A DNA stretch of 64,000 nt, taken from the NCBI GenBank assembly GCA_038146705.1, contig JAYQSB010000001.1:7166-71165 (forward strand), given 5' to 3'. A model generated the notes under the pieces. It made no database searches. It saw nothing but the letters and a program-made list of their open reading frames with translations, and had not been told where the DNA came from. Source of the stretch: Candidatus Poseidoniales archaeon (lineage in GTDB: Archaea; Thermoplasmatota; Poseidoniia; Poseidoniales; Poseidoniaceae). A program made the translations under genes and the position numbers. This document shows, piece after piece, positions 1 through 64,000 of this stretch; the first letter of the stretch is position 1; the number at the start of each line of letters is the position of its first letter.

Positions 1-2
1 CA

Positions 3-2846
3 TCCACTGGACTCAGTCGTGTGAATTTTAATAATCCCAATTTGAACACCATTGCTCAGATTTTTGACAATGCTCTTCTCACTCTTGTCGAGGTCGTTCT
101 TGATATTGGAGCGATATTGAACGGATTGCCAAACGGCATTGTCGGCACTGCGGGCTCTTCGGGAGGGGAGGTCGATATTTCATGTTGGAATCAGGTGAAG
201 CAAAGTTTGCCGTCGTCATCAAGACAACCCGAATCGCTTGGCACCATAGCATTTGCATTTGGAAGCAGCACTCATCCCGTTATGGCGAACACAGACCATG
301 TGCTGTTGTCACAAGATGCCCTGCATTCCACAGTCAACGGTCGTCTTGGGCCTCAAGACCCTCTTGTTCCTGTCGCAATGAGCATGAGAATGTCGGGAAT
401 TAACCACGTTCGACAGTATTTTGACCCATCAACAGAAATTCGTGACATCATCTTTGAGGGCTCAAACACGGAATCGTTGCTGCTTGGCTATGTGTATCAT
501 GAGGGTACAAATATTGATGACGCCATCAAACAGGCTGCCATCGTATCCAATCGACCGACGACATTACAGATGACACAAACGCCTATTTCGCTCGATTATG
601 AGGCAAGTTCCCCGATTGGAACAATTACCTACGGGGGCTCTTCTGACAATCAACAAAATGCGATCCGGCTCGATGGTCTGCCATCGAATTTTTCCCTCAT
701 CCTCGGCGAAACGATCGGTTATTCTGCCCAAGAACCAATGTCGTCAATTCAAATCCAAATGTCGAACGCAAGCGAGCATCGTACGATGGATGGCGACCAT
801 TTTAGGTATTGGGTAAACAACGATACAAAGGAAGCAAGCCTCAGTGTTCAAATCTCAAACATCACCTCTGTCCAACGATTAAGTCCACTTGTTCCCGGTT
901 CTACTGGGCCCGAAGGAAATTCAATTATCGAACTCGCACGCTCATCCTCATCGCCGTTTTCTGTCTTATTCGAGGATGAAAGTGACTATGACAATCCATT
1001 CCTCGGCCTCAATGGACGGGTTCACATCAATCCACTTCCAGCAGATATTTCGCTTGCATTCCCGAGCGGCCTCAATTCGAATGGGATTGAGTTGCCGAGT
1101 TTCGGAGACCAAGAGGGAATTCAAGGTGTTTCATTCTTCCTGAGTGATGTGGTTGAAGTGGGCAATGTCATCAATGATTTTGTTTACCAAATGACCAACG
1201 ATCTCGCAGGTGTAAATGGTGATGAGCAAACCAACTTATCCTTTGGCCTCGACCTTGTCACCGGAGAAAAATTCGATGTCGTTGCCGATTTGAAGAAGGG
1301 TGACAATATTCCGAATACACCAGATTGGCAACATGGTATCGGTGTTGAAGCAGTTGAGAACACATACCTCGAGTTTAACCTCACCCGCATGCCAACCTTT
1401 ACACTTTCCAACCGTCAGATTATGGAAAACATCCTCGAAGATGGTGCCATTAGTTTAGATGAACGAGCACAAGCAGCCACCATCGTCGAGTTCCTCAATA
1501 TTACAGGTGGATTAGACCTCGTCTTTGCCTTGGAGGATGGGAAAATCTTCGATACAGAAATACGAGGTTTGAACTTCACACTCCTTGAGGAGCAAGGTGT
1601 CACAATCATCCAACGCCGAGCGTGGCATTTGCGTGCTTGGCTACCGAGTTTGCCTTCAGGGGCCATCGATATGGCCTATGAATACACATTTGAAGACGGC
1701 GTGCCGGTCTATCAAATTGATATTTCACTCAGTCAATGGCAACCCGAACGAGAACAGTTTTCGATGGTGATCAACGGTCTTCAAGGACGAGACATCGACC
1801 TCGTCATCGATGGATTTGACACTTCAAAGAGCAACGATGTCCTCATCAATGCACGATTTTCAACCCAAGATAATTTTAGTGTTCCAAGATTCACTTTTGA
1901 TTTGCATTATGATATCGGAATGAGGCTGAATTCTGCTCACGTTCTCTTGGTTGACCACCAAGCTCTTTCTCGAGTTGAAGCATTGGTTATGGGCATTCCA
2001 CAATCAACCGATGTATCGGCAACCATTGGTGACATTCTCATTCTTGACCTCACAGTACCTGAGGAATTCAGAATAGACGGGCATTCGGCAGACTCGCTCA
2101 TGATTCAACAAATGCGATTTGTTGATGGGTTTTGGTGGCCTTCAACAGCGTTTATGCGCAATCTGCCGGGTGAAATGCACCTTTCGACATTAACCGATTC
2201 CCGTTTTGACATTCGAGAACAAATTGCTTTCCAAGGTATGCGAACATTGGATTATTCCTCAAACACAGATGATATGGATTTGTACCTTGAAGCATTTGGC
2301 CGGGCCATCGATTCGAAAGGAAACACACTCATGCTCGCTGAAAACCTGCCCCAGCGATTTGTACTATCGCCCACTGAAGATTACGGGCTTCGCATTGCTT
2401 CATCAGGAAAAGGTGTAGAGCGAGTGTATCTCAAACAGTCCGACATGCCTTCATCTCCTGGTGTCACAATCAAACGGGTTGAAGTGATTGGACAATACTT
2501 GAGTGGTGCTACGATACACATCCACTCTGGTCCGATGCAATATCCAATTATCATCATCGACGATATAACCACCGGACGAATTGTTGCTAGCGCAGAAGCC
2601 TACGTCGAGCCCGGAGAGATGTATCCTGTTCTTGATGGGTTCGATCTCAGCGGACGAGCCGTCCTTTTGGACGCACAATTCACAGGCGTTCTACCAACCG
2701 CCTCTTCCTTCGGCATCAATGGTATTGTTACTGATTTGTCCATCGTTGGTGAATTAACAGGCCAACGTGTCGAAACGCGGCACATTTTGGTGGTTGAACC
2801 ACTTACAACGCTCGTCATCAGCGGTTTATCGATGATTCTGGGGTGA
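3..2846 (+). CDS. Large secreted/surface protein of unknown function (probably 5' partial)
   Basis: ORF track 21..2846 (941 aa). There is no in-frame stop between nt 3 and 21, so the frame is open to the window edge. No catalytic motif recognised. Hydrophobic C-terminal segment LTTLVISGLSMILG. Next ORF starts 4 nt downstream on the same strand. Confidence 0.55.
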   Translation, partial: STGLSRVNFNNPNLNTIAQIFDNALLTLVEVVLDIGAILNGLPNGIVGTAGSSGGEVDISCWNQVKQSLPSSSRQPESLGTIAFAFGSSTHPVMANTDHVLLSQDALHSTVNGRLGPQDPLVPVAMSMRMSGINHVRQYFDPSTEIRDIIFEGSNTESLLLGYVYHEGTNIDDAIKQAAIVSNRPTTLQMTQTPISLDYEASSPIGTITYGGSSDNQQNAIRLDGLPSNFSLILGETIGYSAQEPMSSIQIQMSNASEHRTMDGDHFRYWVNNDTKEASLSVQISNITSVQRLSPLVPGSTGPEGNSIIELARSSSSPFSVLFEDESDYDNPFLGLNGRVHINPLPADISLAFPSGLNSNGIELPSFGDQEGIQGVSFFLSDVVEVGNVINDFVYQMTNDLAGVNGDEQTNLSFGLDLVTGEKFDVVADLKKGDNIPNTPDWQHGIGVEAVENTYLEFNLTRMPTFTLSNRQIMENILEDGAISLDERAQAATIVEFLNITGGLDLVFALEDGKIFDTEIRGLNFTLLEEQGVTIIQRRAWHLRAWLPSLPSGAIDMAYEYTFEDGVPVYQIDISLSQWQPEREQFSMVINGLQGRDIDLVIDGFDTSKSNDVLINARFSTQDNFSVPRFTFDLHYDIGMRLNSAHVLLVDHQALSRVEALVMGIPQSTDVSATIGDILILDLTVPEEFRIDGHSADSLMIQQMRFVDGFWWPSTAFMRNLPGEMHLSTLTDSRFDIREQIAFQGMRTLDYSSNTDDMDLYLEAFGRAIDSKGNTLMLAENLPQRFVLSPTEDYGLRIASSGKGVERVYLKQSDMPSSPGVTIKRVEVIGQYLSGATIHIHSGPMQYPIIIIDDITTGRIVASAEAYVEPGEMYPVLDGFDLSGRAVLLDAQFTGVLPTASSFGINGIVTDLSIVGELTGQRVETRHILVVEPLTTLVISGLSMILG

Positions 2847-2850
2847 TCTA

Positions 2851-3405
2851 GTGTTACAAAAAGCCGTGAGTCAGGAAGAGGATGATGACTGGACCGCCTC
2901 ACAAGATGCTGCGAAATTGCTCGAAACGGTGCGAAGGGAGGTGACGCCAACAAGGGTTGGTTTTGCAGGTGTGATGGTTTTGCTCGTTCTCGGTGTACTT
3001 CTCTCAGGTTGGTATTATGTCCTGCCTAGAGATGATGTCATGGTTGAAACCCGATATATGCAACGCAGCGGCCATTTGATGATGGCACAAATTCATAACG
3101 ATGGAAGCCGTGATATTACAGATGTATCACTTCAGATATCATTTGAAACAATCGATGGCATCATCCTTGAATCAACTCAAATCGACGTCGACAAGATTTC
3201 TTCGCATTCCTCACTTGCTGGAGATGAACTGGAAATGCACGTGATTGGATATTCTGTTTGGGATGACTATGTTATCCACATCGAACTTCAATGGAAAGAC
3301 TATGATGGTGAGCGACGCCAACAACAATGGTATCATCAAGTTGGCGAGTGGTCTCAAGAAATGTTCTTTGATGAGGCGGATGGCAAATTTTGGCCACTTG
3401 GTTAA
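2851..3405 (+). CDS. Small single-pass membrane protein, unknown function
   Basis: 184-aa ORF with GTG start. One clear TM helix, GFAGVMVLLVLGVLLSGWYYV, follows an acidic N-terminus. Sits between two surface-protein genes on the same strand. Confidence 0.5.
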   Translation: MLQKAVSQEEDDDWTASQDAAKLLETVRREVTPTRVGFAGVMVLLVLGVLLSGWYYVLPRDDVMVETRYMQRSGHLMMAQIHNDGSRDITDVSLQISFETIDGIILESTQIDVDKISSHSSLAGDELEMHVIGYSVWDDYVIHIELQWKDYDGERRQQQWYHQVGEWSQEMFFDEADGKFWPLG

Positions 3406-3421
3406 AGATGAGGCGAATACA

Positions 3422-6400
3422 ATGACTCGACACAAAGCGGTTTTGCTCGTCGTATTGATGGTGACATCGATGTTGTCGACACATCTTTCAGTACCAAATC
3501 AAAGCATTTCTTTTGAACTCGATAGCGATTTTGAAATGGTTGAATTTGCAGTTTCAGCAGATACATTCAACGATTTTATCGGTCAAGAAGAAACATATGA
3601 CCTCATGGAAATCCGTGAACTTTCAGCGTCGAGTTCTATTGGCATATTCAACGCAAATGGTTTCTTTCCATCCCGACCAATTGCAGCAGATTGGCTGACA
3701 CCGAAGGATTTCAGTCTTATGGTGATCGTCGATGATGCTGTGAAAATGAAAGATGCGAGAAACTCAATTGATGCTTTTTATGGCATCGAGGTCAGAGAGT
3801 TCATTGCTCCATCTGGTCTTTTGGTACAGGGAACACACACCGCTTTGATGGAACTTATACATCAACCATACATTCATTCATATTCATCGGTCCCTCTCGC
3901 TCTTTTTCTCGATGATAGTCTTCTCGATGCAACCTTATTCACTGACGGTGAAGAGTATATTTCCGGGTTAGCACTACGAGTAGAATCTTGGCGTTATGAG
4001 GGGGGGATATCAGACGGCGTCGATATCGACGATGGTGTGGGAGGAACGGTCATTCAAAGTTTTGAGTCTATTACAAATCATCTCGTCGACATAGAGCACC
4101 GATGGGATGTCGGCAGGGTTGATGGATACATCGAAGCGAATAACCTCAAAACGCTGGCGAATCAACCTGCTGTACGAAGTATTGCTCTCGTTCCTGAATA
4201 CCATGTCTTTAACGACAATTCACGAAGTCATATGAGTGTGAATACAATGAAAACGTATTTCAACACAAATTTAGACGGCTCAAATCAAATCATCGCGGTT
4301 GCAGATGCTGGACTTGACGAAGACCACGGTGATTTTGGAACGAGAATCATCGGTTCATACGACGTCATAGGTGACGGATCAACAGCGGATAAGCATTCAG
4401 GTCATGGCACCCACGTTTCTTGCACCGTTCTTGGCGATGGTTTCCGTGGAGGATACGCTGGCGTAGCACCCGAGGCTGAATTGTATTTCCAAGCAATGGA
4501 AAACGACAACACAGGGAATTTTCAGTCGCCTTCACTCAATAGTTTGCTCGATGTTTCCTACAATGCAGGTGCTAGAATTCATACGAATTCATGGGGCTCT
4601 TCTCAGGCAAGTCAACAAGGAAAATACAATTCAGACACGGAGGATGTTGATGATAACACCAATTATTACGACAGGTACTATACCGGCCGTGAAGGACTTA
4701 CTGTGCTGTTTGCCAACGGTAATGACGGTCCCGGTTCTGGAACGATATCCCCTCCTGCGACGGCGAAAAATGCAATTTCGGTTGGTAGCCACATCAATCG
4801 CGGTCAAGCCTCTCCAAACACAATTGCAGATAGTTCATCGCGTGGTCCAACTGAAGACAATCGAATTAAACCGGATGTTCTCGCTCCGGGAGGATTCGTT
4901 CGTTCCTGCCTCGCTCAAGAAGCAACGGATACTGCAGGTGGCACAACTCAACCAGGTGGATGGTATATTCAGTACTCAGGTACATCGATGGCGACACCGA
5001 ATGCCGCTGGTGTGGCCTCAATGATACGTGAATATATCATCGAAATTGCACAGCGTCCCTCACCCCAAGGGGCCCTCGTAAAAGCACTCATGGTTCTTGG
5101 AGCACAAGATATTGGAAGTAAAAACATACCCAATAACGATGAAGGTTGGGGCCGAATCAATGTTCGAAATTCCCTTGCACCGTCAAACGGTCAAGGTATT
5201 TGGGTTGATGATCGCTCGGTCATGTCTGGGACTGGAAACTCAAAGTCGTATTCATTCAATATTTCACAAGCCAATGCAGAACTCAAAGTCGTTCTTGCTT
5301 GGTCGGATGAACGAGGTTCAAGATTCTCGAGCACCCAGCTCGTCAATAACCTCGATCTTGAAGTCACGAGCCCGGATGGCCAGACAACATATTACGGAAA
5401 CGATTTTTCTGGTGGCACATCTGTTGTTACTGGGACTCGAGATTCTATCAACAATCTCGAAGTGGTTTTGATTGAAAATGCTGTTCAAGGTGTTTGGACT
5501 GTTAAGGTCGTCGATACCTATCACGGAGGGTCAAAAATCCAACCTTATGCGGTTGCGGTACGAGGACATGGTGTGAATGACTTGCGCCCTGATATTACGG
5601 TCATTGCTGGCGATTTTGAAATGAGCACAGCGATTCCTCAAGTTGGTGAGGATGTCATCGTTTCTGTCCCATTTTTCAATTTAGGCAATGTGAAAGCAGA
5701 TACGTTCAATGTTGAATTCCAAGAAAATGGTGTCGAGATTGACGCAAAGAGTTTCGATCTTGGCCCGGGTTCAACAAAGGTCATTCAGTGGGACTGGGTC
5801 CCAACGACTGCAGGTGCAACCACACTTCGATTCATTATCGACCCACTTGAAGAACTGGAAGAAATCAATGAAGACAACAATGAATTTGATTTCGTCGTAA
5901 ATGTGACGACACCTGGAGTGAAATTAGAATCGTCAAATCAAGAGATTCTCATCACAAGTTCAAACCAATCAACGACAACATGGGAAATTGCTTTGACAAA
6001 TACAGCCTTGTTGGAAACGAATGCATCAGTAGAAACGGGCACCGTACATTTCGTTGATTCAACCATTGATTTAGGTTGGTATGTCGGAACAGGGGTGTCA
6101 AATTTTTCACTTAGTGGTCAAGAAAGTGTCGCACTGAATGTTACACTTGTTCATCCAAGTCCGCCCAGTCCGGGCCTATATGTCGTTGAATTGCTTGGGA
6201 TTGATGTCGATAATGGGGTGACATATCCATATGAGGTCCATCTCAGGGTTCCTGAAATTGCAAAGGCACGGCTTGAATTTGATTATCAAATCGTTCCTGT
6301 TCACCCAATCAATGAGACAAATATCACCGTTCGAATGTACAACGATGGTAATGCTCCGATAGGTTACGACCTTTTCCTTGAAGCACCTGCTGGATGGATC

Positions 6401-7996
6401 GCAGGATTTTCAGATTTAGGCAGCGAAGCAGGAGCAATTTCTGGTTCGACTGGACTTATTGACGCCGATAGTTATCGTGAGGTTTCACTCACATTTACGC
6501 CCCCACAAATCATGACCGCAGCCCAAGCAGAACGAACTGTGGTTCTTACTGCAATAAGTCAAACTGAACATCAAAAATATGTGGAATTTGAGATACCTAT
6601 TCGAGTTACAGCAATCAGGGACATACAAGTCCAATTGGAAACATCATTGGGCACGATACGTCCAGATTCGTCGGTTACGATGATGCTCAGCATCGAGAAT
6701 TCTGGGAATCAGGACCTGTATCTCCTACCATCCCTTGAGTTACCATCGGGTTGGACATCACAAACAACGCTTGAACCATTCACACTTGAATGGCAGGAAA
6801 CCAAAAACATCCTTTTTTCACTCAAGGCAAATATGAATGCCAAGTCGGGCCAAATACAATTGAATTTGGACAATGGTTCGACACGATTTATGTGGAATCA
6901 AGATGTGAATGTTGAAGCACTCCCACAACCAACGGTTGATTTTGTTTCACTCGAATATTCAGGGGAGGCGTATGAAACCCTTTCTGGAGCTGGTGCCCAA
7001 CCGAGTGGGGTCGAACTTGTCTACACTTGGATTCTCAGCAATACCGGGGAAACCAAATGGTATCCATCGACGCTCTTGAATCTCGATCAAAATTTGGTGG
7101 GTGATTGCGACCAAGTTGGTGAAATCGGTTTGAACGAGATAGTTCCCGTTAAGTGTCGAATACTCATTCGAAATGACGCTGAGCCGATGTCTCAGCCGTC
7201 GTTTACTGTAACGTTTTCAGATGAAAATGCGAGTGTTGTTCGTACGGTTGGCCTCGTAGTTGCACCGGTTGAAAGTTATTCTTGGACACTGAAATCCACA
7301 CCAGAATTTACAACAGGCGTCGAAGGGGCCATCGTTCTAGAAGTGGAAAACACAGGAAATGTCGCCCTACAGCGCCGAATCACGGTTGAGAGCGTTGAAG
7401 ATTGGGACATTTCAGTGGATGGTACGGATATTCTCGATCTTGAACCGGGCCAAGATGTTGTCGTGCGATTGAATGTAATATCTCACAAGCCAAGTACACG
7501 TGAAGTGACCTTTAAATTATCAGAAAGCGATGCAGATAGTCGCATTTTCCGAATTGATGTTGCATCGTTCGGTGAACCAGTTGGAAGTGGAGATGATGGG
7601 TTATCGTCATCGGTTATTGTCACAGGTATTTCTCTCCTCATTTTTGGCTTGCTTGCTGCTGCAGGTGCATTGGTGATGAAGCAACGACGTCAACCAAATC
7701 CACAACTTCCTCTACCGCCACTCGGAGCAGCCACTCCCGTTCCCCAAACGATGATGCCTCCACCAATTCAAAAAACGCAGCCTACGTCAGTCGTCGCAAC
7801 CCCGGCACCTGTTGCTCAAGCAGCGAAACCACTCGTCGTTTGCTGGTTGTGTCGTGACGGAATCGAGGGGCCGTCCCTTGCATGTGGCACTTGTGGAGCA
7901 AGGTATCACAACACAGATTCATGCAAACCCAAAGAGTCCGCAACATGTGAAAATTGTGACAACCTTTGTTCAAACTTTTTGCCCGTGATGTCGTGA
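3422..7996 (+). CDS. Membrane-anchored S8 subtilisin-like serine protease with CARDB-like modules and a Cys-rich cytoplasmic tail
   Basis: Asp/His/Ser triad motifs AVADAGLDEDHGDF, HGTHVSCTVLG and GTSMATPNAAGVASM. Signal-peptide-like start MTRHKAVLLVVLMVTSMLS at 3422; the longer ORF from 3245 overlaps the previous CDS. A P-domain-like segment follows the catalytic domain. CARDB-type end motif EINEDNNEFDFVVNV. Repeated x-N-[TDS]-G-N modules. TM helix VIVTGISLLIFGLLAAAGALVM near the C-terminus. Confidence 0.9.
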   Translation: MTRHKAVLLVVLMVTSMLSTHLSVPNQSISFELDSDFEMVEFAVSADTFNDFIGQEETYDLMEIRELSASSSIGIFNANGFFPSRPIAADWLTPKDFSLMVIVDDAVKMKDARNSIDAFYGIEVREFIAPSGLLVQGTHTALMELIHQPYIHSYSSVPLALFLDDSLLDATLFTDGEEYISGLALRVESWRYEGGISDGVDIDDGVGGTVIQSFESITNHLVDIEHRWDVGRVDGYIEANNLKTLANQPAVRSIALVPEYHVFNDNSRSHMSVNTMKTYFNTNLDGSNQIIAVADAGLDEDHGDFGTRIIGSYDVIGDGSTADKHSGHGTHVSCTVLGDGFRGGYAGVAPEAELYFQAMENDNTGNFQSPSLNSLLDVSYNAGARIHTNSWGSSQASQQGKYNSDTEDVDDNTNYYDRYYTGREGLTVLFANGNDGPGSGTISPPATAKNAISVGSHINRGQASPNTIADSSSRGPTEDNRIKPDVLAPGGFVRSCLAQEATDTAGGTTQPGGWYIQYSGTSMATPNAAGVASMIREYIIEIAQRPSPQGALVKALMVLGAQDIGSKNIPNNDEGWGRINVRNSLAPSNGQGIWVDDRSVMSGTGNSKSYSFNISQANAELKVVLAWSDERGSRFSSTQLVNNLDLEVTSPDGQTTYYGNDFSGGTSVVTGTRDSINNLEVVLIENAVQGVWTVKVVDTYHGGSKIQPYAVAVRGHGVNDLRPDITVIAGDFEMSTAIPQVGEDVIVSVPFFNLGNVKADTFNVEFQENGVEIDAKSFDLGPGSTKVIQWDWVPTTAGATTLRFIIDPLEELEEINEDNNEFDFVVNVTTPGVKLESSNQEILITSSNQSTTTWEIALTNTALLETNASVETGTVHFVDSTIDLGWYVGTGVSNFSLSGQESVALNVTLVHPSPPSPGLYVVELLGIDVDNGVTYPYEVHLRVPEIAKARLEFDYQIVPVHPINETNITVRMYNDGNAPIGYDLFLEAPAGWIAGFSDLGSEAGAISGSTGLIDADSYREVSLTFTPPQIMTAAQAERTVVLTAISQTEHQKYVEFEIPIRVTAIRDIQVQLETSLGTIRPDSSVTMMLSIENSGNQDLYLLPSLELPSGWTSQTTLEPFTLEWQETKNILFSLKANMNAKSGQIQLNLDNGSTRFMWNQDVNVEALPQPTVDFVSLEYSGEAYETLSGAGAQPSGVELVYTWILSNTGETKWYPSTLLNLDQNLVGDCDQVGEIGLNEIVPVKCRILIRNDAEPMSQPSFTVTFSDENASVVRTVGLVVAPVESYSWTLKSTPEFTTGVEGAIVLEVENTGNVALQRRITVESVEDWDISVDGTDILDLEPGQDVVVRLNVISHKPSTREVTFKLSESDADSRIFRIDVASFGEPVGSGDDGLSSSVIVTGISLLIFGLLAAAGALVMKQRRQPNPQLPLPPLGAATPVPQTMMPPPIQKTQPTSVVATPAPVAQAAKPLVVCWLCRDGIEGPSLACGTCGARYHNTDSCKPKESATCENCDNLCSNFLPVMS

Positions 7997-8062
7997 TAAT
8001 TCTTGCTCATTTTGAATCTGTTAAGGCGAGGCTTTTGATAGGAGAACCTTCACCCATTTTTC

Positions 8063-10939
8063 ATGGGAGAGGCGAAGGCATTGTCGCCGATATCAAAAAT
8101 CCGTGCAATTGCACTGGTCGGTTTGCTTCTCTTTTCAGTCCTACCACTGATGTCTTCTCCAGTGATTGCAGAAGGAAGAGATGCCTCAATTACCATTCAA
8201 GCAATCCCTACATCACTTGAGGTGAATCCCGGCGAGGCTGGCGAATACACCATTCGTGTGTACAACACCGGCTCTGACCCAATCACAGTTTCATTGTCAA
8301 CAAATGAAGAGGCAACACAAGAGTGCAATGCATACAATTCCGTGATTCAACAAATCTCTGGCCAAATCGAATCAAACTCGTACGAAGAAACTTCTCTCAA
8401 TATCTCGCTAAGTCAAGTTGCAGAGGGGAGTTGTGACACGACCATCACAGCAAATGCTCAACTTGTCCCTCCCGCTGTCGGTTCCCCTGCCCAAGAATCA
8501 GTAACGGTAACGACCTCCGCCGGTGATGGCTCTGGAAGTGCACTCTTTGCGATCGATGTTACCATCAACAATCCAGATAAAAACTGGGATGGCGAAGAAT
8601 CGCTCGATTACACCATTGAGATTGAAAACACTGGGCAATCTGACGCCAACGTCAATCTCGCATTGAATGATGGAACTGGCCCTGGGTGCACTTCCTCCTC
8701 CGACATTACAACAACATTGAGCGAAACAACACTGACCGTTGGCCAAGACGATACAGAAATTGTCACAGCAACAGTCGAAATTCCCGATGGTCAAGCCGCC
8801 GATAAGTACTGTTGGGAGGTCGAAGCGGTCGTAACGAACGACCCATCACAAGAAGCGACAGATTCTGAGGAATTTTCGCTCAGTGTGCCAGAACTTCACA
8901 CATGTGATGTTGTTTTGAGCAAAAATTCAGTGAGTGTTGACCCGGGAAAAGAAGGGTCATTCAAAGCTACGTTTTCGAATACAGGAAACGACGATTGGTC
9001 ACTAACAGCGGGAGGCGTTGGTGCAAAAGCGGCATGGATTGGAATGGACGAAGGTCAAGCTGCTTCAGGACTTCTAGAGTACGATAACGGTGAAGGCCAA
9101 CGCATTGTGAACATGATTGTAACACCTGACGACAGCGTCAACGCCGGCTCAGAAACAGTTGTTAGTATCGTTGGCAAAGAAGGGAACAGCGTCAAATGTT
9201 CTGCCGATCTTCGTATCATTGTCGGGCAATCTCGAGGAGCCAGCATCAGTGCTTCCACCACATTGCTACCGAACATTGAGCCAGGAACAAGTGGCATGAT
9301 TACCGTCACAGTTCAAAACGAAGGAAACGGTGTAGATACTCTACGAGTCGCATCTTCTGCCCCGGAGAGTGGGTGGGCTATACGCCTATCAGAATCAAGT
9401 GTGAGTGTAGGGTCAAAACATGGGTCCGATGACACAGCCAGCGTGGAAGTGACCGTCGATGTCCCAATCGATGCACTTGCCACGGATGAAATTCCAGTTA
9501 CCATTAGCGTGTTGCCGCAGAGCGGAGGTGCGGCTTATGACAGTGTTACATTCACGGTCACGGTTGCAGAATACCATGCCATGGATGCTACTGCCTTATC
9601 CACAGACCAAACTGGTCGCTCTGCAACAGAAGTTCGTTTCCCTATCGAAGTGGAGAATCAGGGCAATGTACAGGATACCATGCGGTTTGCCATGATGTCT
9701 CAAACAGCATCTCCTGCATGGGACACTCACTTTGAAACAGAGAGTGGCTCTCCTTTTACTGAAATTGATGTCTCCCCAAGGACGACATTAACCGTTTATT
9801 TCGTCGTCAGCATCGATGGTGAAGAAGAACTCGAATACTCAAGATTTACCGTCCGCATTACAAACAAAGACGACCCTAACTCAGCGGATGACGATGAGGA
9901 TGGACTCCCAGATAATCAACGCGAATTTACATTCAGGGCTATCCTTTCGAACCGAAACTTTGCAATGGACGTTCGTTTTGATGCACCAGATTTATCCCCA
10001 AGAAGTAAATCTATACTTCTTCCACCTGACGGTACAATGACACTTGGTCTTTGGATTCGAAACACAGGAGATGGTGCAGACCGTGCTGTCATCTCAATGA
10101 ATGGCCTTGAAGGGATTGCAACTCGAACAATCAGTATGTATGGCTTGCCCGTGGATGATGAAATTGAGGTACCTGTAGGCTTTGGAATTTGGAATATATC
10201 CGCTTCATCTTTTGAAATGGATGGAACAGGTGAGCCGATTACGGCGACTTCGAAAGCGGGCATTGAAAACAAGATGGTTGAGGCTGGCAAAGTTGAAGGG
10301 TACACCGCTCGAGAGTATGAGGTGTTCGTTAATCTCACCATCCGAGTCTCGGCTGGAGCAGAAAAAGGCGAAGGTGGACTTCTTGACCTAGTGGTAACAA
10401 GTGTCTCAAATGCAGCAAACCGCTCTGGTGCTTTGAGCGTCGCACTTGAAGTCAACATCATCCATGAACTTTCAATGGAGCCAACAGATTTTGATCCATC
10501 TGAAATCGACATCACATATGGTGAACGTTCAACCTACGACGTTATGATTCACAACACTGGAAATATTCGTTCAGAATACAGAATATTTACCTCGGAAGAC
10601 CTTCGAGGTTGGTCTGTTGTTCTCGACGGCCCAAATGAAGATTGCAGCCTAGAAAATGGTGACCTTATCTGTTGGATTGAGGCGGGAGAGAGCATACCTA
10701 TCGAAGTCTCAATCCGTCCACCGTATCAATCTGAAATTGATGATATCTACAAATTTACACTCTCCGCAGAACCTGTCGAACTCGAAGAGATTGGACGAGA
10801 AAATATTGAATTCAAAGTGTCAGGAACCTCAGCAGATAATCTCCTCGGTTTAGACGACCGCACGACACTTTCAATTGTCGGAAGTGTGTTTGTTCTTGTG
10901 CTCCTTGGAAGCTTACTTCTCCGAAGGCGACAAACATAG
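8063..10939 (+). CDS. Modular surface (S-layer/adhesin-like) protein with C-terminal membrane anchor
   Basis: Signal-peptide-like N-terminus AIALVGLLLFSVLPLMSSPVIAEG. Seven roughly 120-aa modules each carry a motif of the type VYNTGSDPITVSL, IENTGQSDANVNL, FSNTGNDDWSL, VQNEGNGVDTLRV, VENQGNVQDTMRF, IRNTGDGADRAVI or IHNTGNIRSEYRI. C-terminal TM plus basic tail LSIVGSVFVLVLLGSLLLRRRQT. Confidence 0.75.
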   Translation: MGEAKALSPISKIRAIALVGLLLFSVLPLMSSPVIAEGRDASITIQAIPTSLEVNPGEAGEYTIRVYNTGSDPITVSLSTNEEATQECNAYNSVIQQISGQIESNSYEETSLNISLSQVAEGSCDTTITANAQLVPPAVGSPAQESVTVTTSAGDGSGSALFAIDVTINNPDKNWDGEESLDYTIEIENTGQSDANVNLALNDGTGPGCTSSSDITTTLSETTLTVGQDDTEIVTATVEIPDGQAADKYCWEVEAVVTNDPSQEATDSEEFSLSVPELHTCDVVLSKNSVSVDPGKEGSFKATFSNTGNDDWSLTAGGVGAKAAWIGMDEGQAASGLLEYDNGEGQRIVNMIVTPDDSVNAGSETVVSIVGKEGNSVKCSADLRIIVGQSRGASISASTTLLPNIEPGTSGMITVTVQNEGNGVDTLRVASSAPESGWAIRLSESSVSVGSKHGSDDTASVEVTVDVPIDALATDEIPVTISVLPQSGGAAYDSVTFTVTVAEYHAMDATALSTDQTGRSATEVRFPIEVENQGNVQDTMRFAMMSQTASPAWDTHFETESGSPFTEIDVSPRTTLTVYFVVSIDGEEELEYSRFTVRITNKDDPNSADDDEDGLPDNQREFTFRAILSNRNFAMDVRFDAPDLSPRSKSILLPPDGTMTLGLWIRNTGDGADRAVISMNGLEGIATRTISMYGLPVDDEIEVPVGFGIWNISASSFEMDGTGEPITATSKAGIENKMVEAGKVEGYTAREYEVFVNLTIRVSAGAEKGEGGLLDLVVTSVSNAANRSGALSVALEVNIIHELSMEPTDFDPSEIDITYGERSTYDVMIHNTGNIRSEYRIFTSEDLRGWSVVLDGPNEDCSLENGDLICWIEAGESIPIEVSIRPPYQSEIDDIYKFTLSAEPVELEEIGRENIEFKVSGTSADNLLGLDDRTTLSIVGSVFVLVLLGSLLLRRRQT

Positions 10940-11037
10940 GACTGCGTTGAAGTTTAAACCTCCTTTGAACCCTCTATAGCATGTGGTTGATGAACAACGC
11001 TTATTGAGGGTCCCCAAGTCCGAAAGGGTAAGAGCGT

Positions 11038-11544
11038 ATGCTCTATTGGGTGAATGAAGTGGCCACATTCGATTCTGTACCTGCAGAGTACCTTTCAATC
11101 GGCATTTTAACCATCGTTGGAATTTTGATGCCTCTAACGAATTTTATCATCACATGGGTTGTTCGACCACGTGTTGATCCAGCCCGTCCGCACATCACCA
11201 AATCGTATTTGCTTGAGGGATACGAACGAGACCACAGTCTGTATCCTCGTCGATTGACGACGTTCGAATGTGGTAGCGAACCAGTCGGTGAAGCGATGAT
11301 TCAATTCCACTTTCAGTACTACTGGTATGCAATTATTTTCCTTGTGTTTGATGTTGCATTCATGTTCCTTGTGTTAGGAGGCATGCTCGTTGGCGATGCA
11401 ACCTCAGAAACATTATCTGCGGCGGAACGCAGTACTGCGGTCGAAGATGCTAAAGCAGCCTCACTCGTTCTTCTCGGATTTTTCACCATGGTTTCTCTTG
11501 GTGTTTGGTATGTATTTCGCAAGCGAGGTCGAATTTACATTTGA
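11038..11544 (+). CDS. nuoA: NADH-quinone oxidoreductase subunit A
   Basis: Motif FECGSEPVGEAMIQFHFQYYWYAIIFLVFDVAFMFL is typical of NuoA/ND3. First gene of the nuo operon. Confidence 0.9.
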   Translation: MLYWVNEVATFDSVPAEYLSIGILTIVGILMPLTNFIITWVVRPRVDPARPHITKSYLLEGYERDHSLYPRRLTTFECGSEPVGEAMIQFHFQYYWYAIIFLVFDVAFMFLVLGGMLVGDATSETLSAAERSTAVEDAKAASLVLLGFFTMVSLGVWYVFRKRGRIYI

Positions 11545-11550
11545 GGTGAT
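11543..11550 (+). promoter_or_regulatory. Shine-Dalgarno-like site GAGGTGAT immediately before the nuoB ATG
   Basis: The same GAGGTGA(T) element recurs before nuoD, nuoH, nuoI, nuoL, nuoN, rpoF, spt5 and rpl1. Confidence 0.6.
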
Positions 11551-12147
11551 ATGATGGGAACGCAAGAAGAGAATTATGCTGCATTCAACAGTAAAGCATT
11601 GCTTGAGGTCGTTGGAGATGTGACTGATGAGGCCCTCAAGGCTACAAAAATCAAGCAATTTTTGAGCGTGCTCGCCGGTCGATTTTTCAATTGGGCTGGT
11701 CGAAAATCGTTGTTCACGCTCCACCTTGGTATCAAGTGCTGCGCTATCGAGATGGCGGCAGCAGCAACCCCTCGATTTGACGGTGACCGTTTCGGTGTTC
11801 TTTTCCGTTCATCCCCTCGCCAATCCGATGTCCTTCTCGTCAACGGACCAATTTCGAAGAAATTTGCAGATAAAATCGTTCGACTTTGGGAGCAAATGCC
11901 AGAACCAAAATATTGCATTGCCATGGGCGAATGTGCTATCTCAGGCGGCCCTTACTTCCAGTCGTACAACATTCTCGAGGGCGTCGATACCGTCATCCCA
12001 GTCGATGTCTATATCCCAGGATGCCCTCCTCGTCCCGAAGCACTCATCGATGGTTTCGGTTTACTTCGTGAGAAAATCATTCGAATCGGTGCAGCACCGA
12101 GCTCAGGCCGCAAGGGCGAGAAACCAGTGATTGTAGGGGAGGACTGA
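11551..12147 (+). CDS. nuoB: NADH-quinone oxidoreductase subunit B (N2 Fe-S subunit)
   Basis: CCAIEM, SPRQSDVLLVNGPISKK, CAISGGPY and GCPPRPEAL motifs of NuoB/PSST. Confidence 0.95.
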   Translation: MMGTQEENYAAFNSKALLEVVGDVTDEALKATKIKQFLSVLAGRFFNWAGRKSLFTLHLGIKCCAIEMAAAATPRFDGDRFGVLFRSSPRQSDVLLVNGPISKKFADKIVRLWEQMPEPKYCIAMGECAISGGPYFQSYNILEGVDTVIPVDVYIPGCPPRPEALIDGFGLLREKIIRIGAAPSSGRKGEKPVIVGED

Positions 12148-12149
12148 AC

Positions 12150-12803
12150 ATGGGAATGGCCATTACCCTTGAACAAAATGTAGCAGCTGCAAACGATTGT
12201 GTTGCCCGAATCGAGAAACGATTCGGTGGAACTGGTATCACATCGTCAGTCGAACATCATTCAAACGCTCACAAGATGGCGTTTGTTCGTATCACAACGC
12301 CACCACAGCATTGGCCGGCCCTTGCAAAATGGCTGCGATTTGATTTGGATGTGAACCATTGCTCAATGATCACTGGAACCCACTTTCCAGAAGGCTCACC
12401 AGAACGAGGGTGGGAGGTTGCATATCATTTCATGCGTCAACCGGTAAAAAATCAAGCACCTCACACACATTGTGTACATGTTGCTGAATCACTCAAAGGT
12501 GATGATGTGCCGATGGAATTTGAAGTTCTTATCCCTCTTGAAAACAACGACACTCCATCAGTACCCAGCGTGCAGAATATTTGGGTCGGTGCAGATTGGA
12601 ATGAGAAGGAAACTTGGGATTTGGTCGGAATACAATTTGAAGGTCACGAGAACATGCATCGAGTCCTCAACCCACACGATAGCCCTGAGGGATTTCACCC
12701 ACTCCAAAAGCAACACAAAATCCGATATCACGATTACAATGAAATGTATGACGATGCACAAGGATTTGCTCGAAAACCAGCGGATGAGGGCCGCGTGAAG
12801 TAG
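12150..12803 (+). CDS. nuoC: NADH-quinone oxidoreductase subunit C (30 kDa)
   Basis: Position between nuoB and nuoD. Motif WNEKETWDLVGIQFEGHENMHRVL matches the ERE-x-D-G-F-GHP signature region of NuoC. Confidence 0.85.
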   Translation: MGMAITLEQNVAAANDCVARIEKRFGGTGITSSVEHHSNAHKMAFVRITTPPQHWPALAKWLRFDLDVNHCSMITGTHFPEGSPERGWEVAYHFMRQPVKNQAPHTHCVHVAESLKGDDVPMEFEVLIPLENNDTPSVPSVQNIWVGADWNEKETWDLVGIQFEGHENMHRVLNPHDSPEGFHPLQKQHKIRYHDYNEMYDDAQGFARKPADEGRVK

Positions 12804-12811
12804 GTGATATC

Positions 12812-13951
12812 ATGGCACAAATGTGGATTACAATGGGACCTCAGCATCCAATGACCCACGGGTTGTGGACGCTTCGTGTCAAAGTTGATGGTGAAACTGT
12901 TGTCGATACAGAAGCCGAATTAGGATACATTCACCGAGGCGTTGAGAAGATTTGCGAATCAAGAGATTTCACTCAAGTGACGCCCTATTGCGACCGACTT
13001 TGTTACGTGAGTGCGATGACATGGGCGAACTCGTACATCTATGCCGCTGAAGATTTACTCGAGGTCGACGTCCCTGAACGAGCAGAATACATCCGGCTTA
13101 TTGCCGCAGAATGCCAACGTCTTGCCTCTCACCTCATGTGGTTGGGTGCTTACGGGCCCGACATTGGCAGCCTCACACTCATGACGTGGTGTATGCGAGA
13201 CAGAGAAATGTTCCTTGACTTGCTTCAGGAACTTGGCGGTTCACGAATGCATTACAATTATCCTCGTGTCGGCGGTGTCAAGCGTGATATTCCTGTCGGG
13301 TTTGCAGACAGGCTGATTGCGAAAATCAAACTTTTCGAGAAGCGAATTGATGAATATGAGATGATGCTTGACGAATCGACAATTTGGCTTGTTCGACTTC
13401 AAGGTGTAGGTTATGCACAAGCCGAGGACATGGTCAATGCAGGCGTGACTGGACCAAACATTCGTGCAGCAGGCGTCAATTACGACGTTCGATGGGCACA
13501 TCCGTATTCGGTGTATGATCAAGTCGACTGGGAGCCAGCAGTCGAGAAACCGACTTCGGTCAAAGGTGCAGATTGCTATGACAGATACAGAGTTCGAATG
13601 GAAGAAATGCGACAATCATGCCGTATGATTCTCGATGCTATTGAGAAAATTCCTGGTGGAAAAAACACGAACTACGCCAACGGCGATGAAATGATTATCG
13701 CTAAGGCTCCAACACGAGCACCTGAAGGTGCTACTGGGTTTAGCAACTACGAGTGCACTCGTGGTGCTTCGCAATTCTACATTCAAGGTGGCGGTGATGG
13801 CCGAGGAAAGAACCCGTATCGATTGTCGATTCGTTCACCTATGTTCATTACTATTCCATATGTTGCAAAAACAATGATTGGATACAAAGTCGCTGACATT
13901 CCAGCGATCATGGGTAGTTTCGACCCGTGTATCGGGGAGACAGACCGCTGA
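12812..13951 (+). CDS. nuoD: NADH-quinone oxidoreductase subunit D (49 kDa)
   Basis: N-terminal MGPQHPMTHGLWTLRVKVDGETVV...LGYIHRGVEKICE is typical of NuoD. C-terminal SFDPCIGETDR. Confidence 0.95.
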   Translation: MAQMWITMGPQHPMTHGLWTLRVKVDGETVVDTEAELGYIHRGVEKICESRDFTQVTPYCDRLCYVSAMTWANSYIYAAEDLLEVDVPERAEYIRLIAAECQRLASHLMWLGAYGPDIGSLTLMTWCMRDREMFLDLLQELGGSRMHYNYPRVGGVKRDIPVGFADRLIAKIKLFEKRIDEYEMMLDESTIWLVRLQGVGYAQAEDMVNAGVTGPNIRAAGVNYDVRWAHPYSVYDQVDWEPAVEKPTSVKGADCYDRYRVRMEEMRQSCRMILDAIEKIPGGKNTNYANGDEMIIAKAPTRAPEGATGFSNYECTRGASQFYIQGGGDGRGKNPYRLSIRSPMFITIPYVAKTMIGYKVADIPAIMGSFDPCIGETDR

Positions 13952-13957
13952 GGTGAT
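13950..13957 (+). promoter_or_regulatory. Shine-Dalgarno-like site GAGGTGAT before nuoH
   Basis: Directly precedes the ATG at 13958 and overlaps the nuoD stop. Confidence 0.6.
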
Positions 13958-15469
13958 ATGATGGATGACGCATACGACCTTCGAACATTTCTTTCAGGAC
14001 TTGTTGACAACATTGTTCATTCAGCAGTCGAGGGTACGGCTCTCGAAGATAATGCAGACGCACTTTCGTTTGGCTTGGGTACATTCCTCGTTGTCAATGT
14101 CGTCTTCTTGATGCTCTTCTTTTCGCAATTTGCTATTCTCTGGATTGAGCGAAAAGCTGTTGCCCGAATGCAGGACAGATATGGGGCAACAACTGCTCTT
14201 CGGTCACTCTGGGTTGGAGAAAATGGAACAACTGCAGGCGAATGGTGGAACATGTTGCCGTTCGGCCTTGGAAAACCCATTGGAGTAGTCCACGGTTGGC
14301 TCAACAAGAAATTTGGAAATCGAGATGAAAAATTTGCAACAGTCGACCGAGTGAACAACCGTTCATGGATGGGTTTCACCATCCTTCCCGGCTTTTTCCA
14401 GAACGTTGCAGATGGTATGAAGTTCCTCGTGAAGGAACACATGGTACCTCAGCGAGCTGACAAACTCATCTTTGAGGTTTCACCATTCCTTATTGTATCA
14501 TCGACATTGTTGATTTTGGGGATGATTCCACTATCGAGCGGAATTTATGCAACGAACCCTGACCTTTCAATTTTGTACGCCATCGCAATCTTTGGCATAG
14601 CACCAATCGGGGTATTTTTCGCAGGGTGGTCGTCCAACAACAAATACACACTTATTGGCGGTATTCGATCTGCTGCCCAACTTACTGCATACGAGATTCC
14701 TCTTCTTTTGACACTTCTTTCTGTTGCAATTCTCACTGGTACCTTCAACATCATCGAAAGCATTCACTTCCAACACTCAGCGGGCGTTTGGAACCTTTTC
14801 CTCATGCCACTTGGTGCTGCGTTATTCCTTGTTACGATGATTGCAGAGGTTGAGCGAGTTCCATTCGACATGCCAGAAGCTGAAGCAGAACTTGTCGAAG
14901 GCTGGTGGACTGAATACGGCGGTATGCGATTCGGGATGTTGTTCATGGCAGAATACATACGAACCTATGCTGCTTGTTTCTTGTTCACACACTTCTTCCT
15001 CGGCGGATGGCATTTGCCGCTTCATGGCACAATTGGAAGCATCGAATTCCTCGGCATTGGTGCTGCATATCATTTGATTCCAGGTGCGGGTGTAACACTC
15101 ATCAAGTCATGGCTCGTGTTCCTCATCGTTTTCGTTTGGGCACGATTTGCACTCGCACGTATTCGTACAGACCAAATTCTTGAGTTTGGATGGCGAATGC
15201 TCCTACCACTTGCAGTTCTGCAAGTCATTCTCGCTATGGTGTACCGCTTGTACTTCTTTGATGCAGGCGGCATGGACGACTCAGTATCCGGCGGCATGGC
15301 TTGGGACTTGTTTGGTATCCCAATGCTTGTACCAATTCTCACAACGCTCTTCTGGACAGGATTGTTCCTCATCTATCTCAACGATGAAGGTAAATCAGTC
15401 AATGAAGAACGAATGTTCCATGTCTACACGGTGGAACCAGCAGGGACGGTTGTCCCAGGAACGGAGTGA
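13958..15469 (+). CDS. nuoH: NADH-quinone oxidoreductase subunit H (enlarged, 503 aa)
   Basis: Motifs ERKAVARMQDRYG, VADGMKFLVKE, EVERVPFDMPEAEAELVEGWWTEYGGMRFG and RARFALARIRTDQ of NuoH/ND1. Carries an internal insertion and a C-terminal extension of roughly 70 aa. Confidence 0.9.
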   Translation: MMDDAYDLRTFLSGLVDNIVHSAVEGTALEDNADALSFGLGTFLVVNVVFLMLFFSQFAILWIERKAVARMQDRYGATTALRSLWVGENGTTAGEWWNMLPFGLGKPIGVVHGWLNKKFGNRDEKFATVDRVNNRSWMGFTILPGFFQNVADGMKFLVKEHMVPQRADKLIFEVSPFLIVSSTLLILGMIPLSSGIYATNPDLSILYAIAIFGIAPIGVFFAGWSSNNKYTLIGGIRSAAQLTAYEIPLLLTLLSVAILTGTFNIIESIHFQHSAGVWNLFLMPLGAALFLVTMIAEVERVPFDMPEAEAELVEGWWTEYGGMRFGMLFMAEYIRTYAACFLFTHFFLGGWHLPLHGTIGSIEFLGIGAAYHLIPGAGVTLIKSWLVFLIVFVWARFALARIRTDQILEFGWRMLLPLAVLQVILAMVYRLYFFDAGGMDDSVSGGMAWDLFGIPMLVPILTTLFWTGLFLIYLNDEGKSVNEERMFHVYTVEPAGTVVPGTE

Positions 15470-15478
15470 GGTGAACAT

Positions 15479-16441
15479 ATGCCAACACACCCACATGCAA
15501 GACCAAATTTCAGAAACCTCTTTTGGTACCCATTTAAGATTACACTGATTACAGCACTGCGAACTTTTCCGTTTTTAGGAAAGCGGTTCGGAAAGAAAAT
15601 GGGGGCATACCACAACACTTCCCATCCAGAATTCCTTGACGACGGTAGTCGTACACGTGCTAAAGCATCTGCCGTAATGAACGATGTTGAGAAACAAGAA
15701 TTTGCACCAGACAGAGTGACATCCGACCTTAAACCAACACTTTGGAAACCTCAAACAGTCCAATATCCATACGAGCGACTCGAAGACATGGAACCATGGC
15801 TCTTCGTCCCAGGTAACTATAACGGTCGAATTGGTGTCATTTGGGAAACCTGCACCGCTTGTAAAATGTGTGTCAACATTTGTCCAAACGACTGTTTGCA
15901 CATGACAACCGAACTCAGAGTGGACGTTCTCGACAGCGCTGAAGGTGAATATGGTGGATACGGAGTTGACCTTGAAGTTGGAAAATTTGCAGCGCAGAAA
16001 CTCGATGAAGTTGCTGAAACTCAAACCGGTTTCAATCACGTCACAGCCCATGATGATGTTCCACAAGAATGGCGTTTTGGAGAAGTTCTCGACCTCTCTT
16101 CCTCGACAGCTACAATTCGTTGGAATGACACAGGTACTGAAGAAGTGGTTGAACAAACCAACCTTCACACAGCAGATGACCAAATCGTATCAGGAAGAAT
16201 CGATATTGGCAGATGCATGTTCTGTGGATTGTGCATGGAAGCATGCGGTTTCACGTCGTTCTTCATGACCAACGAATACGATGGAATGTCCGGATTTACT
16301 CGACAAGACCTTTGGTTCGATGCAAGTCGAACTCGTGTTCTCCCCTCCGTCCATCAAGAAGCGGTTGATGAAGAACTTGCAAAGCGTGCGATCAAAGAAC
16401 GCGACAAGCGTGCAAAGAAGGCAGCAAAGGGGGAAAAATGA
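15479..16441 (+). CDS. nuoI: NADH-quinone oxidoreductase subunit I (2x[4Fe-4S]) with a large inter-cluster insertion
   Basis: Two ferredoxin cluster motifs, CTACKMCVNICP and CMFCGLCMEACG. TVQYPYE motif. 320 aa, which I recall as roughly double the usual NuoI size. Confidence 0.9.
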   Translation: MPTHPHARPNFRNLFWYPFKITLITALRTFPFLGKRFGKKMGAYHNTSHPEFLDDGSRTRAKASAVMNDVEKQEFAPDRVTSDLKPTLWKPQTVQYPYERLEDMEPWLFVPGNYNGRIGVIWETCTACKMCVNICPNDCLHMTTELRVDVLDSAEGEYGGYGVDLEVGKFAAQKLDEVAETQTGFNHVTAHDDVPQEWRFGEVLDLSSSTATIRWNDTGTEEVVEQTNLHTADDQIVSGRIDIGRCMFCGLCMEACGFTSFFMTNEYDGMSGFTRQDLWFDASRTRVLPSVHQEAVDEELAKRAIKERDKRAKKAAKGEK

Positions 16442-16442
16442 G

Positions 16443-16718
16443 ATGGATATAGCAACCACAGTTGAATCTGCAGTCTTCTTTTTGTTTGCAACCATTACAA
16501 TTGTGGGTGCACTTGGTCTCATTTACGCCCAACGCGTTGCACATTCCATGCTTTCGCTCATCTTCTGTTTCATGGCAGTATCAGGAATATTCATCCTCAT
16601 GGGAGCAGAGTTCCTCGCCGCAATTCAAATTCTCGTGTACCTAGCGAGCGTTGGTCTTGTCGTTCTGTTCGGCATCATGCTGACAAGAAGACAAATCTTA
16701 GAGGAGGATTTTGAATGA
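16443..16718 (+). CDS. nuoJ: NADH-quinone oxidoreductase subunit J, N-terminal part (split NuoJ)
   Basis: MDIATTVESAVFFLFATITIVGALGLIY...EFLAAIQILVYLASVGLVVLFGIMLT is typical of the NuoJ N-terminal half. The ATG at 16443 follows the nuoI stop. The ORF-track start at 16281 lies inside nuoI. Confidence 0.8.
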   Translation: MDIATTVESAVFFLFATITIVGALGLIYAQRVAHSMLSLIFCFMAVSGIFILMGAEFLAAIQILVYLASVGLVVLFGIMLTRRQILEEDFE

Positions 16719-16984
16719 AATTCCTTTCCCTCATGACTCGAATGGGTCTTTTGGCTCTAGGTTTTATTCTCATCGCCACCGTTAGTGCTGATTCAGTTTG
16801 GCAAGAAGCAAGTGACGACGCGCCCACGACATCTGAATTAGCCGATGACCTTCTCAATGAATGGGGCTTACCTCTACTGGCACTCGGTATCTTGATGGCC
16901 GTTGCAATGATTGGTGCTGCCTACCTCGTACGAGATGAACGAATGGAAAATCTTCTTTGGGAATTTGGAGGTGAAGAAGAGTGA
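16715..16984 (+). CDS. nuoJ: NADH-quinone oxidoreductase subunit J, C-terminal part (split NuoJ)
   Basis: ATGA overlap with the previous ORF. C-terminal TM WGLPLLALGILMAVAMIGAAYLV resembles the last NuoJ helix. Confidence 0.65.
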   Translation: MKFLSLMTRMGLLALGFILIATVSADSVWQEASDDAPTTSELADDLLNEWGLPLLALGILMAVAMIGAAYLVRDERMENLLWEFGGEEE

Positions 16985-17283
16985 TCGACCCCGCATGGGT
17001 TTCTGGCCTAGCAGCCCTCCTTTTCATCATCGGTCTTGCCGGTGCTTTTACCCGGAAAAATGCCATCATCGTACTCATGTGTATCGAATTGATGCTCAAT
17101 GCAGCAAATCTCCAATTCGCAGCAGCAGCGGTTCATCATGGTGACACAACAGGCTGGGTCTACACGCTTTTTGCTATTGCTATTGCAGCGAGTGAAGTTG
17201 CGATCGGTCTCGCCATTTTCCTTGCCATGTATGGAAAGCATGAATCAATCACATTGGACGATGTCAATGTGCTAAAAAATTGA
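16981..17283 (+). CDS. nuoK: NADH-quinone oxidoreductase subunit K
   Basis: 100 aa with three TM helices. Motif CIELMLNAANL...AASEVAIGLAI is typical of NuoK/ND4L. GTGA overlap with the upstream ORF. Confidence 0.9.
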   Translation: MIDPAWVSGLAALLFIIGLAGAFTRKNAIIVLMCIELMLNAANLQFAAAAVHHGDTTGWVYTLFAIAIAASEVAIGLAIFLAMYGKHESITLDDVNVLKN

Positions 17284-17289
17284 GGTGGT

Positions 17290-19827
17290 ATGATGGGTTC
17301 AACAGGTACAACAGAAACTATTCATAGCAGCGTGATTGATTTCGCACCATATATTGTCCTCCTTCCAATGATTGCATTCCCAATCATTCTTCTTTTTGGA
17401 CGACTGTTTAATGGCAACAAGGTATGGATTTCAACCTTCAAAGAGGGCGGAATTTTCGCACTGGTTACCATGGCAACAAGCCTCCTCCTAGCCCTTTTGC
17501 TCATTAAAGACTACATTGGAGCCTATGGTGATGATAGTAAAAGTGCCCTTCATGTCTTCGACTGGTTTTCCTCTGCGATGTGGAATGGCGGAGCAACAAC
17601 AACCGAGATTTCATTTGGATTTGGCCTCTACATCGACCACATCACCGTTATGTTGTTGTTCATTGCATCTTTCCTTTGCTTGCTCATCAACACCTTTGCA
17701 ATCGGATACATGAACACCGACCCAATCAACGATAACCGAAATCATCGTTTCTATGCTGAATTCGTGCTCTTTTGTGCAGGAATGCTCGGTATGATTCTTG
17801 CTGATTCATTCCTTTGGTTGTTCATTTTCTGGGAATTGATGGGTCTCTGTTCCTACTTGCTTATCGGCTTCTATTACGAACGCCCAAGTGCAGCATATGC
17901 CGCCAAGAAAGCCTTCCTCACAACCCGTGTTGGTGACGTATTCCTCATGGTCGGCCTTGCTATGCTTTGGCATTTGTTTGGTTCACTCGATTACGCAGTC
18001 GTCTTTGATTCAGATAACATCGCTGCCGTTGACCCTGCCTCTCTTCAGTGGGCTCTTGGAATGATGTTTATCGGAGCTGTTGGTAAATCTGCACAATTCC
18101 CACTGCATGTCTGGCTACCAGATGCAATGGAAGGTCCAACACCTGTATCTGCTCTCATTCACGCAGCAACAATGGTGAACGCAGGTCTATACCTCGTCGC
18201 TCGAATGTTCCCATTCTTTGGTGCTGAAGCAATGCATGGTGAACTTGTTGACCTCGCCTTCATTATCGCAAGCATTGGTGGAATCACCGCTGTGATGGCT
18301 GCAAGCATTGCCTTTGTTCAGATGGACCTCAAGAAGGTACTTGCCTATTCCACCATGTCTCAACTTGCCTACATCTTTACAGGCCTTGGCTGTGCATTGT
18401 GGCTAGCAAACTCACTCGACTGGCATCACGACGATGACGCACATTACATCGTGATTATCGCCTTTGGTGCAGCTCTTTTCCATCTCTTCAATCACGCAAT
18501 GGCCAAGGGTATGCTCTTCATGGCAAGTGGTGCGGTGATTCATGAAGTTCATCATGCACACCATCACCTGCATCATGATGACCACCACCACACACCCAAG
18601 GAACTCTATATGTTGTCAGATTATTTGGTTTCAAAGAAATTAAGCACGTTTGAATTTTTCAAAACCATTGACCTCGATGGCTCGGGAGAAATTGACATGT
18701 TTGAATTCCAGACAGCGCTAAAGAATACAGAGGTTGCAGATCTTCCACCATGGGAAATGGGCGACCTCATGAAAGCGATTGACCTTGACGGCAACGGCAC
18801 AATCAATGTTCCAGAACTTGATATTGTTCTTGCAAAAATCAAGGGGAAAACCTACGAAGAACACGAACACGATGACCATCATGACGACCACTTCGATGCA
18901 CAATCGATGGAAAATATGGGAGGATTAGCTTCCAAGATGCCAATCACGGCTACGGCAATGCTCGTTGGTTCTCTCTCAATCATGGGTTTCCCTCTCATCG
19001 GTGGATTTTGGTCCAAGGAAGGCATCATTGCTAACGCATGGCGAGTAGGCCTTGAAGACCCACGATTCTTCTTCCCTGCAGCATGTGTTCTCCTTGGTGC
19101 AGCTATGACTGGATTTTACATGTCGAGAATGTGGCTCAAAACCTTTGCAGGCTCACCAAACAACGACGTTGCAGCACATGTCGGTCCAACGAACACTTGG
19201 ATCAAAATCCCACTCTTTACCCTCACCTTTGTGACCTTGGGTGGAATCCTCTTCGCAGGTATGGGCTTTACCCACTGGGCACCAGATTCTGGATACGCCC
19301 TCATGTCTGAGAAGGGGCTCTTTGAAGGAATTGGATACGAACTTGGGCATGCGTTTGCCAACCATGATATGTTCTTCTTCACTTTAACATACATCGCCAT
19401 ATTCCTTGGTGCAATAGTCGGACCTGGTCTAGCACTCTCACTCTACGGTGGAGCCTTGGATGAAGGCGAAACAGCAAAACCATGGTTCACACCAATTTTG
19501 ATGCTCAATGCAGCAATCAAAGGGCGTTATTCTTGGGATAACTCTGCTTTTGCAACCTCAAGTCTTTCAAGAGCCTTGCAAAATCGATTGTATTTTGACC
19601 ACTATTACGATATGGCGATGCTCAAGATTGTAGCAGCGTTTTCGCTCAAGGCAGCCCATGCAGATAGCAAATTCATCGACGGAGCAATCAAAACCATTGA
19701 ATCCACATCGCAAAGTGCTTCGACATCGTTGAGAAAATTGACCACTGGTTCAGCACGGGATTACATCCTCATGGCCGCAGTTGGTACGCTGATGTTGTTT
19801 GCTCTTATTTGGGGGGTGATGGCTTGA
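17290..19827 (+). CDS. nuoL: NADH-quinone oxidoreductase subunit L with inserted His-rich/EF-hand module
   Basis: FPLHVWLPDAMEGPTPVSALIHAATMVNAGLYLVAR and FWELMGLCSYLLIGF motifs of NuoL/ND5. 845 aa. The insertion is described in the findings. Confidence 0.92.
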   Translation: MMGSTGTTETIHSSVIDFAPYIVLLPMIAFPIILLFGRLFNGNKVWISTFKEGGIFALVTMATSLLLALLLIKDYIGAYGDDSKSALHVFDWFSSAMWNGGATTTEISFGFGLYIDHITVMLLFIASFLCLLINTFAIGYMNTDPINDNRNHRFYAEFVLFCAGMLGMILADSFLWLFIFWELMGLCSYLLIGFYYERPSAAYAAKKAFLTTRVGDVFLMVGLAMLWHLFGSLDYAVVFDSDNIAAVDPASLQWALGMMFIGAVGKSAQFPLHVWLPDAMEGPTPVSALIHAATMVNAGLYLVARMFPFFGAEAMHGELVDLAFIIASIGGITAVMAASIAFVQMDLKKVLAYSTMSQLAYIFTGLGCALWLANSLDWHHDDDAHYIVIIAFGAALFHLFNHAMAKGMLFMASGAVIHEVHHAHHHLHHDDHHHTPKELYMLSDYLVSKKLSTFEFFKTIDLDGSGEIDMFEFQTALKNTEVADLPPWEMGDLMKAIDLDGNGTINVPELDIVLAKIKGKTYEEHEHDDHHDDHFDAQSMENMGGLASKMPITATAMLVGSLSIMGFPLIGGFWSKEGIIANAWRVGLEDPRFFFPAACVLLGAAMTGFYMSRMWLKTFAGSPNNDVAAHVGPTNTWIKIPLFTLTFVTLGGILFAGMGFTHWAPDSGYALMSEKGLFEGIGYELGHAFANHDMFFFTLTYIAIFLGAIVGPGLALSLYGGALDEGETAKPWFTPILMLNAAIKGRYSWDNSAFATSSLSRALQNRLYFDHYYDMAMLKIVAAFSLKAAHADSKFIDGAIKTIESTSQSASTSLRKLTTGSARDYILMAAVGTLMLFALIWGVMA

Positions 19828-21464
19828 CCGATTACATTTCTTTACCACTCATCGCTTTCCCACTTGCTTCAAGTTTGATTTTACTCATGTTTGTGTCAAA
19901 CTTAACAGAAGAGACCAAACAGCGCGTTGGGCCAATTATTCGAATGGCTTCACTCATCTTTTCACTCATCATGCTTGCATTAACTACAGGCATGTTCTTC
20001 GAATACTTTGGTGATTTTGAAGGATGGGAAGGCATTAATTTCAACACATATGAATTCCAAGAACGATATCTGTGGATTGAATCATTAGGAATTTACTGGA
20101 GTGTCGGACTTGACGCTCTTTCCTTCCCAATGGTGTGGCTCACAACCTTCCTTCTCCCAGTGACGATTATTGCGACATGGCATGAAAAATCAGCAGCGAC
20201 GTATTTCCCGCTTCTTCTCATGATGGGTGGTGCACTGATCGGAGTTTTCGTTGCACTCGACCTGTTTATGTTCTATGTGTTCTGGGAATTAACCTTGATT
20301 CCGATGTTTTTCCTCATCCTCAAATGGGGTGGAGATGATCGCAAGTATGCGTCTCAAAAGTTCTTCATTTACACTTTTTCAGCATCCGTTATCATGTTGC
20401 TTGGTTTAGTAACATTGTATTTCTTACAAGATACAACCACACCGCTAAACTATGCTGGCTCCATGACCAGCAGGTCGTTTGACATTCCAACGATTATCGA
20501 TGCATCGATGATTGCAAATACAAACGGTTGGTTCTTAGGCGAAAGCGTTCAGAAAATTCTCTTCGTCATGCTCATGCTCGGATTCCTCGTCAAACTTCCA
20601 TCTGTACCATTCCATACTTGGTTACCAGATGCACACGTCCAAGCCCCAACAGGTGGTTCTATGTTGCTTGCTGGGGTCATGTTGAAAATGGGTGCATACG
20701 GTATGTTCCGACTGCCGTTTTCGCTCTTCCCTCATGCAATGGAATCATTCCAACTTGCCCTTATGTTGTTTGGTATGGTATCACTTGTTTGGGGTGCGAT
20801 TGTCTGTCTTGGACAAACCAATCTCAAGAAAATGGTTGCATACTCCTCGGTATCTCACATGGGTGTCATTCTCATCGGTGTTGCGACCATGCAACCGCTT
20901 GGGTGGGCTGCAGCTCTTTTCATGATGTTTGCACACGGTATCATCAGTCCGATGCTCTTCGCTGTTTGTGGTGCATTCAAGCATCATTATCATTCGATGG
21001 AGATTGGTGCTATGCGAGGTATGGCAAAACATTCGCCTTGGCTCGCCACCTCGATGATGTTCGCTTGGATGGCATCACTTGGATTACCTCTTCTCGCAGG
21101 GTTCGTGGCTGAAATCATGATGTTCATCGCACTTTGGTACTTCATCGTTGCAGAAGGTTGGAGTATTTGGTGGATGGCTGGTCCTTTGCTCGTTCTTGTC
21201 GTTACAGCAGCGTACTATCTATGGTCCATGCAACGCACAATTTTCGAAGGTGGAGAGGTGACACAACCACCTGCATCAATGGAAGGCCATGCGATACCAG
21301 ACATCACAAACGCTGAGAAATTTGCAATGCTTCTTCTCGCTCTTTTCACAATCCTCTTTGGTATCTTGCCATGGATTGCTCTCGATATGATGAGCGATTG
21401 GACAAACCAAATGTTTGATTCAGTCATCTTGCCTATACTTGGTGGATTTGAAGGAGGTGCCTGA
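19809..21464 (+). CDS. nuoM: NADH-quinone oxidoreductase subunit M
   Basis: PFHTWLPDAHVQAPTGGSMLLAGVMLKMGAYG motif of NuoM/ND4. TTG start overlaps the nuoL end, so the exact start is uncertain. Confidence 0.9.
   Translation: MGGDGLTDYISLPLIAFPLASSLILLMFVSNLTEETKQRVGPIIRMASLIFSLIMLALTTGMFFEYFGDFEGWEGINFNTYEFQERYLWIESLGIYWSVGLDALSFPMVWLTTFLLPVTIIATWHEKSAATYFPLLLMMGGALIGVFVALDLFMFYVFWELTLIPMFFLILKWGGDDRKYASQKFFIYTFSASVIMLLGLVTLYFLQDTTTPLNYAGSMTSRSFDIPTIIDASMIANTNGWFLGESVQKILFVMLMLGFLVKLPSVPFHTWLPDAHVQAPTGGSMLLAGVMLKMGAYGMFRLPFSLFPHAMESFQLALMLFGMVSLVWGAIVCLGQTNLKKMVAYSSVSHMGVILIGVATMQPLGWAAALFMMFAHGIISPMLFAVCGAFKHHYHSMEIGAMRGMAKHSPWLATSMMFAWMASLGLPLLAGFVAEIMMFIALWYFIVAEGWSIWWMAGPLLVLVVTAAYYLWSMQRTIFEGGEVTQPPASMEGHAIPDITNAEKFAMLLLALFTILFGILPWIALDMMSDWTNQMFDSVILPILGGFEGGA
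21453..21459 (+). promoter_or_regulatory. Shine-Dalgarno site GGAGGTG before nuoN
   Basis: Lies 6 nt upstream of the ATG at 21466. The nuoM stop is at 21462..21464. Confidence 0.65.
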
Positions 21465-21465
21465 G

Positions 21466-23196
21466 ATGAGCAATGCATCAACAAAAACTATGCAACCATT
21501 TGGTGAAGGCTTCGTTGAAGCATTTGCCCCAGAGATGACTATTTTTGTCGGTTTACTCGTTCTCATCATCGTTCCAAACCTTGGTGATGGAAAATTTAGA
21601 TTACCTCTCACAAATATTCGTCTACCTTGGTTCTTTGGCGGAAATCGTAGCAAGTTTGAGCAAAATCCACACCTACCGGGTCTACTCGCCTCTGTCTTTG
21701 CCTCAATTGCCTTCATTCTGACGCTATTGTCCTTTGTGGGCGGTATGCACAGCGTTGAGGTGACTTCCGCTTCAGGACACAACCTTCTCACCATCAACGA
21801 ATTTAGTCGTCTGTTTGAACTTATTTTCTTCGGGGCTATTGCACTTGCGTGCATCGCTTCAATGAATCGACTCGCTCCGTATCCATCAAGCGATCGAACG
21901 GCTCAAGGCCTCTACAACAACCGAAGGCAAGCGGACTTCTACATTCTGATGATGACAACAGCAATCGGTATGTCCATCGTCGCTCTTTCTCAAGACCTGT
22001 TCTTCTTGTTCATCGGTCTTGAATTGGCGTCATTCTCTACATATATCCTGGTCAGTTTCCTCAAAGAAAGTGAAGAGGGTACAGAAGCGGGAATGAAGTA
22101 TTTCATCGTCGGTTCAGTCGCTTCAGGTGTCGGTTTGTATGGATTGTCACTTCTGTACCTTTGGTCAGGTTCACTCCAATTCGATGTCCTTAGTGACAAA
22201 TTTGCTGCTGATGGATTGGATGCACTCCCACTCATTGCTCTTGGTTTTATTCTCGTCGGCTTTGGTTTCAAGGTGAGTGCAGCACCGTTCCACTTTGCAG
22301 CACCTGACGCCTACGCAGGCTCGATGAGCCCAATTGCTGGTGTACTTGCAACTGCAAGCAAAGCGATGGGAATGGTTGGTCTAATTCGAATCCTTCTCGT
22401 TCTAGCCTCGCCTGACATGTCGGATGATGGTACGGTTTGGCTTGTCGCCCTCGGTGTGTTTTCTGTCGTGACGATGACATGGGGAAATATTGCCGCTCTT
22501 GGCTCGACGAATCCAAAACGAATGCTCGCATACTCGTCAGTCGCCCATGCTGGATATATGCTTGCAGCACTTACAGCCGTGGGTGCATGGAATTGGAGTG
22601 AATCACTTTCGGGTGATGCAGCCGAAGCAGCAGCAATGGTACTTACTGCCTTAATGTTCCACATGATCGTCCTTGTTTGTTTCAAACTAGGTGCATTTTT
22701 AGTCATCTCAATCCTTGAACAAGAAGGAGGTGGCCACACACTCGAGTCACTTGGTGGATTAGCAAAGAGAGAACCGTTCCTTGCCGTAACCATGTTCATC
22801 TTCATGTTGTCACTTGCTGGCGTCCCTCCACTCGCAGGCTTCATGTCAAAATTACTCGTGATTATGGGTATTGTTAAAGTTGCAGCAGGTGATATTGGGG
22901 CTGCAATAGCAAACGGAGAATCAATTTCATTCTCTGATATTCACTGGGTTTGGTATCTTGCACTCATCATGGTCATCAATTCTGCAATCTCCGTATATTA
23001 TTACCTTCGAGTGGGTATTGTTATGTTCTTCCATGATGCTCCAGAAGGCAAGACACTCTTGCCGCAAGGTAACTCTGTTCGACTTGCTATCATCGCATGT
23101 CTAACTCTGACACTTTACTTTGGTATTTCATCCGACGGCCTCATCGAAGTTTGCCAAAGTGCTGCTGATGCATTACAGGCATCCTGGCAGAACTAA
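21466..23196 (+). CDS. nuoN: NADH-quinone oxidoreductase subunit N
   Basis: APFHFAAPDAYAGSMSPIAGVLATASK motif of NuoN/ND2. Start chosen at the SD-preceded ATG 21466 rather than the ORF-track start 21415, which lies inside nuoM. Confidence 0.9.
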   Translation: MSNASTKTMQPFGEGFVEAFAPEMTIFVGLLVLIIVPNLGDGKFRLPLTNIRLPWFFGGNRSKFEQNPHLPGLLASVFASIAFILTLLSFVGGMHSVEVTSASGHNLLTINEFSRLFELIFFGAIALACIASMNRLAPYPSSDRTAQGLYNNRRQADFYILMMTTAIGMSIVALSQDLFFLFIGLELASFSTYILVSFLKESEEGTEAGMKYFIVGSVASGVGLYGLSLLYLWSGSLQFDVLSDKFAADGLDALPLIALGFILVGFGFKVSAAPFHFAAPDAYAGSMSPIAGVLATASKAMGMVGLIRILLVLASPDMSDDGTVWLVALGVFSVVTMTWGNIAALGSTNPKRMLAYSSVAHAGYMLAALTAVGAWNWSESLSGDAAEAAAMVLTALMFHMIVLVCFKLGAFLVISILEQEGGGHTLESLGGLAKREPFLAVTMFIFMLSLAGVPPLAGFMSKLLVIMGIVKVAAGDIGAAIANGESISFSDIHWVWYLALIMVINSAISVYYYLRVGIVMFFHDAPEGKTLLPQGNSVRLAIIACLTLTLYFGISSDGLIEVCQSAADALQASWQN

Positions 23197-23268
23197 CCTG
23201 AAAATCACGTGTAAATCATGTGATGACTTCAAGAGGGGTTGTCGTTTGGAGGTAAATGGTGAGCGTTC

Positions 23269-24042
23269 TTGGGTAGAAGGCATGAAGAAAAAGTCGATGC
23301 AGAGGAACTTGCACGACTTGAAGAGGATGGAGGTCAAGGTGAGACCAACATTCGTGTCAAAATGCCAGACAAGCGAATCAATGAAATGTTCGCTCTAGCA
23401 AAACAAATTCTTGGGGGTCGCCGAGTAACCGTACTCTGTGAAGATGGCGAAGAGCGAATGGCAAGAATTCCCGGGAAAATGCGACGTAGGCAATGGGTCC
23501 GTGAAAACGATTTGATTATTGTGTGGCCATGGGATTTTCAACCATCAAAAGCAGATGTAAAACACCGTTATACGAAAACTCAAGCAATGTACCTCTCCCG
23601 TAAGGGTCTATTAAACGAGGTCGTCGATGATTTCGGCATGGATGTTAGGGTTGAAGAGGAGGGTGATGACGACCTCTTCGCCTCCAGCGTCATGCCTCTT
23701 GAAGAAGAAGATGATGAGATGTTCTCCGAGGGCCAAGATGATATGGCTGCTTCTGATGAAGATGAAGACGATTTGTTTGCAGCTGATGACAATGAAGATG
23801 ATATGTTTGCATCTGGTGACGAAGAAGATGATTTATTTGCACCTGATGATGAAGATGACGACATCTTTGCGGAAAACAACGAATCAGAAGCAGATACGAG
23901 TGATTCATCAGCCGAAAATGCTCATGAGACCCCCGAGGAAGAAGAGGTCTTTGTCGTCAAAGAAGAGTATCCCGATGAAGAACATGCTTTAACGGAGTCA
24001 GACGACGATGATGATGACGATATCGATGCACTTTTTTCCTGA
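23269..24042 (+). CDS. eif1a: Translation initiation factor aIF-1A with a roughly 140-aa acidic repetitive C-terminal tail
   Basis: Core IRVKMPDKRINEMFALAKQILGGRRVTVLCEDGEERMARIPGKMRRRQWVRENDLIIVWPWDF...HRYTKTQAMYLSRKGLL aligns by eye with archaeal aIF-1A (S1/OB fold). TTG start with GGAGGT upstream. Confidence 0.9.
   Translation: MGRRHEEKVDAEELARLEEDGGQGETNIRVKMPDKRINEMFALAKQILGGRRVTVLCEDGEERMARIPGKMRRRQWVRENDLIIVWPWDFQPSKADVKHRYTKTQAMYLSRKGLLNEVVDDFGMDVRVEEEGDDDLFASSVMPLEEEDDEMFSEGQDDMAASDEDEDDLFAADDNEDDMFASGDEEDDLFAPDDEDDDIFAENNESEADTSDSSAENAHETPEEEEVFVVKEEYPDEEHALTESDDDDDDDIDALFS
23764..23883 (+). repeat. Four tandem 30-nt (10-codon) imperfect repeats inside the aIF-1A tail
   Basis: Units gaagacgatttgtttgcagctgatgacaat, gaagatgatatgtttgcatctggtgacgaa, gaagatgatttatttgcacctgatgatgaa and gatgacgacatctttgcggaaaacaacgaa encode EDDLFAADDN, EDDMFASGDE, EDDLFAPDDE and DDDIFAENNE. 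Confidence 0.85.
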
Positions 24043-24061
24043 AACACTATGAGGCTCAATT

Positions 24062-25030
24062 ATGGGCGTCGATGAACACTGGGATGAGATACGTCCACGT
24101 CCAAGGAAAGGAAAGAAGAAAAAGAAATATTCATCTGAAGAAGAACGACTGGATGCTGAGTTCATCGAAGCTGAAGGAGCAAAGTTTGTCAAATCGCTTG
24201 AAACAGAAGCAGGAACATTTTCTTGGATGAAGGAAAAGCGTTTCAGTTCAATGTTTAATGAAATTGAATCTGGTATACAAGGCGTGTTAGGCAAAGGACA
24301 ATTTGAGTGGGTTGACCGCCGTGTTTTCGACCAAGTTTTCGATCGGTTAACGCTTATGGCTTTATTCAAATTGATGAAAAATGGTGTTGTTGATACCATT
24401 GATTACCCAATCGCCCGTGGAAAAGAAGCACATGTGTTTCATGGAACCTCGATTGAAGGAAAAGAGGTTGCAGTCAAAATTTTCCACACTTCAAATGCTG
24501 TTTTCAAAAATCTGGTTCAATATATTGAAGGTGATATGCGATTCAAGAATATTAAGAAAAAACACCGAGATCTTGTTGAAATATGGGTAAGAAAAGAGTT
24601 CCGAAATTTGACGCGGATGCAAAATTGGGGATTACAAGTTCCAGCCCCACTCGGTGTTCACAAGAATGTCCTCGTCATGGAATATGTTGGTACGGAAGAG
24701 GGTCCTTCACCTAAATTACGAGATATTGACATTGAACATCCAGCAGAAGTCTTTGCAGAACTCGTTGAATTTTTAGCCGTATCATGGCAATGCTCGGAAC
24801 TAGTGCATGGAGATTTTTCTCCGTACAATATCTTGTATCATCATGACCGTCCTGTGGTCATTGATGTTGGTCAAGCAGTTATTGCAAGTCACCCAAAAGC
24901 ACAAGAATTTCTTGTACGGGATGTCAAGAATTTAGTTGACTGGGCTCAAAAGATGGGCGTTGAAACCGATGTTGCAGAATGTATGTATGATGTCCTGAAT
25001 CTCGATGTTTCGAAGTATTCAATGAAATGA
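24062..25030 (+). CDS. rio1: RIO-type serine/threonine protein kinase (RIO1-like)
   Basis: ARGKEAHVFHG...VAVKIFHTS and LVHGDFSPYNILYHHDRPVVIDVGQAV motifs. Lies next to aIF-1A and a KH protein, a conserved archaeal neighbourhood. Confidence 0.9.
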   Translation: MGVDEHWDEIRPRPRKGKKKKKYSSEEERLDAEFIEAEGAKFVKSLETEAGTFSWMKEKRFSSMFNEIESGIQGVLGKGQFEWVDRRVFDQVFDRLTLMALFKLMKNGVVDTIDYPIARGKEAHVFHGTSIEGKEVAVKIFHTSNAVFKNLVQYIEGDMRFKNIKKKHRDLVEIWVRKEFRNLTRMQNWGLQVPAPLGVHKNVLVMEYVGTEEGPSPKLRDIDIEHPAEVFAELVEFLAVSWQCSELVHGDFSPYNILYHHDRPVVIDVGQAVIASHPKAQEFLVRDVKNLVDWAQKMGVETDVAECMYDVLNLDVSKYSMK

Positions 25031-25780
25031 TTATTCTTCTTCCCAGACGATTCGTTCATCGTCTGCAAGTTCCATAACTTCCTCGACTTCCTCGGGGTTC
25101 GTGGGGTCGACTTGTGACGCCTTCATCCGCCGATTTCGTCGTTCTGCTGCAAGGTCTAGACCTGGAACAAGGTCTTCGAATCTTTGTGTCGATGGGTCGA
25201 CAAATTCTTCACGGGTTTCAAGCATTTCAAGCGACCGACTTTGGATTCGAGCACGTCTCCTGTCCTTCTCCAAAAAATGAATGACACTTCCATGTTCTGA
25301 GCCTCCGGCGAGCATTTCTATGGCTTGGCGGGCCGAATACAATCCGTCTTCTTCTCCGATGATAACAACCGTAGAGTTGTAGATGCTGATTTCCGTATTC
25401 GTGAGTTGTTCAATCCTCGTTCGAATTTTCCCTTCCCTGCCAATAATTCGTGCTCGAATACGTCGTTGTTGATTTGAGCGTTTACCGACAAAGTCTCTGA
25501 GGTCCACCATTTCAAAAAAATGGTGATCATCCAATAAACGAATGGCGGAGTTCGGTGACATTCCACGGCCGATGGCCTTGATGACATCGGGTAGTTTCAG
25601 AGCCCGAACAGGATCGTATGACCCGCTTTCTCCCCAAATGACTTCCACATCACCGGATTCAGAGTCGACTTCGATGCGCTGGCAACCACACGCATCCCGT
25701 AAAGCCTTCACAGTCGTTCCTTTCGAACCAATGAGGACAGCGATTCTGTCCTTTGGAACGCGCGGAAGTGTCTGTCGCAT
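25031..25780 (-). CDS. KH-domain RNA-binding protein (archaeal Dim2/Pno1-like)
   Basis: Two KH-like segments, RIAVLIGSKGTTVKALRDACG and RARIIGREGKIRTRIEQLTN. Start set at M61 of the ORF (MRQTLPRV) because the longer ORF overlaps the end of the upstream same-strand gene. Confidence 0.8.
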   Translation of the reverse strand: MRQTLPRVPKDRIAVLIGSKGTTVKALRDACGCQRIEVDSESGDVEVIWGESGSYDPVRALKLPDVIKAIGRGMSPNSAIRLLDDHHFFEMVDLRDFVGKRSNQQRRIRARIIGREGKIRTRIEQLTNTEISIYNSTVVIIGEEDGLYSARQAIEMLAGGSEHGSVIHFLEKDRRRARIQSRSLEMLETREEFVDPSTQRFEDLVPGLDLAAERRNRRMKASQVDPTNPEEVEEVMELADDERIVWEEE

Positions 25781-25805
25781 AGTGTCACGGAATCGCTTTT
25801 GTTTT

Positions 25806-27617
25806 TCAATCCGTTGTTTTTCTCTGCCATCGTGAAATAAAGAAACCAGCCAAAACCAGAACGAGTATCGATGGAGCAAAAGAAGGTACAGAGCCAGGAT
25901 TATTGATTGAGGCTCCTGTAACGACGAGATAGTGGTAGTTGTTTGCTTCATTGAATTCATCTATCACGTTCACGTGGTCAATCGTTAGCCGCAGGTCAAA
26001 CTGTCCGGTGTTTGGAACCGTGTAATTCCAAATCAGTGTGACATTGCCTGCTTCTTGACCACTAACGGTAACTGAACGAGTTTCGAGCACAGTCCACGAA
26101 ACAGAAGCTGATCTGTCCGCTGGAGCAGATTCAAGTCGAACCATGACCGTTCCACCAAATTGTTTGTTGTGTTCAAGGACACTTGTAATCGTGATATTTC
26201 CTGAGCGTTCGCCCGGCCGAACAATAATTCTGTCAATGTTTGTCTCCGACAAATTCCATGAGAAATCAATGGATGGGAGAATTTGGAAGGCCGAAGATTC
26301 TGTGGTGAATGAATTTGATGCATTATCAAATATCACTGCTCGGACCATCAGGTATTGGCGTGATTTTGAAGCCCAGTTTGATAATCCTACTTGAGCATCA
26401 AGACCATTTGTTCCGACTGTAATCCATCGTCCAGATAAATCAGGAACATCACCGACACCGTTCCTGTCAAAGCCGTATTGAATGTAACTCGATGAATCAT
26501 CGATGCCCGAGAAAGCATCAAATGCGACTGCGCTCACATTCGCCAGTCCTTGACGGTCAGTTTCTAGCGGGTCAACAATCCATTCGTCGAATTCTGGTGC
26601 AGAAGTATCAACGTTAATGGAAATGAGTTGTTCAATACCAACATTGCCAACCCGGTCCACAGCTCGAATCGAGATGTTCGTTGTACCTTCTTCAAAAGTC
26701 AATGTCACAGAATCACTTGTCGTTTGCGTCCACATCGAATCTGTTGGAAGTTTGTATTCGACATATGATACCCCAGAACCAGTTCCGTCAGAGATTGCAG
26801 TTTGCAATCCTGAAATAGTGATTGATTCAGAGTTTTGCCAACTGGAACCGGAACCGATTGTTAACGTGCCAATGGTTGGTGGAGTTCGATCGATGCCGAT
26901 GTAAATCACTTCGGTCGTCGTGTAGCCTGAATAATCGTAAACGGTGAGTCGAGGGCTCCAAATTCCTTCACTCATTGCCCCGCTCGCCCATGTCCATCCA
27001 TAATTTATGCTTGAAGGACCATCAGTTGAGGGCGTGCCCGGACCTGGTACCGCAGTGAGCGTGGCTTGTTTGAGGTCGTCATCCGAAGCCTGCCACGAAA
27101 AACTGATGCTACCGTTTGCCTCAATATTGTACCATGCTCGGTCAGTGCTTGATTCACCAGTTCCGTAGGATGGATTGAGTGCTTCAAATTGAGTGATAAT
27201 TGGAACTTGATTGACGATTGAAAACGTTTCACTGAATGCAACAACAGAATCACTTACATCACTGTCCCAAAGCGTTGCTCTCAACACATACGTATCATTG
27301 GCATGCAAAGTTGAATCAAAATATGTAATCCAAGGTGATGATGTGATGTTTTTCACAGTTGTAAAAGATGCATTGTCATCAGATATTTCAACAAGAATTG
27401 ATGCGGCTGTGCCGGTTCCACTCACTGTAAAAGACAGAACCATCGAGCCAGTTACTTCTTCATCTGCCTCAGGTGCACTGTTGAATGCCAAATCAAGACT
27501 TGAAGACGTAGGACGAACCTCGCCATCACCGAGATATTGCATTTCATTTGGGAGGGTGCTGGCAAATGTCGTGATGAGCAATAGCAGGACCAAATGCATG
27601 GACACATACCGGCTCAT
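25806..27617 (-). CDS. Secreted, C-terminally anchored surface protein (Ig-like/CARDB-like modules)
   Basis: Signal peptide MSRYVSMHLVLLLLITTFAS. CARDB-type end motif NVIDEFNEANNYHYLVV. C-terminal TM plus basic tail SILVLVLAGFFISRWQRKTTD. Confidence 0.75.
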   Translation of the reverse strand: MSRYVSMHLVLLLLITTFASTLPNEMQYLGDGEVRPTSSSLDLAFNSAPEADEEVTGSMVLSFTVSGTGTAASILVEISDDNASFTTVKNITSSPWITYFDSTLHANDTYVLRATLWDSDVSDSVVAFSETFSIVNQVPIITQFEALNPSYGTGESSTDRAWYNIEANGSISFSWQASDDDLKQATLTAVPGPGTPSTDGPSSINYGWTWASGAMSEGIWSPRLTVYDYSGYTTTEVIYIGIDRTPPTIGTLTIGSGSSWQNSESITISGLQTAISDGTGSGVSYVEYKLPTDSMWTQTTSDSVTLTFEEGTTNISIRAVDRVGNVGIEQLISINVDTSAPEFDEWIVDPLETDRQGLANVSAVAFDAFSGIDDSSSYIQYGFDRNGVGDVPDLSGRWITVGTNGLDAQVGLSNWASKSRQYLMVRAVIFDNASNSFTTESSAFQILPSIDFSWNLSETNIDRIIVRPGERSGNITITSVLEHNKQFGGTVMVRLESAPADRSASVSWTVLETRSVTVSGQEAGNVTLIWNYTVPNTGQFDLRLTIDHVNVIDEFNEANNYHYLVVTGASINNPGSVPSFAPSILVLVLAGFFISRWQRKTTD

Positions 27618-27754
27618 GGTTGAGGAGACGACACATTCTCCTTGAATTCTCCCCTTGTTTTTGTCACCTAGATTGCAATAAAACCCCTCCCATTATTGTT
27701 TGAATGAGAAAATGAAGAGATGGGTTCAAGTGCTTTGCATGGTTTAGACGCATC

Positions 27755-30535
27755 ATGCAGCAGAAGAGAGGAGTGCTTCTTGCATGTTTATTCCTACTCC
27801 CACTTCTCGTCCATACGAGTTCAGCCGAATCAAGTGGAAACATTGAATCATCATCTGCACAACTTGACATGACGCCAAATCAACCTGTTGTCGGCGGTGA
27901 GGCGACCTTTTCCATCATCCTCACAAACGTTGGGACCGTCGATGTTTTTGGTGTTGATTATGCATTCCACCAGAGTGACAAAAATGGAAATTTACTAGGG
28001 GGCAATGTCATTGATATTCAGGCAGGGGCTTCAGAAATCGTCAGTGCATCATGGTCTAATCTCCTCGAAGGCGAACAACGACTTTGGTTCCGATTCACCG
28101 ATGCTGGGTCGAGCGATGCTTGGTTTTACTATGATTTCAATGTCTTAGGCTTACCAACACTACGAGTAATGGACATCCAAACCACACCGTCTGAATCAAT
28201 TCGTGCTGGAGATTCGATTGAGGTCGCAATGCGAGTCAAAAATACGGGTACAATCGATGCGGAGCAAAGCACCCTCCTCCTCCAAGTACCCGACCAGACA
28301 GACCAGTATCTTTCGACACCCGCACTAGCCGCAGGTGAAGATACGTGGCTCAATGTCTCTACGATTGCACCACAAACCGGAACTCATGAGATCATTGCAA
28401 CTCCAGATATTAACAACGATATCGAGGAGGGTTCAGAAACAAACAAAGCAAAAACACTCCAAATCACAGTCGTTCCTCACATGGATTTATACTTCAAAGA
28501 TGGTATTTCAATTACAACCGTTGGCAATGTTTTCGAGGGACCATGGAGTGTTTCTGGAACGTTGGTTCGGAGTAATGGTGAGGGAACAACCACAGTTTCA
28601 CTTCAACTCGAAATACCAAATCCAACAGGCGGTACACTTAGGACGAATCATTTCCAGGTCACTTTGTCAGGTGGCACGTTGGTTGAGCAATCGTTCACGA
28701 ACGAATTCTCGCTCGATTCACTTCCTCCGGGCCAACATCTTGTAACTGCAAAAATCAATTCAATCAATGATGCAGGAATTGTACAAGAACGAACGGATAA
28801 TGATATGACGACAACGACATTGAACATCAGTGAAGTCCCAGATGTTGTCTTGGACCCTCCAATTGCAAATCTAACCTCAGTTGACGCAGGTGAAAGTGTA
28901 TCTTGGTTGATGACGATCACAAACAATGGTGATTTAGATGTGAGCGGCTTTTTGTATTACAAATTCGATGACGGCCCTGTCCTTTCGATTCGTATTGCAC
29001 CATTTGATGCTGGAAAAACAGAATTCATTGAAGTTGAATTAAATGCTGGCTTAGGGCAGCATATTGCAGTCTTCAACGCTTCATGGGTTGCAGACCAAGA
29101 CAGTTTTGATGCAGATTTGTCCAACTCTGTATCAACAGGATCAATCAATGTCAATTCCCCATTGAAACTCAAATGGGATTACGCCTCATTGCAAGTTCTC
29201 GACGAAGAAGGAGAAAATGCAACATTCCCTCTCAGGCATGGAAATATGTATACTCTTTCAATCGATGTAACAGCAACATCGTCAACGGGTCCAATCAACA
29301 TGACATGCATCGATGAACAAGGTGACACAGATGTTATCGTTTCACTTTCGATTGACGAAGAAAGAGAACGAAAAAATATCCAATGTCAATTTATGGCATT
29401 AGCCTCAATTTCAAACATTAAACTCATTCCTGACAACACCAATGCCATTGATTCTCTTTCAAGATCTTACCAAACCATTAACCCAAATGGAAACAATGCA
29501 GCAGGTGATGCATCTTCCTCTGGAACTGCGACAATCCTAGGATTCAGTGCATTGGCTCTCGTCGGTATACTCATTGCAGCATTTTTGCTCACTCGTGAGA
29601 GAGAAGAAGAAGTTGAGCGCGACATTTTTGATTATTGTCCTGCTTGTGATGGAGAACTAGAAGGCGGCGAAGACCGTTGTCCACATTGTTCATTTAATTT
29701 GAAGAAAGCAAGGAATCAATTTCACGATTGTCATGAATGCGGTGAGTCGATCCCCGATCTTATCGAGAATTGTGCATATTGTGGAGCCATTCAAGATGTC
29801 GCCTCATTCTTTGAACGCCGCGAACGAAGAGAACCAAAGGCTCCAAAAACATTCATCGCACTACCAGAAGATGAAGAAGACGACGAAGATGAAATCGTTA
29901 CAGGTCAAGAAAACTTCGATGAAACAATTCGAGAATTCGGATTTGATGAAGAGCAACTTGAGGAAGAATGGGATGAAAACATTGAAGCTGCTGAAGCAGA
30001 AGTTGAAGCTGCATACGACCGAAGATACGCAGATGTGATTGCTGAAGAAGAAATGACTGAAGAAGAACTTGAAGCATACAAATCTCAAGTGACCACAACT
30101 ATTCGGAAATCGTCCTCCGCAGACCATGACATTGATGCGATTATCAGAGGTAAGAAATCGATGAAGGCTGTTAAGGAAGACGATTCAGAACTCTCTGCCT
30201 CTGATGCTGATATCCGAGAACAACTCTTCGAAATTACCGGTGAAGAAGGTGTACTGCCAGGTGAGAAAGTGCAAGTAGGCATGCAAATCAGTGATTCTTC
30301 TCTCGCAGGAAATGAAGTTCAAGAAGCATCAATGGACTTTACAATTGAAGAAGATGATCTTCCTATGCCCAAACCCGATGAGGATATTGATGACGAATTA
30401 ACACCAAAGCGAAATCGCCCCAACCGAAGAAGGCCTGCTCAACGAAAGAAAGCGACAGCTGAATGTGGTGCATGTGGTGCTGAGATCGATGCAAATTCGA
30501 ATGAATGCAGCGTTTGTGGTGCTCAGTTTGAGTGA
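27755..30535 (+). CDS. Type I membrane surface protein: CARDB-like ectodomain, TM helix, acidic cytoplasmic tail with three zinc ribbons
   Basis: Signal peptide GVLLACLFLLPLLVHTSSA. Modules with LTNVGTVDV, VKNTGTIDA and ITNNGDLDV. TM TATILGFSALALVGILIAAFLLT. Cys pairs CPACDG..CPHC, CHECGE..CAYCG and CGACGAEIDANSNECSVCG. Confidence 0.8.
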   Translation: MQQKRGVLLACLFLLPLLVHTSSAESSGNIESSSAQLDMTPNQPVVGGEATFSIILTNVGTVDVFGVDYAFHQSDKNGNLLGGNVIDIQAGASEIVSASWSNLLEGEQRLWFRFTDAGSSDAWFYYDFNVLGLPTLRVMDIQTTPSESIRAGDSIEVAMRVKNTGTIDAEQSTLLLQVPDQTDQYLSTPALAAGEDTWLNVSTIAPQTGTHEIIATPDINNDIEEGSETNKAKTLQITVVPHMDLYFKDGISITTVGNVFEGPWSVSGTLVRSNGEGTTTVSLQLEIPNPTGGTLRTNHFQVTLSGGTLVEQSFTNEFSLDSLPPGQHLVTAKINSINDAGIVQERTDNDMTTTTLNISEVPDVVLDPPIANLTSVDAGESVSWLMTITNNGDLDVSGFLYYKFDDGPVLSIRIAPFDAGKTEFIEVELNAGLGQHIAVFNASWVADQDSFDADLSNSVSTGSINVNSPLKLKWDYASLQVLDEEGENATFPLRHGNMYTLSIDVTATSSTGPINMTCIDEQGDTDVIVSLSIDEERERKNIQCQFMALASISNIKLIPDNTNAIDSLSRSYQTINPNGNNAAGDASSSGTATILGFSALALVGILIAAFLLTREREEEVERDIFDYCPACDGELEGGEDRCPHCSFNLKKARNQFHDCHECGESIPDLIENCAYCGAIQDVASFFERRERREPKAPKTFIALPEDEEDDEDEIVTGQENFDETIREFGFDEEQLEEEWDENIEAAEAEVEAAYDRRYADVIAEEEMTEEELEAYKSQVTTTIRKSSSADHDIDAIIRGKKSMKAVKEDDSELSASDADIREQLFEITGEEGVLPGEKVQVGMQISDSSLAGNEVQEASMDFTIEEDDLPMPKPDEDIDDELTPKRNRPNRRRPAQRKKATAECGACGAEIDANSNECSVCGAQFE

Positions 30536-30683
30536 AGGTGCCTGTCAGCATTCATAGGGTTCGTCACAGCCGAGGCTCGGTTTCCATTAGCGTCATCCAG
30601 GCAAGCCTAGCGACAACCTTCAGTTGTATCAATACAGCGATGACAGCCCAAGAGATTGATAAAACTCGAGTTCATGGACCATC

Positions 30684-31217
30684 ATGGTGCGAAGAATTAC
30701 AATCATCGCAGCCATGTTAATGCTCACGACCTCAATGCTAAGCGGGTGCATGGGCCTTATTCTCGCACGAGAGTCAATCGAAGAACTCAGAGAACCAGCA
30801 ATTCCGAGCATACGATATGAAAAAATATCGATCTCACAAGTATGGGATACTATAGAAGCACAACCATTTTCTTCAAGGCAGACATTCATTGTTGATGACT
30901 CGACCAACCGCATCAGCATCTATCTAAAAGTGAATTTCAACGCTCCACCGCTCTTGAATCAGACCCAATTTGTACGGGCTTCTCTCACGGATGCGGAAGG
31001 CGTTGTTCAATGGCAAGAAGATGTAAGTTCAGATTATGAGCCAACAGAAAAGCAACTTTTACCAGCACCCTCGTTCGCGATGGGCGAATGGGTACTTAAT
31101 GTTGAAGCACGTGGATATGGAGAGAGTTTTGTCAACCAAATCAAAGACGAATTCAGTTTACGTGTTACTATTGAAAAATCATGTATTCAATATCCACTTG
31201 AGGAGAGTTGCTTCTAA
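30684..31217 (+). CDS. Putative lipoprotein, unknown function
   Basis: N-terminal MVRRITIIAAMLMLTTSMLSGC contains a lipobox-like LSGC. Confidence 0.55.
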   Translation: MVRRITIIAAMLMLTTSMLSGCMGLILARESIEELREPAIPSIRYEKISISQVWDTIEAQPFSSRQTFIVDDSTNRISIYLKVNFNAPPLLNQTQFVRASLTDAEGVVQWQEDVSSDYEPTEKQLLPAPSFAMGEWVLNVEARGYGESFVNQIKDEFSLRVTIEKSCIQYPLEESCF

Positions 31218-32392
31218 ACAAGTCGCTCAGGACAAGCATGTGCCCTTGAACAATTTTTACATTTACCTATACGCTCATGATTTCTATGGGTTTCACCAGA
31301 CACCATGGCTTGATGAATCTCTTTGATTCGAGTTTCAAGCAGTTGTCTGTTTTCATTGTTCCATAAGACCTTGAACACTTTTTCATTGCCATAATTAATC
31401 ACACCATAGGATGGAGTATGGCCAGTTGAACTTTCCACGAGTTTGAGATACGATAGAACTTGGAGTTTGTGGCTATCGTGAGGGAATCTTGGTGGCTTCC
31501 CAGATTTTTGTTCAACTGGAATAAATTCTTGGTCGATAATGACAATTTGATTGGGCCGCCCACGCAAGCCAGATTCGCGGTCAATGAGTAATGCTTCTTT
31601 CGTATGTTCAGAATCTGCATAGACGACTTGCGTTCCTAAATCGATGCCAATGACGGTGCTCAATTTGATCATCTGTTCGTGAGCGACTAATGCTTTTTTG
31701 AGACGATGCGTAGCAAATAAAGTCCAAAGGAGCGCTGTGATGGTGAGAATGAATGCAGCTTTTTCTCTATCGTCAGCCCATTGTAACGCAATCGAATGTA
31801 GTGCTAAGATGATAGCACCAAAGAGCAATGTCGATTCGATTCTTCCTCCTTCAAACCAACCCCCAATGAAATCAGGTGGTTCAAAAATTGGTTCGATGAC
31901 AGCCGGGTTATCATTCTTCGACTTCTCTAGATCAATCCAACTTCGCCAAGGTAAAAGGATTGTTAGTATGGCGAGTATCAGTGAACTGAGTGCCCATAGT
32001 GCGAGATATCTAGTCACTTCGTTTGTTTTTGCTTGAAAATTTTCAATATTGAGAAAAACAAATCCATCGATACAAAGAATGACGACAACCCCAACCCACC
32101 ATGTCCAAATCTCAAGATTTCTCCGCTCACGAAGTTGGTTTTCTGTGAGTTCCAAAGCCGCTTTTGAAATTTCTTCGTTTCGTTCAACACCCTCAGTCAA
32201 TGGTGTTCCTTCTCCGATGATTCCACTTTTTGACAGTGCCCATGATAATGGGCAATATGTGAACTTCTCCACATCGCTTGCACTGACTTCAAGAACTTCT
32301 CCCGAATCTGTTTGGAAATATCCAGCCTCATTTGGAGATGCTTCACTTATCTGATAGACCACGGCCAAGCAAGCATCCCCCCAAGTTTTCAT
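31214..32392 (-). CDS. Cas4/DUF83-like PD-(D/E)XK nuclease with four inserted transmembrane helices and a 4-Cys Fe-S signature
   Basis: N-terminal SASDVEKFTYCPLSWAL (Cys47). Core LRGRPNQIVIIDQEFIPVEQKSGK and QVLSY. C-terminal CKNCSRAHAC (C-x2-C-x5-C). Four hydrophobic helices between aa 95 and 230. Confidence 0.65.
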   Translation of the reverse strand: MKTWGDACLAVVYQISEASPNEAGYFQTDSGEVLEVSASDVEKFTYCPLSWALSKSGIIGEGTPLTEGVERNEEISKAALELTENQLRERRNLEIWTWWVGVVVILCIDGFVFLNIENFQAKTNEVTRYLALWALSSLILAILTILLPWRSWIDLEKSKNDNPAVIEPIFEPPDFIGGWFEGGRIESTLLFGAIILALHSIALQWADDREKAAFILTITALLWTLFATHRLKKALVAHEQMIKLSTVIGIDLGTQVVYADSEHTKEALLIDRESGLRGRPNQIVIIDQEFIPVEQKSGKPPRFPHDSHKLQVLSYLKLVESSTGHTPSYGVINYGNEKVFKVLWNNENRQLLETRIKEIHQAMVSGETHRNHERIGKCKNCSRAHACPERLV

Positions 32393-32499
32393 GCCAACTT
32401 ATGAAACATAAATCTGCTTGCATCAAAATGCATTAACGATTTCATCCTGCGAAGTGGTTTAATAGGGGCTGCTGGTGGCTCAAACCCCGAGGATTACAC

Positions 32500-33108
32500 A
32501 TGAGTGAAGAAACCGAGTTGCTAATCGCACCCGACCTCTATGAAGAAAACGCAGTGAATATTGGTACTCAGCAAAAGAGTGCTGACATGCAACGATTTAT
32601 CGAAAGAGTGCGAGAAGACGGATTGTACATGCTCGATGTCAACATGACAGACCACCGAATTCGTTCGATTGCTGCTATGCTCAACACATACGACCCCCCT
32701 TCAATCATGGTCGTCTCTGCTCGTCAATATGGACAACGACCCGCTCGAATGTTTGCCGAAGCAATTGGAGCACACGCCTCAGTTGGACGATTTATCCCTG
32801 GGTCGCTCACCAACCCATCGCTTCGTTCATATGTCGAACCAGATATTTTGTTTGTCACTGACCCTGCAGCTGACCAACAAGCGCTGATTGAAGCAGTCAA
32901 CTCGGGCCTTCCTATTGTAGGCATTGTTGATGCAAACAACAACTTGAGAAATGTTGATGTTGCTCTCCCTGCAAACAACAAAGGCCGACGCTCTCTTGCA
33001 CTTGTGTACTACTTGCTCGCACGTGAAGTTTTGAAAATCCGTGGTGCTACCACCGATGAACAATGGGCTTCTGAACAAGATCTCGATGAGTGGCTTTCGA
33101 CATTCTAG
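32500..33108 (+). CDS. rps2: 30S ribosomal protein uS2
   Basis: Motifs GRFIPGSLTNP, EPDILFVTDPAADQQALIEA and GLPIVGIVDANNNLRNVDVALPANNKGRRSLALVYYLLAREVL. Confidence 0.93.
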   Translation: MSEETELLIAPDLYEENAVNIGTQQKSADMQRFIERVREDGLYMLDVNMTDHRIRSIAAMLNTYDPPSIMVVSARQYGQRPARMFAEAIGAHASVGRFIPGSLTNPSLRSYVEPDILFVTDPAADQQALIEAVNSGLPIVGIVDANNNLRNVDVALPANNKGRRSLALVYYLLAREVLKIRGATTDEQWASEQDLDEWLSTF

Positions 33109-34136
33109 AGCGAAAAACCATCCTTGAGAAATCTGCTTATTTCTGCTGCCATTGATTCAGGCGTGGCTTGTTTGTGCATGATTGTTCTCACTTTTTTTGA
33201 CCCAGGTAATCCTTTGGTGAAGGCGACTGCATGACGTTGCATCCAACGAGGTTGAATACCGATTGTTTGATTTGCATACTCAATATATCGGTCCCAACAC
33301 CACTGTCGTGTTTTGAATTGCTGTCGTTCTTGACTCAACTCAAACCATTCTGGCTCATCTTGGACCCAAGGTAATTCTTCCTCCTTCATCCAACCAAGGC
33401 CGACTTTGATATCAGCAAACACTGAAGGCCTTCCAATAGCACCACGACCGACCATTAAGCCTGAGGCTTCAGTTTGTTCAAAGCATGCTGCTGCAGATGC
33501 AGCATCGACCACATCACCATTCGCAACCACTGGGACTTCAACTGCGTGAACGGCTTCTTCGATTGCTACCCAGTTTGCGTTTCCTTTGTAGCGTTGTTTT
33601 AGGGTTCTACCATGGATACACAATCGCTGTGCACCAACGTCTTGTAATCGCTGACAAATTTCGGTTGCATTATTTTTCTCTCTTCCTGTCCCCAATCGCA
33701 TCTTTGCCGTAACAGGAATTGAGACTGAATCGACAATTCTTGAAACCATTTCAACCAGTGTATCTGGTTCACCCATCAAAGCGGCCCCAGCACATATTTT
33801 GGTCACTTTTGGAGCTGGACAGCCGAAATTTAGGTCGATGATATCTGCACTTGATTCCAGCATTTGAGCTGCAGTGCTCATGTCATCGAAATCTCCCCCA
33901 AAAATTTGGGGAATGAATGGAATTTCACGTTCATCCGATTCCATTTTTCTCCACGAAACAGCTGCTTCGCGTGACAATGCTGTCGAATTCGTAAACTCAG
34001 TGATCGTCATATCCGCCCCGCAGTCTTTTGCGAGTAATCGAAATGGTAAATCAGAAACACCAGCCATCGGGGCAAGAAAAAGTGGTCGTGGCTCTCCAGC
34101 CCACGGCCCTAATTTTTTGGTGATAAATTGACTCAT
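33105..34136 (-). CDS. dus: tRNA-dihydrouridine synthase
   Basis: LAPMAGVSDLPFRLL, DLNFGCPAPKV and IHGRT motifs of the Dus/TIM-barrel flavoenzyme family. Confidence 0.88.
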   Translation of the reverse strand: MSQFITKKLGPWAGEPRPLFLAPMAGVSDLPFRLLAKDCGADMTITEFTNSTALSREAAVSWRKMESDEREIPFIPQIFGGDFDDMSTAAQMLESSADIIDLNFGCPAPKVTKICAGAALMGEPDTLVEMVSRIVDSVSIPVTAKMRLGTGREKNNATEICQRLQDVGAQRLCIHGRTLKQRYKGNANWVAIEEAVHAVEVPVVANGDVVDAASAAACFEQTEASGLMVGRGAIGRPSVFADIKVGLGWMKEEELPWVQDEPEWFELSQERQQFKTRQWCWDRYIEYANQTIGIQPRWMQRHAVAFTKGLPGSKKVRTIMHKQATPESMAAEISRFLKDGFSL

Positions 34137-35254
34137 GTAGGCTCCTCATCAAGAAGTAATTTGTCAAGATTCTTTGCGACTCGTTCAAACCTTGAAAACA
34201 GGCGTTCTAATCGCAACATGACCCGTTTTGTGATGTCTTTGGGTTCTGTACCTGCCAATCGGTATCCTAGCGGTAAACGTCCACCGAGTAAGTTGAGGAG
34301 CAACATTTGTTCCGATGCATCTGTACCACCGAGGATTGCTTCAACATCGCTGACGCTCAACGAATCCTTTTGCAGTTTATTCAGCAATTTATTCTGTTGG
34401 TCGTTGGAGAGGATGCGCTGAAATCCACCTTTTTTCAATAACCAATCCTCGCCTCTTTTCTGAAATTGACTTGTCATTGCAGACCATAGGGAAACTGGCA
34501 ATCGGTCTGTTCGAGCAACACGTTCGACCATGCCACTGCTTCGGAATCGTTCCATAATTCGCCCTAACCTTGCTTTTTGACCTCCGAACATTTCATGTGC
34601 TTCGTCGAGAGATATTGGCTCATTACGTTCAAGCATGCATCGAAATAGGGATGATGAAATGGACCCTTTCATCAATTCCTTACCTGGTCTCTCGCCGAGT
34701 AAGCCAAAGTCACCCATCCATTGACTCAGTTCATCTGCACCGGACTCGTTTGAAACTGGCCTCATATCACACAAACCTATGGAGAATAGGGCATGCTCTT
34801 CTTCGGGTAATTCTAGGGGAAGTGGTTGTGGCTGGCGTTTCCATAACACATCGAGTAAGGCAAGTCGTTGTTTGACCAAAATAGAACAATTTGAGACAAA
34901 AAATTCCAGTGCATTGACTAGACTTCCCCCCCTAACGTAATATTTTCTCCATCCTTTGTCTTCGGTACTGAAACCGATAATACCTGCTTCAACAAGTCGT
35001 TTAAGGTGGTGATTGAGTGAGGCTGATGTAAGTCCCAATTCATCAGCGAGAACCTGAGAATCCCAGCCTTTTTGCGGATATGCAAGGAGGTAATATTTGA
35101 GCATTCGATGTACTGGACCTGCTCTTCCTCTGTCAGAAGTTTCATCTCCACGTTTTCGAACAAGTGATAGTGTTTCAATAATCCAATCGATGAGTGCATC
35201 CGCATCATTGGTTTGAGCAGGGAGTGCGATTTCGGTTAACCGCAGAGAGAACAT
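34133..35254 (-). CDS. Winged-helix (ArsR-like) domain protein, unknown function
   Basis: wHTH segment LADELGLTSASLNHHLKRLVEAGIIGF. A second HTH-like region lies in the middle of the protein. ATGA overlap with the dus start indicates co-translation. Confidence 0.6.
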   Translation of the reverse strand: MFSLRLTEIALPAQTNDADALIDWIIETLSLVRKRGDETSDRGRAGPVHRMLKYYLLAYPQKGWDSQVLADELGLTSASLNHHLKRLVEAGIIGFSTEDKGWRKYYVRGGSLVNALEFFVSNCSILVKQRLALLDVLWKRQPQPLPLELPEEEHALFSIGLCDMRPVSNESGADELSQWMGDFGLLGERPGKELMKGSISSSLFRCMLERNEPISLDEAHEMFGGQKARLGRIMERFRSSGMVERVARTDRLPVSLWSAMTSQFQKRGEDWLLKKGGFQRILSNDQQNKLLNKLQKDSLSVSDVEAILGGTDASEQMLLLNLLGGRLPLGYRLAGTEPKDITKRVMLRLERLFSRFERVAKNLDKLLLDEEPT

Positions 35255-35311
35255 AGTCTTCTGTGTACATCAACAGTCTTTGAATTCTACGCATTAATTG
35301 CCGCTCAAGCG

Positions 35312-35989
35312 TTAGATTCTGTGACCTTCGTAGCGGTCGTCGTAGGCCTCATAATCAATTTGATTTTGACCAGTCCACCGGATTGAAAGATCGATATGAG
35401 GCATGACATCCAAAACATCTTCGTGGAGAATTCCTCGTCGTCGAAGGACTTTCACCGCTGAGTGAACGGTTGCCCTCGTCCGACCGAGGCGCCGTGCCAA
35501 CTGGGCTTGAGACTTTGGTACACCATCAATTTCAATACTTTCAAGAATTGATTTCTGCACCGTTGAGAGTCCAATTGGGAGGTATGTGGCTGCACGTTCC
35601 ACACCAACATGTGCTCCTCTTAATTCTTCGATTTGACTTGGCATTCCGGCGAAGTAGCAGGTTCTGCCGTTGACAGGGACAATGGTGATTGCTTTTTGTT
35701 GCTGTAGCACATCGAGATGATGACGTAATGTTCCATTTGCAGCATTGAGAACTGCTTGTAATTCACGATAACATAGCCCAGGATATTCATCTAATGTTCG
35801 TAAGATTCTCCGACGTTGAGGATGCTCTGAAGAAGGAAAGCGGGTCGAGATGCTTCCCATAGCCATTGCGCCGACTGCACCAGCGGCGGTGATGAAGCCG
35901 TTTGCTATATTGACAGCAGTACTCGTCGCTCCAGCAAAGCCAGCAGCCATCCAAGGCCTTTGTCTCATCCACTGGGAGAGAAGTGCCAT
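35312..35989 (-). CDS. Membrane-associated double wHTH transcriptional regulator-like protein
   Basis: Gly/Ala-rich N-terminal hydrophobic segment. wHTH 1: YRELQAVLNAANGTLRHHLDVLQQQKAI. wHTH 2: SQAQLARRLGRTRATVHSAVKVLRRRGIL. Confidence 0.6.
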   Translation of the reverse strand: MALLSQWMRQRPWMAAGFAGATSTAVNIANGFITAAGAVGAMAMGSISTRFPSSEHPQRRRILRTLDEYPGLCYRELQAVLNAANGTLRHHLDVLQQQKAITIVPVNGRTCYFAGMPSQIEELRGAHVGVERAATYLPIGLSTVQKSILESIEIDGVPKSQAQLARRLGRTRATVHSAVKVLRRRGILHEDVLDVMPHIDLSIRWTGQNQIDYEAYDDRYEGHRI

Positions 35990-36020
35990 GGGTTGTAATT
36001 TGCACCTAACCTATGTTAAA

Positions 36021-36497
36021 TCATCGCCCATCTGATTCATCGTTAGAATTTTTGACTGAACCTTGAAGAATTTTGAGGTGTGCAACCAAAGGTGAAAGCA
36101 ATCGTCCACACTGAATTCCATGACTGCTGAGTTGGTAATGGACTCGAATTGGAGGGCCATCATCGACAATCCTTTCCACAAGGCCTTCACTCATGAGGAA
36201 TTGCAATTTGTCAGACAGCGTTCGTGAGGAAATTCCGGAGAGAAGGACCTTCATTTCATTAAATCTCATCGTTTTTGCAATGTACAGAGTTGAGAGAATT
36301 TCAATTGTCCATCGAGAACCAAAGACATTCAACGCCTCGACAGCAGCTTGAACCTCCCATTCGACAGAGTGTTCAGCCCCTGTTGAATGACTTGCAAGTT
36401 CAGAGCGTATTTCTCTACCATTCTCGACGGTTTGCTTAATGAGTGTCTCAATCTTCTCAAATGATTGTTTTTGCAGAAAGAGAGGGGGCTCTGGCAT
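36021..36497 (-). CDS. HxlR-family transcriptional regulator
   Basis: FGSRWTIEILSTLYIAKTMRFNEMKVLLSGISSRTLSDKLQFLMSEGLVERIVDDGPPIRVHYQLSSHG is the HxlR signature. Confidence 0.85.
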   Translation of the reverse strand: MPEPPLFLQKQSFEKIETLIKQTVENGREIRSELASHSTGAEHSVEWEVQAAVEALNVFGSRWTIEILSTLYIAKTMRFNEMKVLLSGISSRTLSDKLQFLMSEGLVERIVDDGPPIRVHYQLSSHGIQCGRLLSPLVAHLKILQGSVKNSNDESDGR

Positions 36498-36620
36498 AGG
36501 AACATGTTGGCGTCATGTTCGGCTTATATGAGTGCTTTCATTAGTAAAGTAAGTGAAATCAACCCCAAATCGACCAACGATGTGTTTGATTCAAGTAGGA
36601 TAGCCTCTCCATTCTCATCG

Positions 36621-37772
36621 ATGAGCCGTCGCATTATGCTTATTCGCGGAGGTGCGATGAGTCGATTTTCCGGCCTCGGCAAAGGCTATCATGACATGCT
36701 CGAAGTTTTACAGAATGATGAAGTAGCAGGATGGAGACATAGCACCACTTTAGAATACGGATCAACATCTGAAATGTCTAGTGTAGCGAGATTACGACAT
36801 CGATGGTACTCTCACCCAAACCGAGTAAAAAAACAACTCAAAAACCCCATGGCCTCAGATATTGCTCTGATTACCGACCAAGAACAAAGTCACCTTGTAC
36901 CGTTGCATTCAAAAATCCCAGTTGGTATCTATGTGCACGATTTGTTTCATATTTTCCCAACGGTTGAAGATTTCCCAGAAGGGAAGGTAAGTATCGGGCA
37001 ACGTCAACCGAGTTTCATCCGTAAACGCGACCTTAAAAAATTGAAAAAGGGACTATCCCGAGCGGACTTTTTCTTTTGTAATTCTGAGGCTACTCACCGT
37101 TTTTGCCAACAATATTTTCCAAACACGCCAGCTTATGTCATTGCATTCCCTATGAATGTCCAAGAATATCAGTTTGAGGAAACTAAGAACAATTATCCTC
37201 TCCAATTTGATGATTCAAAGTGCAATCTTCTGGTCGTCGGAAGCAACGAACCACGAAAACGATTGAAATTTCTTGTCGAATGCTTGAGAAAAATTGAGTC
37301 AGAGATTCTTCAGGATATCGTCATTCATCACGTTGGGTCAAACATTTGTCCTGAAACTGGTTTTTCCATCGACGAAGAGTCAAAAAATGCTGGCATACAA
37401 TGGTTGTATCATAACGGACCAATCGATGAATCTTCTCTCAACAATATGCGATGGAATTCAGAAGTCTTGCTCTTCCCTTCTGCCGCAGAAGGTTTCGGTT
37501 ATCCTCCCCTTGAGGCCATGATGGCAGGTTTACCGGTCTTGTGCTCAAATTATGCAGCACACAATGAATTCGTACCCGATGAAATGTGCATTGATGGTAA
37601 AGATGTTTCATTGTGGGTCAAGCACATGAAGGATGTGCATCAAATATGGAAGCAACGAGATGGACCACGACAACCTTTACCTTTGGATTCGTCGATCATT
37701 GAACGATTTTCAAAAAACACGTATTGCACAACACTCTCCAATGCTTTGAACGAGGTCCTCAAAAATTCATAG
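36621..37772 (+). CDS. Glycosyltransferase, GT4/GT-B family
   Basis: C-terminal motif LLFPSAAEGFGYPPLEAMMAGLPVLCS. Start set at MSRRIMLIRGG because the ORF-track start 36465 overlaps the divergent HxlR gene. Exact start uncertain. Confidence 0.8.
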   Translation: MSRRIMLIRGGAMSRFSGLGKGYHDMLEVLQNDEVAGWRHSTTLEYGSTSEMSSVARLRHRWYSHPNRVKKQLKNPMASDIALITDQEQSHLVPLHSKIPVGIYVHDLFHIFPTVEDFPEGKVSIGQRQPSFIRKRDLKKLKKGLSRADFFFCNSEATHRFCQQYFPNTPAYVIAFPMNVQEYQFEETKNNYPLQFDDSKCNLLVVGSNEPRKRLKFLVECLRKIESEILQDIVIHHVGSNICPETGFSIDEESKNAGIQWLYHNGPIDESSLNNMRWNSEVLLFPSAAEGFGYPPLEAMMAGLPVLCSNYAAHNEFVPDEMCIDGKDVSLWVKHMKDVHQIWKQRDGPRQPLPLDSSIIERFSKNTYCTTLSNALNEVLKNS

Positions 37773-37810
37773 CCCTCACATTCTTGAAGTCTTTTTCATT
37801 CGGACAACCC

Positions 37811-39871
37811 ATGGAACCGATTCAAAGGGTTGCAATCATTGGTGCAGGAAACATGGGTTCTGGCATCGCACAAAAAACAGCACAAGAGGAATTTGACGTT
37901 GAAATGGTTGACAGAGAATCACAATGGGTTGAACGTGGCCAATCCATCATTTCTGATTTTTTGAACGAAGCGATTGAACGTCGAATCTTCCGACAAGAGC
38001 AGGTTGATGCAATCCAATCGAGAATTCATGGTGTTGTTGGTGTTGAACATACAAATAAAGACACTGATTTGGTTATTGAAGCAGTCTTCGAGGATTTTGA
38101 CATCAAAACTCAAGTGTTTGAAACACTGGATGGCGTATGTTCTCCTCACACAATCCTTGCATCGAATACATCGTCTCTTTCAGTTAATGAACTCGCTCAA
38201 GCAACGGGGCGTCCAGACCGATTTGTAGGCCTGCACTTCTTTTATCATCCAGCAAAAAACAGACTTGTTGAAGTCATACCTGCAAAAAGCACGTCAAAAG
38301 AAACACTCGACAGAGTCGTGCAGTATTGCAAAGGACTTGGCAAAGTTGTCATTACTTGTGCTGACCGTCCTGGTTTTGTTGTGAATCGATTTTTCGTACC
38401 ATGGTTGAATGAAGCTTGTTATCTTCTGGAGGAAGGCGTTGGAACTACAGCACAAATCGACGCAGTCGCTAGGAAAGCATTCCGGATTGGTCTAGGCCCC
38501 TTCGGTCTGATGAATTTAACGGGTCCACCGATCGCATTGCATTCAACCGATTATCTCGCTACTCAGTTGTCAACACCAAGATATACCGGCGCACAGAATT
38601 TGAGAGATTTGGTCGAAGGCCAACACATGTGGGATATTGGGCAGGACGAAACATACTCAGAAGAGCAGTATGCAGCAATCTCCGAACGTCTTCTTGGTGT
38701 TGTCTTTGGTGTTGCTGCACAAATTGTAGACGAAGGTGTTTGTTCAATTGAAGACGTTGACAGAGGTGCGAAGGTTGGACTTCGTTGGGCTCTTGGTCCA
38801 TTTGAACTGATGAATCGTCTTGGTGTTCAGCGTTCTCTTGATATGGCACATGCATATGGAAATGTAGCTAAACAGGGTTGGGTTGTACCCCAATTCTTCA
38901 TCGACCAAGGAGACCAACCTTGGCCGTTTACCTTTGTCGATACGACAATTGAAGGAGGAATTGCTACGCTCACCATCAATCGACCGGAAGCAATGAATGC
39001 TCTCAATGTTCAAGTGGTCGACCAACTTATGGAACAATTCAATGCAGTAGAATCCAATCCAGAGGTCCACACAGTTGTCCTTGATGGAGCAGGGAAGGCC
39101 TTTATTGCTGGTGCTGATGTCAAATTCTTCGTTGACAAAATTCGTTCAGATGATTTCCAAGACATTTACGATTTTACCGCAAATGGACACGATGTTCTCA
39201 ATGCCTTTGAAAACTCCGAGAAAACAACAATTGCTCTCACAACAGGACTCGCTCTTGGAGGGGGGCTTGAACTTGCCATGGCATGTGATTACAGAATTGG
39301 CACTCGAAAAACCCAATTTAGATTCCCTGAAACGAGCATTGGAATTTACCCCGGCTTAGGTGGCACTCAACGTCCAGCACGCTTGTGTGGCAAAGCAGTC
39401 GCAAGATGGGCTGTGCTCGCAGGTAATTTCATGGATGCACAAACAGCGTACGATGTGGGATTACTCACACATCTCGTCGAGGTTTCAGATGTCAGTTCTT
39501 GCATCAAATCGATTCAAGGGAAGCCAGAATCAAAGTATCAAGGAAAACCGAATAACCCCGAATCCAGAGTTGTTCAGTTTGCACAGTCCTTCTATTCGGA
39601 TGAAAATATGGAATCCTTGCTCAACCATCAATGCCCTGAAGGTTTTGATGAAGCCGATAAAATTGTGACAAGGCAGATGAAATCATTGAAGTTCACTGCT
39701 CCGGTTGGCCTAAAAATGGCCCACGATCTCATCAATACTTCATCATCCCCTTTACACGAAGGACTCGCTTCTGAATTGAATGGACTTGAGAAAATATTCT
39801 CGACCAACGATGCGTTGGAAGGCTTATCTGCTTTGATTGAGGGACGAAAGCCAACATATGTTGGCAACTGA
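37811..39871 (+). CDS. Bifunctional 3-hydroxyacyl-CoA dehydrogenase (N-terminal) / enoyl-CoA hydratase (C-terminal)
   Basis: VAIIGAGNMGSGIAQ Rossmann motif plus a HCDH C-terminal domain, followed by crotonase motifs INRPEAMNALN and GAGKAFIAGADV. This dehydrogenase-first order is, as I recall, the one described for archaeal fusions. Start at the MEPIQRV ATG, 37811. Confidence 0.88.
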   Translation: MEPIQRVAIIGAGNMGSGIAQKTAQEEFDVEMVDRESQWVERGQSIISDFLNEAIERRIFRQEQVDAIQSRIHGVVGVEHTNKDTDLVIEAVFEDFDIKTQVFETLDGVCSPHTILASNTSSLSVNELAQATGRPDRFVGLHFFYHPAKNRLVEVIPAKSTSKETLDRVVQYCKGLGKVVITCADRPGFVVNRFFVPWLNEACYLLEEGVGTTAQIDAVARKAFRIGLGPFGLMNLTGPPIALHSTDYLATQLSTPRYTGAQNLRDLVEGQHMWDIGQDETYSEEQYAAISERLLGVVFGVAAQIVDEGVCSIEDVDRGAKVGLRWALGPFELMNRLGVQRSLDMAHAYGNVAKQGWVVPQFFIDQGDQPWPFTFVDTTIEGGIATLTINRPEAMNALNVQVVDQLMEQFNAVESNPEVHTVVLDGAGKAFIAGADVKFFVDKIRSDDFQDIYDFTANGHDVLNAFENSEKTTIALTTGLALGGGLELAMACDYRIGTRKTQFRFPETSIGIYPGLGGTQRPARLCGKAVARWAVLAGNFMDAQTAYDVGLLTHLVEVSDVSSCIKSIQGKPESKYQGKPNNPESRVVQFAQSFYSDENMESLLNHQCPEGFDEADKIVTRQMKSLKFTAPVGLKMAHDLINTSSSPLHEGLASELNGLEKIFSTNDALEGLSALIEGRKPTYVGN

Positions 39872-40414
39872 GTCTTGTTGCTCAAAAACAATTTTTCGAG
39901 TATCATACCATCCGCTCCACGGTTCAGTTTCCTCTTCAGACCAATACTGAAGAGGGGCCTGGTTTGAAATAGATTTTTCATGCTCGACTTCTAACAATGA
40001 CGAGTTTTGTGTGGATTTGATGCCTTGTTTCCCGAGCACATATGCATGTTGGAGCAACAATGTAGAGAATGCTAAACTGTTTTTATCTGTCGTACTCCAA
40101 TATGTGTCCATTCTTGGATGGGTGTGAACCCATAACTTGAATGGAATTTTTGCTCCCACGGGTTGTCGTAAATGCACACTTCCAGGAAGGCCCCAATCGA
40201 TGAAGACTCGGTCATTAGCATCGATGAGTACTGAGGTCTCAAGGCAGGCAAAATATGACAGAATGTAAACGCAATCCCATCGGTCATGTAGAGCACAGCA
40301 TTCCTGCACAGCGAGTAAAATTTCATCTTCGACATTTTTTTCTGTAGCTTGTTCCAAAGCATACATCCAATCTATGTCACGGATGCCAATCTCGACGAGT
40401 CCTGGAGGAATCAT
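39824..40414 (-). CDS. JAB/MPN (JAMM) metalloprotease-like protein
   Basis: HTHPRMDTYWSTTD fits H-x-H-x7-S-x2-D, with an upstream Glu in LLAVQE. The start overlaps the E1-like stop (ATGA). The 3' end overlaps the convergent HCDH/ECH gene by 48 nt. Confidence 0.75.
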   Translation of the reverse strand: MIPPGLVEIGIRDIDWMYALEQATEKNVEDEILLAVQECCALHDRWDCVYILSYFACLETSVLIDANDRVFIDWGLPGSVHLRQPVGAKIPFKLWVHTHPRMDTYWSTTDKNSLAFSTLLLQHAYVLGKQGIKSTQNSSLLEVEHEKSISNQAPLQYWSEEETEPWSGWYDTRKIVFEQQDSVANICWLSSLNQSR

Positions 40415-41073
40415 TGGCTCACCACTGGGAATTGAAAGGAACCTGAAGTGATGCTTCCCATGCTTTCATGAGGTCCTGAACATCCACGTAAATGTTGAAG
40501 AGCCCACTGAGAACCATAAGCTGCAGAAATAAGAAAACCGAATTCGATATTTCCAATATCGAGTGCACCTTCGAGTTGACAACTTTTTGGTGGGTGGTCT
40601 GGCGTCATTGCTTCAACCAATTTTTTGTCAGTTTGGTAGGTGAGAACCATGAATCCGTCGCCGCTGCATCGTAAATCAATCCATGGGACATCTTGTTGAT
40701 GGACTATACGACGTGGTTCAGGGCGATCAACGGCAACGATGATAAAATCATACCCAATCAATTGTTCTTCATCAATCAAATCATCTTCAATGCCGATCAC
40801 GTTGACCTGTGAACCCTCATCGTTGTATCTCTCTTGAAGAATGCTGACTTTGGTTTGACCCACATCTGTTGTTTGAAATCGTTGATGGCCAAGATTGGTT
40901 GATGAGACGATATCACCATCCATGACATGGATATTGCATGGAATTTGTAGAGCATGACAAGCCCTGTACAATGCATCGACAACATTACTCCCTATACCTC
41001 CACATCCAACAATGAGAACACTCCTTTTCAGCACCATACAGGTGTTGTTGTTCCAGTGGATATAAACCATCAC
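40411..41073 (-). CDS. ThiF/MoeB/E1-like adenylyltransferase (minimal, 220 aa)
   Basis: VLIVGCGGIGSNVVDAL, DGDIVSSTNLGHQRF, DVGQTKV and AVDRPEPRR motifs of the E1-like Rossmann superfamily. No CxxC pairs. Confidence 0.8.
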   Translation of the reverse strand: MMVYIHWNNNTCMVLKRSVLIVGCGGIGSNVVDALYRACHALQIPCNIHVMDGDIVSSTNLGHQRFQTTDVGQTKVSILQERYNDEGSQVNVIGIEDDLIDEEQLIGYDFIIVAVDRPEPRRIVHQQDVPWIDLRCSGDGFMVLTYQTDKKLVEAMTPDHPPKSCQLEGALDIGNIEFGFLISAAYGSQWALQHLRGCSGPHESMGSITSGSFQFPVVSQ

Positions 41074-42377
41074 GATTGTAGTTGCTCATTCAACAATCTC
41101 GAAAGTTGTATGGCTTCATGGTCGAGTGAAAAATGAGCATCGACAAATGCCCGACCAGATTTCAAACAATGTTCTCTATGTTCAATCGTTTGAGCACGTT
41201 CAAGTCCAGCATGCCAACTTTCCACATCGTTTCTTTCGAACAAGAATGACTCGTCAAGCATACTCATCGTTTCTACAAAGCCACCATCGCGAACCATGAC
41301 AGGTGGAACTCCAATTGACAGCGCTTCGATTGGGGTGAGCCCAAAGGGCTCGCCGTGCGCATGCGATATCACAGCAATTGACTCACGAACGACCCCACAA
41401 ATCTGCTGTTGAGTCAATCGTGGCATACAAGACACCTCCACACCAATTGTTTTTGCGAAATGCGTCAATTCCTCTTGATCAGATTCATTTCCGCCTCCAA
41501 TGTGCACGAGGGCGATATTGGTATTCTCTAACATGGCCACACTCTCCATCGTTCCTTTCACAAAGGATATTTTGCCAATTGTCACAACATATTTCTCAGG
41601 TAAATTCAATTTCGCCGTAACCATTTGTTCATCACTTGATGATTCAATTGGCCATTTTTCAAGGTCAATTGCGTGGTGTAGAATGGTGCTTTGAAGTGGT
41701 CTTTTCTGCCCGTCTCTTTGGGGAGGTAGCCCATTTTCTTTCGTGCATGGTTGAGCAAATTTGTAGATACTTGTTAATCGATTTGCTGTGAATTGTGAAT
41801 TGCCTGAGAGCGTCGAATTTGGCCGAGCAAGCAACATTCGGACAAATCGTTGATCATCTTTTCTCTGTTTTCTAAAAGCTAGATTTGTGATGAGTGAAGG
41901 ACGCTTCATTGAACCATCAATCCTTCGATGGAGGACATCTTCATACAACCAACGCGGCGGTTCAAGGCAATGATAGTGAACAGGAATGTGAGCAGGTACA
42001 CAAGGTAAAATTTCGAGTGTGCCTCGACAGACTGAGAGGTGAACGACATCGATAGACCCCCAGGGGATATCCATATGTTTCCATAATTGAACAGCCTGTT
42101 TCGAAGCAACATTCCTCACTTCTGAAATTGTATTGAGTCGGGGATTGTATGTGGTTTTGCTTTTGTACACATCCACAGTTGTTGTCTCCAGAAGTTGCTG
42201 GGCGTCCTCGGGAAATGATAAGGTCGCAAGAGAGACCTTCCAGTGATTCTCTAGTTTTGGAATGAGTTGCAGAAGCTCTCTCTCTGCCCCTCCAAGCGTT
42301 GCAAACGAACCACGAACGACTAGAACATGTCGTTGGGATTCACTTCCATTGCCCATGTTTTGCGGTAGAAGGTTCAA
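41070..42377 (-). CDS. Glycosyltransferase, GT4/GT-B family
   Basis: N-terminal GSFATLGGAERELL and C-terminal HGEPFGLTPIEALSIGVPPVMVRDGG motifs. Stop lies inside the GTGATG start region of the E1-like gene. Confidence 0.85.
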   Translation of the reverse strand: MNLLPQNMGNGSESQRHVLVVRGSFATLGGAERELLQLIPKLENHWKVSLATLSFPEDAQQLLETTTVDVYKSKTTYNPRLNTISEVRNVASKQAVQLWKHMDIPWGSIDVVHLSVCRGTLEILPCVPAHIPVHYHCLEPPRWLYEDVLHRRIDGSMKRPSLITNLAFRKQRKDDQRFVRMLLARPNSTLSGNSQFTANRLTSIYKFAQPCTKENGLPPQRDGQKRPLQSTILHHAIDLEKWPIESSSDEQMVTAKLNLPEKYVVTIGKISFVKGTMESVAMLENTNIALVHIGGGNESDQEELTHFAKTIGVEVSCMPRLTQQQICGVVRESIAVISHAHGEPFGLTPIEALSIGVPPVMVRDGGFVETMSMLDESFLFERNDVESWHAGLERAQTIEHREHCLKSGRAFVDAHFSLDHEAIQLSRLLNEQLQS

Positions 42378-42474
42378 CCTTTCAAATCAACCTCTCATTT
42401 TCCCCCTTCCCAACAATTCATGTGGTGACGATTCGAACCACCGAATTCAAAAAAGAATAGCGGGTGGGAGAGGT

Positions 42475-43539
42475 ATGTCCGCTAAGAAAGCCATCATTAC
42501 CGGCATTACCGGTCAAGATGGTTCGTATCTTGCAGAGCTTCTGCTCGAGAAAGGATACATCGTTTACGGCCTTGTCCGTCGAGTTTCGCAACCAACCAGT
42601 GGTCGCAGCCTCATCAATCACTTGATTGAAGACGAAAAGTTTCACTTGTTTAATGGCGACCTCGCTGACCAAAACTCCATTGATAATGCGGTGAAAGAAA
42701 TACAACCAGATGAATTTTACAACTTGGGTGCAATGTCCTTTGTTCCTGAATCTTGGCGTTCACCGATGATGACAGCTGATATCACCGGATTAGGTGCATT
42801 ACGATGTCTTGAGGCTATTCGAAAGAATGCTCCTGAATGCCGTTTTTACCAAGCAGGCTCATCCGAGCAATTCGGCAAAGTTCACGAAGTACCACAAACA
42901 GAGGCAACTCCATTCCATCCTCGTTCACCGTACGGATGTGCCAAAGTTTTCGCCTTTGAAATAACACGAAATTATCGCGAGTCATACAACATGTTTGCTT
43001 GCACTGGTATTTTGTTTAACCACGAGAGCCCACGTCGAGGCCTTGAATTTGTGACAAGAAAAGTAACGATGACCGCTGCTCGAATTGCAAAAGGTATCGA
43101 TGAATTCCTCATGATTGGCAATGTTGATGCAAAACGTGATTGGGGTTATGCTGGAGATTATGTTGAGATGCAGTGGAGAATGTTGCAACAGGACGAACCA
43201 GGAGATTTTGTTGTCGCAACAGGTCGAACGCATAGTGTACGTGACATGATTACACTCGCATTCAGCCATGTTGGGCTTGAACTTGTTTGGTCTGGCGAGG
43301 GAGTTCAAACGATTGCAACCGACCAAAACGGCGTCGTTCGAGTGAAAACAAATCCGAAATTTTTCCGCCCTGCAGAGGTAGACCTTCTCATCGGTGACCC
43401 TGCTCTTGCCCAAGAAAAGCTCAACTGGGTACCCCAAACTTCGTTCGAGGAACTGATTCAAATGATGGTCGAGTCTGACATGAACATCGTGCAAGAGGCT
43501 ATTGATGGTGGCTATGCACCTCCAACACCTCCTGAGTGA
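42475..43539 (+). CDS. gmd: GDP-mannose 4,6-dehydratase
   Basis: KKAIITGITGQDGSYLAELLLEKGYIVYGLVRR, SPYGCAKV and LFNHESPRRG motifs. ATG at 42475 is preceded by GGGTGGGAGAGG. The ORF-track start 42262 overlaps the divergent GT. Confidence 0.93.
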   Translation: MSAKKAIITGITGQDGSYLAELLLEKGYIVYGLVRRVSQPTSGRSLINHLIEDEKFHLFNGDLADQNSIDNAVKEIQPDEFYNLGAMSFVPESWRSPMMTADITGLGALRCLEAIRKNAPECRFYQAGSSEQFGKVHEVPQTEATPFHPRSPYGCAKVFAFEITRNYRESYNMFACTGILFNHESPRRGLEFVTRKVTMTAARIAKGIDEFLMIGNVDAKRDWGYAGDYVEMQWRMLQQDEPGDFVVATGRTHSVRDMITLAFSHVGLELVWSGEGVQTIATDQNGVVRVKTNPKFFRPAEVDLLIGDPALAQEKLNWVPQTSFEELIQMMVESDMNIVQEAIDGGYAPPTPPE

Positions 43540-43545
43540 GCCGAT

Positions 43546-44175
43546 TTGATGCATACTCAAACCGAAGACCCATCACTACCAATCCTCTACTCATTCCGAA
43601 GATGTCCCTATGCAATGAGGGCGAGAATGGCATTGTATCAAGCGAATATTGACTGGAATCACCGAGAAGTTCTCCTACGGGATTTACCATCATCCTTGCT
43701 CGAATATTCTCCAAAAGGGACTGTACCAGTTCTCGTTCTTCCTAGTGGAGAGGTGATCGATGAAAGTCATGACATCATGCTTTGGGCACTTTCACACAAT
43801 GACCCAGAACATTGGCTTGCAGAACAACAACAAGAATGGATTGTTCGATTTGAAGACGAATTCAAAGGTGAACTTGACCGTTACAAATATCCGAATCGCT
43901 ACGATGATGTCGACCCTTATTTTCATCGTGAACGTGCCTTGACATTTTTATTGGACTTTGATAATTCACTTTCATCTCGTCAATCGACGCAACTCGTTGA
44001 TATTGCTGTATTCCCATTTGTTCGTCAATTTGCAAATCATGACCGCACTTGGTTCGATGCATTACCATTCGTTACTTTGCACGGGTGGCTAAAGCATCAT
44101 TTGGAGTCTGTTTTATTTCAAAGCGTGATGGTCAAGCACAAGGTATGGGTTCAACCAACTCAAAGCACGAACTGA
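43546..44175 (+). CDS. Glutathione S-transferase-like (thioredoxin-fold N-domain) protein
   Basis: LYSFRRCPYAMRARMAL ... GTVPVLVLPSGEVIDESHDIMLWA is typical of the GST N-terminal domain. Confidence 0.65.
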   Translation: MMHTQTEDPSLPILYSFRRCPYAMRARMALYQANIDWNHREVLLRDLPSSLLEYSPKGTVPVLVLPSGEVIDESHDIMLWALSHNDPEHWLAEQQQEWIVRFEDEFKGELDRYKYPNRYDDVDPYFHRERALTFLLDFDNSLSSRQSTQLVDIAVFPFVRQFANHDRTWFDALPFVTLHGWLKHHLESVLFQSVMVKHKVWVQPTQSTN

Positions 44176-44191
44176 TTAGAGTTCTCTTCAA

Positions 44192-45487
44192 TCAGTCGCT
44201 ACCAACATCGAATTGCGTAAGAATACGTTGTAGTTCATCTTGAGCATTTTCAAGGTACTTTCGTTCTTTCTTCGAAATATCTTGATTGAGGAGGCGGTTC
44301 GAGATATAATCGAGGTCTTCCTTTGCAGCATCTCGCTCTGCTAACATCTCTCGGTTTTCCTTTGCCATCTTCATTCGTGCAATTCGTATGCGTGCCATCT
44401 TTGCTTGTGAGTTGACATCCGGTGCTTTTGCTTCACTGAGCTCAACTGACGTTGGGAATGCAATGCCGATGCCTTCACGCTCAAAGTAGGAGTCAATGTT
44501 TTGTAGCAACCAATCACGTGCAAGGAATTCATCGCTATAGTCCTCAACCCACCCATACATTCTGAAGACCTTGGCATATTCACCAAGTTCGTTGAGAAGA
44601 ACACGAGGTTCGGGAATTTTGAGCAAGAGCGGGCAAGCACGCATGAGTTCGAGGATAACGAATTTCACATGGTCAATGTCCTCGTCATATTCAACACCAA
44701 TGTCAAGGACGAGTGAGATACGTCGGCCTACACCATCTCCACCGCCACGAGCGTGATTGATGATAGTTGAATTGACAAGACTGTTGTTTGGAATAACAAC
44801 GAGATTCTCTTCTCTAGTGAGTATTTTTGTTGACAAGATACCAACGGATGCAATCGCACCAAGATGCCCCTCAACTTCAACTCTGTCGCCGACCTCAAAT
44901 GGTTGGTCGAGTGCAAGCATAAACGAGTTCACGATGTTCCCAAGCGTTTGCTGCATGGCAAGACCGATGATCAATGAAAAAACGGCCAATGATGCGACGA
45001 TACCAAAGAGTTCGAGGTTCAGTTCATTGGACACAAAGTAAATTCCAAGGCCCCAAATTGTTGCCCTTGAAACGAAAACGAGGAGTGAATTGCTTCCTGA
45101 TACTTTCACGGTTGAGGGATTTGCATATCTGTCGAGAATTGCAGGTAAGATGACCTTGAAGCCGACACTTGCAAGCGAAGCAGCAAGCAGTATGTACGCA
45201 GAGGAAATGTAAGGCATGAGTGAACCGAGCAATTCATCCCCATCACCGTAAATCCAAATCATCGTAAAGTGGAAAGAAACCACGATGAGGAAAATGTTCA
45301 GTCGCTTTCGTGTTGGCCAGTACAGCACATCATCCCATTGAGCCTTGGTTTTTTGGATTGCAGTAAGAACATACTTTCGCATAAAAAAGTTGGAGGTCAT
45401 CAAAATGAACAGAGCGGTTAACGCCGCAATACCCCATTTAAACAGGTCATCGAGGTTGTTGAGCGTTTCCAAATATTCGTCGATCAT
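44192..45487 (-). CDS. Mechanosensitive ion channel, MscS family
   Basis: LGNIVNSFMLALDQPFEVGDRVEVEGHLGAIASVGILSTKILTREENLVVIPNNSLVNSTIINHAR. Start taken at the ATG (MIDEYLE); an upstream in-frame TTG at 45505 is an alternative. Confidence 0.88.
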   Translation of the reverse strand: MIDEYLETLNNLDDLFKWGIAALTALFILMTSNFFMRKYVLTAIQKTKAQWDDVLYWPTRKRLNIFLIVVSFHFTMIWIYGDGDELLGSLMPYISSAYILLAASLASVGFKVILPAILDRYANPSTVKVSGSNSLLVFVSRATIWGLGIYFVSNELNLELFGIVASLAVFSLIIGLAMQQTLGNIVNSFMLALDQPFEVGDRVEVEGHLGAIASVGILSTKILTREENLVVIPNNSLVNSTIINHARGGGDGVGRRISLVLDIGVEYDEDIDHVKFVILELMRACPLLLKIPEPRVLLNELGEYAKVFRMYGWVEDYSDEFLARDWLLQNIDSYFEREGIGIAFPTSVELSEAKAPDVNSQAKMARIRIARMKMAKENREMLAERDAAKEDLDYISNRLLNQDISKKERKYLENAQDELQRILTQFDVGSD

Positions 45488-45603
45488 AAGTTCCCCTACT
45501 CTCAACCCAATTGTTCCCTTTCTTGAATATTTGGCCGATATACCATCTCAAGCACTCAGCATTCCAAACATGAATTCAAAAAGCCATCTGATTCCCTTAT
45601 CTT

Positions 45604-48600
45604 ATGGAGGATTCGTCGTACGCTATCGGCAGAGTCCTTGTATTTCAAGTGAAAAAGATTCACATCGCTATGATTGTTTTGTCCGTTCTAATGATACCTG
45701 GAGCTATGACTGCACTCGAACCCATCGATATGGAGTCATACGAGATGGAATCTCCAGAACTCACGGCCCAGAGTATCATCGAAGATGAATTTTCAGATTC
45801 AGAGATTATTCTTGGATTCATGGTTGCCATCCGACAACCGGATTTGGTACCATCCTTGGAGGAGTGGGAGCCCGTTCCATCGACATCATCCGGTGCTGCA
45901 GATTATGCAAATCTCCCTCAAGTCACTGAAATGTTACCAGCAGGAGATGCATGGAGTGGAGTGGAAGCACCGACGGGAGGGATTCTCAACCTCTCAGTTC
46001 TCAGGGAAATCGACGAAAAAATCGACTTCATCCAACAACACCCTCTGGCACCAGCGATGAAACCACTCGTGAATGATGTCACTGGTCAGCAGGCAAGCGG
46101 GGCTATATCCTTACCAAACCACTTCCGCAGTTTCATGAATGGTACATCGATATTGACGCAACCAGGTCTCTCATCTCTTGGAGTCCCTCTCCCTCCTCCT
46201 ACCAATTGGACCGATTGCTTCCCTCTTGATTGTCTTGAATTTGATGACGACAATATTACTCAGCAACACATCGACATGGCAGCTTCACGAATGGCCGATG
46301 CATCCAACAACAATTTCCTTCGTTGGTTATCTCTTGACCGAGGATTTCTTCCTGACGACCAAGCCCTCCAAATTGGGCCAGTCGATGGTTCATTAGAAGC
46401 GGACGGCACGTGGGGCGATGCGACAATGGCTAACGGGCGTTGGTCGGCATCTTCGACATGGCTTTTGATTCAACTCGATAGGACATCGCTTCGAGAAATG
46501 GGTTGGGAAGTCGTTTGGAAAGAAGCCCATCAAGAAAAGTCGGTCTATTTCTCTGATGACGGATTTCATGTTGGTGGTTATCGATTCCACGACAACCATC
46601 TCATTCTTCATCCTCCGCAGTACAATTCCACAATTTGTCTTGAAATGATGGAGAATGGAGCAGGATGCTCAACTGAATGGTCATATATGGACCTCGAGGG
46701 TCAAATTCGAACCCATGATCGAACGACAATCACTCTTCTTCTCGGCCAAGGTGTCAATGTTGAGGTCAATCGAGAATTGCAATCGAGTGCAGGACTCATC
46801 GTTTTGATGATGGTATGTATCACTGTTCTCTTGTTCGTAAGTTTGCGAAGATGGAGTGATGTTGTGATTGTTATGGCGGCCCTCGGCTTTGCCCTCCTCT
46901 GGATGCAAGGTCTCATTGGGTATGTATCTTCACTCACGTCTTGGTTTGGCTTCCAAATCATTACTCGTTCTCAGTTTTCGAATTTGTTGCCTATTTTGGT
47001 TCTCGCCCTCGGCATCGATGATTCATTGCATGCTCTTCATAGATACAAAGAGGAGCGAAGAAATGGAAAATCGACTGAAGACTCGGCCCTTATCACAATA
47101 CGGCGGGTTGGACGAGCCATCACCCTCACGTCAATTACGACGATGTTCGCTTTTGCTGCAAATCTATTCAGCGATATAGCCGCATTGAGGTCGTTTGGGG
47201 TAGAGGCTGCCCTTGGAATATTTGCTGCCTTTCTCTTGACAGGCATTTGGACGCCACTGATTCGAATGTCGGTTGATGATTGGTTCGCCTCTCGTCCATC
47301 CAAAGAACGAAAAGAAAAACCGCACATCGAACGAGATTGGTTGGAGAAAGTCCCTCTTTTCGCAGGACAGCCAAAATATGCATCGATTATTTTGGTCCTT
47401 GCTCTGCTTGTCAGTATTCCCTCAGCCATTGGTATGTCGAGTTTGGAAGGTGATTTTGCCGTTGAGGATTTCCTTGACGAAGAATCCGACTTTGCAGTAG
47501 GTGTGCATGAATTGAATCAACGATTCGCTACCGAAGGTGAACCTGCAAATCTTCTCATCATGGGTGATGTCCTCGACCCTCAAGTGTATGCCTCTATCGA
47601 TATTTTCCGCCAGAAAATGAATGATTTACCTGAAGGTGTTCCCGACAAAGTTACTCGACAACCGGACGGAACAATAGATTTGCTTGCACTTGATGAAATG
47701 GTTCTTGCAGCTCAAGGGTCGCTTGTCCTCAATTCGACACCCTTTGAACAAGCAGGTTGGGTCGTCAATGAATCCGAACACGGTGTGGGTTGTCCTAACA
47801 TGGGCTCTAGTTTGTTCGTTGATACGGGAGACAGAGATTGTTTGTCGTTTTTCTATGGTTTCCTGAGTCTTTACGGTGTTCCTGGCACCGGACCTATACC
47901 CGACATACCTCCGAGCATTGTTCGCTTATACATCACCCCAGATGTACCTCTTGACCCACTCCGACCTTGGCTCGATGAGAACGGAGAACCGGCCTCATAT
48001 TCGCTTATGCAAATCCGATTTGGCGTCACTCAACCCGAAGATTTTCCTAGCCTCGGAGCAGGTATTGATGAAATTTGGAGCGACCTCGAAGTCTTTACAA
48101 ACCTCTCAACCGGTTCTTATGCCTCAATTGGTCCAGTAAACGAAGAGGATAAGCCACTCACATGGGTTATGTTGACAGGGCGACCAATCACAAGATATGC
48201 GGCTTCAACAGCAATGCAAGAGGAAATGCAATCTTCTCTTGTTCTCGGTTCGTTTTTTGTCCTTATTTCGTTGACAATTGGTTTCCGCTCATTCTCTCAA
48301 GCCATCGTAACATTCCTTCCAATTTTGGTTGTCGTCGTTTGGCTTTATGGCCTCATGTTTGTGCTTGGTGCTTCCCTCAATATCGTTACCGTAACAATTG
48401 CAACAATTTCTCTTGGTGTAGGTATCGATTATTGTATTCATGTCACTGAACGATACCGTGAAAGCAAGAAAAATGGTCTATCGCATGACGAATGTTTGCA
48501 TTCAATCGGCGGTGCTTGTGGACTTGCACTTCTTGGTTCAGCGACGTCTGATATTGTTGGATTCAGCGTTATCGCAATATCTCCAATGGGATTGTTTAGC

Positions 48601-48735
48601 AGTTTTGGTATCTTTTCTGCGGCTATGATCGCACTCTCACTCTTTGCGAGCCTTGTGCTTACAACGTCGCTCTTGGGACTCAACGATGCCATCCAAGCAA
48701 GACGACGAAAACAAGACTCAAATCCTGCACTTTGA
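45604..48735 (+). CDS. RND-superfamily (MMPL/SSD-type) exporter
   Basis: Two 6-TM bundles with LVLALGIDDSLHALHRYKEER and SLGVGIDYCIHVTERYRESK motifs, separated by large extracytoplasmic domains. Confidence 0.85.
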   Translation: MEDSSYAIGRVLVFQVKKIHIAMIVLSVLMIPGAMTALEPIDMESYEMESPELTAQSIIEDEFSDSEIILGFMVAIRQPDLVPSLEEWEPVPSTSSGAADYANLPQVTEMLPAGDAWSGVEAPTGGILNLSVLREIDEKIDFIQQHPLAPAMKPLVNDVTGQQASGAISLPNHFRSFMNGTSILTQPGLSSLGVPLPPPTNWTDCFPLDCLEFDDDNITQQHIDMAASRMADASNNNFLRWLSLDRGFLPDDQALQIGPVDGSLEADGTWGDATMANGRWSASSTWLLIQLDRTSLREMGWEVVWKEAHQEKSVYFSDDGFHVGGYRFHDNHLILHPPQYNSTICLEMMENGAGCSTEWSYMDLEGQIRTHDRTTITLLLGQGVNVEVNRELQSSAGLIVLMMVCITVLLFVSLRRWSDVVIVMAALGFALLWMQGLIGYVSSLTSWFGFQIITRSQFSNLLPILVLALGIDDSLHALHRYKEERRNGKSTEDSALITIRRVGRAITLTSITTMFAFAANLFSDIAALRSFGVEAALGIFAAFLLTGIWTPLIRMSVDDWFASRPSKERKEKPHIERDWLEKVPLFAGQPKYASIILVLALLVSIPSAIGMSSLEGDFAVEDFLDEESDFAVGVHELNQRFATEGEPANLLIMGDVLDPQVYASIDIFRQKMNDLPEGVPDKVTRQPDGTIDLLALDEMVLAAQGSLVLNSTPFEQAGWVVNESEHGVGCPNMGSSLFVDTGDRDCLSFFYGFLSLYGVPGTGPIPDIPPSIVRLYITPDVPLDPLRPWLDENGEPASYSLMQIRFGVTQPEDFPSLGAGIDEIWSDLEVFTNLSTGSYASIGPVNEEDKPLTWVMLTGRPITRYAASTAMQEEMQSSLVLGSFFVLISLTIGFRSFSQAIVTFLPILVVVVWLYGLMFVLGASLNIVTVTIATISLGVGIDYCIHVTERYRESKKNGLSHDECLHSIGGACGLALLGSATSDIVGFSVIAISPMGLFSSFGIFSAAMIALSLFASLVLTTSLLGLNDAIQARRRKQDSNPAL

Positions 48736-48900
48736 TACTTCAAGGTAAATACGTTCTTAAATAATGAAGCGTCGATTCACTACCGAAGGATATGGGGCAC
48801 ACCGACGCAATTCTTTGGATACTTATGTTTCCATTATCGCTATTCCTAAAATTTGATAGTTGAAAAGGGCTGTAGTTTCCCACAGCTGAACTATCGATGT

Positions 48901-48917
48901 GTTCATGAATCATGAAC
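48901..48917. promoter_or_regulatory. Perfect 17-bp palindrome GTTCATGA-A-TCATGAAC upstream of pus10
   Basis: Read directly from the sequence. Lies in the longest intergenic gap of the window (48736..48958), 42 nt before the pus10 start. Confidence 0.4.
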
Positions 48918-48958
48918 GAGGCGGATGGCTTGCGAGGTGAGGGGTTGGCCCCATCTTC

Positions 48959-50701
48959 GTGGTGAAATCAATGCCAGATGAGGAGAACCAAGACGATGAT
49001 GACTGGATGCAGTATGCGTCCGCAGGCTTTGGTCAAACCAATTATTCATTATGGGACGATGTCAAAGAGATCGAAACCGAAGACGCTGATGAGACGGATT
49101 TGGATTCTGGCTCATTGGAAGTGGCAGACCAACTTGGCACTCACATGGAAGAAATACCAAGAGCGCCCTCGCCAGCAGGACTCAAGCACCTTGTTCGCAT
49201 AGGATGTTGTGATGCTTGTTTAGGACGGTGCGGAGGAAAACAACGATTTGGCCAAACGATTCAAGAATCAGGCCTTGAAATTCGCTCGGAAGTCGAAGGA
49301 CAGGATACTCATCTTTCTACTGCGAGAGATGACACACCTTTGTGCCCTATGTGTGAGAATTTATTTGAGGAAGTAGAAGTTCTAGCGGATGTGATTCTTG
49401 AGCAAATTGATGATATCGACATTCGACGACTTCAACTTGGAGCACGCTTTCCAAAAGACCAGCTTGAAACAGAAGAGGCCTTGCGAAAGAAATTCGCAGC
49501 AGGAGGTTCTGAACCACTAAAATCATCGCTTGTCAACGATATTGGGCGAACGTTGAGCGACCGATTGACCAAATCAAAACTTGTGAATGAATCACCTGAA
49601 GCTCTCGTTCTCATGGATGTCCTCACGTTGTCTGTCGAAATTGATTTGCGTGCAGTCTATCTCTACGGCAGGTACAGAAAACTGACGAGAGGGATTCCAC
49701 AAACACGCTGGCCTTGTCGAGTGTGCAAAGGAAGAAAATGCGAATCTTGTCAACAAACTGGTCTGCAATATGAAAAGAGTGTTCAAGATCTCATCGGCAA
49801 CCCAATCCTCGATATTTTTGATGCAGAAGAACATGCATTTCACGGCATGGGAAGAGAAGATATTGATGTGCGATGCCTCGGTAGAGGGCGACCATTTGTC
49901 ATTGAGATGAAAAACCCACGAAAGCGAAAAATCGATACTGATCAACTTGAAGAATTGATTAACTCCACCGCAAACGGTGATATTGAGGTTTCTTCGATAC
50001 GAGAATCTTCGAAAAGCGAAGTTGTACGCATCAAGGACACCCCTGCAGAAAAGTCGTACACGATTCGATTCGTTCTGGAGCAGATGAACGAAGCGGAGTA
50101 TGCTGTCCTCACCGTTCCGCTCGATTTGACCAATGAGGAAGAAGACGGGAAAGGAAAGCGAAAAAAGCGTAAACGAAACCAGAGGCGTCAAGATCGAACC
50201 AAACCAATTCAAAATGAAATCATTGTTGACGAGGGTCATTCCTTGGAACAACTTGAAGGCATGAAAAAAGATGAATTGGTAACTGTTGCCAAAGAACACG
50301 GACTCGCTGTTAGTGGTACAAAGAAGCAAATCATCGAACGAATTCTTGAATTTGAAGGCCAACCTTCACCACTTTTTGATCTGCCGAGCGACGATGAAAT
50401 CATTTCGACCATCGAACGATTGAACGGATTAAAAATCGCTCAACGAACTCCCGACAGAGTGGCACATCGACGGGCCGATTTGATTCGAAGGCGCACCGTT
50501 TTTGAGGCTCATTCGCCCACCATAGAGATCAACGAAGAAGGTTTGAAAGAAGTCGAATTTACATTGAGATGCGAGTCGGGAACGTATGTCAAAGAAACGA
50601 TTCATGGGGACTCTGGCAGGACCCAGCCTTGCCTTGCTTCTATGCTCAAATCGAAATGCCGAGTGTTGTGGTTGGATGTGGGTGATATTCATGCAGATTA
50701 G
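48959..50701 (+). CDS. pus10: tRNA pseudouridine synthase Pus10 with acidic N-extension and basic/SAP-like insertion
   Basis: Zn-ribbon Cys pairs CDACLGRC..CPMC. RWPCRVCKGRKCESCQ. RTPDRVAHRRADLIRRR. TYVKETIHGDSGRTQPCLASML. Start is GTG 48959 or ATG 48971. Confidence 0.88.
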   Translation: MVKSMPDEENQDDDDWMQYASAGFGQTNYSLWDDVKEIETEDADETDLDSGSLEVADQLGTHMEEIPRAPSPAGLKHLVRIGCCDACLGRCGGKQRFGQTIQESGLEIRSEVEGQDTHLSTARDDTPLCPMCENLFEEVEVLADVILEQIDDIDIRRLQLGARFPKDQLETEEALRKKFAAGGSEPLKSSLVNDIGRTLSDRLTKSKLVNESPEALVLMDVLTLSVEIDLRAVYLYGRYRKLTRGIPQTRWPCRVCKGRKCESCQQTGLQYEKSVQDLIGNPILDIFDAEEHAFHGMGREDIDVRCLGRGRPFVIEMKNPRKRKIDTDQLEELINSTANGDIEVSSIRESSKSEVVRIKDTPAEKSYTIRFVLEQMNEAEYAVLTVPLDLTNEEEDGKGKRKKRKRNQRRQDRTKPIQNEIIVDEGHSLEQLEGMKKDELVTVAKEHGLAVSGTKKQIIERILEFEGQPSPLFDLPSDDEIISTIERLNGLKIAQRTPDRVAHRRADLIRRRTVFEAHSPTIEINEEGLKEVEFTLRCESGTYVKETIHGDSGRTQPCLASMLKSKCRVLWLDVGDIHAD

Positions 50702-50819
50702 GTTACATTGTGCTCGAAACATGTGGCTTCAATCGTCGCGGTGCTTATATGGGGCATATCAGTCGCCGATTTGCTCCGAAGACGTATGTATGTGCATTTG
50801 AGGAGAAGAAGGTGAAAAA

Positions 50820-51110
50820 ATGAAGCGCTCAAAGGGACAACGAATGGGAACCCGTAGCATACTTAGGCGACGAAAGTCCGAGAAAAGTCAGCTCAACATT
50901 GCTCGTGTCATGTACGATTACAATGAGGGTGATAGAGTCGCCATCGTTCTCGATGGTGGCCAGCAACAAGGTATGCCACATCGACGGTTCCATGGCCGAA
51001 CTGGTTTTATTCAATCACGCCAAGGTCGTGCTTGGGTTGTTGCTGTAAAAGATGGCAACATGAGAAAGACCGTTGTTGCACGACCAGAGCACCTTCGACC
51101 GCTTGAATGA
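50820..51110 (+). CDS. rpl21e: 50S ribosomal protein L21e
   Basis: MKRSKGQRMGTRSILRR...FHGRTGFI. Conserved L21e-RpoF-DUF655-KsgA gene order. Confidence 0.9.
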   Translation: MKRSKGQRMGTRSILRRRKSEKSQLNIARVMYDYNEGDRVAIVLDGGQQQGMPHRRFHGRTGFIQSRQGRAWVVAVKDGNMRKTVVARPEHLRPLE

Positions 51111-51120
51111 GGTGATGTAT

Positions 51121-51483
51121 ATGAGTGATGAACAAAAGTTTCTAGATTTTTCAACCGTTCGAGATGAATTGCTTGCTGCACAAGAACGACGTGGGCAACT
51201 CACCTACGAGCAAAAAGCAGCTCTCCAACATGCAGAGTGGGCGGCAAGTGAGCACAGAAATGGTTTTACTACCGACCCAGAGGTCTTTGAAACACTTACT
51301 GCAGCTCTCCTTGAAATCGAGGTACTCACCAAATATCCCGATCTCGCTGCAAAAATCTCAGAAATCATTCCTATCTATCCTGATGATGTTCGAACCATTC
51401 TTGCTTCGAAGAGAATTCAAATCAACGACGATGACATTAACACCATCCTTGAGTTGGTCCGTCAGCATGTTGGATTTGAATAA
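51121..51483 (+). CDS. rpoF: DNA-directed RNA polymerase subunit F (Rpo4)
   Basis: Position after L21e. ATG at 51121 is preceded by GAGGTGAT. Helical protein of about 120 aa, as expected for Rpb4/RpoF. Confidence 0.75.
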   Translation: MSDEQKFLDFSTVRDELLAAQERRGQLTYEQKAALQHAEWAASEHRNGFTTDPEVFETLTAALLEIEVLTKYPDLAAKISEIIPIYPDDVRTILASKRIQINDDDINTILELVRQHVGFE

Positions 51484-51503
51484 AATTCACCCGAGGGCCC
51501 CCG

Positions 51504-52274
51504 ATGTCCAGTGATGAAAAGCGCCCCTTTGTGCCAAAGAAGCAACCAAAAAAGCAGGCAGACACATCAAGATTTATGCCAAGCCGGCCCGCTGAAGGTC
51601 GAATGCCTCAACGACAAGCAAAGCCTCAGCAACCTCGCCGTCCAAGGCAAGATCGTCGTCCTCAATCATCAAATCGCTCATTCAAAGAAAACCGAAATAA
51701 GCCGATGAAACCTCAAGAACCGAAACGCCCGAAACAATTGGAATCTGAATCATGGGCTTATGTCGTTGAGCACGATTTGGATAGTGGCATCATTACAGCA
51801 CTTTCAGAACAAATGCTCACACCCTGCCGTCTTCGTGTCGTCAATGGTTGTGAGCCATGCCCACCTTCGAAACGAATCAACATCGGCAAGCGTGCTGAAG
51901 ATCGAGAAGAGGTTCAACACATCGTTGGGCTTGCAAGTATAGACCGAATGTCGAGTTTTGCAACCATGCAACTTCCTCATGTTCTCCTCGATGTGTTATC
52001 TCAACATGAAGCATATTTCCTCGAAGCATTCTTCAATGTTGCATCAAACATCTCACTCAAAATGCATGCGTTCGAACTCCTGCCAAAGATTGGCAACAAG
52101 AAAGCAATGCAGATGGTTGATGCCCGCGGCCAAGGCTTTGAGTCGATTGATGCTCTCAACGAATTATGCAATATCAATGCCATTGAACTGTTGTCTCAAC
52201 GTTTCCTTGAGGAGTTAAAGGACCAAGATGCACAACCGCGTTTGATCTCACTTCTCCTGCCGGTGAAATCATGA
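51504..52274 (+). CDS. DUF655-family protein (HhH, putative RNA/nucleotide-binding) with a basic low-complexity N-extension
   Basis: C-terminal FELLPKIGNKKAMQMVDARGQGFESIDAL HhH-like segment. Conserved position between rpoF and ksgA. Confidence 0.7.
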   Translation: MSSDEKRPFVPKKQPKKQADTSRFMPSRPAEGRMPQRQAKPQQPRRPRQDRRPQSSNRSFKENRNKPMKPQEPKRPKQLESESWAYVVEHDLDSGIITALSEQMLTPCRLRVVNGCEPCPPSKRINIGKRAEDREEVQHIVGLASIDRMSSFATMQLPHVLLDVLSQHEAYFLEAFFNVASNISLKMHAFELLPKIGNKKAMQMVDARGQGFESIDALNELCNINAIELLSQRFLEELKDQDAQPRLISLLLPVKS

Positions 52275-53137
52275 AAGACGCACGATGGTATATCGACCAA
52301 TTGTTGATGCGTCAATCTGCAAACAAAGACTTAGGTCAACATTTCTTGGTTGATGACGATATCCTCCAACATATTGTTGAAGCCGGGGATGTTCAAGAAA
52401 ACGACCATGTTCTTGAGATTGGACCTGGGCCTGGAACACTGACGACACACCTCCTTCGAACAGGGTGTCGTGTCACATCAGTTGAAATTGATCAGGGTGC
52501 ATGTCAGCATTTGCACGTTGTCTTCGGGGATGAACTTGCATCCGGGCAACTTGAACTCATCGAAGGCGATGCATTACAAACAAAATTACCACGTAGTATC
52601 ACAAAAGTTGTTGCAAACATTCCCTATCAAATATCTTCGCCACTCATCGAAGTTTTAACGCGATTTCAGCATGAACGCAATCGACCATTGACGACGATGG
52701 TGTTGATGGTTCAAGAAGAATTTGCTGAACGATTGGAGATGAAATACACAGATACTGTAGGCTCCTTAGGCCTGGTAGTCTCACTTGATTTTGATGTTGA
52801 AATGATGAATAAAGTCTCACCTGATGCATTCATTCCTCACCCTAAGGTGCATTCTCGAGTGGTCAAATTTATTCCCCGGCAACCTGACTTTTCTTGCAAT
52901 AGAAAACTCTTGGTTATGGCCATTCATCATTGCTTTGACCAACGAAGAAAGAAGTTGCGCACACTTTTCAAGAATCCACCAAAGCGGATTAGTCGTGTTC
53001 GAGGATGGTATGCAGGTCGTTGGAAAGAAGCTTATCAATCGATGAAGGACATACCGCTGATGGAAAAGCGTCCTGAGGAACTTGATCTTGAGGAGTGGTT
53101 TCAACTCGTTTCGTCATTTGAGCAACATGGTTCATAA
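52271..53137 (+). CDS. ksgA: 16S rRNA (adenine1518/1519-N6)-dimethyltransferase KsgA/Dim1
   Basis: LGQHFLVDDDIL, VLEIGPGPGTLT and VVANIPYQISSPLI motifs. ATGA overlap with the upstream gene. Confidence 0.93.
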   Translation: MKDARWYIDQLLMRQSANKDLGQHFLVDDDILQHIVEAGDVQENDHVLEIGPGPGTLTTHLLRTGCRVTSVEIDQGACQHLHVVFGDELASGQLELIEGDALQTKLPRSITKVVANIPYQISSPLIEVLTRFQHERNRPLTTMVLMVQEEFAERLEMKYTDTVGSLGLVVSLDFDVEMMNKVSPDAFIPHPKVHSRVVKFIPRQPDFSCNRKLLVMAIHHCFDQRRKKLRTLFKNPPKRISRVRGWYAGRWKEAYQSMKDIPLMEKRPEELDLEEWFQLVSSFEQHGS

Positions 53138-53191
53138 TGGGTTGTGTACAGTGATTTGTAGGCATTGCTGTTAGGGAGGGTTTTCTAATGA

Positions 53192-54310
53192 GTGCCTTCT
53201 CGCAGAAGCGCGGGGGGATGCCATTTGGCAAAAAAGGACACATATCTTGCACTATTACGTCGTGGAATCGATGACACTACCGCCAATCAACTGGCTGATG
53301 CTGGTTTGAAGATTGGAGACCTCAAAAAAATTGACAAATCAATCCTTGTCGATAATTATGGACTTAAGCCCGACATTGCTCAAGGTGTTATTGAAATCAT
53401 CAAAGCCGGCCCTCAAGCCCACGGAAAAGAACGATTTTTGGCCAAGGTTCTCGCTCCTGAACGCAAGAAAGAATCCAAAATCGAAGAGATGAAATTTCGC
53501 CGACAGCAGAAAGATGTACTCACAGAACTCGCTGAGCAAAAAGAGCGACTTAAACAAGCAAAAGTCGAAACATTTCGAAATCAAAAAATCATCATGAACC
53601 GTCTCGGAAAAACCGTTGAACTCATCGTTAAACTCGAAAACAACCTTCACGACGAAGGCAAAGACGACCAAAAAGTGAAAATTCGAGATCAACTTGAAAC
53701 ACGTGGCCTTGAGGCAGCACGAGACCATGAAATGCTCGAATTGGAAGGAACGCCACAAGATATTGTTGATTTTAGGAGAAAACATGTTCCAAGTTTGGTG
53801 TTCCACGCATGCCCGGAGTGCGGTGATGAACTCGACCCGAGACAGAGCAGGGATACGGACCGTCCTGACGATTGGGCGTTTATCTGCTGGGAGTGCGAAA
53901 CAAGTTTTATGCCTGATTTAACCCAAACAGTAGAAGGTATTCTTTCGGAACCTCGAATTTCGATTGACCCAAATAAAGCACCACGTTCTCCAGTTCCACC
54001 CAAGCCAGCAAGCCTTGATTTCTCAAGCGTGAACAATCTCATTTTGCAAGATCTCCAACAGACCGGTGCTTCTGCAGATGAAATGACCAAGGCGATTGAA
54101 GAAACTGTTGTGTCTGGTGGTCTTATGGACATCAACGATTGGATTGACCAAACCCTTGCTGCTAAGAATTACATCCAAGCTCAAGAAGACAGAGAAGATT
54201 TCATTCTCCGAACCGGCGCTGGTGCTACAAAGTTCAACAAATGGATGAAGAAGGCTGGCTTGTTCTTTAACAAGCAAACAGGCCGTTGGACACGTGAAAA
54301 GGCTCGGTGA
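53192..54310 (+). CDS. Hypothetical protein: HhH-like N-domain, coiled coil, CxxC...CxxC zinc ribbon
   Basis: TANQLADAGLKIGDLKKI (HhH-like). Lys/Glu-rich helical region. CPECGDEL...FICWECETSF. GTG start after GGGAGGG. Confidence 0.55.
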   Translation: MPSRRSAGGCHLAKKDTYLALLRRGIDDTTANQLADAGLKIGDLKKIDKSILVDNYGLKPDIAQGVIEIIKAGPQAHGKERFLAKVLAPERKKESKIEEMKFRRQQKDVLTELAEQKERLKQAKVETFRNQKIIMNRLGKTVELIVKLENNLHDEGKDDQKVKIRDQLETRGLEAARDHEMLELEGTPQDIVDFRRKHVPSLVFHACPECGDELDPRQSRDTDRPDDWAFICWECETSFMPDLTQTVEGILSEPRISIDPNKAPRSPVPPKPASLDFSSVNNLILQDLQQTGASADEMTKAIEETVVSGGLMDINDWIDQTLAAKNYIQAQEDREDFILRTGAGATKFNKWMKKAGLFFNKQTGRWTREKAR

Positions 54311-54319
54311 TGCAAGGCC

Positions 54320-54616
54320 ATGACCGTGCCAAAGATGGTGAGGATTCTACGTGGAGCCGAATTGCTCGGGCAGTGTACATTTGACCCAGAGGAAACCATC
54401 GTCGAACATGCCATTCGTATGGGGCTGAGCATACCGACGAATTGCACATCGGGCACCTGTGGAACTTGTATGGTAACGCTTCTTTCAGGTGATGTGCCTC
54501 TTGATGAGGAATTACCACCTGGCTTGGATGAAGACTATGTCGCAGATGGGGGGCGCCTTGCGTGCATTGGTAAACCAACCACCGCCGTTGATGTCGACAT
54601 TCGTCCACCACTTTGA
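54320..54616 (+). CDS. fdx: [2Fe-2S] plant-type ferredoxin
   Basis: CTSGTCGTC (C-x4-C-x2-C) plus a distal Cys in RLACIG. Confidence 0.85.
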   Translation: MTVPKMVRILRGAELLGQCTFDPEETIVEHAIRMGLSIPTNCTSGTCGTCMVTLLSGDVPLDEELPPGLDEDYVADGGRLACIGKPTTAVDVDIRPPL

Positions 54617-54816
54617 TGATCGATATGTTTGAGCAGTGGGGTGCACAAGAATGGGTTTTACTCGTTGTTGAATTGATTGCTATTGGCCTAATTGTATGGT
54701 TTTTGGTTTGGAAAATTCGCTCAAAACTCAATGAAGTTGAAACTCGCCATCGATTCGTCACGCAACGTCGCCTTGACGAAAAAAACATAGAACAAAGCAA
54801 TCAGCCACCAAACTGA
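54613..54816 (+). CDS. Small single-pass membrane protein
   Basis: ATGA overlap with the ferredoxin stop. TM helix WVLLVVELIAIGLIVWFLVW. Confidence 0.45.
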   Translation: MMIDMFEQWGAQEWVLLVVELIAIGLIVWFLVWKIRSKLNEVETRHRFVTQRRLDEKNIEQSNQPPN

Positions 54817-54831
54817 AACAATTACAAAGGC

Positions 54832-55848
54832 ATGGTCTACGCGAGTTTCATGGTCGAGATTCGGTTTCACGATATTTCCGCAGCTTCGAAAGAAGCAGGA
54901 ATCGAATCGCTTGGTCTTGCCGGCGAAGCAACCGATGGTGACCATGTGGCATGGTTAGACATCATGCAACCAGATGAGTCGATTCGAGAATTTCTCCTCA
55001 GCCTTGAGATTGATGAGTTGATTATTGAGGATATTTTTGGCCACGCTGATACCACCGCCCTCAAATTCAGCAATCATCGATATATCGTCATCAATGCAAG
55101 GGATGCGGATAATCGACTTGATACAGAACCGCTCGCGATTGTGCTGCTAGGCAACCTGCTTGTCACACTTCGCCACTCAGCCATCCCTGCCATCAACGTT
55201 TTTCGAAAGCGTGTTGATGACATACATGACGATGACAAACAACTCGGTGTGGATTTTTTGCTCTACGAGCTTCTTGATGCGGTGGCTGACGATTGGACGC
55301 CTATTCTAGGCCGTTACTCAAGAGACCTTGATGAACTCGAGTTTCAAGTGTTTGACCCGAGCAAAAAATATGATGATTTACTCGAAGGACTCCATGACCT
55401 CAAGAGAAAACTTCGTCAGGCAAACCGGTCAATTGAATCCCTTCACTCCGTCACCATGCGAATGATGAAGCCAGGAGAACGCTTTGTTGCATACAATGTT
55501 CAACAATATTTTAGTGACTTGCACCAACTTTCAATTTCACTATTGAAGCGATGCAATAATTATTCTGCGGGAGCGACGTCATCTCGGGATACATATCTTT
55601 CGAACATCAGCATGCAACTTTCAGAGTCCAATGCACAACTCACTGAAGTCATGACGACGCTCACGATTATTGGTGCCATCATGTTACCACTCACTCTCAT
55701 TGCGGGTATCTTTGGCATGAATAACGATGATTTACCAACAGACACAATTGGTGGATTTTGGGGCGTTATGACATTCATGGCAATATTTGCTATTCTGATG
55801 CTCGTGTACTTTTGGCGAAAAGGTTGGATTGGAAGCCCAAAGCGGTAG
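54832..55848 (+). CDS. corA: Magnesium/cobalt transporter CorA
   Basis: GMN motif in IAGIFGMNNDDLP, followed by the last TM helix. Overall CorA layout. Confidence 0.88.
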   Translation: MVYASFMVEIRFHDISAASKEAGIESLGLAGEATDGDHVAWLDIMQPDESIREFLLSLEIDELIIEDIFGHADTTALKFSNHRYIVINARDADNRLDTEPLAIVLLGNLLVTLRHSAIPAINVFRKRVDDIHDDDKQLGVDFLLYELLDAVADDWTPILGRYSRDLDELEFQVFDPSKKYDDLLEGLHDLKRKLRQANRSIESLHSVTMRMMKPGERFVAYNVQQYFSDLHQLSISLLKRCNNYSAGATSSRDTYLSNISMQLSESNAQLTEVMTTLTIIGAIMLPLTLIAGIFGMNNDDLPTDTIGGFWGVMTFMAIFAILMLVYFWRKGWIGSPKR

Positions 55849-55856
55849 GAACAGAC

Positions 55857-56684
55857 TTAATCTTCTGAACCAATATTCCATGTGTCTGAAATTTCGACAT
55901 CCTTTTGAATTTGAGCATTGATTGTCAATGGCTCCATGGTCGCTCTGGCGTCAACAAGAGCACGTTCCATCAACAAGTATCCTAATTCCTCATGGCTCGT
56001 GGGTAATTCTTCAAATGGAACATCTTTGAAAATACTCTCTGGTTTATGTGCTCCGCTATGATAGATAATGCGGGCTGCATACGCTCCATAAGAGACGAGC
56101 ATCAACACAATGATGAGCAGTACTCCTATGATGGTGATCACACCTATTGTATCTTGAATATGAACCCAAAGCAGCAATGACCACCAACCCGCCATACCAT
56201 ACATCGAACATACGATGAGGTACTCAGGAAGCATCACAAAGCGACCCGTCGGTCCTCGAGCACTGACAATTGCTCTGAAATTATCATCATCAACTGCGGA
56301 ATATATGCCGTGAACCACCAACAAGACATTGAGATGGACAAAGTTCACAATCACGATGACCCCTCCAAAAATCATGGCCCACCATTCGATACTCGAATAC
56401 GGTGTAGCCTCCCAGTAGGTGTCTTTTGATTCTCCAGTCAGTAACCCGAAGAATAAGGATGCATTCATCGCCAAGACCAATGCAGCAGCAATTGTGTGTA
56501 CCTCCCATACAGCCTTGTAACTCTCTTTGAGTGCTTTTCCTGTGGGGTATGCTTCATTGTAGGCGTCTTTCCACATTCGCCGATGGTCGACAGGGTAGAG
56601 CCATTCGATGAATGGAACCAATTTGAAGAAGTTGCGAATTGGCCTTCTCGCCGCATTTGAATACCGAGATTCACTCTTCTCCAT
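55857..56684 (-). CDS. Integral membrane protein, unknown function
   Basis: 275-aa ORF with about five hydrophobic helices. No motif recognised. Confidence 0.5.
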   Translation of the reverse strand: MEKSESRYSNAARRPIRNFFKLVPFIEWLYPVDHRRMWKDAYNEAYPTGKALKESYKAVWEVHTIAAALVLAMNASLFFGLLTGESKDTYWEATPYSSIEWWAMIFGGVIVIVNFVHLNVLLVVHGIYSAVDDDNFRAIVSARGPTGRFVMLPEYLIVCSMYGMAGWWSLLLWVHIQDTIGVITIIGVLLIIVLMLVSYGAYAARIIYHSGAHKPESIFKDVPFEELPTSHEELGYLLMERALVDARATMEPLTINAQIQKDVEISDTWNIGSED

Positions 56685-56772
56685 AGTTCATCATGTTCAA
56701 TTCGCTTCTCAATTCTTGTGGTGCCAAAACAGTTCATCGGTGAATTGAAGATGTAAAGGACGATGGTGGAGC

Positions 56773-57141
56773 ATGAAGAAAACACGTATCGAACTTGACG
56801 GAGCAGTGACGTATGGACCATATTCTCCTGGCATATTATCGGGGCCAATGGTGTGGTTGAGTGGTCAAATTGCACCGGATGCCGGCGATTTCAAAGCCCA
56901 AGTTCAAGCCACATTGGATAAAATCGATGCACTTCTTGCTGCCGCAGGAACCAGTAAGCATCATGCAACCTTTGTTCAAGTCTTACTCGATGACATCAAT
57001 GATTTCGCAGCCCTCAACGAGGTGTATTCGAAATGGCTCGATGGCGTGGCAATCCCTCCTGCACGGGCGGCATTCGAAGCGGGTGCATTACCGGCTCAGG
57101 CTTTGGTCGAAATTGTTGTTCAAGCAGTAAAACAAGAGTGA
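56773..57141 (+). CDS. ridA: RidA/YjgF/TdcF-family reactive intermediate deaminase
   Basis: GPYSPGILSGPMVWLSGQIA ... PARAAFEAGALPAQALVEIVVQA. Confidence 0.88.
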   Translation: MKKTRIELDGAVTYGPYSPGILSGPMVWLSGQIAPDAGDFKAQVQATLDKIDALLAAAGTSKHHATFVQVLLDDINDFAALNEVYSKWLDGVAIPPARAAFEAGALPAQALVEIVVQAVKQE

Positions 57142-57146
57142 ACACT

Positions 57147-57332
57147 ATGCCCGGCTCACCGTACATGGAAGAAATTCCCAAAGGTTTGCTCACATGGCCT
57201 CGGCTCTTGTCAAGGTTCATCCCAATTGCGAGCATCCTTCTTCTCACTGCTTGGTATTTCGATGTCTTTGTTGAAGCAGGCATAGGTCTTCTCATCATTG
57301 GAACGATAACAGCACTGATTCCAAGAACGTGA
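57147..57332 (+). CDS. Small two-TM membrane protein (tentative)
   Basis: ATG lies 5 nt after the ridA stop. Two hydrophobic segments. Falls within ORF-track frame 57033..57332. Confidence 0.35.
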   Translation: MPGSPYMEEIPKGLLTWPRLLSRFIPIASILLLTAWYFDVFVEAGIGLLIIGTITALIPRT

Positions 57333-57381
57333 CCATTCATCTATCCGACATACTCATTATGATGACGTGCGAGGGGACAAC

Positions 57382-58815
57382 ATGACAAGTGATTGGCCAG
57401 AACATTGTTTCAAGGCCTACGACATTCGTGGTCATGCGTACGGTGATGGCTCAGGCGATCTCACACCTGAATTCGCCTACCGCTTAGGCCGCTCGATTGC
57501 GACATATCTTTCTTGCACGACCTTGGCCGTCGGCCGAGATATTCGAGAATCCTCACCGGCCCTCGCCCGTGAATTAATACGGGGACTCACCGAATCTGGC
57601 GTCGATGTTCTCGACCTCGGCATCGTATCAACAGGCGTGGTGTACCATGCATGTTGGACACTTCCTGTTGATGGTGGCATTATGGTCACAGCAAGTCACT
57701 TGCCCATGCCCACACACAACGGCTTCAAGATGTGCAAAGGCACACTTCCGCTTGCAGGTGAGGAAATTCAAGAACTCAAAGAGGTCTTTTTAGCTGGAGA
57801 ATTTATTGATGGCGACGGTACATCAAGGGACAGCCCGCACATCGATACATATCTTCAGGCGATTCTGGAATCCGTTGGTGCAATATCGCGACCAGTAAAA
57901 ATCGCTGTTGACTGTGGCAACGCAGTCCCCGGTCCGTCGATGCTCAAGTTACTTCATCTGATGGGTTGCGAAGTGCACGATTTGTATTGCGATTGGGACC
58001 CTAGTGAACCGAATCATGGAGCAGACCCGACACGACCAAAAAACATGGTCGACCTTGCAAATGTGGTGGTTTCAGAAGGTTGTGAATTTGGCATTGGTTG
58101 TGACGGTGATGGCGACCGAATCGGAGCGGTTGATGACCATGGTGAATTCGTCTATCCCGACCGCCTCGTCGCACTCATGGCCGATGATATTCTTCGCAAC
58201 GCTCCGTCATCGAACGAAGAGGAAATGACCGTGATTTATGATGTAAAATGTTCGATGAACGTCGAGAATGCCATCTCAAATGCCGGAGGATATCCTCTCA
58301 TGGCAAGAACAGGTCATTCGTTCATGAAACGAGCGCTTGCAGAACGGCCCAAATGCAAACTCGCTGCTGAGATGAGCGGGCACATTTTCCCAGCCGACCG
58401 GGGCTGGTACGGCTTTGATTGCTCGCTCTACAATACTGCACGACTTATTGAGGTGTGGTCGAGGCAAGAACGAACGGTGTCGTTCGCTTCGGTACTCGAC
58501 CAACTTGCCCCGCCGCTACCAACGACTGGCGAAGTCAAAGTTCCGTGCGATGAAGGCGAGAAAGTGAGGGTGGTCTCCTCAATAACAGAGGCCTTTTCAG
58601 ATTTTGAATCCATCACTGTCGATGGTGTTCGCGTTCGATTTACCGACGCATCAGGTCATCAATACGGCTGGTATCTCGCTCGCCAATCCAACACCGAACC
58701 CGTACTCATTATGCGAATGGAAGCAGAATCGGAGGAACAACTCGAACAAATGAAAGCGATTGCAAAAGAGCGGGTTTCACCACTGATCAACATCGAGAAA
58801 TTGCTCAACGCTTGA
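57382..58815 (+). CDS. Phosphomannomutase/phosphoglucomutase-family phosphohexomutase
   Basis: Active-site loop TASHLPMPTHNGFK, metal loop GCDGDGDR, sugar loop and C-terminal RQSNTEP. ATG at 57382 is preceded by GAGGGG. Confidence 0.88.
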   Translation: MTSDWPEHCFKAYDIRGHAYGDGSGDLTPEFAYRLGRSIATYLSCTTLAVGRDIRESSPALARELIRGLTESGVDVLDLGIVSTGVVYHACWTLPVDGGIMVTASHLPMPTHNGFKMCKGTLPLAGEEIQELKEVFLAGEFIDGDGTSRDSPHIDTYLQAILESVGAISRPVKIAVDCGNAVPGPSMLKLLHLMGCEVHDLYCDWDPSEPNHGADPTRPKNMVDLANVVVSEGCEFGIGCDGDGDRIGAVDDHGEFVYPDRLVALMADDILRNAPSSNEEEMTVIYDVKCSMNVENAISNAGGYPLMARTGHSFMKRALAERPKCKLAAEMSGHIFPADRGWYGFDCSLYNTARLIEVWSRQERTVSFASVLDQLAPPLPTTGEVKVPCDEGEKVRVVSSITEAFSDFESITVDGVRVRFTDASGHQYGWYLARQSNTEPVLIMRMEAESEEQLEQMKAIAKERVSPLINIEKLLNA

Positions 58816-58819
58816 ACAA

Positions 58820-59518
58820 TCACTCGTCTGGAATTTCGATGTATGGCACGATCGTGTAGTCAAAGACCATCAATTCAACGGTGTAGTCGACCGTCTCACC
58901 ACCATCTTCATGATTGCATTGAATTGAACCACCTTCTTGAGAAGCGACTGATATACTCACATCGTGGTCGCCAAGACCTGCTCCCATAGAATCGATTTGG
59001 GATTTGATTTCGTTCATGGAGAGACCTGAGACGACAGCCCCTATCATCGATTCATTGTACCATGTTGCCATTGCATAATGAGAGCCTGAACCCTCGTTAT
59101 TCTGTCCGTCTGCAGAACCTGTGAATTCGAGATGACTTACTGAACCAGTGATTGTGTCAGCAGCAGGATTTCCAGCACCTGGGGCGGCACAACCTAAACC
59201 AGAAGTGGTTTCATCTTCGCCGTACGTCATGCTGATTCTGATGCCGACGATATTAAGTTCTTCAGCGTTGTTAACATCGACTGTGTTGTAGGTCATTGGC
59301 CATGTTTCACCATTTCCGATGAATTCGGAACCAGAATCAAGTTCGATGTAGGTGACTTCGCCATTGACTTGGTAATCGCCCACGCCACCACCGAGTGAAC
59401 CATCGGCTCGGTCGGCTGCAATCGAGAAATAGGTTGGGAAGGCAATAAGGAAAAAAGCGATGCACGCAACGGTAATTTGAGCGTCTCTATTTTCTTTGAG
59501 GTCATCCATCGAATACAT
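58820..59518 (-). CDS. Secreted/membrane-anchored protein, unknown function
   Basis: N-terminal TM ITVACIAFFLIAFPTYFSIAA. Gly/Ser-rich ectodomain. Confidence 0.5.
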   Translation of the reverse strand: MYSMDDLKENRDAQITVACIAFFLIAFPTYFSIAADRADGSLGGGVGDYQVNGEVTYIELDSGSEFIGNGETWPMTYNTVDVNNAEELNIVGIRISMTYGEDETTSGLGCAAPGAGNPAADTITGSVSHLEFTGSADGQNNEGSGSHYAMATWYNESMIGAVVSGLSMNEIKSQIDSMGAGLGDHDVSISVASQEGGSIQCNHEDGGETVDYTVELMVFDYTIVPYIEIPDE

Positions 59519-59572
59519 TGTCGTTCCTCCGCTTCATTTGTGCTAAACCGAACTTGACTGTCATAGTTTCGC

Positions 59573-60178
59573 TTATTCTTCCTCTACAAAAACATCGAAT
59601 GTCGGTACCAATTCTTCTGAAATTGGCCATCCCCTTTTGCCGACGTCAAGGCCAATATTTGCAAATTTTTTCTTCGCCCTTCGCCACACAGGGAGCAAGC
59701 CACCAATCTTCGACCGTTCACCAAAGGTCCACTGCCACGGACAACGGTCACACCTTGATGCCCATAAACGAATGAGGTCTTGATTTGGAGCGTGCTCTAT
59801 GCCTTGTGGCAACGTCCAGGACACGATATTGATCGCTCCTGATGAGCCTCTTGTTTCGGCCCAAGCACAGAGTTCGAGCCCTGCATATGGCCCGGTTGTC
59901 AATTGCAATGTAAGTGTGCGAGTAGCTTGAGCCATCGGCATGATGATTGCAAATCGGTCGACAAGTCGAGATCCTTCAAGACGTCGACACGACCAATTGA
60001 ATTCTTCAGCAATCAATCGCATTGTCTTAATGCTCTGGACAGGACCCACACTAACCTCAAAGTCGTGCGTTCTCCTTCGAACCATGAATGTCCTTTGCCG
60101 ACGTATTTCATCAATACTGTGGCGGAAAGTCTTGCGTCCTTGATTGCCAAAGACTCGAATTGCCGTTGGTTGACTCAT
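59573..60178 (-). CDS. Basic hypothetical protein downstream of the stalk operon
   Basis: 201-aa ORF on the same strand as rpl12. Arg/Trp-rich. No motif recognised. Confidence 0.45.
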   Translation of the reverse strand: MSQPTAIRVFGNQGRKTFRHSIDEIRRQRTFMVRRRTHDFEVSVGPVQSIKTMRLIAEEFNWSCRRLEGSRLVDRFAIIMPMAQATRTLTLQLTTGPYAGLELCAWAETRGSSGAINIVSWTLPQGIEHAPNQDLIRLWASRCDRCPWQWTFGERSKIGGLLPVWRRAKKKFANIGLDVGKRGWPISEELVPTFDVFVEEE

Positions 60179-60286
60179 GCGGTCATCGCCCTTGCTGGGC
60201 GAGGTTTTCCCTTGGACAAGACCAGAGTCAAACTACTCCAGTGCGTCAGCTTGTGCTAACGATCGTTCTGGATGCTTGTTCTGTTC

Positions 60287-60595
60287 TCAGCCGAAGAGCG
60301 AGCCAAGACCTTCGAAGCCGCCGTCGTCGTCATCTTCTTCTTCGGCAGGTGCTTCTTCAGCAGCTGGAGCAGCGTCTCCACCACCGCCTGCAGCAGGAGC
60401 AGCAGCGGCAGCAGGTGCGGCAACAGCCTTGGTCATGGCATCAGCAATGTCAACGCCAGCGAGCGAAGCAACGAGTGCTTTTACTCGAGCAGAATCAACG
60501 TCAACTCCAGCGCCCTTGAGCACCTTTGTCACAGCGTCATCTGTGATTTCTTGTCCGGCAGCGTGTAACAACATAGCAGCATATACATATTCCAT
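60287..60595 (-). CDS. rpl12: 50S ribosomal stalk protein P1 (aL12)
   Basis: MEYVYAAMLLHAAGQEITDD... and C-terminal EEEDDDDGGFEGLGSLFG. Confidence 0.95.
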   Translation of the reverse strand: MEYVYAAMLLHAAGQEITDDAVTKVLKGAGVDVDSARVKALVASLAGVDIADAMTKAVAAPAAAAAPAAGGGGDAAPAAEEAPAEEEDDDDGGFEGLGSLFG

Positions 60596-60623
60596 TTTTT
60601 CACCTCATTATTTTGTTTTTTTT

Positions 60624-61646
60624 TCAACCGAAAAGGTCGCCAAGTCCGCCAAAGCCGGCGTCCTCATCGTCCTCGTCTTCTTCCTCCTCGGCTTCGGTTG
60701 GGGCCTCGGATTCGCTCGTACTGACATCGCTTGCTGCACTGGCGGCTGCTGTTGCAGCGGCACCGAGCATTTCTGCAAGTTCGTCATCGAGTGCGTCTGA
60801 GCCAAGTGCACCAGCAACACCCATGAGGCTTGCATGTGCTCTGGCAATGAAGTGTGGCATGGTTTCAGCGTTGGTAATCTCCGCTTCCATGGCCACAGAG
60901 AAGGCCTCGCCACTTGCTTTCGCAATGAGGGTCGGCACGGTTTGTGGTGTGAACCATCGGATGAAACAGGCGACGTTGAACGCACCTGCAGCGTATCCGA
61001 TGAGGTCTTCACCGAATTGATCGTAATCGATATCGAGTGTTTCTGGTGAGAAAACAACGCCTTCTTCAATCGTTCCGCAAAGTCGAAGACCGGTGATGAT
61101 GGGGTTGATGCCAACTTTTGACAACATCATACCGAGGTCGCCTTCGAATGTTTCTCCGGCGTTGAGTACGGTGGTTGTTTTCTGAATGTGGACAGAGCCT
61201 TGCATGATTTTAGCTGGAATACCAACGGAGTTGAGTTCACCAACAATTGGTCCGGGTTTCATGCCAGTGTCTTGTTTTTCGACAATGATGTCGAAAGGAG
61301 CGACATCCCCAGGCTTTGCTGCACGACCGGCTTCAGTCTTCTTGAGTTCGGTAAAGAGTGCAAATGAGTTGAGATCGCTCGATGATACGAGTGCAGGTTG
61401 TACAGCAGTTTCGTAAAGTGTTTCAAGGTCTGCTTCATCAAAGCCTGCTTTGTCCCAAGCGATTTTCATGAGTCGCTTCTTGGCGACCATAATTTCCATG
61501 TTGTCCCGCAGGTTTGCCCTCATGCCAATCATCGAATCGGCAGGAACACCGTGTATGTCGATGACAGCAATGGTTTCACCGCTGGACAGCAAAGCATGAA
61601 GCTTGTCGACTGTGTCTCGCTTCCAGTTCATGACTTTTGGAATCAC
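60624..61646 (-). CDS. rplP0: 50S ribosomal stalk protein uL10 (P0)
   Basis: N-terminal WKRDTVDKLHALL...VIDIHGVPA and C-terminal EEEEDEDDEDAGFGGLGDLFG. Confidence 0.93.
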   Translation of the reverse strand: MIPKVMNWKRDTVDKLHALLSSGETIAVIDIHGVPADSMIGMRANLRDNMEIMVAKKRLMKIAWDKAGFDEADLETLYETAVQPALVSSSDLNSFALFTELKKTEAGRAAKPGDVAPFDIIVEKQDTGMKPGPIVGELNSVGIPAKIMQGSVHIQKTTTVLNAGETFEGDLGMMLSKVGINPIITGLRLCGTIEEGVVFSPETLDIDYDQFGEDLIGYAAGAFNVACFIRWFTPQTVPTLIAKASGEAFSVAMEAEITNAETMPHFIARAHASLMGVAGALGSDALDDELAEMLGAAATAAASAASDVSTSESEAPTEAEEEEDEDDEDAGFGGLGDLFG

Positions 61647-62287
61647 AAGATCACCTCGAGTTTCTGAGCAGGACCCATGGTGGTTTTGATGTAGACTGAG
61701 CGGATATTACCTGCACCACGTTCAAGTTTTCCGATCACACGGTTGTAGATTTCCATAGCATTTGCAACGAGGTCGTTTTCGCTTTGTTCCACGGTTCCGA
61801 AGGTTGCATGGAATGTCATTTTATCTCCGGATTTGACAACAACAGTCGATTGTAATCCGGTTGCCAAAACACCTGGGTCAAGAGTTGGTGGAACAGGTCG
61901 AGGCATTTTACCTCGTGGACCAAGAACAGTACCAAGATAGCGTCCGATGAGACCCATGTGGGGTACTTCGGACAAAAAGAAATCATGCTGGTTTGCAATG
62001 GTTTTTGCTCGTCCCTTGTTGGAGCCCAAGTCTTCTATTTCTTGGGGTGAAATAACCTTGATGCCAGCATCTTTTGCTTTCGATGCTGCTTCGCCTGTAG
62101 CGAACATAGCAACTTTGATTTCTTTTCCACGGCCAGATGGTAATCGAATTTCTTCTTTGATACGATTGTTTGGATTCTTCAAGTCCACATCTTTGATGGT
62201 GAATGCGATATCAATCGATTCAACGAACTTTCTCTTTGGTGCTGCAGCAAGGGCTGCTTGGATGGCTTGTGTGATATTTTCTTCCAT
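61643..62287 (-). CDS. rpl1: 50S ribosomal protein uL1
   Basis: KRKFVESIDIAFTIKDVD ... LGPRGKMP ... IRSVYIKTTMGP. Confidence 0.93.
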   Translation of the reverse strand: MEENITQAIQAALAAAPKRKFVESIDIAFTIKDVDLKNPNNRIKEEIRLPSGRGKEIKVAMFATGEAASKAKDAGIKVISPQEIEDLGSNKGRAKTIANQHDFFLSEVPHMGLIGRYLGTVLGPRGKMPRPVPPTLDPGVLATGLQSTVVVKSGDKMTFHATFGTVEQSENDLVANAMEIYNRVIGKLERGAGNIRSVYIKTTMGPAQKLEVIL

Positions 62288-62291
62288 ATTT

Positions 62292-62300
62292 CCTCACCTC
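62292..62300 (-). promoter_or_regulatory. Shine-Dalgarno site GAGGTGAGG before rpl1
   Basis: The reverse complement of cctcacctc lies 4 nt upstream of the rpl1 ATG at 62287. Confidence 0.6.
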
Positions 62301-62343
62301 TGCGGTCAGCGAGGTGTTCAACCTCTCCCGCAATTCGTGATGC

Positions 62344-62634
62344 TCAATTAAACCGCTCGTCCCATTCTCCTTTTGCAATGATTTCGAGGGCGTCATTGGC
62401 CCAGTGCCCGTCGACCTTTACTCGCATTGAGACGCAAGTTCCGATAACTTCGCGTGTTTGTGCTTTGAGATCTCGGCCAGTCAAGTGTCCGTCACCTGCT
62501 TTTTGTTGTGCAATTTTCATTGCTTCTTCCAAAGGCAAGTTTTCAGTCGCTGCTTCAATGCTTCCGTTGCACTTCTTCACACCAAGAGATTTCTTGATGA
62601 GTTCTGAAGTCCATGGTTTTGGCATTGAATTCAA
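62344..62634 (-). CDS. rpl11: 50S ribosomal protein uL11, C-terminal (rRNA-binding) domain only
   Basis: PKPWTSELIKKSLGVKK...EVIGTCVSMRVKVDGHWANDALEIIAKGEWDERF aligns by eye with the C-terminal half of archaeal L11 (as I recall it, ...PPTTALIKKELGIE...EVLGTCGSMGVTVEGK...). An in-frame stop lies at 62641..62643. The likely start is the ATG at 62625, preceded by GAGGAG. The N-terminal domain is absent. Confidence 0.8.
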   Translation of the reverse strand: MNSMPKPWTSELIKKSLGVKKCNGSIEAATENLPLEEAMKIAQQKAGDGHLTGRDLKAQTREVIGTCVSMRVKVDGHWANDALEIIAKGEWDERFN

Positions 62635-62702
62635 CTCCTCTCATAACCTGAGCAACTTGCCCGACTTGAAACCCCTATTTAATCGCACCGCGCTGCCTAA
62701 TG

Positions 62703-63629
62703 TTAGCCATCAACACGCTCGTAAACACGAACATGGTCACCACGCATACTGATTGTCATAGGAATTGGATTTTCGTACAGGTCAAGACTGACCTCGTTTT
62801 TGGTGTCTTGGACTGAGAGAACACGAGCCTTCTCGCCTTTGAATGCACCAGAAATAATTTCGACAATACATCCAATTTCGATACCGTGAGTCACCGACTT
62901 CGGTTCGAGGTAAGGCAGGATATCCTCGAGTGGTGCTTCGCCAGGTAGAACCGATTTTGCATTCTTGAGCGGTGTTTGATTAACACCTCGTCGAGAAGAG
63001 GGGTCACGGCCACCACTTCGACCGATCAATTTCTCAACGTGGTGAAGTGCACTTGCTTCAACGAAGACATACCCTCGCATTCCTGTTGGGTGGAGAATCG
63101 ACATAATCTCTTCATCGAGGTCTGTAAGCGAACCCGAACCAGTGAGGCGGGCGCCCATTTCGTCAACAACTCGAATTTCGGAGTTGATGGCGGTTTTGAC
63201 GATGTAAAGAAATGAACCGACAGAGCCGTACATTTCCCGAAACAACTTGTCGGAGTTATCCATGTCCAAATTTGAAAAGATACAGGTATACTCCTGAATT
63301 TTACCTGGGTCAACCCATTCAGCGTGGGTGTAAATACCCGCAGGTTCGACATCTTCCGTAGCGGAAACGACGAGAACAGGCACGACATCAACAAGGCTAC
63401 CTGAGTCCATGACTATTCCTCTGTCTGGGCCGTGGCCGTGGTACACGAGTGCCTCGGTTGGAATACCTGTACATTCTGCAACTCGTGTAATGACTTCTTC
63501 TGGGTCTGTGCCTGAACCAGAGCCCCAGACACCATCCCACATGCCAGAGAAGTCGGCAGCTGTGTTGCTGCGCTTCAGCATGAGAAGTTTTTCTTCAAAT
63601 CGTACAAATGCTACAAATGCTTCACTCAT
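62703..63629 (-). CDS. spt5: Transcription elongation factor Spt5 (NusG) with an N-terminal Nudix-like extension of about 130 aa
   Basis: C-terminal half has an NGN domain (FLYIVKTAINSEIRVVDEM...GYVFVEA) and a KOW domain (GCIVEIISGAFKGEKARVLSV). N-terminal half is FVAFVRFEEKLLMLKRSNTAADFSGMWDGVWGSGSGTDPEEVITRVAECTGI. Confidence 0.85.
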   Translation of the reverse strand: MSEAFVAFVRFEEKLLMLKRSNTAADFSGMWDGVWGSGSGTDPEEVITRVAECTGIPTEALVYHGHGPDRGIVMDSGSLVDVVPVLVVSATEDVEPAGIYTHAEWVDPGKIQEYTCIFSNLDMDNSDKLFREMYGSVGSFLYIVKTAINSEIRVVDEMGARLTGSGSLTDLDEEIMSILHPTGMRGYVFVEASALHHVEKLIGRSGGRDPSSRRGVNQTPLKNAKSVLPGEAPLEDILPYLEPKSVTHGIEIGCIVEIISGAFKGEKARVLSVQDTKNEVSLDLYENPIPMTISMRGDHVRVYERVDG

Positions 63630-63633
63630 TTTT

Positions 63634-63640
63634 TCACCTC
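63634..63640 (-). promoter_or_regulatory. Shine-Dalgarno site GAGGTGA before the long Spt5 ORF
   Basis: The reverse complement of tcacctc lies 4 nt upstream of the ATG at 63629 and overlaps the secE stop. Confidence 0.6.
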
Positions 63641-63914
63641 AGGGATTGGCGATGCCGAAGACATCGTGAATAAGCCAAGGAAAGAAGTTGTCCATCAAGA
63701 CGAGAATTGCAAAGCCGATGGCTCCAAGAACGAAAAGGCCAATGCCGCAAATAATTGCCGTCTGGCGGAATTCTTGTTTTGTCGGTTTCTTTGCCATTCG
63801 GATAATACGTGCCCAGGACCCGCGAGTGATGCGTCGAAATTGCGACTCAATCCAATCTTGACGGTCTTGTACACGCTGTTCAAATGACTTTTGATTTGCA
63901 TTTTCGTCAGACAT
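63639..63914 (-). CDS. secE: Preprotein translocase subunit SecE (Sec61-gamma)
   Basis: RMAKKPTKQEFRQTAIICGIGLFVLGAIGFAILVL. Conserved secE-spt5-L11-L1-L10-L12 order. Confidence 0.85.
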   Translation of the reverse strand: MSDENANQKSFEQRVQDRQDWIESQFRRITRGSWARIIRMAKKPTKQEFRQTAIICGIGLFVLGAIGFAILVLMDNFFPWLIHDVFGIANP

Positions 63915-64000
63915 GGTATAACCTCAGCCCACCGAGCCACAAACCTCCTCATTATAACCACTCCGCAAAAGGTGGGAGTTGGCATCATCCAATTGAATGA

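Follow-up and report, generated by a model that had tools for sequence, protein, structure and literature searches.

A C-domain-only ribosomal protein uL11 in Marine Group II archaea (Poseidoniales)

The stalk gene cluster and its uL11 gene

The window, as we call the whole 64,000-nucleotide stretch of DNA that was analyzed, carries six genes in a row on its minus strand, in the order secE, spt5, L11, L1, P0, and P1. The DNA is from a Poseidonia-like archaeon of Marine Group II (MGII, Poseidoniales), a group of very abundant ocean plankton. The genes are listed here with the sequence features around uL11 and a further gene that follows P1.

63639..63914, minus strand: secE (Pfam PF00584)
62703..63629, minus strand: spt5, 308 amino acids, with the NGN domain from residue 141 and the KOW domain at residues 255 to 283
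62626..62702, minus strand: spt5-L11 spacer, 77 nucleotides, with a TATA-like TTAAATA at 62676-62682
62641..62643, minus strand: in-frame TGA six codons upstream of the uL11 ATG, closing the reading frame (read from the sequence and the list of open reading frames)
62635..62640, minus strand: GAGGAG, a Shine-Dalgarno-like motif 9 nucleotides upstream of the ATG at 62625 (read from the sequence)
62344..62625, minus strand: uL11 gene, 93 amino acids (MPKPWTS...GEWDERFN), stop codon at 62344-62346, encoding the C-terminal rRNA-binding domain and the archaeal C-terminal helix
62294..62340, minus strand: hairpin in the L11-L1 spacer, GCGGGAGAGGU-loop-ACCUCGCUGACCGC, with an invariant asymmetric loop
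61643..62287, minus strand: uL1 gene, 214 amino acids (Pfam PF00687, E 3e-46)
60624..61646, minus strand: P0/uL10 gene, 340 amino acids, of ordinary architecture (PF00466, PF17777, acidic tail)
60287..60595, minus strand: P1 stalk protein gene, 102 amino acids (Pfam PF00428)
59573..60085, minus strand: conserved MGII-only gene after P1, 170 amino acids from a conserved Met (201 amino acids from 60178 in the list of open reading frames)

The L11 open reading frame (62344..62634, minus strand) encodes 96 amino acids if translation starts at a TTG codon and 93 amino acids if it starts at the ATG at 62625. The GAGGAG motif is a putative ribosome-binding site of the uL11 gene, and the TTAAATA in the spacer might be a promoter of its own. 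The stop codon of spt5 is a TAA at 62703..62705, and spt5 and uL11 occupy different frames. The initial annotation had reported the in-frame stop, the GAGGAG before the ATG, and a distance of 77 nucleotides to the spt5 stop codon that left no room for an N-terminal domain. Reading the sequence again confirmed these coordinates and the size of the spacer.

Bacteria, archaea, and eukaryotes all share the N-terminal domain (NTD) of uL11, a component of the GTPase-associated center that moves when factors bind and that supplies half of the pocket for thiostrepton and micrococcin. The domain was not recognized in the protein encoded in the window. Pfam matched PF00298 only (residues 6 to 74, E 1.2e-10, 42 bits against a cutoff of 21.4), over profile positions 2 to 69 of 69, and gave no match in the 93 residues to PF03946, which represents the NTD. 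The NCBIfam archaeal L11 equivalog PRK01143 aligned over model positions 71 to 158 of 164 only, and because only those positions are present, the score of 62.6 bits falls below the equivalog cutoff of 162. Protein Data Bank (PDB) chains of Pyrococcus furiosus and Methanocaldococcus jannaschii L11 aligned with the window protein from residue 71, at the PPT hinge. Since that alignment covers residues 71 to 158, the start of the window uL11 corresponds to the Pro-Pro-Thr hinge that links the two domains. The structure was modeled by AlphaFold2 with the use of 14 relatives (pLDDT 82.5, pTM 0.74). In a Foldseek comparison with the PDB, the model came closest to M. jannaschii L11 of the P-stalk base (5d8h_C, TMq 0.77), and the remaining top matches were uL11 as well.

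Thus, the window gene is a uL11 orthologue by position, C-domain sequence, and fold: it lies in the orthologous place in the cluster, and its product has the fold of the L11 C-terminal domain. It does not fit the two-domain definition of the family, in that it has the C-terminal domain PF00298 without the NTD PF03946. These results bear out the early suggestion that the 93- to 96-amino-acid reading frame represents only the C-terminal domain of L11. All of the names given by NCBI that were seen for such proteins of MGII were "hypothetical protein."

The initial annotation had also described the cluster as otherwise canonical. L1, P0, and P1 do have ordinary lengths and domains, and Spt5 ends in a normal KOW domain, but the description does not hold for the beginning of Spt5 or for the region beyond P1. 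Spt5 usually has a length of 150 amino acids or so. The Spt5 in the window has an N-terminal extension (63210-63629, minus strand) of about 140 amino acids before the NGN domain, with no Pfam match, and this extension is kept in the MGIIa loci and in MGIIb (47% identity over 307 amino acids). Ordinary Spt5 proteins of 146 to 149 amino acids were found in the nearest relative with a full-length L11 and in Woesearchaeota with a C-domain-only L11, which are discussed below. By eye only, the extension resembles a degenerate Nudix fold (..LLMLKRS...MWDGVWGSGSGTDPEEVITRVAECTGIP).

The 170-amino-acid protein encoded after P1 is basic (pI about 9.1), has eight Trp residues and the motifs EGSRLVDRFAIIMP and RCPWRWTFGERS, and has no Pfam match. 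Its family comprises 87 clusters, and every match with an organism name is from MGII-type marine archaeal metagenome-assembled genomes (MAGs). The gene follows P1 in 59 of the 80 MGIIa loci that were examined, in a locus of a third MGII sub-lineage (L090), and in MGIIb loci, where it starts 35 nucleotides after P1. An AlphaFold2 model of the protein was confident (pLDDT 85, pTM 0.83) and had no fold match in the PDB, L11-like or other (best TM 0.26). Downstream of this gene lies an open reading frame of 232 amino acids (58820-59518, minus strand), which is conserved across at least 20 MGIIa loci; its place in MGIIb loci is taken by an open reading frame of 241 to 245 amino acids. Neither has a Pfam match.

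The hairpin in the L11-L1 spacer is conserved as well. RNAalifold analysis of 17 MGII spacers predicted 13 pairs, and compensatory changes occur at 4 of these; the hairpin is also found in an MGIIb locus (L083). In the outer helix, UCAC pairs with the GUGA of the L1 Shine-Dalgarno sequence. The hairpin is a candidate L1 autoregulatory operator, which would mimic the L1 site of 23S rRNA. Rfam recognized no family in the window or the L11 region, the hairpin included, and no tRNAs were found in the window.

Distribution of C-domain-only uL11

Relatives of the window uL11 formed 102 clusters at the 90%-cluster level. Almost all of them are 85 to 98 amino acids long with PF00298 only, and they come from many independent assemblies named as Poseidoniales or "Euryarchaeota archaeon." A synteny survey with one genome per GTDB species detected 241 species loci, of which the best 80 were examined. 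These 80 were assigned to Poseidoniales, Poseidoniaceae, or Poseidonia, the exception being one contig binned as Verrucomicrobiales. They include the 2.06-Mb MG-II chromosome CM001443.1, and the gene is also carried on megabase-scale contigs and by single-cell genomes and MAGs. The C-domain-only form with the MPKPWTS start was kept in 80 of the 80 examined loci (of 241 detected), and full-length L11 was not found at any of them.

The same protein architecture was found beyond MGIIa. The form present in MGIIb (Thalassarchaeaceae), a uL11 of 92 amino acids with 46% identity to the window protein, came to light when 1.84 billion representatives were searched exhaustively with phmmer. Its cluster comprises 362 members; the protein is listed in 1037 index blocks and occurs on contigs that exceed 1 Mb. 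The MGIIb arrangement is FtsZ-secE-spt5-L11c-L1-P0-P1 (L11c being the C-domain-only L11 gene), with uL11 in the same position as in the window. A third MGII sub-lineage (L090 and L091) has a form of 101 amino acids that starts with MSDGWTSRRIR. In the window, in the 80 MGIIa loci, in four MGIIb loci (L092 to L095), and in both loci of the third sub-lineage, uL11 is directly upstream of L1-P0-P1. Because the C-domain-only uL11 is common to both MGII families, the deletion predates their split.

Pairwise dN/dS values for MGIIa uL11 (75 species, 2188 pairs) did not exceed 0.27, and their median was 0.057. The C-domain-only uL11 is under strong purifying selection.

The initial annotation had considered an assembly deletion as one explanation for the short gene. 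Public L11 entries with a single domain can indeed be false, as frameshifts (L081, L082) and a scaffold gap (L084) described below illustrate. However, the structure found in the window recurs in hundreds of independent assemblies, which include single-cell genomes, MAGs, and the chromosome CM001443.1. A decaying pseudogene would also not be expected to have an intact frame, a conserved start and stop, and the dN/dS values given above. The 102 clusters, the loci from 241 GTDB species, the megabase-scale contigs, and the selection on the gene refute an assembly deletion, and we regard an assembly or sequencing artifact, or a pseudogene in the window contig, as having a negligible chance of being the explanation. 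Anatomy, conservation, and order-wide distribution demonstrate that the NTD-less uL11 is a lineage trait encoded by a native gene. A truncation of the stalk base in this lineage, the other possibility raised at the outset, is supported for the whole order Poseidoniales, MGIIa and MGIIb alike. Full-text searches of the literature on L11 of MGII or Poseidoniales and on L11 without the NTD found no account of a C-domain-only uL11. It appears to be an undescribed variant of a known protein; no published description was found.

The region upstream of the gene differs among MGIIa species. The spt5-L11 spacer measures 77 to 102 nucleotides in 29 of the 80 loci, which are those with the spt5 stop within about 100 nucleotides. 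In 50 of the 80 loci spt5 is at least 1 kb from L11c or absent from the fetched upstream flank, some of these flanks being short. The operon of the MGIIa species that have no adjacent spt5 has a conserved noncoding upstream block of its own, which reads in frame as ..RDYIGVFCRLNAHIVSNGVET. In one locus (L027, 3590-5848) the upstream neighbor is a divergent, large surface protein with Asp-rich repeats of a calcium-binding type.

C-domain-only uL11 was also observed outside MGII. Marine Candidatus Woesearchaeota (P0328; L085 to L087, 5001-5270) have a uL11 of 89 amino acids with PF00298 only, recorded in 332 index blocks and on contigs of up to 448 kb. The ATG of this gene overlaps the spt5 stop codon (ATGA). 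The gene follows spt5, and there is no L1 after it; L1-P0-P1 are nearby on the opposite strand. A Micrarchaeota MAG (P0305) has a uL11 of 93 amino acids, again with PF00298 only, directly after S3-L29, and it is present in two independent assemblies (L088, 4001-4282; L089, 884-1165). A profile hidden Markov model (HMM) of the NTD, described below, found no NTD in the flanks of the Woesearchaeota and Micrarchaeota genes. Both cases are genuine C-domain-only uL11 proteins. In comparison with MGII they have 33 to 35% identity and different gene contexts, and they belong to DPANN lineages with small genomes. The low identity and the different contexts suggest that these losses were probably independent of that in MGII.

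Other candidates did not withstand inspection. A further apparent C-domain-only protein (P0298) was rejected because a scaffold gap of Ns interrupts the locus and an NTD reading frame lies just upstream (L084, 803-1454), and two more (P0246, P0272) were set aside because they look like cut gene calls. Frameshifts in long-read assemblies have produced false "N-domain-only" L11 entries in public collections (L081, 4001-4482; L082, 4001-4517). Since some domain-only L11 entries are artifacts, each such case, and any survey of the domains of ribosomal proteins, needs to be checked at the level of the locus. The nearest relative with a full-length L11 (P0235, L096) was evaluated as a means of bracketing the loss and rejected; its L1 and P0 are only 30 to 33% identical to those of the window, and it is uninformative on MGIII.

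Searches for an N-terminal domain

The initial annotation had stated that no other frame in the window contains the NTD. This was confirmed with two approaches. Five L11 sequences, which served as probes only, were compared with the window by tblastn; they recovered the C-terminal domain only, and the NTD was not found in any frame. The best tblastn match in the NTD range among relatives (E 0.18) was rejected as an Arg-rich, out-of-frame junk open reading frame. The second approach was the NTD profile HMM, which was built from 120 real archaeal N-terminal domains taken from a profile search of 5.8 billion proteins and was run with all filters off (--max) on six-frame, stop-to-stop open reading frames of at least 25 amino acids. 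It detected no NTD in the window and the 80 MGIIa loci (688 kb; best E 1.4) or in a further 101 kb of MGII loci, four of MGIIb and two of the third sub-lineage (best E 2.3). As a control on sensitivity, it recovered a divergent NTD outside its training set (L084) with an E value of 4e-20.

It is possible that translation joins an NTD to the C-terminal domain by readthrough, frameshifting, or a noncanonical upstream start. Beyond the closeness of spt5, nothing was found in favor of such recoding. The 77-nucleotide spacer is too small for about 65 codons, and spt5, with its ordinary KOW end, is read in a different frame. The stop-to-stop extensions in frame upstream of MPKPWTS show no conservation at the protein level, and in 78 of the 80 loci they do not exceed about 50 codons (L020 and L039 have longer ones). 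Fifty of the 80 loci have no adjacent spt5 in the fetched flank (some flanks are short), and the NTD HMM gave no score to any frame of the upstream DNA. Recoding is therefore so improbable that it hardly merits further consideration.

A more substantial alternative is that an NTD is still made from another locus, as a separate protein, as part of another protein, or within a full-length paralogue, and joins the ribosome in trans. The scope of the searches leaves some room for this. All of the roughly 790 kb of MGII DNA covered by the NTD HMM is one orthologous neighborhood, up to 10 kb on either side of uL11. On the protein side, the profile search of 5.8 billion proteins gives the best 120 of 266 matches, a set that seems to favor short proteins. 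The cluster also has two conserved MGII-specific features, the N-terminal extension of Spt5 and the 170-amino-acid gene after P1, in which a displaced domain might be sought.

Several results argue against an NTD elsewhere. An HMM that detects a divergent control gave no signal in the window or in the 790 kb of MGII loci. There was no Poseidoniales-named NTD protein among the best 120 of the 266 matches, and no Tara Oceans entries were among those 120, whereas several MGII C-domain clusters do come from that source. Two NTD-only proteins on long contigs (P0158, P0161) were rejected as separate NTDs; they are frameshift-split L11 proteins of other archaea, located beside a thermosome gene. Thus, both NTD-only proteins that were checked, like the C-domain-only call at a scaffold gap, are artifacts in archaea other than MGII. 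The 170-amino-acid gene was rejected as a displaced NTD, having neither an NTD HMM signal nor a structural match. The Spt5 extension was also rejected, since it lies at the end of Spt5 away from uL11 (the end next to uL11 being the normal KOW domain) and gave no NTD HMM signal and no Pfam match. Furthermore, the same loss is seen in three lineages, for which deletion is a simpler account than repeated splitting. By itself the NTD has only a low affinity for rRNA, and it is normally the C-terminal domain that holds it on the ribosome (PMC1802607). A separately made NTD would have difficulty in remaining attached there. We consider it unlikely that MGII encode the NTD at another locus.

A probable reduced stalk base and its relation to known systems

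The explanation that we consider probable is an ancient deletion of the NTD throughout the order Poseidoniales, which left a native, working uL11 and a reduced stalk base with no separate NTD. In an ancestor of the order, the uL11 gene lost the NTD of about 70 codons, with the cut at the Pro-Pro-Thr hinge. What is left is the 93-amino-acid protein, consisting of the C-terminal domain and the archaeal C-terminal helix. MGII uL11 would still bind helices 43 and 44 (H43/H44) of 23S rRNA in the 50S subunit, as the conservation of the RNA-binding helix and the strong purifying selection suggest, and it would stabilize the GTPase-associated center and the stalk base. The factors aEF1A, aEF2, and aIF5B would be recruited and activated by the P0-(P1)n stalk together with the sarcin-ricin loop; a mobile L11 N-domain would play no part in this, and no N-domain would be encoded separately. 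The ribosome would also be without the protein half of the thiostrepton/micrococcin pocket, so that it should be naturally insensitive to thiopeptides. For rRNA binding, factor recruitment, and antibiotic insensitivity, these expectations are drawn by analogy from other organisms.

Findings in other organisms make such a deletion conceivable. Binding of L11 to rRNA is mainly a property of the C-terminal domain, and the NTD is the part that moves and that binds thiostrepton (PMC1802607). Bacillus subtilis ΔrplK is viable without L11, with slow growth and full thiopeptide resistance (PMC11731312), and yeast lacking L12 is viable with a doubling time of 5 h (PMC2175356). Since B. subtilis and yeast can survive with none of the protein, loss of the N-domain alone is plausible.

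A variant of the ancient deletion is that the MGII stalk base was remodeled, with a lineage-specific protein, for which the 170-amino-acid protein is the best candidate, replacing the uL11 N-domain or compensating for its loss. The gene is the sole candidate for a compensating component in the cluster, and it is linked to the stalk by position only. We consider this remodeling very unlikely. If it were true, the MGII stalk operon L11c-L1-P0-P1-orfX would encode a new ribosome-associated component.

If an ancient deletion is the correct explanation, protein synthesis in MGII appears to proceed in the absence of a uL11 domain that is in contact with translation factors and thiopeptide antibiotics and that to our knowledge is otherwise universal. 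A free-living, globally abundant order that has long been without the uL11 NTD would represent a natural experiment on the purpose of this domain. Intrinsic thiopeptide insensitivity in a major ocean group is a prediction of this explanation. The MGII protein could serve directly as a minimal uL11 in hybrid ribosomes of Haloferax or Thermococcus. The parallel cases in Woesearchaeota and Micrarchaeota suggest that the evolutionary route is a recurrent one. Marker sets that include PF03946 would be expected to score uL11 as missing in every MGII genome. For ribosome specialists, the surprise is tempered by the known dispensability of L11.

Canonical archaeal uL11, as in M. jannaschii (5col, 5d8h) and P. 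furiosus (4v6u chain BH), is the closest point of comparison. The MGII protein shares with it the orthologous gene position between spt5 and L1, the C-domain and archaeal C-terminal helix, which align over residues 71 to 158 with 36 to 39% identity, the fold (TMq 0.77), and the GTCxSM motif of the RNA-binding helix. In contrast to canonical uL11, the MGII protein is without the entire NTD, about 70 amino acids that correspond to PF03946 and include the GPPLGPALG motif.

In domain content, the MGII protein is equal to the L11 C-terminal fragments that have been studied in the laboratory with the 58-nucleotide GTPase-center RNA (1hc8, 1y39), and these fragments are among its Foldseek matches. 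They demonstrate that the C-domain alone can bind rRNA, and a nuclear magnetic resonance study names it the main binder (PMC1802607). However, the laboratory fragments are engineered, bacterial, and studied in vitro, whereas the MGII protein is the natural gene product of a free-living lineage and has the archaeal C-terminal extension.

Thiopeptide-selected B. subtilis strains with a deletion of rplK or of Pro22 (PMC11731312) and yeast lacking L12 (PMC2175356) resemble MGII in that a function of the NTD surface has been lost. Thiopeptide insensitivity with a working ribosome is also the phenotype that, by analogy, would be expected in MGII. The differences are that the mutants either make none of the protein or have point lesions in it, at a cost to growth, whereas MGII keep the C-domain under strong purifying selection, in a form that is ancient and fixed across the order.
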